From Bugula neritina (taxonomy: Eukaryota; Animalia; Bryozoa): 64,000 bases of DNA. Below the pieces are notes generated by a model, which was not told the origin of the DNA, did not search any database, and worked only from the letters and a program-made list of their open reading frames with translations. The DNA lies in the NCBI GenBank assembly GCA_964035545.1, contig OZ037771.1:4599628-4663627 (forward strand). The letters are read 5' to 3'. The position numbers were made by a program, and so were the translations under genes. How positions within the stretch are numbered: the stretch's first letter is position 1; every line of letters starts with the position of its first letter. This document shows positions 1 to 64,000 of this stretch, piece by piece.

Positions 1-420
1 AAATGCACCACTTTGTTGTCATGTTTCATATAACATAATTTCTATCAGGTGTATTTGGCATTTACCAAATATTTTTGTCTATAGTTCTTTTAGTCTGTTT
101 TAAGACCTACGTTTTGTCAGAAGTTTTAGTATTTACACATAAAATGCATCTGGCAGCAACTTATAATGCTGAAACATTCAATATTTGTGAGGACAACTCT
201 ATTAGTTCTTAGGATTTTTACTTTAAATTCTAATGAACAAACATAAGTGTTAGCTGAGAAATTGAGTCATTATACTTGGCTAATTAATAATACCTTTACT
301 GAGTTGTAGTAGAAGTTCATTTAAAACTTGTAAGTTTAGAAAATGCTTGCAGATGTTTGGAGCAGAGGCTAGTTAAGGAAGATTAATGGTCAGATTAAAG
401 GGTAATGCTGTAAACTTATA

Positions 421-499
421 TATAAATATGATTGTATCCTTATCAGTTCAGTTGCATTGAGTGACTCTGTAAATCTCTCTTCTCCTTACTTGCTGGACA
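421..499 (+). promoter_or_regulatory. Putative core promoter (TATA + Inr) and non-coding first exon of the collagen gene
   Basis: TATAAA at 421; overlapping TCAGTT initiator motifs at 443-453 (A at 450 is 29 nt from the TATA); donor CA|GTAAGT at 499/500; acceptor TTTTAG at 984 just upstream of ATG 987. Confidence 0.55.
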
Positions 500-986
500 G
501 TAAGTTCTTCTCTATAATATTCACGTTGGTACTGGCACAAGTTTGCAGAGTATTTTTACTATAATATTTTTTTATATTTTCAAAAATCCAAACTTTGGCT
601 ATGATAGTTCAGTTCATAGCTTACAAGAAATGTAAAAACACAAAACTTTGTTGCCACACTAAGTTACATAAAAAATTAGAAAGTTTTGTTGTGTGCCACA
701 TTGTTGTGCTAATAAAACTTTTGTAATGCTTTATTATAGTTATTTTTGAAAAAAATACTTGTTGAAAGTAAGTACAATGTGAAAAATGTATTTACCTAAC
801 ATGAATAAACCTCATTAATAATTTTTGTAGGCCATATACTAATAAACACTTCATGTAGTTTTTATACATGTTTTGATAATTGCTAATTATTATATAGTTA
901 TTAAATATTTACATTTTATTATATATGATATTATACTTTTTCCCAAAGCATTGCAAACATGACACAGTTTTCTAAATATTTTAGAT

Positions 987-9445
<8,459 letters not shown>

Positions 9446-10393
9446 ACATTCTTTCAACAGCTAGGGCTTTACCTGACTTTTTATGGTAAAATGATTATTT
9501 GTTCATGTACAGCAGCCTTACTATCTTTCGATGTATAAATACTATGGGGCTATCAAATTCACTGAGTTCAGGGCTGGTATTTATATTGTGTTACACCGTT
9601 GCTTAATTTTTATAAAATGTATTAGTGTAATTTAAAAGTTTTTTGATTGTAATTTTTTTATTGGTTATTTATTGTACAATATACACGGTAATAAAATAAC
9701 ACATATTCAGTTTTGTTCATTTCTTGATCTTTAATACAATTTATAGTGCCGGAAATCTTCTTATATCTGAATAGTAATGTTATTATAAAACTAGCCAGTT
9801 GGAGTTTGGTATCTCACACAGGTACAAGAAAACATGTTATTATAGGGAATAGGTATTAGTGCTGCACATAAAAAGGCTTGTGCCTGTTTTCATTTCACAG
9901 TTTGAGTGAGAGAAGTAGTATAACTTTCAGTTATTACCAAGACAACCTAAGCTTCAAAATTTCAAGTTTCCGAGGCTATTCAATAGTTTTTAGCCATGAA
10001 AAATGGCAACTGTTCGAACATAATAAAAACTGCAAGAGCTTCTCGTAATTTTTTTGTAACTTTATTTGTCACTAAAATGTATTGTTGAACTTACATCAAT
10101 TTGTTATTTTGAGTTGCAATCCGTAACCAAATATTTTAAACATTTTTCAACATGCCAGTATTTCAGTGTTATGCAATTACTATTGAAGATAGTAAAAAGC
10201 TGCAACATAAAAATATTCTACATCACTATACTTATATAAGGTTCTGCACATGCACTCATGAACTTACAGAAACTTTAAATTACTATGCTTCTAATGTTTT
10301 CAATGTGTTTGAGCGTTTGTATTCTTGTAAATAAGCTAACAAAATCAGGCTGAAACTACAATTTGTTAACGATTTATTATTCGTGTGAATAAA

Positions 10394-12349
10394 TTAAATT
10401 GGAACACAAACAAGATCGTGTAGACCAGCAATAGCTCCGAATCCTCCAAACTTGAACTGAGAATCGGGCTTACAGTCCAGCTCATCGCCACAAGGACAGA
10501 CTGGCCCATTGAGATAGTTTACACACCTCTCCCCTTCACCACTCAACTTCCTGTAATTTTTTAATTAAAACTTTTAATTTAAATTAATTCTAAATGCTTA
10601 CAATAAAATGAATTAAATGCATTTGTAAGATTCATATCCAAGTGTTTTCATGCAAGGCTTTAAAGCTTGGCATTGAATATACAGTTGATTAAGTCAGGTA
10701 GACAATACGGAGGAGTCATAAAACTCAGAATTTTTGTAAACAGTTGTTATAAGTACCAACAATCATTGTTATAAGTAACAATCATTGATATGTAAACATA
10801 TTGCATTCGTTGTAAGTTAAACATACTTGCAGACTCCTCTTTTTTGCTTTGGTTGTCCGAATTTTCCATCAAAGCTGTCCAGAAACCCTTTGATTCCACT
10901 CTTTTCACTGAGAGCTGCCAACACTTTACCCAATTCAGGGTCTGGTTTGTTGTTTTTCTCTGTGGCCTTCCTGAAAGCTTCCAACTGTTGCAGATATGCT
11001 AAAATACGTTCATAATTATGTAGCCTGCTGTTACAATTATGTAGCTTGCAAGTTTGTCTTGATTTGAGTTTTGATTCAATAATTTGGAATCAAGAATTTA
11101 TTGCCCTATATGTAAATAAGCACATCCACAAGTTGTGTTACTATAGTACTATTGTTACTATAGTCTAAAACTATTTTTCTAAAATAAACTTAACTTGATT
11201 ATTACCAAAATAAACAAGGTTGAAGATTTCCCTATTTAATTTCCACAATCGCTTTTACTTAGAAACAAATTTTAAAATTCTGACTTTATGAGTAACTCAG
11301 AAGATAATAATAGTTTACAAGTATAAAATAAGAACGTCGGTTATGTATAGCTTTTAGATGACCTTCTACATGATTTTTTTGATAATAAGAAATTTCACAG
11401 TATCAGATATATTATACAAGACAACTCTAATAACATACAGACCACTTGTCAAAGAAATCCAGCCAGAAACAGCGAGCACTGGAGAAAGAAAACTCTCACC
11501 TATAATTTGAGCATCTGAAGCATCAATTGCCAGTCCACCAGCACCAATCACAGGCCTCCCTGTGGCTGTTGACATGGTAGTTGTTGGTACATCTGTACTC
11601 GTGCTATCTACATTTACCTGTTGCACAACTTTCATTGAATAATAGCAGAATGATTATTGCTTATTGCATGTAAAACTGAAGTAATAATTTTGTTGACACC
11701 AATCAAATTGTGAGTTGTAACACCCTGAATCTAGAAAAAAATCTCGAGCTCTATATTTGTAGATATTATTATTCTTATACTTTTTAAGAATTTATTATGC
11801 TAAATATTCTAGTTGGCTTAAAGTTATTTTTGTCTTCTCTGAGTATTTACCGGTTTTTGAAAAGATTAACAACTTCAAAACTCAAATTTAAAATACATAC
11901 AACAACAGACTACTACCAGTGCAGTGAGTGAGTAAAAAATACTTGTAATATTTATATATATGCACGATGAATGTATTTTGTAATACCTCCGCGACTTCAT
12001 CTCGTTTTCCCAGAAGTCCATTGCCTCGAGTCACTACACAACACTCGTTTTCCTCACAATCTAGGAAAGTCTCACAGCGTCTGGTTTCACTTGTCAAGTC
12101 AGCAAATGAAGCGCAGAATACCTGGTAAGGTGCTAACTGCTGATTAACATTGCTATTTGCTAAATCATGTTGCTAGTTGTTAGTTATATTATCTATGCAT
12201 TTTATATCCATTGTACCAATAACCACAATATATGATAAATAATGGCAGACCTGTTAATCAAATAGCAACAATTTGTAATATAGCAATATTACCTGTGAAA
12301 CGGGTACGAGAACAGTTAGGAACAAGAGAAAGGTACAAGGCGACTCCAT
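10394..12349 (-). CDS. Secreted prokineticin/Dickkopf/colipase-fold (10-Cys) prepro-protein with KR-flanked internal insert; ~212 aa, 5 exons
   Basis: Exons 12349-12293, 12121-11987, 11617-11500, 10998-10827, 10550-10394; all GT-AG and in phase. Signal peptide MESPCTFLLFLTVLVPVSQVFC; CETFLDCEENECCVV..GKR [96 aa] KRGVCKKLSGEGERC..CPCGDELDC..LVCVPI*. Minus-strand AATAAA at 10378-10373. Confidence 0.88.
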
Positions 12350-12867
12350 GTTGACTGTACAAGCTATTACGTCAACTGAATGTTATTTGCCTGTACCAAC
12401 ACCATATGCTTTCTTTCCCATAATTCTTGTGTAAACAGCGTAGCTGCGATACTTCTGGCTTTCCTGGCTTATCAATAAATTATTGCTAACCATTTACTTA
12501 TCATTCTTACAAATTTTCCAGTAGCATTGAAATATTGTCAACTTTTTTGTCCTAGTTGCTTCTAACATTGGTAGAACCTGAGCTAAGCTACCCAAAGAGA
12601 GGACAAACCTTGAAACAGTTGCCTTAAAGAGACCGAGTCATTTCTATAGTAACTATAAGCCAATATCACATTTGCTAGAAAATGTTGTGCTCTGAACGGA
12701 GAACAGAAGACGATTTTTGTACTATAACATTTAGGTCACTTATAAGCCTATATTAGTAATGCTTAGAAACAAAATAAACTGCCCCTTTACGTAAAAATAA
12801 GTTTTATGATCACTCTGATACAGAAGTGGCTCAAAATTATTTATACAAGTTTACTATGTGGTTCAAC

Positions 12868-12990
12868 CACCCCCTCTTCACACACCCCCTCTTTACACAC
12901 CCCTTCTTCACACACCTCGTCTTCACACACCCCTCTTCACACACCCCCTTTCATACACCCCCTCTTCACACACCCCGCTTCACACACTCG
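12868..12990. repeat. C/A-rich minisatellite (~15-bp CACACCCCCTCTTCA unit)
   Basis: Direct reading, ~8 degenerate copies; source of the HTP-rich spurious ORFs. Confidence 0.85.
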
Positions 12991-13839
12991 AAGCGCACAC
13001 ACATGCTCACACTTGCATGCAGCATGTACAATTTTGTTTATCCCAAATATATTTTTAAATAAAACTGTCTTCATAGGATATACTTTTATTACCAGACAGT
13101 CATTGTTTAGATACAGATATAATATTCTTAAAATTTAAAGTTCACAAATAAAGCATTAAATAGCACCATTGTTATAGTAGTTATATTATTATGCACCTGT
13201 AAAAAATAATTCAGCAAAACCTATTGCAGCTGATCTATAGAATGCTAAATGTAGCATATTATATTCTTATGCTAGATTATTCTATAGTGTGTTTGCACAA
13301 AGACTGTCGTATATCAATAAAAAATTGTAATTACTCAAAAATATAATATAATATATTTATATATAAATACATATTCAACTTGGCAAAAAATATAACGCAC
13401 AATAATAATGAGCTATTAGAAAAATCATTTCTTATAATTGATTTTTTTTCTTAAACTAGCTAATAGGATAAAGCAAGATATAATAAAGTATAATACAAGA
13501 TAATGCATTATAATACATAATATGATATTGTATAATAATGCATAATATGATGTAATATAGTATAATATATTTTAATACAATATATAAAATATTATAGTAT
13601 AGTGTAATATATATCAAAACATAATACAATAATTCAATATAATAAAATATAGTTCATATTTTATCATATTATATGCCTTTAGGAGCAACATATTATAAAG
13701 TCCTATATGAATAAACTTATATTATGCAAATATGCTACTATTTTACAATTAGTCTTTATGTACATTTGGCTCCATAAAATGTTAATGCAATCAGTTGTCA
13801 ACAGAGTCCAGAGCTCAACTCCTTTGAAGGTTAAAAGTG

Positions 13840-16800
13840 TCAATCACTAGACAGTTCAGTGATGGTGAGCAAAGCAATACCACCAGTGATAGTAGCGAGT
13901 GTAATGAGTAATCCCAACCTACAAGCATATAAACTACTGTATATTATATACAGTAATTCAACCTACAAGCATATAAACTACTGTATATTATATAGAGTAA
14001 ATCAACCTAATAGCATATAAACTACTCTATATTATGTAGAGTAATTCCTCCCTACAAGCATATAAATTACTCTATATTATATAGAGTAAATCAACTTGCA
14101 AGCATATGAACTACTCTATATTATAATATAGAGTAATCCCAACATACAAGCATATAAACTACTGTATATTATATAAAGTAATTCCTCCCCACAAGCATAT
14201 AAACTACTCTATATTATGTAGAGTAATTCAACCTAATAGCATATAAACTAGGTACTGTTTTTACAGACTAATCCAACCTACAAGCATATAAACTACTGTA
14301 TATTATATAGAGTAATCCAACCTGCAAGTAGATGAAGTTGCTCCCTTATTTTAAATTTTAACATCTTATAATTAAATGTTTAACTGAGAGACTCGCTAAT
14401 AACCGAGGTAAGTTATTCTTCACCTTTGAACTACATGTTACAGCATTAGGCGCTGTTACTTGATGAATTGAATTTATTATTGCAAGCATCAATATTAATA
14501 GTATATGATAAATTCCCACTTTATGAACATTACACATTTTTTAAGACTATAACTACTAATGATATAAGCTTTAACTTTTAGCAGATGCTTTGTTCCAAAG
14601 AAATGGCTATATACCTACAGTGAACATGAGAAGGTAACCCTACAATAATGCACTTTTGTGAATGAAAATCTAAAGCGGCTAAAAACAGAATCAAACTGTC
14701 ACACATTCATGCCGTACTCTACTTTATACATAAGAGAACTGTGAAAGAACTTACAGAAATTTAGAAGACTTGAGAATGACTCCATGTTCAGCTGCAGCTC
14801 TTACAGCTATTACGTTGCTAATAGCAGCATAAATTGTCAAGTTAGCTGTAAATAAAAATAAACCAAGTATACTCTTCATGTATAAGCTTATTATAATTTT
14901 TTATTATTTGAGCAATTACTATTTTGCTATTTAATGCTACTGCAGCATTCATTTTTAGCTGTTAGGATGCATAAATAGATTTTAAACACATTTAATTAAG
15001 TGCTGTTTGGAAAAAACATGAAAGTTATTAGTTAAACTAAATATTTGCTACACCCACATTATTAATAAATGTTTTGTGTAAATTTTGTAAATTTCTCTAA
15101 AAATTCTTTTTTATATGACACCGACATATATGAGATGCATTTATAGTGCAATGATCTCTTACTAAAGTACTGTACACTGAGATGATTATACAATGACATC
15201 TTACCACCTAGGAGAAAGCCGGTTACTTGGCATATTCTACTTGTTCCATAAAAAGATGAATAGTGTTTTTCCAACTTTTTGAATATATTCATCTGCAACA
15301 AAATATAATAAATACTATAATATATAATATTATACATAAAAAATAAACAATACCACAGCACAATGACAAAGTATAGAAGTAAATTATTGATGCAGAATTT
15401 GAGATATTTGATGTATAACTTAGATAATTATCACTGTATACATTTGAAACTAAAAGCCTTGGAATTTTCAAAACGAAAATTGAACTCTAAAATTATATTA
15501 ATAGTATAAAATTGCATTTAAAACAAAAAAATTGTTAAAAAGTAATGCTAAACGCAGTAAACAAAGCAATTGGAATTTTCAGCAAATCTGTGATTCTATA
15601 GTCTTAAACATTAAGTTATAAAAACTGTTAGAGAACCACTGCCTAGCTTCATATAAATCTAATTTTCAGTTTTAAATGTCTACATTCTTTAACGTCTGTA
15701 ATATAATAATTGTCATCATGGCTTTAAAATTCACAAAACTGCATAGATTTGATAATTTGAAAAAACTTAACTGATGATTCCTGGGTAAAATGGTACAATA
15801 CTAATATTATATTTAAAAGTTTTTGTATACAGCTACACTTTTTATTAAGGAATTAGATTACAACACTATAGTAAACAGAGATTACTGCCACTTTTTACTC
15901 AAGTCTCTATATAATAATCACTAGTTTCTATTATATGCAACTGAAAGAATCATACGTCAATTTTTAGTGCTAAAAATTAAATCTGATCAAACCGAAAAGT
16001 GTTGACTATGCAATTTTCATACAGCGTGTTTATGCTTTCTAAAACAGTACAAATATAAACATTACTAGCATGATATTCTTACAAAATGCTTCAATACAAA
16101 TTATTGAGGATCTACAATCTTCTTATTTGATATTTTTGCGTTTTTCTGAAATAAAACTCAAAAAAAATGATACAAAACAATTAGAAGCTACATATCCACT
16201 CTAAATATCATAGTTACCATCTTTGGTGCAAGCGTCTCTACGCCAAGCAATGCTGATAAAGCTGCTGATGACATGATAACAGAGAGAAGAAACAGGAAAT
16301 GGATTGCTGACTTGGAATTTAGACCTGTTTGAAGATCTAAAATCTGCTTGTAAGCAGTACTGATCCAGTCTAACACATCTCCAGTCAGCAACATCTGTAA
16401 GAACAGCAACCTTCATTTTAGATAATTAAAAAGCTGGTGTATTTTATCGCTTAATTTTAGAGATTTAAAATTCGTTTTAAAAATGCATAATTTCCCACTT
16501 GTTTTTAAAAAATAAAATGAGACAAGATAGAAGAAGCTCTAGCAAATACAAAACTTATTTTAGGCCATTTAATATTGCTTTCAAATGTTGAATTCCAAAT
16601 TTGAAAGCAGTATTGAAACAATTTCCTTCTTTTTCATATTTCAAATATTCTTGTAAATAGAAGTTTTAGAAAAAACTCAGCATTCAAGAGCTGAGGCCTT
16701 TACCACACCTTACTCAAACATAGCTTTATAGCATTATAATCTTTGTCAACTATGATAAATCCTATCACTCTGCACTACAGTCTTTGTCAAATGCATAGAT

Positions 16801-19800
16801 GTCTGATATATTACAGTACCAATTCATATATCCAGGAATAAAAGCTGTCTGGTACAGCCATATGATACAACATCTGTATTGTGCATTACTAACAATTAAT
16901 GAAAAGTTAGTTACAATAGATGCATAATAGACAAAAATTAAAAACACAATTATTGCACTAGTGCATATTTAAGCAACGCTTATCCCTCATTCACACTTAC
17001 CGTAACATAAACATATGTCGTAACGTAAAATGTCAGCCATTTTTAATGTGCGCGGGCTGAAGTTTTCAAAGTTGGCTGTTAGGTACGATCTATGACACTT
17101 CATTGGACAATTATATCCAATGAGTTAACGCAAAAGTTTTTCTGTTTGCTGCAACTTATTTGAATCAAACAGTGTTTGATCCTACCGTACAGCCGTACAG
17201 GAAGCTCAGGAATTTGTAAAAATGGCTGATATTTGCTGTTACGGCGTACTATACTATAAGTGTAAATATGGGCTTATCCTCTTTCTCAGTGTAGCAACGC
17301 AAGTTGTGAAGTACATTTGGTAAAGTTATTTTTAGGTTTGAAATTTGAGGTCTCTAGATATCAAGTAAATAAAAAAAAGCTAAATAAACTCAACCTCTGT
17401 TGTATATCTGTACAGAGCTATATAAAGGAGTGTGAGCCAGTTAATAGATTTAATAACTCTCTCTTCACCACCGGTTGCTATGACAACGCAGACGGCTGCT
17501 GTTAGTGAAACAATCCCTGGTGTGAATGTTAGCACGTTCCAACACTCCCAATCAATCCACCAAAATAAGGGAGTGGCTATGACTGTCTAAAAGAGTAACA
17601 AATTAATATGATTGAAAATCTTAATGATGAGTAGTTAAACTTGACAAATTAGCCCATCAACAATTATAATATAATCTTGGCCATATAAATTTGATTTTGA
17701 TTGAACATTGAAAATTTAATTCAATAATATATAAATGTTTTAGTGAGTGCCAAAAAAGTGGACGAGATGATTAAGTTATATTGAAGAGATAAAAAACTAA
17801 AGTGTGACTGCTAATTTTTGATGCAAGTTTAAATAATACAGTCATTTTGCAAAACACGCGGGGGTTTTATAGAATAGCTAAGGACAATGTATATACATTA
17901 TATAACTATGCATCACTTACTGTTCCTACCATTTACAGAGAGTACAATGACCTACATGCTTATATTACTCTATAATACTTACTGTACTTACTATAATTAC
18001 TATATTTACTATATATAGAATATAACTTACAATATTTACTGTCCCTACTATATATACTATATAGTATACTGTGTACTTGTGCAGCATACTTACTATCAGA
18101 GTGAGTATAGAGCATATTAAGAGTTGTGAATAACTGGCTATCCTGTACTTGCTATAGATATCATATGACTCATTGATATCTTCAGACACAGTTTCCACAC
18201 TGTCATATTCACTTTTGTTGGATGAAGGAGTTGTCACATCTTTGTTTAGCAATGCGTTGTACTTTTCATTAATAAGTTGTACACACGTGAAGCTGGCTGC
18301 AGTGAGTGGAGTGATTGTTTTCACCCAGTTGCCAAGTATCACGGCTTTATGCTGTAAATGGTATATATACTTGGAATTATTTGAAACATACGAGTAACAT
18401 TTGAATATTTGAAGAATCATGTAATAAGGTATTACAGTAACTCAACTCTATGTATACTGGGATTACAAGAGTTTAAATTCTTACGTAAAAAAAACTAATT
18501 TCACCAAGTTTATAAGTTGTGAAAATGTTAATGAACAATTTTTGAACTTGAGAAAACTCTTTCATGTTATTAAAAAGTAGATAACTGGCGTGATTATTTA
18601 GTCTCATTACAAGCAAAGATTTTATTTTAAAGCAAAATTAGTAAATGCAAACCTATGATGAAATCAATTACTTGTGATACAAATTAAAGTTTGAAAATAT
18701 GAAAAAATATTAGCTATGAACTATTAATTCGTCAATGCTATTCACCTAATTACTTATTTCTTATTTATGTTGTTGATAAAATAGTTACTTTTTGCTATAT
18801 TCTGTAACTGTATACTATGTTGTGTACCTTGTTATTTACATGAGAAGCAGGGTGTGTCTGCCTCAACTGCTGTTTTCTGATGAGTGGAAACCACATGCAG
18901 ACACCTGCTACTACTGAACACAACATGCCAACACCAAACAGCTTGACACTAATGTCTACTTCACTCAGAGACATGGCTATGAAGTCAGTGTTTTGAAGAG
19001 GAGATATGACATCATTTCCTATCACCGTCAATAGGTTACCGACGTTGGTGGCGATAATGACACCCGCGACTAAAGAGCTTCCCACCAAATGGTGAGCTTC
19101 TGATATGCTGAAACATTAAGTTAATATGTGACTCGAAAATTAAAAGAGCACCTTTAGGCAATTGACAAATTAAGAAGCAATTAGCAAATGACCAAGCAAT
19201 TGGCAATTGACAAATCAACAAGCAATTAGCAATTGACAAGATAACGAGCAATTAGCAAATTACCAAGCAATTAGCAATTGTCATCATTAATTAACAAGGA
19301 ACAAGCAAAAAGCAAACTAATAAGCAGGCAACTAACACAGAAATGAAGCAGAAGAGCTACATTAAAGCAATAAGAAGTCGAAGTTTATCACAATAGTTTT
19401 AAATTTGGTCCTGGTGTGGGAAATAGCACTCTATGAGTGTAGAATTTGCTTTAATTTATTATCTTTATAAAGCTCACTTTTTATCAGCAAATCAAAAGCT
19501 TTTGAATATCTAATTGTTTTCAACTTGTATATACAAAATAGTACTTTATGGTACACTGCTGTAGGCCTATATAATACACCATCAAGATTACAATCAAGCT
19601 AGTCTATGCATATGAGTTAAATATATTTATAAATTGTTTAGATAATGGCAAGAAACTAAAGTGTAAAAGCTTACAAGTTTCTGAGCATGTGGGACCCAGG
19701 AACTTCTAGATAGGTACGGTTTTTAATGCTATCACGGAATGCTTGTAATTTTAATTAACATATTCTATCACAAATGAGATATTTTTTCAAGTAGCTTTTC

Positions 19801-21794
19801 TACATAATTACTGCAGCCGTTTCTTATTTTTTATTCAGTTTGCTATCAATTTAAATTTTGTGAGTCCATAATTAACTTTGCCAACTATATAGGCTATTTA
19901 TGTTTATTACAGAGACGGAGTTCTTTTAATTGAATATTATGCATACACCTAGAATTAAAATGAATAAACAAGAAACATTTTTACTATTAGTTTATCTATA
20001 TTGAAGGGAAACATATATATATATAAATAAAATAGTAATGAAACCATTTCTTGTTTATTTATTTTCAATCAATTAATAGCCTCGCAAGGATATATATATA
20101 TTCAAAATAGAGCTTTATGTATGTAGATTATTAAACTATAACTCACCAAATAGCCAAAGGAACAACCAGCTGGACAGTGTTGGTTCTACCTATTAGTGAA
20201 GATAGCAGAAGAGCTAGCAGTATTACTGACAGGGCACACAACTTCCAGTTTTCTCTGCAGACTTTACTGATCTAAAATGAATGCTTTAGTAACCATGGCA
20301 ACCAAAGAACTTTAAATAACACTGCATCATGAGAAATAGTTTTTATTCTATAATAATCAGATTATAAATGCTGCTATCTCATATTTGAAAATAATATTTG
20401 CTGATTTCATACTATATAAGAAGAAATGTAAAAGCCAATTTCTACATTTCTGATAATTTAAGAAATGTAAGAAAACTCGTTATATAAAAATATCAATTTT
20501 AGATAATTTTTTTAATAAATCAATTAAAACAATTTAAAACGCTCACTCAATAACTTATTTTAAACAAAAGCATTTCTTGTTTTAATGCTAAACTTACTAA
20601 AGGCTTTGTATGAATACATAATATGAACGTTTATAAGTAAAATATTGTCACACAGAAACCCCAGTATATACAACTACCTTACCAGTTATACTAGAGTTAG
20701 TGGTTAGTAGTTAGTAGTACATATACATAAAATTCACGTGGTTTTATAGTCACTATCCCTGTGAAAACCCCTGATGGAAAAGTTTTAGAAAGCTAATTAA
20801 GGACTTAATGTTTTCTATTGTAGCAAAAAAACAACTGACTGGGTGCTCTTCCTAACATCACCAATGGCCTTTACTGAGGTTCGAACCCATGATTTTGTGT
20901 TTACTACCCCAGCGCTCCAACCCCCAGCCTATGGCTGCTAATAGTGCACAAACCGATCAGTAGTTAACAAGTAGATAGTTCTTAATTTACCAGATGAGTC
21001 ATGGAGCTGTAGAGTCCTGAATGGATGAGACTATTGACCAGAACCATCATACTGGCCACCTGTAGTAGCTGATCCAACAGGCTACCAGGAATAATGGTGG
21101 AGACGTGTGGGAACTCCCCGACTGCTCTCAGCTCAGCTGTCTATACAGTATAAGTTTTTCTATTCAATAATAATTACATGTGATAGACTAAGTTAGACTG
21201 TGTGATAATTTTGGCAGGGGGGGGGGGGAGCTGAACAGACTCTTCTAAGTAAACCAGCTCTGGCTATGACTACAACTATATTACATGTTTTATTATGCTA
21301 TAAAGACTTTAAAATGTGATTTGCCATTATAGCTTACTACAAAGCCAATTTAAAATTGTATCCAAGATATTGCTGATTCTAATAGACACTGCTGAGTTTA
21401 TATACTATATTATCATATTATATTATTAACAAAACATGGCTCATGAAGTTTAATTTAGTACATATGCAGTGCAGGTAGTTGTTTTTACAAAATTACATAA
21501 TTATTAGCAACAGGTCTCTGTTAATATTATCTATAAGTGACGGTACTAATCAGAGCTGATAAACTAACATTCAGTTACATTACCTGGAAGAGATAATGAG
21601 TAGTTGTAGATATTCCAGCAGCTATCAGCAACAGTACAATGGGTGGTAAGTACTAAAATAACAACAATAACATTTTCTTATTGTGTAATAATTGTGTAAT
21701 AATCCTAAACAAATACCATTATTCTAAAGATAATGGAACTTTTATCATTTACATAACATTTACAGCAGCGTTAGTTGTATTATTCTATAGATGT

Positions 21795-21877
<83 letters not shown>

Positions 21878-24800
21878 CTACAGTTTAGACAATGGAAGAT
21901 GATTATACTAGCTAAGCATAATTTAACATACTTTTTGTGATGAATCTTGTTTCACAAGTTAAGAAAAAGAACCCCACCGAATAAATTTGAAATCATTGTT
22001 TTTTTTTAGCAAGTCTAATTTTTGATTTTAAGATTTCTAAATTAAATATTTGCTGTAAAAGACCCATACACTTTTAGCTATTTACTCACTTTTTAAGCTA
22101 AATAGGCTTTTAATCTTTAAGGAAAATTTACTTATATTCCCTACTCTTTAGTACTGGGTGTATTCCATTGCAAAATAATAAAATACTTAATAATCACCTC
22201 AGAAAATAGTGCTACTTGAATGATTAACAGTAACACCATTACACTAATACAGTAGACTGTCGTAGGCTCACTAATGTTGATGTCCACAAGAACTCCTATG
22301 GAACTATTCATGTAACTTGTTACTGTTACGGTTTCATTTCGAACTCCTGATAAGTTCTTTCTGCAAATATAGAAGTTCCCAGTTCATATTGACATGTAAT
22401 AACACACTTAGACAGCAAGGAAATTTTTAGTAAAAGTTAAACTTGCAAATCTTAAAAGCTTAGTAAGTATTTTATCATTTGAATAAAATTTTGGCTTTAA
22501 AATTGTATATATTGGAAATTTCCGAGCCTTATTAGCATAACAACTATATTTTTCTTTTTAGGTTACACTATATGCAGAGAAGCAAAAACATTTTATTATA
22601 ATTCAAAGCAATTTAACACATTTACAATGTTCAATAAGTAATGCATCATTATTTATGATTGGTTTGTTTATACTAAACAAGCCAATGGTAAGTACTGATA
22701 AAAGTTATCAAAGCTATCAAGTATTTGCTTTAGAATATAAAATTAATATACTTTACTAGCCTTGGTTTCAAAGTGCAAGATAACAACACCAAGTGTGGGT
22801 TGTTATTTAGCTGATATCCAGTGATATTTGAGTCTGACTCACAGTCTAGTTTAGAAGTGAGATTAACAGATAAGACAACGTCCTTGAGATTTGAATAATG
22901 AGTATAGTTTGACAGCGATTCCAAAGACACTGTTACGTCTGTGGCATTGTAAGGTAAAGTGAAATCTACAGCAATAGCATGTTCTATAATTGTAAAGTAA
23001 AATGAAATCTACAGCAATATTATGTACATAGTTGTAGCAAAGCAATATTATGTATGTGCATATAAATATTAAAGTGAAATCTACAGCACAGCAATATTAT
23101 GTGCAAGGCTAGTAAACTCAGGAGGAAACACTTTAAAATTGAAAAAAAATCGAGTGCTGTGTGTAGCGTTTAGTTTAATGAAGAATAATGTGCTGGTTTT
23201 CAAATTACATGTGTTGTATTACTTGTATTATTCTTTTAAGAATTTTTCAAATATGCTGAAAGTAAATAAAATAAAAACTTACTAATATCAACAGTAGAGT
23301 ACTGGGAGATTACATGTATATCAGTTATGCTTCTTGCTACCTGGGAATTCAAAAATTTAGTGTGCCAAAGAGAAGACAACACCTAGAACAGAAAAACAAT
23401 CCCCCATTGAGATTAATACAAAAGAATAAAGTTTTAGAGTTATGCAGTCTGAATTATGTAAAACTAGAAAATTTGTTAATGTATGCGTTGGCCAAACGCA
23501 CCAAGATAAAAAATGACAACCTATTGCTAAATTTTGAGGCATTCCATTACTACCACTGGACTGGAGCAAAGTAGTAGGAGTAAAATATTCAAGTTATTGA
23601 CTATTTGGCTGAAGAAGTAGAATTATAAATGAAACATATTTGGTAAACAATACTCTAATGAGAAGAGTAAGTATGAATAAGGCATTCTCACCACAGAGGA
23701 TACTACAATGAGACAGAGTATTGACTTGAGTAACGTCTGGCAGAGACATGACTTGGTCACATACATTCTCTTTGCCTGCGCTCTTTCAGCGTGAGATGCT
23801 CTAATGCAGATACACCATAAGCATATTATAAAACTTATGTGGGTTATTAGTCACCGTCCCCATAAAAACTCTTAAACCCCAGAGAGGTTATTTTACGTGG
23901 GTAGACAACTTTTCACATTCACGTATAATTATTATATTTATTTTTAAACGAAATTTTTGCTTGATGAAGCCTATGAAAAAATTTTATACAAATATTGCTA
24001 AGCAATAGCATCTGTAAATAATATATATATGAAACACTCCAAATATGCTAGTATTATTATAAAACTGAAGGCGTTTATTTACTGCTATAATGTGTTGCAT
24101 AAAAATGCATGTTTACTATAGGAACAAAGTAAATAAGGTTCTACACGATATTTAAATATACATTTCTGTTTCATAGCTGCCATTTTATTACACTTACATA
24201 TACCTGTATAGTATTACACTTACATATAACTGTATAGTATTACACTTACATATACCTGTGTAGTATTACACTTACATATACCTGTGTAGTATTACACTTA
24301 CATATACCTGTGTAGTATTACACTTACATATAACTGTGTAGTATTACACTTACATATAACTGGGTAGTATTACACTTACATATAACTGTGTAGTATTACA
24401 CTTACATATACCTGTATAGTATTACACTTACATATAACTGGGTAGTATTACACTTACATATAACTGTGTAGTATTACACTTACATATAACTGTGTAGTAT
24501 TACACTTACACATAACTGTGTAGTATTACACTTACATATAACTGTGTAGTATTACATTTACATATAACTGTATAGTATTACACGTACATATAACTATGTA
24601 GTATTACATTTACAGATAACTGTGTAGTATTACACTTACATATAACTGTATAGTATTACACTTACGTATAACCCTTACCGTGGTAAAGTCAGCGTAAGAG
24701 CCGGAACTGTTGATGTCGTAGCTCTCGACAGGAGTCTGTCTTCTTCATGACTGCTGAATGTAGGGGAAGACGAATCTTTTCTGTGTTTTAGAGCAGACGT

Positions 24801-26199
24801 ATGAGGGAGAGCCAGTATTGATTTCTTTATGCTGCCGCTACTGCTGCCGCTGCCGCTGTCATCAGTTGCTTCACCTATTATTGAGCTGCTGCCTATTGGA
24901 CTAGATTTCTCAGCTTGAGAGCTTTCGTAGACTGCGGATAGATTGTGGGTGGATCGCGCATCGGCTCCAACTGGTAAATTAAGATCAAGAGTCAATCCTG
25001 AAGATATGGTTTGATTGGAGCCACTGCCTTTTGAGTATTTCTTTTTTCTGTGTTCTGAGGAAATGTCTTCTTATAAAAATATAGAATAATAATATAAGCT
25101 GCGTTGCGTTGTTACACAGAGAAGGACAAACAAAGGTGAATGTATAATAATACATTATATACATAGCCTATATTATACAGTAATACATTGCATAAATAAT
25201 ACAGCATTACATGTATAAATTATACAATGATACATCGTATTAATTATACAGTAATACATTTTATTACTTATGCAGTAATAAAAGAATACAATGATACAGC
25301 ATGAAGCTGAGCTGGCACAAGCAATTGGAAGCTGAAGGTGCAACACACCCAAACCACCTATTTATGAAATAAAATTCTTAAACAAGTTAATTAGGTTCTT
25401 CTGTATACCTTTTTCAGTTTTTTATCAGCTTATATTTTGATCAAAGTAAAGCACTTTGAAAAACCTGTCTAAACTCCATTTTCTTTAGTAATAGTTTATT
25501 TATGCGCACATAAAATTGTATAAAACTTTTAAATGTAAACTAAGCATAATTTTTGAACTTCAATGATAATATGTACGTAAAGAGAGAGTTGGTAAGATCT
25601 AAAAATAGAACGGCATACCTTGGTAGGAGTTCTCTAAGGAAGAGATACCATCACTAGTGCTCTCTGTGCCTTCCTTCCAATATCTTCTAACAGTTGGTTC
25701 ACTTTTTGTACTCTCTATGCTTGTAGAGGTGACATTGGAGTTCAGATCTGCATCTGGAGTGTAAAAACAGAAGCTTGTTTTAGTTTTAGAGTTGAAAAAC
25801 TGTGTGTGAGTAAGTGAGTGAGTATGAGTGAGTATGAGTGTGAGTGTGTGTGTAAGTGTGTGTGTGAGTGTGTGTGTGTGCGCTTGTGTGCAAGAGTGTG
25901 GAATGTGGAGTGTGACTGTGTGAGTGTGTGAGTGTGTGAGCGTGTGAGCGTGTGAGCGTGTGAGTGTGTGTGTGTGTGTGTGAGTGTGTGAGTGTGTGAG
26001 TGTGTGTGTGTGTGAGTGTGCGCACGTGCCGCAACAAACCAAATTACTAAAATGTTGCATAATGCATCACATTTGACTTTGGCTAGAAAATTCTAATAGC
26101 CTCAGTTAAAAATTACTAACCTGAAAATGTCTGGTAAGATTTGATCATTTTCTTCCTTCTTGGAGACCTGGTGGTTGACTTTCGATTAGTTCGAAACAT
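13840..26199 (-). CDS. Divergent P-protein (OCA2-like; ArsB/NhaD ion-transporter superfamily) membrane protein; ~882 aa, 17 coding exons
   Basis: Exons 26199-26121, 25753-25619, 25069-24679, 23800-23692, 23340-23283, 22965-22761, 22360-22198, 21652-21584, 21140-20991, 20271-20147, 19107-18828, 18351-18094, 17586-17395, 16394-16218, 15292-15205, 14845-14755, 13918-13840; in phase (2649 nt). Ser-rich cytosolic N-terminus with EEDRLL dileucine motif, TM1, sequon-rich luminal loop, then MMVLVNSLIHSGLY, IATNVGNLLTVIG, INWLTLLY and LGANLTIYAAISNVIAVRAAAEHG, which parallel OCA2 MMILVAIFSETGFF, FTNIGGAATAIG, VEWATLLFF and [24 protein letters not shown]. Start codon less certain. Confidence 0.82.
13907..14335. 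repeat. ~44-45 bp minisatellite (~10 copies) overlapping the final splice acceptor of the OCA2-like gene
   Basis: Unit GAGTAATCCCAACCTACAAGCATATAAACTACTGTATATTATATA; the lowest-coordinate copy contains the real acceptor at 13919-13920. Confidence 0.92.
16983..17273. mobile_element. ~290-bp MITE, PIF/Harbinger-like
   Basis: Imperfect terminal inverted repeats (CCCTCATTCACACTTA / TAAGTGTAAATATGGG), subterminal inverted repeats (AAATGTCAGCCATTTTTA / TAAAAATGGCTGATATTT), TTA flanks, non-coding. Confidence 0.6.
19157..19300. repeat. Degenerate short tandem repeat (GCAATTAGCAAAT/GCAATTGACAAAT units)
   Basis: Direct reading, intronic. Confidence 0.75.
20735..20940 (-). mobile_element. tRNA-derived SINE copy 1
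   Basis: Minus-strand B box GGTTCGAAC followed by GGTGATGTTAGGAAGAGCACCCAGTC; clearly homologous to 29890-30090. Confidence 0.7.
21798..21873. repeat. (TA)n microsatellite
   Basis: Direct reading. Confidence 0.97.
24187..24670. repeat. 26-bp minisatellite (~18 copies) abutting a splice donor
   Basis: Unit TATTACACTTACATATAACTGTGTAG; most copies read GTAAGT on the transcribed (-) strand. Confidence 0.95.
25800..26022. repeat. (TG)n/(GAGTGT)n compound microsatellite
   Basis: Direct reading; source of the HTHT ORFs. Confidence 0.95.
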
Positions 26200-28667
26200 T
26201 TTCTGAGTTCAGAATGACTTCTATTGCCCCCACCGATATTCAAGTGTATAATATCTCAGCAATTAACACTTAGTAGGCAGCTTAAGAGGTTCACCCGAAA
26301 GTGGTAGTTGGTCTGGTGATATCTAATTGATTCATTAAAATTTTTTTTCATTTGAATCATTCGAGCTAATATAAGCTATTCTATTCAAGGTAGGAAATTT
26401 AACATAGATGCTGAAGTTTTCGGGGCTGAGAGACAAAACTGCATCAAACTAAACAACCACTCTTAACAAAAATTACCTCTTAGTGTAACTGTGATAATGA
26501 CTCTAATTTACTTTTTTAACTTAATATAGTTTAAATTATAACTATCTTATCTCACTAGCAGTTATAACAACTACCTGACTGGGGTTTGAACTCACCTAAT
26601 GGCAACATGTGATCAAATTGATAAGAAAGTTCAACTGGAGGCACTTATCAAATGTCCGTATGAAATTCACCTGATACCAAACAGAGATATGATTTATACA
26701 TGCCAGCGAAGCAACTCACAAAAACATTAAATACACACACTCTGGAAGTTGAAATTAGACTTTGCTCTTCATCATTCTTTTATCTTGAGATGGAGTGGCG
26801 ACTTGGGTCACTTCACAGCATGATATGAAACTGAATTAGGTTCTAATAAACATTCTTTAGAACAACAACATAAGCTATATTTAGCTGAACATGCTTTCTG
26901 ATAATGTTAAATGTCAAGTGTACGCTCTACACTCTACAGCAATTGTGTTAAATATAACAATCGAAATTTAACATTTAAAAATTACACTTAATTACTTTCT
27001 TTAAAAAAATTCAGCAGTTATAGAAAAAAACTATAATATACCACATTATTATACAGAGCTTTGCATATGTGTGTAGTTTTGCATTCAATTTATTATGCAT
27101 TCAGAAGCTGTAATTGTGTGTAAAATGTATTTTGAAATGCTTTTCATGTTTGGCTGCGAATGAAAAGAGAACTTTGAACAGTTTGTTTATAAAGTGTGCT
27201 TTTCTATAAAAAAAAAACATGAAGGCCACTGTATGTCACATGTGTTACTTTTGTAGGTCAATGCTAAACCCTACCTGGGTTTCTATAGTGTCACAGATAA
27301 TAGGCCTTTGACTGATAAAATTGCTTTTGTACCAAGTCGGTAGCTATCAGACTAAAAACGTGTCTTTCCCAATAGCTATAAAGCTATAAAATGTTGAGAT
27401 GCATTTAAGTTTTGAAATGGACTTGCAACATTAAACAAAGCTGAAAAATGGAATAACAAAAATACAGTTGTCAAGTTTATTTTTAGGCTTTAATAGCTTC
27501 CATGCAGTTCCACAGATGTGATGGTTTTAAAATCTTTCAAGAGTGTAATTTGAATTTAGATCACCGTTTTGTGGTTTACCTTAGAGTTAAACATCACTCA
27601 ATATTGGCAGGAAAACTAATGCACACTTAGAAATCTTGCTATCAGAATTGCATTAAGGATTGCTAGTAACAATTTAAAGTTCCTGTTGGGTGAAAACGAA
27701 TATAACAATTATATTAAATCAATAACAATCAATAATTTTCAAATAAAACCTTTTTTGTACAACCAAGTGGCTTAGGTCACACTATCTATGAAGAGTTTTT
27801 TCTAACATCTGGCTTATGCTGATCAGTTGTAAGCTTTAAACAGTTCTGTGAAACCCGATCTGAGTAGAAAGGAAACAGCGGCACTATCAGTTTTATAGAA
27901 TATTGTCTACTTTCTAATTTTTACAAAATAACGTATTCATAGAAAAAGAACTTACTGACATTGTTGCGGTATTTACACCTAATCATTCTCAACAAGGACA
28001 CTCTCAGCAGCTTGCAAAAAGTGCAAAACAAACAAAACAATAATTAATAGCTATATATATGTTTTATTCAATTTATTTTCATCAGCAAAAGCTCAAAATA
28101 ATTTAAAGCATACAAATATAATGGCTGGCGCCCCTCGCAAAATAAATCTATTCTAACATCGATGCAAACAAATCTGAAACACAAAAAATGGGTTTAGGTG
28201 ATATTGTTTACCGCGTACTCAAATCTCCTAGGGGAAGACAATTCTTGCAGGGAGTGCAAGATTTAGGTATAATAGAAATAAAAGACTGGATAACAACCTA
28301 TCACATAAAGAGCCTATCTTTAATCACTAGCTAACACTTTTATTTTAGGGCAAAACACAAATTAATAGATATATAAATTTAATATTCATATTAAAATAGC
28401 TGATCTAACTCGAACATTAATATATATACACATATTATCATGCACTTTCACACTAAACAATTCTGTAATAACTATAGACAGCAGTTATTACACCATATAA
28501 CTTGCAATTATTGCTACTAAACTATGGTCAAGCCAAACTGTCAACAAAATGTAGTGACTTATAGAATTCACCGATGTTAATAATTTCAGACTATAATATA
28601 GCTTCCATGCAGCTTTTATCTGATGGTTGAATTTGAAAAATAGATAAATAGACAAGCTGCAGTGAGT

Positions 28668-31600
28668 TTATTTAGTAACTGTTGCCGATTTGCTTTGAAT
28701 GACACATTGCATGACCTTGAGAAGAAGGCTGATGAGCACAATAAATGCCACCCACGCCCACCGCACTATGATAGTAATCTCGGCAGATCTCCGGGTTAGT
28801 CTGGCGCAACCACCTGCTTCTCCGTAAAACACGAAGATGGAACCTGCAGAAATTAAATGATGAAACTATAAAGCATTACACGATGCAAAATAAAGTATCT
28901 GGTGCTAAGGTGCAGTTAAAAATATAGTATTAACCTTTTTCTACTGGACTCAAAATTACCCTAGGAAGGGAAGGTTGAACAGATAATTGCATCAACAGAA
29001 CAGAAATTGTAGGGGTTCAAACTTTTTGTAGCAAAAGTCAGTTTAAATTGTATAAATGTTGCAATAAAACAACAAAATAGTGACAAAATGTTTGAATTTC
29101 CAGTTTTAGTATTGATTTTACATTTTTTAGTAATGTTATATTACTTAAAGGACTAAAAATCATAATTTGAAATAGAAACTTAAATATTTTCTATATTATA
29201 TTGTAAGACTTTTGCCCCCACCCGATGCCACAGGCAAGCAGGCACGCCACAGTGACTGCAGAATTCCTAATGTATGTATATTTAAACAATGAATTAAATA
29301 AAAAAAATAACATTGCCACACAATTCTAACTGGTGGTTATGGAATTTAGGTAAAGTAATGAAGTTGATTATCAGAATTGTCTCCCCATATGTTACTGCAG
29401 ACTGATAGAAGCTGATATTTCAAGTAAGTTTTTATAAGCTTGAGCACCGAGACTTGTTGGACCAGGATGTAACTATAAGATGATTCATGGATGTACTAAG
29501 CTAGGTATTTGCCCAGAAATGTTGAATATTTGGGGAGTATATGTACAGGGAATGTACATACTTGCTACATGACAATGTAAGCCCAAGTTGTAAATCTGCT
29601 GGCAAGAATTTATGTGATGGTGCACTAGATAAGAATTTGCAGGCTTTCTAGTGCAAAGAAGAATTCCTTATATAGTTTTGAGCAATGTGTTTGTAACAGT
29701 GCATGTTACGCCTTAGTTTGATATTGCGTGTATACTCTTTATATTAATGTTATAACACCTGGAATATTTGTAATAACTATGTGATTATACTAGAAGATAA
29801 TATAAATATAATCTTATTTGTTATATTTTATATATTGGGAATTAGTATTGGCTTAGTGGATGCATAGAATAAAATTGACATAAAAAAGTCCCGCAAGTTT
29901 ATAGTGAGAAAACCACCTAAGGGAAAGGGTGTTTTGTTAGATCGGCTATAATTAGGACTTATTCATATGAGGCACAGGAGCAATTATGGCTGGATTCTCT
30001 TCCTAACATTACCAATGGTCTTTGTTGGGTTTGAACCCATGACTACGTGCTTACTTAGCCAACGCTTTAACCCCTTAACCACGGCTTTTCACAGAATAAA
30101 GTTTGCATATCTGCCCAAATATTACAACCAATAAATCAGAGTTTTCACGAAGTAATTTTTATAGTTATAATTGACATGGGTTAGACCTTTGAAGGAGGAG
30201 ATATGGAGTGGCTGAAAGTCCTGTCATTGTGCTAGGAAAAGGGTAGATGCATATCCATGCTAAGTAATTTATTACATGAAACTATGTGAAGTTTATTTAA
30301 TAATATTTTGGTCATAATTTGTATTATAAGCATTTAAATAACATGGCAGAATTTTCCTGACTGGTACCTTTTGTAATATATATGCTATAGAATAATATAT
30401 CTGATCTATTACTAAATTGACAGATATATGGCACATTTTAAATATTTCTTTTGTGCTTGTCAAATTTTTAAATGTTTAATTGCACTTTTTCAGAAATTTA
30501 AAAAGTAACTTTCTTGTAGTGTTAAGATTCCCCAAATGTTTTACACTTTTGCTACTTTATACCAATCATAAAGACAAGTACATAGAAAGCTGATTTAGCC
30601 AACTACTAAAAGAGTGGTACACAGGTACAAAATAAGTACATCCTCAGGCCGATTTGGAGAACCGATAATTCCTATGATATACTAATTTATTTCTGCATAA
30701 AATATACTTATTGGAATGAGGTTAGGATAAAAGAATTAGTTATAAAAACACTTATTAGAGTGAGTTCCAAAACATATGAACTTATTTATTGATAGCTATC
30801 TTACCAGCCACCAACCAAGCAACAGCAATCACTAGCAGTAGATTGGCTACGAACTTTCTGACGATATGTCTTCCAACAGTTCTGTCACCTTGCATACAGT
30901 GAACCTACAGAGTATAAGACTTTCTTTTATAAACATTATTCTTCTGCAACCCATACATTACTGTAGCATAATATTTTTACAGTATAGTAATATAGTATAA
31001 TTGTATTATCTTATATTATATTGTGCAATTATATTTTAGTATAGCAAAATGATGGCTTATTTTAATATTACTAGTAATTTTTCTGCTTAATAAGGAGCCT
31101 CAACTCTATATTATCATAATAGAATATAATTTTATAATTTATAATATTAAAAAACAATATACTAAAATGGATATCATTATATACAGTATTATATATTATA
31201 ACTCATATAAATCCTAAAATATATAATTGCATACATTATGATATATAATACTATTATATACATTATATAAGATATTATTCAAGTGTATAATGTTTTGTAT
31301 TATGATATTATAATATAAATTTATATCTAAAGATTCAAAGCGACTCTTGAAAGCATATACATAATTATAGATATTAGATGTCCAACCAAACCTCTAAACT
31401 ATGCGAAGACACTTATCGACAGTTTATAACAACATTTCATGTGTAACACAAAGAGAGAGATTTCAATAGAAACAGAAGATGTCAAGGTCAAATTTGTACC
31501 TTCAGATCTCCAGATCCCACGTAGAAACCAGTGGCTCTCTCCAAGTCGTTGCATCGGATGAGAGCACTGCAGACGGTCCAGAGAATCCATACAATGCCAT

Positions 31601-33662
31601 TAATCACCAGGTAGAGGGGAATCAGGTCAACCTGCAACATCAGCTGGCAGGTCAAGGTTAGCTTAATGAGTGACTAGAAGACTAGCGCTCCTACTGAGCA
31701 ACCCGACTTGTGGTGTGTAAATAGGCTAAATGTATGTGGTACACAGACTATTTAATGGTGTTCAGGTAAATAGTCCAATACAAATATGCTTTACTAGAAG
31801 TTCTTTAGAATTAAATTTCAAAACAATGTTATAATGATTATTGAGATCAATGTAAGTAGTTGATAAGTTTCTGTTATTCCAGCATCATGATTTGTTGCAT
31901 TACCTTTTCATTAGTTTGCTCTTTGAAACATCCACCAAAGCCGGAAGCATCTCCCATAAATTGCGTGTAATTATCCTGAGCGTCCGATAGGGCAATTGAA
32001 CCTGGGAAATTATAGGAAACATATATCAACAATATTACAGCAATTAAGAACGCAACTCTTAATACATTGTGGCTGTATAAACTTCGGTTAGTGTATAAAG
32101 GGGAAATAACTCCAAGAGAAAATCAAGTTGGAAAACCAATCCTAATATAGAATATTTGTAACTTTTAGGCAATAAAACCAATTCCAAGAACAACCTGATT
32201 ATTATGGTTTTATAAAAACCATCCTTTTCCATCAATTTTTCCCCTGTTTAGCTGTATTATCAACTCTAGTACTCTAGTTGAATAAAAACAAAGTATTCAG
32301 CTATGAACATATGGTAAGCTAGGTGCCACCTATTACCTATAATAAACTCCAAACATAAATAGGCTAAACATGAGAGCTGCTACAGGTGTACTGTCAATAT
32401 AGCATTATTATATCTGATATGATTATATATCATTATATATAATAGGGAATACATAGTATCATTTCTATAATTTACATCTTCATTTGCAATAAAAACAAGT
32501 GATTGACTCACTAGGAGACAGAATTACATGCTTTCGGGCTATTAGATTCCTGAGAATCAAGGCTATAATAATATAACTCTGACTCATTCACTATTAATGT
32601 ATCACGTCAATGTTGAGAACTCAGGTGCTTGCAGGTGCTTGCAAGTGCTTACATTCAACTTTTTTCAGTGGTAGGCATGAACTCATTCACTCTAATTCAA
32701 ATCGAATCAATGACATAATGTGACTCATGAAAAAGCAAGCAAATTTCACAAAAACATCTCTAAAATGTAAAGAGCTATCTCTCTCTTTCCAATCTGAATA
32801 TAATCCTATACTATATTTTATTTTTAGTAGCTTTTTGTGAGGTTTAATGTCATTTTCTACATATTTTTGCATTTGATCTTTGGCACAAAAAGTTCTCATA
32901 CCTTATTGATTGACAGATCTTATTTAAATCATGAAGGCTATACTTGAAAATTTGTTTAGAAATTATTCATACAAGGCTATAGTTAGAGGTGTTGGAGCCT
33001 TCGAAATAATATAACTAGAATTAGCACAGACAAGGTTGTATGAAAGTTTGAATCACATTTTATTTACAGTCACAGCCACAACACCCATTTATATTTTGCT
33101 AACTATTATTAAAGAAAAAGCTAATTAAATATGACAGCTTATATTATGCAGTTTTAGTGTAACCTCTTCCCAACTCTTCAACATAAATATCATTATATAT
33201 TATATGTAAATCTCTAATGCTTGCAAGTTTTATTATAAGGCTTCACAACTTATGTTCAATAATTATACCACCAGGTAAGTAACTAGATGATGTAATAATA
33301 ACATAAGCTTATCTATATTCTGCTGTAACTGTAGCAGTTAATATGATACACACCCTATAAACTTGCCCGAATTAATTTGTATTGCAGCAATGAAAGTGTC
33401 TAGTAATTATAATTGTCTAGTAATGTTAGACAACTGTTGGGTGCAACATTTCCGTGAGAAGTTTAGTAACGCTAATGAAGATTTCTTCCAGAATAGGTGT
33501 GTGATGTGTGTGATGTGTGTGATGTGTGTGATGTGTGTGATGTGTGTGATGTGTGTGATGTGTGTGATGTGTGTGATGTGTGTGATGTGTGTGATGTGTG
33601 CTGTGTGTGATGTGTGTGGTGTGTGTGGTGTGTGTGGTGTGTGTGGTGTGTGTGGTGTGTGT

Positions 33663-33700
<38 letters not shown>

Positions 33701-36700
33701 GTGTGTGTAAATACTTGCTGAAAATACTATGCATTTTATTAAAAGAATTAACCGAGAAAGCATAATCTATGTTAATAGATTCTCAAGATCCCAGTTTTCA
33801 CACATTGTTTTTGCATTTAAAAGGATTACAATAACAACTAAAAATCCAATCAGAAAGAAAATACGGAAACTATGAAAGTTGACAACAACTTACCTACTAC
33901 AATTTCATAGACTGAGAGCACTAGTCCACACCCCCAGAATATCAACACAGCTAGTCCCATAAGGATAATAAAACCTGTAAATATTAGAAGAAGCTAAACT
34001 CTCATATTGGGTATGCATGTGAGTAATACACTGGGATTATTATAATGAAAATAAAAAACAAAATAATTCTATACAAGTTATACAAGTTTTCATATTTATA
34101 CCATTTTTGTATCACAGAGTGGCTTAAAATGTGTTTTATACACACGGATACAAAGTTAGGATTTTATTTGTGTTAAATCCCAGATTCTCAAATGACCTAA
34201 AGTTGCTATTAATTAATTAATGGAATTCTAGAACTGTCCTAGAATGTCTAAAATAAATTGATTACCTAAGATTTAGTAACTAGACCCAACTACTGTGTGA
34301 ATACTAATATCATCTTACTGCAGTGGTCACTATGCTGTCTTAAACATATTTCCTAAATTTAATTATAGTGGCATGCTTACTAGGAAAAACATCATCTAGA
34401 TTTTAGATAGTCACTTGCAACCACCTACTTAAGTTGACTAAACAGTAAAATATGCTATATTAACAGGTGCATAGCAAATGATTCATGTATGTAGGCGTGG
34501 TGAATGTGTGGGAGTTATCATATCATTCATGCACCATTACTCATGCAGGATGGTGTGATTGAGATAAAACACCACATAAGTACTGTGTGTATATCTGTTA
34601 ACAAAAAGGCGGAGCCTTACACTGCTCTCACAATAAACAATTTGCTAAAAAGGTCTGTTTTGTCAAACGTAAGAAATTATATGTAGTCATGTGTGTAGAA
34701 ATAACTTCACTAAAGTATTGCCTATGAAAATGCAAATACTATAGCCTACATTTAACAATATCGGACAACTCCATACAAAACATTACAAGCCAATTATATT
34801 TTTACACAGAGACATATAAAGTGCATTGGAAACTATAAATGTTTTAAATATTAATTCCGCAAGTTCTCGAATAATTAAGTTTATCAAAATTCTCCAGTTT
34901 TAATTTAAACTTCTTTTGTTAACTTATTGAAACTGACTTAAATTTAACAACCTATTATTTAAAATAATTATATACGTTTGAGTATTATAATATAAAAAAA
35001 TATAATACTGCAACAAAAATGTTTTTAAATCATCATGCAATAATATAGTATTATAATATAATTTAATGATATATTATATATCGTTATTATATTGATTATA
35101 CTTACATACTGCTCCAGCTCCACCTGAAATAAAAAACAGATAAATTATTTTTAATAAACTAGAATGTATTTAAATAATGCAAACAAAAATATTAGGTTCG
35201 TGAAATGACTCATGAGAAGATAGCATGAAGAGAGATAGGACGTGGGGTATGTGTTGGAGCTGCACAAATTTCTCAGTTGAGACTATAGATAACTTTTCAA
35301 GATTATTTTAGCAGAAACAAATAAACTTGGTTTATGAAATAACAACGGAGTATTTCTTACAGAGTAAAAAGTATGTTTTTAGAGAATTCTAACTTAAAGT
35401 CTTTCTTATTGAATCAATAAAAACAATCAGAAGCAGAACCCTATCTGGCTTTTTAATATAATTGGTTAGATTGTTTTTACTAGCTGCATTACATTGAGTA
35501 AACTGTATAAACTGAACGGCTTGGGGCATGTTGAGATAAGCTATCAAGTTCTGCACACCAGAAACTTGATTTTTATAACCTACTTGGCGTCAAGTTACGC
35601 TGTGTATATACACGGTTTAGCAATTACAGCAACCCTATTTTATAGACTGTAAAATAGGCAATAATTAAGTTATAATTTAATGCTGGGTTCCAGTAATGAA
35701 CAGAGTTTACTATACGTTAGTAGCAAATGAGTGTCTCTAACATCAGGTTCTATTATGATTGAGACTACAGCATTGTTATTTATTTTTAAAGACTAACCAT
35801 ATGATACGTTGCCTAGTGGTGAAGAGTTATCTCTCCATAAAAAGCCGATCTAATAGCTTCTTACAATTATTAACTAAAAGTTTTTCTGATCAATTCAACA
35901 ACAAAACATTTTAAGTTTCTACAAGATTGATGATAGCTTATTACTAGCTTTTGTTAGTAAAAGTTTATAGCAGCAGAGGAAAAATAACTCCAGAGGTTAG
36001 GCTGTATTACAACATTAATACAGGGCTAAACCATTAGGACAAAATCAAATAGTGTGTGGTGTATATTACAGCGCCAACACATTAATCCATAGCTAACAGT
36101 TAAAAAAGTTGAAGAGTTATAACTGCCTCAGCAATCTCTCTGCAATAATAATGACAAACCAATGAGCTGGAAAAAACAATAAATTCTTTTAGAAATAAGA
36201 AGCTACACCCTCTAACCGATTAACATATTTCCTAACTTATTAATTACACATACACAGTAACATTTACATAATTATGATTCTATTATTGACATATTATCTC
36301 TCCAGCATACCTGGAATCTATCAAATAATACACTAATTGCGAAGTTTACTATCCTAGTCTGCGTATATGCTAGTGTTTATAGTAGCTCTAGATAATGAGA
36401 GGCATTACTATACTACAGTCCAGGCAATCAAAATGTTTGAGGAGTCAAAAGTCTGTGCATGATTGCAGCAGAATAATATTGCAGCATACTATATTGAGAG
36501 CTAAACTTGACCGAGCTGCTCTAACATAGCTTTACTCTCAAACTTTCTAAATCTGATTTGTTCTAAACTAGAAACATTCACAACATCATGTAATCGAAAC
36601 AGTTGAAATATTTTTTCCTGCAAATGTGCCTAAACTTTTACAGGACTTGTTGGTTTAGCGTCTCAGCAGATTTAACTGAAGCTACAAAAGTCCCACATCA

Positions 36701-38448
36701 GCTATAGTACTGGGCGGAGGTTGCACTAAGCTACAAACCTCATGTTGAGGGGGTGTAATGACCAGCCCTCTCACTGCACACCCTCTATCTTAATCACGAT
36801 ATTAGTCTACAGTTCATTACACTAAGTGTGCTAAAATTGGTCACTGCATTCTTTCACTTGGCAGCTTGCTTTTTGAATAAACTACTAAAACGAGTTTATA
36901 CCTGCTAACTAAATCCTTATAGTTTATACTATAAAAAGTTCCCAAAGGAATGCAATATTTTAATCAAATGCGTTTGAATAAATCTTGTTACCACGGATAC
37001 AGTAGCCGCGAGCAAATATTCTCCTCAGCCATGGCTGAATAAATTGGATAATAAACAAACAGAGTAGAACAATCATCAAGCTAGAGTGGTTACAGCAGTT
37101 GTTGCACGTGTCAAAAGCTGACAGCTGCTGCTTAAATACAATAATCACCAATTTATGCAGTTATTCTTTCAGTCAAAATCTATTCAACACTTTTTAGTGC
37201 TTCACAGTGTATTTGCAGTGTAAATTTAGCTCTATGTTATGTGAAAAAGATAATAAAAAATATTTTTGATGCAGCAAGAAGATGAAATATAAAAAATCAA
37301 CTAAAGTTATGGAATAAGTATCGATGTATCTCTATTTTCTAAGGACATACATTGAATGTGAACCGACACAACGCATGAGCTGTAAACTGAATCAAATAGA
37401 TGGTATACTTGCATTACACCATGCAGGCTAGGGTAGTCACAATTACAAAACTCGAGACACAATGATTAAAGGACCAGCATAAGTTATATGAGTCAGCTGT
37501 TAAAATGAAACAGAATCTTACTAGCCCTGTGCTATATGGTTATCAACTTCACACACATTTGCTGTGAAATATTGCACAATTAATGCAATAATTTAGTTTT
37601 AGGTGTGAAGTTACCATTAAAAAATAATTGCCCCACTGGAAATTGAACCCGAGACCTCTGGCTTGCAAGCAAGGGTGTTAACCATTACACTATATACAGG
37701 GACTACTGGATAAACTCATCACTACAACCATGATCTAAAAGACTTTTTAACCTATACATGTTTGTGATGTTGTTGTGCTAAATGCTAGGTTACACAGTTT
37801 CGCCTGAACATTTTGAAAACTTTTGGTTCAAGAATGTCTAACAAATAGCTAAATTAAATAAATAAGAAACTTTAGGCAGCATTCTAATTTTGACAAGTGC
37901 ATGTTTTATAAAAAGCATTCCTGAGTCCTCTGAAATCTAAATGAATAAATGAAAGGTGTAAAAATAAAAGGTGAAGTAGGTTTTTAAAATATAATGTATA
38001 TAAAAGTTTTGTTATTTTCAATTTGATTGAAAAACTATAATTGTAATAAAAAACACAGACCTGAAGCTTGATTTTCCGAAATTTTTGCTGAGCTATACAC
38101 AAATTTTTCAGAGCTTTGAACCATGATTATGCTAAAAATCTTTCACGCAGCGAATGTGATGAAGCATTCAGTATACAATCCTCATAGCAAATGGAAGAAC
38201 TGGTGGATGACAGTTTAGAAAGGAAAGTAAACCACAGTTTTTTGAGCAAATGAAATGAAACTGCAGCGAGAAAAAGTTAAGCATGAATAGTCAATCTCTA
38301 TATCAACTCTAGGTAAAGCTCCGCATGAATTAGTACACCAAGGCAGGCGCACATTAAATCACTTGCGTTACTACAGAATGTCAAAAATTCCAGAACATAA
38401 AATAGTATGATTGATGGCCTGGAAAATACTGATGCTATACTCACCCAT
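28668..38448 (-). CDS. Four-TM protein, TMEM272-like; ~202 aa, 7 coding exons
   Basis: Exons 38448-38445 (ATG G), 35123-35106, 33974-33894, 32001-31904, 31631-31500, 30904-30805, 28843-28668; all GT-AG and in phase (609 nt). MGGAGAVCFIILMGLAVLIFWGCGLVLSVYEIVVG..C..LIPLYLVINGIVW..AWLVAGSIFVF..C..WAWVAFIVLISLLL; the C..IPxYL.xG and WxxAGxxxV patterns recall TMEM272-type proteins. Confidence 0.78.
29890..30090 (-). mobile_element. tRNA-derived SINE copy 2
   Basis: Minus strand: A-box-like TGGTTAAGGGG, B box GGTTCAAAC, then GGTAATGTTAGGAAGAGAATCCAGCC; homologous to 20735-20940. Confidence 0.72.
33497..33708. repeat. (GTGTGTGAT)n / (GTGTGTGGT)n / (TG)n compound repeat
   Basis: Direct reading; source of the CVM/HIT ORFs. 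Confidence 0.96.
37630..37700 (-). pseudogene. tRNA-like sequence (pseudo-tRNA or SINE head)
   Basis: Minus strand TAGTGTAATGGTTAACAC (A box/D arm) ... GGGTTCAATTTCC (B box/T arm); acceptor and anticodon stems do not pair properly. Confidence 0.55.
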
Positions 38449-41400
38449 TTTCAATGCAGTAAACAGTCAAACAGATTAGTTTAGCTTTTACAACCCTTTC
38501 TCTCTTATCAGTTCTTTCTACAAAATGCAGGCACACCGATGCTCTATAACGCACAGATCTGCTACTGCTAGTTTCTAACTATAACTGTTAGCTTCGTAAA
38601 GACGCTGGGTTCACGTTTGACCCCATGACCTTTCGTCATCAGGTATAATTATTGTGACCTAGATATAGGTGCAGCGCTATGAATACCCTTATAACAATAA
38701 CATACCAAACATTCTAATGCAAACCGTTTTTTGCCCGCAGTGAAACATAATATATACTAGTAACTGTAGGCTTAGCATGGTAATGGATTATTAAAAGTCA
38801 GTCCCTTACACAAGCTACCCAATAATGTGAAATGGAGAATGCAGAAGGACATAAAATATTGTACAAAGAATTTTATGGGACAGTTTTATATTCTTCAAAT
38901 CACCTACAGCAGTGTAATTCTACCAACGTGTAATGTTTTCACAGCTTGTATATTTGTGTTATGAAATCCTTTAAAAGAAGGGCTACATTATAGGCAATGA
39001 ATGTAATAATTTATAGCTTCATTTTATGCAGTTGATTGCTACCAAGGGAAGCCCCATAAAAGGCTCCTATTAGAGGGTAAGAAAAAAGCTGTAATTTTAG
39101 CTAATACAGCACGGAAGATGCATATAGCTTATATTAACATATCTATTATATTAACATACCTGTAAGTTACATGGGGCATTTGCATGAATCATTAAAGTTC
39201 CTTCACCCCATCAGAAACAGAACTATGTACATATAGGTATAGGTGAGGGTATTTTAGGAGATGCAGACACAGCTTAGATATAGCTAAAAATTCAATTCTA
39301 AGAAAACTATATAGCTACAATTTCAAATCTGTATAAAAGTAATATAAGAAACTAGAAAACCAAGTTTACGTGTAGTATGTAGAGATGAAGTTGAGTTAAG
39401 GGTGCAGGTATAGGTGCATTACAGTAAATGATGCAGGTAGAACATTACAGTTAAAAGTGTAGGTTATATAAGGGCATTATCAATAAAAACTTTTTAATTT
39501 TTGTTTCAACTTCCTATAGCTGTACATGTAACACACATTTATTCCACATACTAGTTGTGACTCCAATACTAGTCATCTTATTATAGTGAGTCTCAGTAGC
39601 CTAAAGACTAGAGAGAGACGAACTCCTTGGCTTAATTTTCAACATATTTTCAGTTAGAGGCATGGGCCTGTGCTTTCTAAAAACATAATTATTTAGTTGG
39701 AAATATTAATTCCTTTTTCTCTTAATTAAAAGTTGGTCATCCTTTAGTTGCGCAGACTGTGGAGCTTACGATGTGAATTGGCAGGGGAAACAACTTCAAA
39801 ATTTAATCTTTTTTTGTTATAGTTAGCTGCAGGTAAAGAAAAAATACATATAATTGAAACAGAAACATTTTGTTGCCAAGACTCCATGGTGCAATAGCAC
39901 TGCAGCTATTTAACTTCAATCCACATATATCGTAAACCTGGTGAGTTATATTATAAATCATGGTGAGTTGATCAATTACTATGGGACAATGAGTAGAGTT
40001 CCACTCCAACAGCGACGAAAAGAATACGTCACTGCACATGATGATGCTCTGCTTTATACAACTTGTATTAATTTCAAACAAATCATAATAAATATTTTTG
40101 ATTTCCTCCAAGAATGTTGCTAACATAATACAACAGTTTGGTATTATTTCAGCTGCCTCAGCTGCTTAATTAAGGAGATTAGCACCTACACAATTACTGC
40201 TAGCAATTATTTTACAAATATTTGGCATCTATTCTGATAAGCAGTATACAGCTACTTGCTCTGTAAGAATTTACATTCATTAGGTAATTGGTGTAACTAC
40301 ACTCGTAAGATAAGTGAACGAAAGTATTTCGAGAATGTTAGTCATTAGTTTGTTAGGTTGAAAATGTTGGGAGGTTTTTACACACACCCGTAAGACATGT
40401 GTGCGAGTGTGGAAATTAGCCTAATTCTGTAACTACTGTTTTTATCGCTAACCATGCCCTACTTGCAGGACAAGTGTTGATAGAGCGTATTATATCATAT
40501 AGCAATTAATTTCCCAATTATTACTGTAGTTGTCCACTCTATGAAAAACTTACAAGTTCTAATTGTGTGTTTTAAATCACTTAGAGCAAGTAAGAAATTA
40601 AAATGCTTGATAAAAAGATATACATATTGTATATAATGTAGTGCGACTCTTATATATATTATAAACTTTTAATTTTAATTGAAGAATTAGATATGATAGA
40701 AGTTAATCTATGTATATGAACTTTGAGCAAGTCATGTGATAGGCTGCCATATATGAAGTATGCATGCAAACCTAATATAACTTATTGCGATCAAAGTACT
40801 TTATACTCAAACAAGTTAGCTTTAGCTTTATTCTTCTGCATTTGCTAAACTGTGCATTAAATTTTACCATGAAGTTGTTTAAAGAAATAGAAGCTATGCT
40901 ATAATATGACTTCTTATACCAAACTTCAACATAGATTCAGTAGCCAATGCTAAAAAGTGTATGATGAAATATTCATTGTTGAATGAATCATTGACTCTTG
41001 TCACATGAATGCCTTCATCATTCTCTAACTAAGTAGGTGTGACAGAAACATTCACTGTGCTATATATGTATATATACTGAGCATATGGCCTGCCAGGCTA
41101 AACTATATGCTGGTATCTAACAGTTTCTATCTAATTGAGTTACTGAGTGTATATGATATTGTATAACACAGCTCTCAGAAAACAGCATGCCATTACGGTT
41201 ATAAGAATGAATGATGTAAGAAAATCAACTGTCATGTTGGTTGTACAGAGGCAGTAATAACTTCTTTACCATGTCACTACTATTCATCAAAGAGAGCTTA
41301 TATGCACGTGGCTATGCCTACAAACCAGAGGTTAAACACACTTAAGGTCCTTATACATTATATGCCTAATATGACTTCAACCAGTTATTCAATATTAGGT

Positions 41401-42787
41401 GAGATAGCTCTCCATTCAAAGTAAAACTGCAAAAAGCAGGTTAAAATGGAGTTGTCATTTCTCACATTTGAGTCACAACTTTTTTGCCAATTTATAGCTT
41501 GAACTCAATAATTTTTGTTTTTATATAAACTTTCTCCGAAGCTTAAATATACATGCACACATTTTAATATGCTTTGGCAGAAACATAGGACTTTTCTATT
41601 GGGAAGATGTGAACCATAATATGTGCTGGTGAGAGGACAAATCTTAAAACAGCTGCTGTACATACACATATTTATTCATATATATATTACGTATATAAAT
41701 ACTTATATACACACACACAAATCAATTTACCACATAATTTGAAAATCAACTGCATGGAAATCTTTTTGTGTATGTTAGATGCACATCATACTGTATCTCG
41801 ATATAAGGTTATAGGTCTGATTGATTTCTAAATTCTTCGCAAAATATACTTGAATAAAAAAGAAAAATATTGAGGTATTACTTGGATAATAACATATTAT
41901 GCTTTCATTTCAACAAGAGCTGTCTATAAAACAATTTAGGGTACCTAAAAACAACTATACTTTGTAATAAAAAATGTAAATATTACACAAAAGAATTTTT
42001 TTAATTTGTCTTTAAATAATTAATTAGATAGGTATTTAATATTAAAGAGGCAGGGTAGTGGCATGTGATTAAAGTCATAAATATTGCACATGTTGAAAGT
42101 TCACTGAACCACTTTAACAAGAGTAAAAACTTGTAAAGTTTTCCTATTTTTAATTCACAACTTAATAGTATATAAATAATTTTATTGAAATCAAATAAAA
42201 TTTAACCGAATTTCAATAAATATATAAAAGCTCCATATATTATTTAATAAAACAAATTTAGGAATACATGTGAAGACTATTTTATAACATGAGTATCTTA
42301 TGGATTGCATTGTAAAAAGTATTTGTTTTGAAATTAATAATCAATGACATTATTCTCATGTTATAGTACACTTTTATTATCAAAATATATATAACATATT
42401 TTTTGTTAATTTGGCTTGTGCATAAATAGTGATAACAATTTCAATCAACTTGAAGTCATAGCAATAATTTAAATACTACTTTTACTAAATTTTTATTTTG
42501 CACATATAATAAATAATAATATATATAACAATTTTTAGTACAACAAATGCAACATCAACATTACCATATAAGGTAAGGTATTTTTAATAATCAACAATGG
42601 CCAGTGATGCTAATTCCAACAATCAAAACTTGTTTGATTGTTGAAATCAGCTCAAACTTTGTTCAAAGTGAATTCTGCTTGCTACGTTTTCTCCTACTAA
42701 TTCCTGATATTTATTAAAGCTATTGTATAATTTGACTTTACAGCTGTTTAGCTGTTTTCTTACTCATTGTGGGATTTTATCTTCAGA

Positions 42788-44799
42788 ATGCAGGTGAGCC
42801 ATCTTTTTATATTTGATAATGGTGATATTATATGCTATTCTTTAGCAAATAAATCACAACTGAAATCATTTTAACATTTCACTCTTCAAAACTACGACTA
42901 TTAGTACTTGCAATGGTAATTTAGCTTAGTATAAAAAACAATACTTCCATATATATTTCTCATAAGCTGTTTATCTGAAACTGTAGTGTAAGAATTAAAC
43001 TGCAACAAATTCTCTTAGTATGTATATCTTCCATATAATTTTGAATTACTATTATTCAAGTAAAACTTATACTTATATAATATACAAAATTAAATTTTGT
43101 AGGTTGGGATTGGACCAATTCTGACCTCTGTACTTATGCTGGGCCTATCAGCCTACCGTATCACTGATACTCAGTAAGTTTAGTATAATTATTAAACATG
43201 TAATTATCTTCTCTAAACTGAGCATAAGCTGCACAAACTCCACTTCTTTATGGTTCTAGAAATGCATAGACTGCAATATTTGAATGTAAATTATTTAAAC
43301 ATAATATTTGAACATAACCATATGATATAATACTTTAACCTTTGTGTAGATCTCAACAAGAACCTCTCCCTCCAAAACGTATGAAGACTTGGTACCCAGG
43401 AATAGATGATGAGGAAGAGATGAGTGACCCTGAATGTATTGACTCGATGTCTGTGTCACCTTATGTGTCTGATATTGAGAGAGAGAATAGAGTCAGTGGA
43501 GAGGATAACAGAGATAGTGACTCATCATCTGCTACTCTGTTGGTCACTGAAACTCCATCTCCTTCCACCTCAGCAAAAGTGACTCACCGTAAGAAGAAAT
43601 ATAAAAAGTATGTTTAAAATATCACAACAAACAGTCTGCATGATTGTCTGTGTTAGCTATTCTTATAATGACACAGGTTTTAAAAACATATATTTTATAA
43701 CCATTTAAACTAGTTTTAGCAAATTTGCTTTGAATGTAAATCCTTAAGTTTTAAGTTTTATAACTCTGTGCAGAAAAGAGAGGACTTTTAACATTTACTA
43801 ATCTGCTCAATACAAATTTTGTCACTGCATGTCAGTAATTGGCTTTAAGTTCTTAACAATTTAAAAAATAATCCTATATGTAGTTATAATATTTTGTTTG
43901 TTCATCTTTGAACAGAATAAGACAATGCAAACCAGTATTTCCAAGACGCATGAAGACTTGGTACCCAGAAATGATTGGACAGGATGTTGAAGAGATAAGT
44001 GACCCTGAATGTATTGACTCGATGTCTGTGTCACCTTATGTGTCTGATATCGAGAGAGAGAATAGAGTCAGTGGAGAGGATAGTGGAGATAGTGACTCAT
44101 CCTCAGCTGAAACTACAACTCCCTCTACACCAGCAGTGGTGATTCGTCATAGGAGGAGATATAAAAAGTATGTCAAACATACATTTAGCTTTTGTTAGAG
44201 CTTCCAAAGCTTTGAATAATAAACATCATTCTCGAGTTTATCACAAACTAATTTAATGAAAATAATATAACTGTAGAATTTGATACAATACTGTAAGCTT
44301 GTGTTACTAAGCAGCACTTATACATGTTATATAATCCCAATTTCCAACTTTTCACTTCAAACTAAACGTTCAACTTTTTGAAAGACAACTCCATTTTTCC
44401 TTACATGTAGTTTCCCATTTCTCATAAATAATACTAACAATTAGGCGTTATTTATAACTCCATGTCATTAGATCACCTCTAAGACTATATTTTGTGTTTT
44501 ATTGTGTTATTAGGAGATCTCAGTGCAAGTATCCAAGACGCATGAGGACTTGGTACCCAGAGATGATTGGAGGAGAACTTGAAGAGAGCAGTGACTGTGA
44601 ATCTGTGGGCTCAGCTATGCCAGTCTCTCCTTTCGTGTCAGACATGGAAGTCTCGGATGATGAAGAATGTGGTTGCATAAAATCAAGACCCACCAGGTTT
44701 TTCAGACGCACCTTATACAGGTTATTTGGTGTAGCAAAGCCCATCATCTGGTGGTCTTGCAGATTGATGCGGTTCATGTACTACTGGCAGCTTTTCTGA
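42788..44799 (+). CDS. Uncharacterised protein with three exon-encoded repeats (PxRMxTWYP...SDxE...VSPxVSD); ~290 aa, 5 coding exons
   Basis: Exons 42788-42793 (MQ), 43103-43173, 43350-43607, 43916-44167, 44514-44799; all GT-AG and in phase (873 nt). Hydrophobic N-terminus MQVGIGPILTSVLMLGLSAY, three homologous modules, basic/aromatic C-terminal tail. Confidence 0.78.
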
Positions 44800-47419
44800 A
44801 ACGTATCTGAACTTTGAGTGATCAGTTTGCTAGAAGCTGAGCTCAGAATCTCCATTAATTGCTCATGACGATAATGTATTCCAAAGTTATATGTAGTACC
44901 AGTTATATAGCAGATTTTACGTTTTATTGTTTTATGATTTGTTGAAAAGCTAATATTAAAGCAGCCATGACAATTGCAAACTGAAACTGCTAGGCAAGCT
45001 AGTCAATGATACTATTGGTGGCTTCTACATGAAGTTATATCTGAGCCCCGGTTCGCTGCTTCCATAATGTATAAATTAATGTCTACATATGTTATTTTTA
45101 GCATTTTGCCGTAATGCTAAGTTTTATCTGCACCTTTTCATATTGCACTGTTTAAATTGTATTTATTTGAAATAAGTCTACAAACCTTAGAAATATACTC
45201 TGCTCATCACTGTTGTGCTATGCTACTTCATAATATACATCACGCACCTTTTATTTTATGTTTATTAAATAATAATTGGTACATAATGTATCTTGATATT
45301 TATTTATTTAATAAATGTTGAAAACATGTCATAATTGAGATAATTGCTGGTTACTTATCAAACCTCAGCACAATAACGGAATAGTAAATAATCGGCTGCA
45401 TATAGAACTTTACTTATGATTATTATTTTGTGTTAAAACTGATGACTAACTATCTTAACCAAGCACATAGTCATACAATTTAGAATAAAAAATCTGGAAT
45501 GATGCTTATACAAGAGTTTTATAGAAAGGAAAAAAGTTCATGCATGCTCTGTGACACTTATAAAAGTTATTAAATGCATACATCCATACATTAAAGGAGA
45601 TTCATTGAGATGATAACTCCTAATACCTCCAGCCAAGCAATATTGTAATTTTCTAAAAATAGAGTCACAATATTTCTTGAGATAATAGAAACCAGCATTA
45701 TGTCTAGCTAGCATGCACAACTATGACATGTCTGTTCTAATTGTTCACTTCAAATAAACGTATGTTAATACCATCAGAAAATGTTTTTTACGGAGTTGTC
45801 TTCTTAGCTTATATTTCTCCTTTATAGGAGTTGTGGCCACATGTCTAACCATAGCACACCAATATACACCACAATTTTAGTTATGGCTAAGATGATAATA
45901 AATATCTTGTTATAGTTTGCATTGAATAATAAAGCCGTAAACATTTGATTTTTTTAAAGCCCGCGAGTATATTTTACATGAACTCTTTTGATTGTTCTAG
46001 TTTTTGACTTTATGCCTTCGACGAGCCCTGAGCTGTCTGAACATTTGTCACGTGACTAGACTGCCGTTAGGTTACTGTAGTTATGTCATTATACTTGTAA
46101 CAAAATCTATTGCTGACTTTTTCTGGTGGCTATTGGCATGGCTACCAGTAGAATCAACTGAAACTCTTATCATGGGCTACAGATTTCTGAATAACTAGAA
46201 CATTTAGTCCAACTGCAACTGGTATTTTGCATGGCACTGAAAATAGCAAATTTATAAAAAGAACATTAAACACTCGAAATTTCTTTAGATAAAGAAACCT
46301 TGCTTGTATTTTGCTGCAAAAGATGAATTACCCACACTGTCAAGTTGAATAAACTAGTTTTAAGCATAAAGGAGTTACAGTAGGCTGTACTAAACACTTA
46401 CATTTGCAGCGTTGTGTAGCAGTTCTCTGTAACTAAATTAGGGAGCTTATAATATAAAACTGTCTTGCTAGAAAGTCTAGGCAAAGGTAGTCCACTACTT
46501 AATTGGGACTTAGCAACATTTACACTGTTTTCACTTGTTTTGCTTGAACATTAGTTCTAATTTGCTTGACTTTAAGCAAAACTCCATCTCCTTAGCTTCA
46601 CCTAATGAGTGAAAATAAAAATAGCTGGTTCATTCAAAATTTCTGTTTGATTTTAGTTTTATTCATTGCATTTTTCCTTTTGTTCAGTTAAGTTTATTCA
46701 TGCATAGCATATTGATTTCCACAGCTTATGTATACTCAGAATGCTGGATCTCTGCTCACATATGTATAATTCTTTTTTTAAAAACTATTTTTTCTTTAAC
46801 AAATCTTTATCATTTTAATAAAAACCAAAAACAGAGCTGGACGCAGTTAACAAATTCATAGGAAAGTTTGGTTTTTATGCTGGTATCTTCCGAGTAGATA
46901 ATAAAAGAATTTATGTTGCTTTTAATGAAGCCCAGCAATTGTTTGTCCGTATATAATGAATGCATGATTAGTCAATGCTCCATTTTTAGCCAGTACATGC
47001 ACTACTATAAACACCTTTGATCTAAATATAACCAATACAATGCACTAGGTATAGTGAGCCCACAATTGCAATAACATGAGGTAATAAGGGTTAGCTCAAA
47101 TGACCAGGGGCTAGCTTTAATTCTATTTCAAATTTGTAAATATAACAATAGCTGATACTATAATATGTGACTATTTTACACACCAATCCTCTACTTTAAC
47201 ATTATTAATTGTTTGTTATGGAAAAAAACCGTTCATAGCCGTTGTGGGTAAACAAAAGATGAATTTATAAATTTAAAGGCAAACGCAGCTCAGAAACCTA
47301 ACTTTCTAACATATAATGTATTAACCAAATGTCACAAAGAACTAAATGTTGCAGTGTTGTAGGTGTGTCCATCTTGTCATTGGCTATACTGACCATGTGA
47401 TATCACCATTTGGGCCAAG

Positions 47420-49485
47420 TTAATAAACCTCCACATCAGCACATTGGTAATAAGGACCAAATCCTGGCTTATTGGTTACGTAGGTGACCTAGAAAATTTA
47501 ATAAATGTCCTATACAGTGCTTTTATTAATAGTATTTATACATTAACTACATTTAATCAGCCACTTTGAATACTTTCGAACCATTGAAAAGTTTGAGAGT
47601 TTTTTAAATTATGGTTTTCAATAATGTAAACATATATATGTTCAAAAGTATTTATAAAAGGCATCATTGCGCATTGTTTATTTCTAAACACTGTAACCGT
47701 ATACAAAGCGGTATTTCCTTCTATGAAGTTAAACTTGTTTATCTTAATTATGTAACTTTTGAGTTAATCAATTAGTCCCAAGCTTTTCAACGGCGTTAGA
47801 AATAAGTATCATGACCTTAAGAAAAAAACAAGTAGCATATTAGGGTTGAAAAAAAATTTAAATGCCAAAGCTTTAAAATAAATAACGACAAAAATCTTAC
47901 CTAGAAAAGTAAAAGATACATGTGGAGTAAAATATATAAGTTGAAAAATGAAAATAAAAAATGGCACTCTATAGTAATTACATAAAAATAAAATACAGAC
48001 AAGGTTTAAATGTTTTATGAAGATTGGATATTTACCTGAACAGTTTTGATAGCATTGCCTTCAATTGGTGGTGTTGGAAGATTTTCAACATAGAGGTAGA
48101 GTGGAGGTTTGCCAGTGTCTGGGATCCGTATAACTTCCCTATGTACTACTATCCCCTCTAGTGTCTCGCTGTTCCACACAATGGAGAAGTAGCCCTGAGA
48201 AAGGATACTTTCACATAAAACACAATTTTGGAACTTTTAATGTTTATTATTTTAAATCAGTGTAGTTTTGTAGAGCAACGACTATATTGCACAAACAGCT
48301 ATTCCAGTATATCCTCATACTACATTTCTAGCGTATACGTAGAAACCTAAACTGAGATACATGAAATATAATACTGGAAAAAAAAATTGATAGATAAAAA
48401 AATATATTTGAAATATAATATTAGTAAAATAATAATGATGATAATAGTAACAGTAATAATAACAGAAACGGCAACGGTAACAGTAACAGCAATAGTATAT
48501 TTTTAAAACTTACAGGGTTAAATGGGTTCAGATGATTGGCATTCTGTTGAAAAATTATGGTGTAATTGGAGTCTTGCCTGTAAGAAAACACCAAAAAAAA
48601 TTGCATTTAAATTTGCAATGTTTCAAATGGCAGAGTTACTGTTTGCTATATTTATGATTGAAGTAAAACACAAAGTTATTATTAACAATCATTGTATGTG
48701 GGTATGTATAGTTCAACAATTATTGTATCACATGCAAAACATATACTTATGCATCACTTTAATTTGGTTTTAATCTGATGGTAGAGGCTACTTCAAATTC
48801 TAGACATTGAAACCATCTCTTAATAATTAAATGAATAAATTAAAAGCAATACATCTGAGAAATCACTCTTACTGTATCTTTATTTGCGGGGGCTCTACTG
48901 GTCGTCCCCCACATGGAAAGGTTCTCAAGAAGCAATTCTGAGCAGCTAAAACAGTTAGAATTTATTGTGCAGACTTACGCATCAAGATTTTCACTGAATA
49001 ATTAATTAATGTTATTATTTATAAGCATGTCTTATATTTTTGTAGTTAACAAAATAGACAAGAAAAAATAAAAAGAAAAATTATAAAAATATAATTAAAT
49101 TCTACTTCATTTAGCTGCATTGTAAAGTTGTGTGCCATTTAACACAATTTACTTCATGATCAGCAGACAGTACAGGTAAAACGTTTACATTTAAATTTAC
49201 AATACTGCTATTATAAATGTTATAAATTATAGCAATAATTATTTACCATGCAGCAGCATAAACATAAATATATCACACATGTAAAAAAGAAATAAATATA
49301 TAGAAATTAGTGACAAAATTTTAGCTATAAGAAAGTATAAATTCAAATATTAAAATGAAATGTTTCCAAACGATACCTGGTTTATTAAGACCTTCCAGAG
49401 AACCTCTCTGGTGAGGATTGAGTAAACAGAGATGACCAGAAGCTGCTGCCACACAAACCATTAATAATAATACACTTCTATACAT
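47420..49485 (-). CDS. Secreted His-brace LPMO-like (putative copper-binding) protein, paralog A; 157 aa
   Basis: Exons 49485-49377, 48945-48873, 48577-48514, 48194-48036, 47488-47420. MYRSVLLLMVCVAAASG|HLCLLNPHQRGSLEGLNKPAAQNCFLRTFPCGGRPVEPPQIKIQQDSNYTIIFQQNANHLNPFNPGYFSIVW...IPDTGKPPLYLY...VQVTYVTNKPGFGPYYQCADVEVY*. Confidence 0.88.
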
Positions 49486-50375
49486 GTTGAATATAGGAAT
49501 ATAATTTTAGTTTGATGAAGCTGATCAGTGGTCGGCCTTTCCTCTCCCAAGACTGAGGTAGAATGACCGTTTCACAAACATCTATTCTCCTTATAGTAAT
49601 GTATAGTGTGTTGCACCAGGTGAACTTTCTACATTTTATGACGGTACATATAAAAGGTTTAGCCGGACCTTCTATATACTGGATGGCCACCTGCTCTTTT
49701 TTCAGGAACAACTAATTGTCCTAATTTTAGACTTTGAATGACCCAGACTGGTTAGTATATATAACAGGATATATGCTGAGTCTGCTGGTACAGAACCCTT
49801 AAGAACTTGTGGTTTGTGGCCATGTTTATAATTTCAGGCAACTTATAGGAGCATGTGCTTTAAGCTATACCAGTTTATGCAAAATCACAAAGTCATAAAT
49901 TACATACAATTCTTTCAGGTGAAAAGACTAGCGAAGAATGAGTAAAACTTAAAATTGGCTTTATCTATGTATTAAATTGCATAAAATTGCATAAATATTA
50001 TAGAATCACAGCAACTTTTGCATTTCCACCTAAATGTCTCCTAAGATATAATAGGGGAAGGCGGGTTAGTTAGACCAAAGTTTTCGTTTTTGAGCATAGC
50101 CTTTCAATAAACTGACTGCCTATCTGAAGACTATAATACCATATTAAGCTGCTTATGCCCCCTCAAAACTAGATGTATAAACATTTTACTCATTAAGATA
50201 AAGCCAGTTTTTTCTGTAAGAATATTTTCTTACACAGCACGCCTCGGCAGAGGGTGAGTTAAACCGCCCTGTGGAAAAGTTGAGCCAGTGCCATTTTTCA
50301 TATATAATATATAAATTGTTTTACCTATTTAGCAAGCTGAAAACAACTCATTGGAATATATATATATATATAGTG

Positions 50376-52324
<1,949 letters not shown>

Positions 52325-52645
52325 TAAATTTTGAAGCCAACCCTGTGGTTAGGTTGTGTGATGCAGCAGCTCAGAATAGCATGTAATAAAAGTCTTGAAT
52401 AAATGCATTAGTTTTAATATGAAAGCGAGCTAGAATCAGCAATTGATCAGAAGTAAACCAGACCATGTTTGCACAAAATGCAATGTAAAACAAAATTGAC
52501 TGAGAACACAACCCTTAAGCAATATTAAAATGAAAGTCAAGATATATATGAGTATTTAATTGTGGCAAAAATGAAAAGTGTCGGAGAATCTTCAATATAA
52601 TCAAACGTTACTTTAACATCTCAACCAACCAACCAGCTGACCACT

Positions 52646-52795
<150 letters not shown>

Positions 52796-54342
52796 GCAAG
52801 TCATTCAAAAAAGTAGTTTGAATAAAACCCAACAACTACTTCTTGCAGATAAACTAAAATGAAATAAGACAAAATTACTGTAATGTTATATTCATTCGCT
52901 ACCCAAAAAAGGCAGAGCCGAAATAGGTAAGGTGAGTGAGGACTATAGTGTTATGTTTAAAGAAAATTATATGTGGTGAGTTATGTTATAGAGTAATACA
53001 ATAATTCTTCTTTTCAAGTATGCTTATAAAACTAACGTAACCACAAATATTATATGTTTTTATCCGAAATTGAATATTTATCATCATAAAACTTTTTATG
53101 CAAAACTTACAAACTCTATCTAACTTGTGTACTCCTATACTATTTTTATGTTATGGTAAAAATGATTCAATTTTTTATGTTAGTAAAAAGTCCTAAACCT
53201 GTTTTGGTAAAATAGTTTTAATAGGTTTTTAAAAAGATGTAGGTTCTTTCTAATTTATACATACATGCATTTGTTTTTCAACGACTACTTTTAAAAAAAA
53301 AATGATTTATGATTCGATGTATTCATTATTTAGATTAGTATTTTTATACAGCAACTCATTTGCTGTACCTATTGGTTAGTTGCATTATTCATTAAATTCT
53401 TGCAGACACAGATACTTGCTGCCAGAAGTACATAACACTCTTTAACTTAGTTAACATTTGGTGTAATATGTTCATTAAGGTTTGTTTAAAGTATATAGTT
53501 ATAATTGTATAATTAATTTTATTCTATATCAGTCAGCACTAATGCATATTTTGTATATCACAGCCGCATGGGCTCAATGCACACCCAGCCCTAATCTGAA
53601 GCATCTGGTCTTAAAACATAATAATATAACAATATAGGTATATAGACATAGTTGTAACATATTATGTGCATTTAATTCCATTTGATTCTATTACAAAATA
53701 TTTTTACTGCAGCTAGCTATTTAACAAAAAGGTAATTATTAATTAAATATAATTTTACTTATATATGACCTACTTTAAGTTTAAAATCATCACATGCTCA
53801 TTTGAACTGGAATATATCACAGGCAATTAAATTATGATGCAACATGTGAATATTTGAATCTGTGACAATATATAGAGCTTTGCTGCACAACTATTCATAT
53901 ATTTTAGTTTAATAAATTATAAGTTCAAAACTATAGATAAACTATTTTTAGACTCTAACAACAAACTTGCTGTAGATAAGATCTACTTTATTGTGAAAGA
54001 ATTGAAAGAATAAATTACCTCTAACTTATTTTGTGTAGTAAATAACATGAATTATGGAATACTCTTTTAAATATATATTTGTGCAAAGTTTGCAATACTC
54101 TGAAAAATGTTTTTACTATAACTATAACATAATTTTACATAAGAGAATCCAATTTTATATTTTGTTCAAAAGCAAAAGACTCAGTTGTGCAGTGTGCATC
54201 TTTCAATCAGTATTTAATTATTTGATGCTTATGCTAGTTTCATTAGCCTTTAAAAGATGTGTACTATAATTAATGTTTAATTGTACTATATAAATAATAT
54301 ATGATGAGCAATATAATAGCTTGTAGGCTCCTCTAAGTTGCT

Positions 54343-56942
54343 TTAATAGACTTCTACATCTGCACATTGGTAATATGGACCAAATCCTGGGTTGTTGGTA
54401 ACATAAGAAACCTGAAAAATTGAAACAATCGTAACAAATTGTTCAACAAAAAATGTAAACACCTTTAAAATTATTCCTAAAAGCATATAAAAAGTTTATA
54501 GTGATTAAAATGTGACTTTTAAAGTGTGAAACAGTAAAAAACATCAGCAACAGTTGAAAGAATAAAATTATCTTTACAGATAATTACCACATACATAGCG
54601 TAACCTTTAAAATGCTGACCATCTCACTTGAGGCTTTAAGTTTTTAGTAATAAAATAAATTTAATCTCTTGCAACGCTTACCTGGAGAACTTTGGTAGGA
54701 TTGTTGAGAGCCGGTGGAGTTGGAACAGTTTGAACATAGAGGTGGAGAGGAGGCATACCTGTATCAGGTATCAACGCAACCTGTTGATGTGTCAGGCCAT
54801 CATCTGCATAGCTGGCCCAGCTTATGCTGAAGTGACCCTGAGAATTATATTGTAATATAAAAAACTGTAAAACTTTTGTGTATTATAGGATATTGTATAA
54901 TAACATACTTAGGTTGTATATACGTTATAATATAACTTGATATATTGCTTAGTATGCTGTATAAAATGCATGACATACAATATATAGATAGTATATTAAA
55001 TATGTTATATGCTATATTCTATAACTTATATAAAATAATTGTTTTTAGCATATTACAATAAAATGAATTTGTCTAAAAATACATCATATGTGGTACAGTA
55101 TAAAATACTTTTACAAGTAATTTTTATTTAAATTTCAAATTATTTTGCTAGAAAGTTTGCACATCATGTAATAAATTTTACTCTAAATTTCTCATAAGCA
55201 TAGCTAACATTTTCTATGATAACAGAATATTTCAATGCAAAAAACTGTTGTGAAGCTCTGTACTGGTGATATTGAGATTTAAGCCATCTTTTCTCAAATA
55301 TTCTATGATTGCATGCAATATTAATTACTTTATATTTTAATTATAGCAGTCAAACATAAAAAGCACATTATTACATTTCACTTTCTGCAATGCGAATATG
55401 CAAACATTTATGGCCAATAATACAACTTCCACTAAAAGCACCTGTTACTGAAATTAACAGAGCAATATAAATTCTGTAATATAAAATATTCTTAGACTCA
55501 GGAAACTATGAACGCTATTTTTAGTTACAAGAAGAGTGGAGTTCTACATCTATATACCATGTTATATGCTGGCAGGTGTGGCTATACTTACTGGGTTCAA
55601 AGGATTCAGATGGTTGACATTTTGTTGAAATATCACCGTGTAGTTATCATTCTGTCTACAACAAAGAAAAAATTTGTTTAGATAAATGACAGACTTTCAT
55701 TGTTATTAGATTTTACCTAGCTGCATGGTTTTCTAAACATTTTTTTTTTGTAAATTACTTATTAGAACAAAATAGCAGCATATTTTGCTTGAATAGTGAA
55801 TATTAATCAGTTATTCCACTGAGTTATGACATTGTTAGTTGTCAGAGACTCTTCTTAGAAAATTGAAGTGAGATTATATTTTTTCCTGTAAACTGAATGT
55901 TAATTATTTTGTACTCTTTGAATTTTAAACTCAATAGTTCTAGACTACTACAACTAAAGAAATGAATCTAGTTTTACATCCTGCATATATAGGCTTTTAC
56001 TATATGGAACACATTTTACGTATATAATATATTATTTATACAGTACAGCTACCTGTGCAGGAGTATTCTTTATATAGAATGTTATAATAATATATGCTTA
56101 GAATACATTTCATATTACATACATATTTTGATGTTTTACTCATCATTGTTAATGCAGGTACTGAGGCTTTGATGTCACACAAACTGGTTCACCTGAAGAC
56201 CTAATTTTGATACTTTTTATAAGCAGGTATAATAATAGCTTTGAGAGCTTATTATAACATGTTATGAACAGATTGATTCTACATACTACTTTCAGTGGTC
56301 AGCATGCTATAAAATCATATGTAGACATAATACTACTCATCTTACTTTATCATTAGTTGAGGGGGCTCTGTTGGACGTCCCCCACATGGAGCTGTCCTGA
56401 GGAAACAGTTTTGTGCAGCTAAAAGAATAGGAAGTTGTCAACTAGTACCAAAGAAATTTCTCATAATAATTAGGAGTTGTCAAATCTGCAAGTTTTTAGG
56501 AAAGCACAATTTTTGAATGGCAATTTTTTCCAGTATATATGGTATTGTACCCCTTTCGATGCCTACACCATTAAGTGCAAAGGTATATGAAATTCTAAGT
56601 ATATGTTATAGATAATGTTCTAGTGAAATATCATATACTATCGATGCAAAAAGTAATTTTTTATTGCAATTGAAAAATACATGAAAACAGTGGGAAATTT
56701 GTTTTCAATTTTCTACTCTATCAGCCAAGTTTTTGCTAAAAAGTGTCAACTTAAATTTAAAACATAGAGAGAAACAAAAACACTGAAATAGAAAATAGCT
56801 CAACAAAAATAAGACTATTAAAGTTTACTTTACCTGGCTTATTAAGACCTTCTATGGACCCTCTTTGGTGAGGATTCACTAAACAGAGATGACCCGAAGC
56901 CAAGGCCACACAGCAAACAAAGACTAAGACACTCTTACACAT
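54343..56942 (-). CDS. Secreted His-brace LPMO-like (putative copper-binding) protein, paralog B; 156 aa
   Basis: Exons 56942-56834, 56418-56346, 55655-55592, 54837-54682, 54411-54343. MCKSVLVFVCCVALASG|HLCLVNPHQRGSIEGLNKPAAQNCFLRTAPCGGRP...YTVIFQQNVNHLNPLNPGHFSISW...IPDTG...LQVSYVTNNPGFGPYYQCADVEVY*. Same intron positions as paralogs A and C. Confidence 0.88.
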
Positions 56943-59094
56943 CCTGACAATTATAGTACTGCCTGTGCACTGCCCACTGATGTTCACGTCTTTCCTTCAC
57001 AGACTGAAATGACAGACCGCAGCAGTTTGTCCTTAACCTATAGAGTGAATCCCATGCCCTACTGATCTACTCACTACATTTATATTGCTGGTATCATATT
57101 GGTGGTTTTGATATATAGGTCACATGTTACTCTCTACACCAGCACTTTATTTTAGGCTAAAAGATGCTCTATGTTTTATAAATAAATTTTTAAAGTGTAA
57201 TTTTCAATGTTACTTTGTTTAACATTTGCTTTCTCCATAACATTGAAAAATATTCAAAGCAATAATATTATATTTATAATTATAATTTATAATTGTAATT
57301 ATATATACTTATATAACAAAGTGCATTGTATACATGTTCAAGCAAAAAGACCCACTTTATAATTGACAGATGTAAGCTATCTATATATTAATATACCTTT
57401 CTAATGTACTTCTTAATGAAATAGTACAAATTATAATAAAAAACTATATGATACCATATATATGCTGCAACATATTATATAATATGTTGTGAGTATATTT
57501 TGCATATTGCAGTATACTGTTTATATATGCATTTATATATACATGTCCCATCACCTTATAATTATAGCATTAGAATGCTCACTAGTGCACGTCATCATTG
57601 TATTACATGAGAAAATCTTAGTAAACTTTTTATGAAACAATAACTTACTATAACTACAAATCAAAATAAATTTGTGATTTTCAATTTGCAACCATTATAA
57701 AACTTGAAAAAATTTTTATTTACATAACTAAAGAAAGTTTGCAAATTGACAAAAAATTGTTCTAGTTAACACCCATACTAATTATAACTACCAGCTATTT
57801 TCAATCAAAAAGTTGAGTTATCTGGAAAAAATTTTTTATTATGCTAGCTTGCATTACAAAAGCAATCTTTCGAATTTTCTTTAGCAGTCTAGTTTTAGCT
57901 ATAGTCGTTCATCAATTATAACTTTCCTTATGCGATCACTTACTTAAAGTGCATCAAATAGAATCTCAGCAATTAATTAAGACGCTTGCAGAGCTTTAAA
58001 TTGTGTAATGAGTTATTTCCCTTTGTTCTAAATTTTATGTGATTATAGAACTGTTTTTTTTATATAATATTATGTGTTATTGTTTTAAGAACATCTGATT
58101 AAGAAGAGTAAATTAAACTGTTGAAATAGTCATGTATTGCTAATTTAGAAAGTGGTTTGAAAGAAGATATGACAAAGTCAAATCAACTGAAACTAAGTAA
58201 TTTTTACAGATAATTATACTAACAAAATAAAATTGATATTTGAAAGTTTTAAGACACCATTTTATTGAGTTGTGCTGAAAGTATTTTTTCTATTTCAAGT
58301 TCCTATTTTTTTAATTTGTTAATTTTTTTACAAAATGAAACTTGAAGTTTACCAGTTGACAGAAATAATTAAAACAGCATAGGGTAGAGCAGAATGCATT
58401 TTACATAGAAGTGAGGTAATTTGATTTCCTTACATTTGCAAGAACATATAAATTAATTGGCCAGTCGCATTTGATATAATAAAACAAGCGCTAAAATTTT
58501 TTTTGATACTGTTTGAGATGGAGTAATAGCACAACCTATAATTTATTTTTCAGAACAAAAGATTTGCAAAATCACATTGATGATCTTAAATCAGCTGTAA
58601 AAAGGCTTTTTGTTTGCGATTATTACTTGTAAATTTTAGCAGTTTCTGGTATGTGAGCCAATGGTGCATTAAACAATATTTGTGAAATTCTTTTACACAT
58701 TTAAAAATGATAAAATTAGCTGCACGAATGTTGATAACAGATTTACATGTATTTCATTCTTATTTTTTAACTAGAACCGGTTTTTGTAATGACATTTATA
58801 ATTATAGCTACCACATGCATGATTAAAATAATTATATTGCCTTTATTACGAATAAAAGCACAAAACACATAATAGTTGTTAAAGGAAATTAACATGATTG
58901 AGCATTACTATACCTATTACCTGTTATAAAGAGTTTTAAATATATTTGTTAAAAGTTATTAGCAACATTATAATTGTAAAAATTTACATAACGAATCAGG
59001 TATGTATAATACTTGGTATACTAGGTATATATAAAGCTGTTTACTAAATATGCTGTAACTTTGTGAATGAAACTTTGTAGCCCTTTCAATCATA

Positions 59095-61627
59095 TCAATA
59101 CACTTCTACGTCTGCACATTGGTAATATGGACCAAAACCTGGACTATTGGTAACATAGGTGACCTACAAGATGAACCACACATGTTATATACAACAGAGA
59201 AGGATATCTATTTAGACAATAACCTTTCTCCTCTTATGCAATACATTTCAGAGCAAATAAACTTATTTTTACAAACTTTGATCTTTGCTTAATTGCTTTA
59301 CGATATAAAAGGGCAATATACTGTTAGAAGAACATTCTACTGTTTTTAGCTGTTGTATGATATAGATTTGACAGAACAATTTTCTATAAAATTTTGATCA
59401 ACCAGGTGTTTGTAAAAAAGCACCGACATACATTATCAGTCCTAATTGTTGAGTATTTGTTCGTTATAATTGCATGGTATATTAAGTCTGTAAAAACATT
59501 TTATAATAATTTGCAAATCATGACTGAAATGAAGTGAATTACTGAGAAAATTTTAAGATTGTTAGCATAAAATAGTTTATAACTTATTCTACCAATCATT
59601 ATTATAGATAAGGGAAGTTCCACAATTATTTATTTTGTTAGTTTTTAAATTATTCTACAACTTTTTTTCTATTCTCAATAAATTTTCAATTCTTCAGAGC
59701 CAACATAAATAAAGTTAAACTCAAATTTTTGCAACTCTCTCAGTGTAAGGCAACAAATATTGTAATATTTGAGTTACCTGGAGAACTTTGAATGGGTTGT
59801 TCATAGCTGGTGGAGTGGCCACATTCTCTGTGTAGAGGTAGAGGTAAGGTTTACCTGTGTCAGGTATACGGGCCACCTCCATATGACTAACTGAACCATC
59901 GTCTTCGTAGCTCGCCCAGATAATGGTGAAATAACCCTAAACATAGTGTTTAGACTAAATAATTTTATTATACGAAATTGAACTTATTAATAGATTCTAT
60001 TGTTTTAACTTTGGTTGAGAGGCTATTTATCAGCAGCTAGAAACTTCTTTATGAAAACTTTTCTATGTAGAAGCCAACCATTTAATCTTTACAAATACGT
60101 TTGGGACACAATTATTTTTTAAAAAATGCGTTTTTGAGGCAAACCCTACATAAAGCTTGCTTCACTCAATCTTTTATATTAATCATTAGATGTGTGTGGT
60201 GTTTATGGTAAGGCTGTTGATTTGAAATGTATAGATTATATAATATTTGAACCGTATAAATGCAAGTAGTCTTTTTATATATGCACTCATATAGTATACA
60301 TCACTTAAATATACAGTATACAGTATACCATAAAATATATGAAATATGTACTTATACTATACAAACTTTTTTAGGATTCTTACAGTGTCGCTATGATGAT
60401 TCTCATTAATAGTAAAACTGAAAGCCCTAAGCAGCAAACTATCGACAAGTTATAATTTAGAGAAAAAATAAATTTTAATATATTTACCGGGTTGAGAGGG
60501 TTTCGATGGTTGACATTCTGTTGAAATATTACGGTGTAAGTGTCATTTTGCCTACAAAAACAAGCTTGTAGTGTAACTCAATATAAGTCATTTATATTTA
60601 TTAAATTTTTCTAGCCTAATTTGTTTATTGATTGCAGATAATGCTGAAAACTATTTTTTTATATTAAAAAAGCTGTTGAAACATTTATAAACAAAATTAA
60701 AAATATTAAGTAGATATATTTTTGTCACAATATAAGTTTTTCAAATTTAATATTAGAATGCAAGATATTTATAAGATATTGTTATTACTATGTATATTCT
60801 AGCTACCAAAAATACACAGCTGTTGGTAATAACTCCAGTATAAAAAATAACCTAATTGTCTTACATATTTACTATCATAGTTTTAATCAAATGTTTCAAA
60901 CCAATTCAGATAAATTTTTAAAAGCTACAACCCTTAAAAGCATAAAGGGTTTGTATAATTTGAAAAAACTGATTTAAAAGGAAAGTTTCTTACTTAATTT
61001 TTATCTGAGGTGGTTGAAGCGGACGTCCTCCACAAGGAGCTGTTTTCAGGAAACAGTTCTGTGCAGCTGAAGAAGATATTAATAAAGATGTTGACAGAAA
61101 CATTTCAAATGCTAATAAATCTAAATATTTTATATGACAAAATTTTTATTACATTTTTGTGGTTTAATTTATTTTAAAAACTAAAACCCATATAGTATTA
61201 TTTACAGTTTCCCCCTTCCCCCCTTGAAAAAAATAATGATATACTAATAATTTATTTAAAGACTATAAAATATTATGCCTTTGTCATAACCACGGCTTAT
61301 AAGTACCAACTTCTAATGCAATGGAAAGCTAGCTGTGAATATTTTGAACATACAAAAAAGAGCCATAAATAAACATAATATGCTCAAGATACAAATAACT
61401 AGTAACAGGCTGGGTATTTCTGTGATATAATTTATATACTAGGTTAAAAGTGTGCAACACAACACTATATCAAAACCAATGCAAAGTTGAAAGAGCTAGT
61501 TTACATTATTAAGCTCACCTGGCTTATTAAGACCTTCCAGGGAACCTCTCTGGTGCGGGTTGACTAAACAGAGATGACCAGAAGCTGCTGCCACACAACA
61601 CACCAACAACACTAGACTTTGATACAT
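59095..61627 (-). CDS. Secreted His-brace LPMO-like (putative copper-binding) protein, paralog C; 157 aa
   Basis: Exons 61627-61519, 61066-60994, 60551-60488, 59936-59778, 59163-59095. MYQSLVLLVCCVAAASG|HLCLVNPHQRGSLEGLNKPAAQNCFLKTAPCGGRP...YTVIFQQNVNHRNPLNPGYFTIIW...IPDTG...LQVTYVTNSPGFGPYYQCADVEVY*. Confidence 0.88.
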
Positions 61628-64000
61628 GCTGACAACAACTTTAAATCTTATTAAGAATTCTTTAAATTTTTAATATAATTTGCGCTGTTGCTATGTTCCT
61701 GGTTGAAACCAAGTAAGATTGAGACTAGGGCAAAAGAGGCTAACCTTATATATATATATATATATATATATGTATGCGTTTAGGGCCAATTCACACAGGG
61801 CATATTCTCCGTTGATACCTGTAATTATAGCGGTTCGGTTATGTAATTTCTCGTTGTGACATATTTTAAAGACTTCCTGTGTCATACTTCCTGTGATAGT
61901 TGATGCGGGTACTAGTCATGTTAATTTTAGAAATTTTTTAGCTGATTGGAGGAAATGAAGCCAATGAATAGGCTGCTAACACCTAGAGCGCTGTTGAAGG
62001 GTAGCGACTTTATTGGTGTTTAAGGAAAAGAGAAGTCTTCAACTAAAATTGAGTAGAAAGCTAATTTCCTGATCTACGATGGTTTTTTTGTGCAGTAATA
62101 CTGGGATAGAATTTGTTTGTATAGTAAGGTACTTTTGTTTGAGAATGTTTTCAAATTTATTTAAGACTTTATAAAATCACCATTGTTAACATTATTACCT
62201 GTGCCATTTTTACCTGTGCACTTTCATTAGTGCCATTTTTACCTAAAAGCATTTACAATATATATAGGCAGAAGCTACAAATAACTAAAAGCTCGTGGAC
62301 AAAGTCTAAGAGTCGGCGACTGAATATTGCTCATGCAAAGGTGCTGGTAGAATAACACCTATTGAAGCCAGATAGAAAATGAAAGGGAGTTACCAGCATG
62401 TTATTCATTAGTTATTGCCAGGTAACGGGTAACGTGTTCTGATTATTAAAGGTTTGAACAATCGCATATTTAAGTGAAATTGTTTTACTGGTGTCTATTT
62501 GAATTGTATATATTATATGCCTTTGCTTACTGCACCTTCCTGAATCTCATGACTAATTGATATATATGCGAATGATACCAAAATTTTATAGCTACTCAGA
62601 AATAATTTAACTGTATAGTTGGTCTTTTATTGCACTAAAGGTATCTAGATGTCTAAAGATATAGTTGAAATGTGTTTTGTTACCTACTCTATGTGTCTAG
62701 CAAAAGTAGTTGACACAGAATAAAATTAATACAAACTGGTTTGCGTAAAATAAGAAGTTTGAGAAATGCAAAGGAGCATTTGTATTATAGAATGGAATAA
62801 AATGAAGGTTGACAGGTAATAATTTTTTCTAGTAAAATATTTGTGAATGTACATAATAAAACTATCTATATAACATAATTTATGTGCAGTAAAATCTGTA
62901 GCATAGTATTGCAAATGCTATAAATTACTAGATATTACTAGTGAAATGTTTCAACTACAAAAACTGTTAACAACAGAGACCTTTAAAGTTAACAAGATTT
63001 AAAATATTGGTTTTGCCTTAGTTTAGAAAATGAATATTTTATTACATAACCAAACAGGTGTAGTTGCTACTAGAACCAGTGCTTTTTGAAAAAAGCTGCA
63101 AGTTTTCTGCACATACCACAGCATTAAGCTCTTATAGTAAACCATTTCTTTAACCTCAAAGTCAACTGACTAAAGAACAACTTTTTTTATAACTAAACTT
63201 TGCTATGTTAAACTTCATGCAGAAAGATTAAGGCTCTTTTAATTTGTAAATTACATTTATTTTCTTAGATTTGAGCTAGTAGCCAGAAAGCCAAAGATCA
63301 TTTTCTGGAATTTTCTTTGATCTAATTAAACAAATATGTACGGCCAGCCATGATGGTACTATGCAACCAGTATCTTAATTTCGTCTTCTTTGATGTATCA
63401 TTAGAACAAAGATATTTCCTGTGTTAGTTTCTTTAACGACGACTTTCCTACCCGCAATGTATAGTTACTTTCTTATCTGTACTACATTTTGCCATACATT
63501 CTGGTTGTTAATACGTGACTATAAGCATGTTCATAGTATGAAATTAAAAAAAGTTTTATGTAGACATGGCGACAACATTGAAACACAAATATACAAGCAC
63601 ACGCACACACACATGCACATTAGATGAAACTGAATTATTCCAAGGTACTAGGTAGAAAGCCTCTTTTTATTTATTCAAATAAACCCATTTGTTTTTCAAA
63701 ACTGCTTCAATGTAAATTAAAGAATTAAAACAATATTTTCATTGAACGAAAAAAACACTTTATGGAATTATAGAAATTTTTGATGGAAATAGAAACTGTC
63801 TATAGAGATTGGGACAGTCTATAAAAATAGAAACACTAATTGATAAAACTAAACACAAGTAATAGACTAATGAAAGTAGTTTACAGAAATAAGGATATTG
63901 CTCGTAGAAAGAGAATGCAGTAAGCACCCTGTCCATAAAATTCTCATAGATCATAATGATACGAGTATAATAGTAATATAAACCCATCTCCAGAAACTGC

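What the first reader, a model, noticed from the sequence alone, without database searches (positions are those of the whole stretch)
47420..61627. Tandem trio of small secreted histidine-brace (LPMO-like) proteins in an animal, not matching the usual AA15 pattern
Seen: three intact 5-exon paralogs, largely invisible in the ORF track, with identical intron positions and phases (109/73/64/156-159/69 nt). Each has a 17-aa signal peptide ending A-S-G that would leave His as residue 1 (HLCLxNPHQRG), an invariant His59 in FQQNxNH followed by PGxF, four invariant Cys, and a terminal strand GPYYQCADVEVY. Introns are diverged while these motifs are invariant, implying purifying selection. Established: His1 plus an internal His plus an aromatic residue in a C-terminal [FY]xxCxD strand is the copper histidine-brace signature of lytic polysaccharide monooxygenases (AA9-11, AA13-17); AA15 is the characterised animal family and typically has E-x-F-x-x-C-x-D and a longer domain. 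Inference: at ~140 aa mature, with Tyr in the axial position and Gly rather than Glu/Gln two residues before it, these are either a minimal, uncharacterised animal LPMO family or non-catalytic copper carriers analogous to fungal X325/Bim1.
Basis: partly seen in the sequence, partly recalled or inferred. Interest (0 to 1): 0.92.

Follow-up and report, generated by a model that had tools for sequence, protein, structure and literature searches.

The report
Minimal animal copper histidine-brace protein family
Three neighbouring genes of the bryozoan Bugula neritina encode very small secreted proteins with the fold and copper-binding histidines of polysaccharide-oxidising enzymes (LPMOs); they belong to an old family of invertebrates and cell-eating protists for which I found no study, and which is neither the known animal LPMO family nor the fungal copper carriers.

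Summary
Observation confirmed: three intact five-exon minus-strand paralogs (156-157 aa, 71-78% identical, dN/dS 0.13-0.22). The genome is Bugula neritina. Five more paralogs lie on another contig; this scan's first stage noted that array too. They belong to a family of about 155-aa secreted proteins in sponges, Trichoplax, molluscs, annelids, brachiopods, bryozoans, echinoderms, a hemichordate and phagotrophic protists. An AlphaFold model of paralog D (pLDDT 94) has the LPMO fold (Z 13.6 to AA15, about 12 to X325, 11-11.6 to AA10/11/13/16). His1, His59 and the axial aromatic align with LPMO brace residues. It is not AA15: no sequence hit, shorter, no E/Q-x-F/Y motif, and the genome has its own AA15. 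It is not X325/Bim1: no GPI tail, although homologs score around the PF20238 cut-off and UniProt auto-labels some 'BIM1-like'. Correction: the family norm is axial Phe (85 of 92); Tyr marks a Bugula expansion in which two paralogs lost His59. I found no paper on the family. Copper binding is very likely but untested; glycan-oxidising enzyme (about 0.45) versus copper carrier (about 0.33) is open. The trio itself was not folded, and no RNA evidence was available.

The parts
47420..49485 (-). Gene A, 157 aa; exons 49485-49377, 48945-48873, 48577-48514, 48194-48036, 47488-47420
   Evidence: GT-AG introns, open frame
54343..56942 (-). Gene B, 156 aa; exons 56942-56834, 56418-56346, 55655-55592, 54837-54682, 54411-54343
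59095..61627 (-). Gene C, 157 aa; exons 61627-61519, 61066-60994, 60551-60488, 59936-59778, 59163-59095
49435..49485 (-). Gene A signal peptide (17 aa, ends A-S-G); the same in B (56892-56942) and C (61577-61627)
   Evidence: hydrophobic core and small -3/-1 residues; the residue before His is A/S/G/C in 67 of 67 homologs. SignalP was not available.
49432..49434 (-). His1 codon of gene A (B 56889-56891, C 61574-61576): predicted N-terminal copper ligand
   Evidence: His in all 87 homologs that cover the position (the profile was seeded from His1 sequences); structural alignments start at residue 1 of AA15 and X325
48532..48534 (-). His59 codon of gene A (B 55610-55612, C 60506-60508): predicted second brace histidine
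   Evidence: 91 of 92 homologs; aligns to the His of the AA10 T-A-R-H motif and, through bacterial relatives, to the Q-A-P-H His of TdAA15A
47450..47452 (-). Tyr131 codon of gene A (B 54373-54375, C 59125-59127): predicted axial aromatic, three residues before the last Cys
   Evidence: aligns to the Phe of the AA10 N-A-F-Y-x-C-x-D motif; Phe in 85 and Tyr in 4 of 92 homologs
50356..52077 (.). Unrelated 1.7-kb dispersed repeat with long terminal inverted repeats, inserted between genes A and B

Best explanation
The three genes are intact members of an uncharacterised family of minimal (about 140-aa mature), soluble, secreted LPMO-fold proteins. Shown: gene structure, purifying selection, family membership, and the fold (on paralog D). 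Strongly inferred: the signal peptide is cut after Gly17, and His1 (amine and ring) plus His59 bind one copper with Tyr131 beneath it. Likely disulfides are C31-C134 (shared with bacterial relatives) and C3-C24. Weakly inferred, and the mechanism I commit to: no fourth protein ligand was identified, so the copper keeps an open site, is reduced by small reductants and uses O2 or H2O2 to oxidise a glycan, most plausibly food or prey cell-wall polysaccharide in the gut or digestive vacuoles. In Bugula the gene expanded to eight copies. The derived clade switched the axial Phe to Tyr, the trio also lost the aromatic after His59 and gained a Phe in the loop before the axial Tyr, and two C1 paralogs lost His59. 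This suggests retuned or non-catalytic variants.
For: LPMO fold over residues 1-141: the top 16 VIA rows are all LPMO-fold proteins, and Foldseek gives E 1e-5 to 1e-3. His59 91/92; aromatic at Cys-3 90/92; an invariant aromatic (Tyr121) where AA10 has its core Trp; an aromatic right after the second His in 96%. The closest solved structure by sequence is chitin-active AA10 5FTZ (E 0.004), whose A-F-Y-x-C-x-D end matches the family consensus. A 142-aa AA10 is active (5AA7 title), so small size does not exclude catalysis. The gatekeeper Glu can sit at different sequence positions (PMC10067821; bioRxiv 10.1101/2025.06.16.659879). No GPI tail: 4 residues follow C-x-D. All named carriers are invertebrates or phagotrophic protists.
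Against: No conserved Glu anywhere in the family, and the N/Q/E-x-F/Y motif (PMC6950343) is not met (Cys-5 is P/A/G), so the usual catalytic gatekeeper is unidentified. The nearest profile families are PF20238 (Bim1/X325, not redox-active; PMC7529816) and the untested NF043005. No carbohydrate-binding module. Leu at His-2 in most members where AA10/AA15 have Ala. The trio lacks the family's aromatic after His59. No tissue expression or biochemical data; the gut or vacuole setting rests only on taxonomic range. No coordinates were returned, so site geometry was not measured, and the trio itself was not folded.
Confidence: 0.45

Rival explanations
1. A non-catalytic secreted copper carrier or scavenger that works like fungal X325/Bim1 or CopC. 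It binds Cu(II) at the brace and hands it to importers or secreted cuproenzymes, or buffers copper in the gut or phagosome.
For: Best Pfam family is PF20238 (60 of 67 members). X325 is the second structural match and the closest in size (Z 11.9-12.1, rmsd 2.6). No gatekeeper Glu/Gln at the canonical position and no binding module. Bim1 binds copper without redox activity (PMC7529816, PMC9258870).
Against: No GPI anchor and no acidic residue in the trio's loop before the last strand. An axial Phe/Tyr is conserved in 98% of members, as in catalytic LPMOs. No enrichment of metal-response elements within 1 kb upstream of the eight genes (2 found, 2.4 expected; a weak test).
Confidence: 0.33
2. An AA16-like oxidase: the copper site oxidises small reductants and makes H2O2 for partner enzymes (for example the genome's own AA15 LPMO, or peroxidases in cuticle hardening or defence) without cutting polysaccharide itself.
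For: AA16 is a small LPMO-fold protein with a normal brace and axial Tyr that does not cleave polysaccharides but makes H2O2 (PMC10088020); structural match Z 11.1-11.3. The genome has an AA15 gene and chitin-synthase-like genes.
Against: AA16 keeps a second-sphere Gln (PMC10088020), and this family has none at that position. No sequence-level link to AA16 was found.
Confidence: 0.12
3. A glycan- or microbe-binding protein in which the brace is dispensable, at least in the Bugula expansion.
For: Paralogs E and G are intact but carry Phe or Tyr instead of His59; rapid lineage-specific expansion.
Against: His59 is kept in 91 of 92 homologs and in all three genes of this window.
Confidence: 0.06
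4. Simply divergent, shortened AA15 LPMOs.
For: TdAA15A is the best structural match (Z 13.6, 22% identity over 129 residues), and AA15 tolerates axial Tyr or Phe (PMC5823890).
Against: The family profile does not hit TdAA15A at E<=10. 140 versus about 195 residues; 4 Cys versus five disulfides; no E-x-Y/F motif. A canonical AA15 gene exists elsewhere in the genome.
Confidence: 0.04

Closest known systems
AA15 LPMOs (TdAA15A, PDB 5MSZ)
   Same: Animal, secreted, His1 plus internal His, axial Tyr/Phe three residues before the last Cys; best fold match (Z 13.6, rmsd 3.0, 129 aligned).
   Different: About 55 residues shorter, 4 Cys instead of five disulfides, no Glu before the axial aromatic, Ala at His-2 only in gene A, five extra residues between the His and the P-G-x-F strand, and no sequence-level hit.
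X325 / Bim1 (LaX325, PDB 6IBH; Pfam PF20238)
   Same: Similar minimal size, best Pfam match, fold match Z 11.9-12.1.
   Different: No GPI anchor or Ser/Thr tail, an axial aromatic is kept, no Asp in the trio's loop before the last strand, non-fungal; homolog scores straddle the Pfam cut-off (0-33.5 bits versus 27).
Chitin-active AA10 LPMOs (SliLPMO10E 5FTZ, JdLPMO10A 5AA7, CBP21)
   Same: A-F-Y-x-C-x-D end with axial Phe; best sequence hit among solved structures (E 0.004); JdLPMO10A has the same size.
   Different: No conserved Glu in the N-terminal loop region, Leu instead of Ala at His-2, Pro/Ala/Gly instead of Asn two before the Phe, eukaryotic.
SCE4755-family PMO-like proteins (NCBIfam NF043005) and related bacterial proteins
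   Same: Closest profile relatives found (hhalign 99.5%, E 3e-22); share PCGG, the second His and Y-x-C-A-D.
   Different: Scores at most 40.6 bits versus a cut-off of 75. The bacterial proteins have an extra C-x-x-C, an invariant Glu at His-4 and C-terminal tails, and form a separate clade. Their function is also untested.
AA16 oxidoreductases (MtAA16A, 7ZE9)
   Same: Small LPMO fold with brace and axial Tyr (Z 11.1-11.3).
   Different: AA16 keeps a second-sphere Gln; fungal and oomycete; no sequence hit.

Membership tests
LPMO-fold histidine-brace superfamily | LPMO beta-sandwich fold | tested here: met
   AF2 model of same-genome paralog D, pLDDT 94, pTM 0.88; Foldseek and VIA. The trio scores 142-151 bits against the same family profile, paralog D 144.
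LPMO-fold histidine-brace superfamily | His as first residue after a signal peptide | tested here: met
   Sequence rule only: hydrophobic core and A-S-G before His; small residue at -1 in 67 of 67 homologs. SignalP and proteomics were not available.
LPMO-fold histidine-brace superfamily | Second His placed to complete the brace | tested here: inconclusive
   Conserved (91/92) and aligned to the brace His of AA10 and AA15, but no coordinates were returned, so the distance was not measured.
LPMO-fold histidine-brace superfamily | Binds one copper | not testable with these tools
   Needs ICP-MS or EPR.
Catalytic LPMOs (AA9-11, AA13-17) | Axial Tyr/Phe on the last strand | tested here: met
   Tyr in the trio; F 85, Y 4, W 1 of 92 homologs.
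Catalytic LPMOs (AA9-11, AA13-17) | N/Q/E-x-F/Y motif before the axial aromatic | tested here: not met
   Gly in the trio; P/A/G in most homologs; motif from PMC6950343.
Catalytic LPMOs (AA9-11, AA13-17) | Gatekeeper Glu/Gln supplied from another loop | tested here: inconclusive
   No conserved Glu column; conserved Gln at 9, 54, 118 and 133, Asn56, Asp91 and Asx23 cannot be placed without coordinates.
Catalytic LPMOs (AA9-11, AA13-17) | Oxidative cleavage of polysaccharide | not testable with these tools
   Needs enzyme assays.
AA15 | Full-length sequence similarity to AA15 | tested here: not met
   Family profile does not hit 5MSZ at E<=10. PF03067 hits only 24 of 67 members at E<=0.01; the matches cover only the C-terminal part of the model. 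dbCAN was not available.
AA15 | About 190-aa domain with five disulfides and Ala two before the second His | tested here: not met
   139-140 aa and 4 Cys; Ala in gene A only, Val in B and C, Leu in 78 of 92 homologs (PMC5823890).
X325/Bim1 | PF20238 above the curated cut-off | tested here: inconclusive
   5 of 10 homologs pass 27 bits; paralog G 23.6, paralog D no hit at full length; single exons of the trio give no hit; the joined trio models were not searched.
X325/Bim1 | Asp as fourth copper ligand on a Gly-rich loop | tested here: inconclusive
   The trio's loop before the last strand has no acidic residue and the family has no conserved Asp there. That this is the X325 loop is from memory. 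Invariant Asp91 aligns near the Asp of the L-A-D-G motif in AA15 and is probably structural.
X325/Bim1 | GPI anchor | tested here: not met
   The chain ends 4 residues after C-x-D in the trio; median tail 5 residues in homologs; GPI in Bim1 from PMC9258870.
SCE4755 family (NF043005) | Score above the curated cut-off of 75 bits | tested here: not met
   Best homolog 40.6 bits.

The most novel reading that the evidence does not exclude
An ancient, unclassified LPMO family, among the smallest known, used by invertebrates and phagotrophic protists to oxidise prey or food glycans without the canonical Glu/Gln gatekeeper. The eight Bugula copies would form a natural series of active-site variants (axial Phe or Tyr, second His kept or lost).
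Probability: 0.35. Interest if true: 0.85.

Novelty: new variant of a known kind. Interest (0 to 1): 0.62.

Why it matters
AA15 is the only animal LPMO family listed in the 2023 review read here (PMC10952591). This is a separate, old, single-domain family in many invertebrate phyla and protists that sits between catalytic LPMOs and the inert X325/Bim1 carriers: axial aromatic present, canonical gatekeeper absent, GPI absent, no fourth-ligand Asp identified. Either outcome is informative. Activity would mean a new LPMO family and would challenge the need for the gatekeeper residue. Inertness would mean a soluble histidine-brace copper carrier in animals. The proteins are about 15 kDa with two likely disulfides, so the test is easy, and the Bugula paralogs supply natural controls.

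Tried and rejected
Exon-by-exon Pfam, NCBIfam and Atlas searches of the trio gave nothing useful; the exons are too short. A metagenome DNA scan with the exon-1 profile found no confirmed locus. They were never sent to a search or folding tool, so the full-length Pfam, AlphaFold and fold-search results are for same-genome paralogs D and G and for homologs, not for genes A-C. No RNA run holds the locus; the one run found shows only unspliced sequence. His8 of the NPHQRG motif was rejected as a ligand (His in 22 of 75). The DOMON-fused LPMO-like genes on C5 and the H-S-W-type His1 gene on C7 belong to other families (scores under 5 bits to this profile), so they give no evidence of a built-in electron donor for this family. 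Metal-response elements are not enriched upstream. Paper searches by family terms and by six gene identifiers found no study of the family; the library lacks most subscription papers, and the two original X325/Bim1 papers were not held. No arthropod, nematode, vertebrate or cnidarian member was named in the hit lists, but the searches are word-limited and this does not show absence.
Full report
Observation. The window is part of contig C7 of a 216-Mb animal genome. Three minus-strand genes lie at 47420-49485 (A), 54343-56942 (B) and 59095-61627 (C). Each has five exons (109/73/64/156-159/69 nt), GT-AG introns in phases 1,2,0,0 and an open frame of 156-157 aa. The proteins are 71-78% identical, dS is about 1.0-1.1, dN/dS is 0.13-0.22, and homologous introns do not align. 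No RNA run was available; the single run that holds the locus shows only unspliced sequence.

More copies and the organism. An exon-1 search of the genome found five further paralogs (D-H) in tandem on C1:21.72-21.74 Mb, with the same intron phases and open frames. An earlier first-stage note of this scan (s1-481173) describes a five-gene array that is probably this one. D and G match public Bugula neritina predictions KAF6017736.1 (100%) and KAF6017738.1 (99.3%). This identifies the organism and shows that an independent annotation arrived at the same kind of gene model. His59 is kept in A, B, C, D, F and H and is replaced by Phe in E and Tyr in G.

The family. The exon-1 profile retrieved 79 representatives, and full-length members were then used as queries. 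Named members come from sponges (Dysidea, Sycon, Oscarella, Halichondria, Corticium), Trichoplax, many molluscs, Owenia, Lingula, the bryozoan Watersipora, echinoderms, Ptychodera, and the protists Physarum, Pyxidicula, Thecamonas, Entosiphon and two foraminifera. Nearly all are single-domain, 150-170 aa, and named 'uncharacterized'; UniProt auto-labels some as BIM1-like. In 92 non-redundant homologs the second His is 91/92, the position three before the last Cys is Phe 85, Tyr 4, Trp 1, Asp91 and the aromatic at 121 are invariant, the residue after the second His is aromatic in 96%, and no column is a conserved Glu. The residue before His1 is A/S/G/C in 67 of 67, which supports cleavage just before His. 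In a tree, all eight Bugula copies group with Watersipora (95/89), H is the ancestral type, and the trio is a young clade (100/97).

Fold. The trio scores 142-151 bits against the family profile locally, and D scores 144. The model of mature D has pLDDT 94.2 and pTM 0.88. Foldseek returns AA9, AA10, AA11, AA15, AA16 and X325 at E 1e-5 to 1e-3. VIA ranks AA15 5MSZ first (Z 13.6, rmsd 3.0, 129 aligned), then X325 (11.9-12.1), and AA13, AA10, AA16 and AA11 at about 11-11.6, all spanning residues 1-141. Profile alignments place His59 on the brace His of AA10 5FTZ and the axial aromatic on its Phe, and through bacterial relatives on the His of the TdAA15A Q-A-P-H motif. Coordinates were not returned, so the His-His distance was not measured. 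The Atlas holds the family as one unnamed eukaryote cluster of 138 members, and a 546-aa mollusc-dominated cluster with a closely similar domain (TM 0.88).

How it probably works. Shown: intact genes, selection, family membership, LPMO fold. Inferred with high confidence: secretion, a His1/His59 copper brace and an axial aromatic; copper can bind only after signal cleavage (PMC10952591). Inferred with low confidence: what the copper does. For catalysis speak the conserved axial aromatic, an invariant aromatic at the position of the AA10 core Trp, a conserved aromatic beside the brace in the wider family, the AA10-like C-terminal motif, and the lack of an identified fourth ligand. Against it speak the missing N/Q/E-x-F/Y motif (PMC6950343), no conserved Glu, no binding module, and nearest profile kin that are inert (Bim1; PMC7529816) or untested (NF043005). 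The gatekeeper can come from a different loop (PMC10067821), so its absence from the usual place is not decisive. I put glycan oxidase or peroxygenase at 0.45, copper carrier at 0.33, AA16-like H2O2 generator (PMC10088020) at 0.12, and other readings at 0.10. The digestive setting is a guess from the taxonomic range.

Comparison with known families. It works like an LPMO-fold copper protein. It is not a member of AA15 (no sequence hit, shorter, 4 Cys, no Glu motif; the genome has a canonical AA15 at C4:2371802). It is not X325/Bim1 proper (no GPI tail, axial aromatic kept), although PF20238 hits 60 of 67 members at E<=0.01 and 5 of 10 tested pass its cut-off. It is not SCE4755 (at most 40.6 of 75 bits), though these bacterial proteins are the closest profile relatives found.

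Novelty and verdict. No paper on the family was found, and the 2023 review lists only AA15 for animals and X325/Bim1 for fungi (PMC10952591). The library is incomplete, and automatic annotation already touches the family. Verdict: a real, conserved and apparently unstudied variant of the LPMO/histidine-brace superfamily with an unusual mix of active-site features and a bryozoan expansion that offers natural controls. New variant of a known kind; interest 0.62.

Noticed in passing
G000:C1:21719529-21742400 (L010-L013): Five more intact paralogs in tandem (D-H). E has Phe and G has Tyr in place of the second brace His, so they may be mono-His or non-catalytic variants.
   Followed up: yes
G000:C4:2370302-2374081 (L015): A canonical AA15-type LPMO gene (PF03067 over the cut-off; G-H-G-Y-M start and Q-E-E-F-x-x-C-A-D end).
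   Followed up: partly
G000:C5:17430001-17450000 (L046, L047): Two copies of a different LPMO-like domain (G-P-C-G-G, C-x-x-C-T-L, F-W-T-C-A-D-V) next to DOMON domains; under 5 bits to this family's profile. Probably the DOMON/EGF-linked branch mentioned in PMC6950343.
   Followed up: partly
G000:C7 about 7349540 (L042:4543 onward): Another secreted His1 gene starting H-S-W-I-A-C-T-D-Y, from a further distinct family. With AA15 and the DOMON-linked genes, this genome may hold four kinds of His1 or LPMO-like proteins.
   Followed up: partly
window 50356-52077: 1.7-kb foldback-like repeat with long inverted arms (85-91% complementary) and at least six near-full-length copies elsewhere at 85-90% identity. 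Its internal frame resembles a decayed Tc1/mariner transposase by my recollection; no Pfam hit.
   Followed up: partly
window 4039-7686: Multi-exon collagen-like gene on the + strand (PF01391).
   Followed up: no
window 43342-44799: Three tandem related exon-like frames on the + strand (R-R-M-K-T-W-Y-P followed by S-P-Y-V-S-D and acidic Ser-rich stretches); no Pfam hit.
   Followed up: no
L056:10001-10474: The oyster (Crassostrea angulata) member of the family is intronless, unlike the five-exon Bugula genes.
   Followed up: no
P0063, P0157: Two metagenome members carry a C-terminal stalk and a predicted membrane helix; six homologs have Glu two residues before the second His, the position of the CopC Asp ligand.
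   Followed up: no
ESM Atlas cluster, and 63 row 2: A 546-aa, mostly mollusc cluster (78 members) holds a domain of nearly the same fold (TM 0.88); its other domains were not identified.
   Followed up: no
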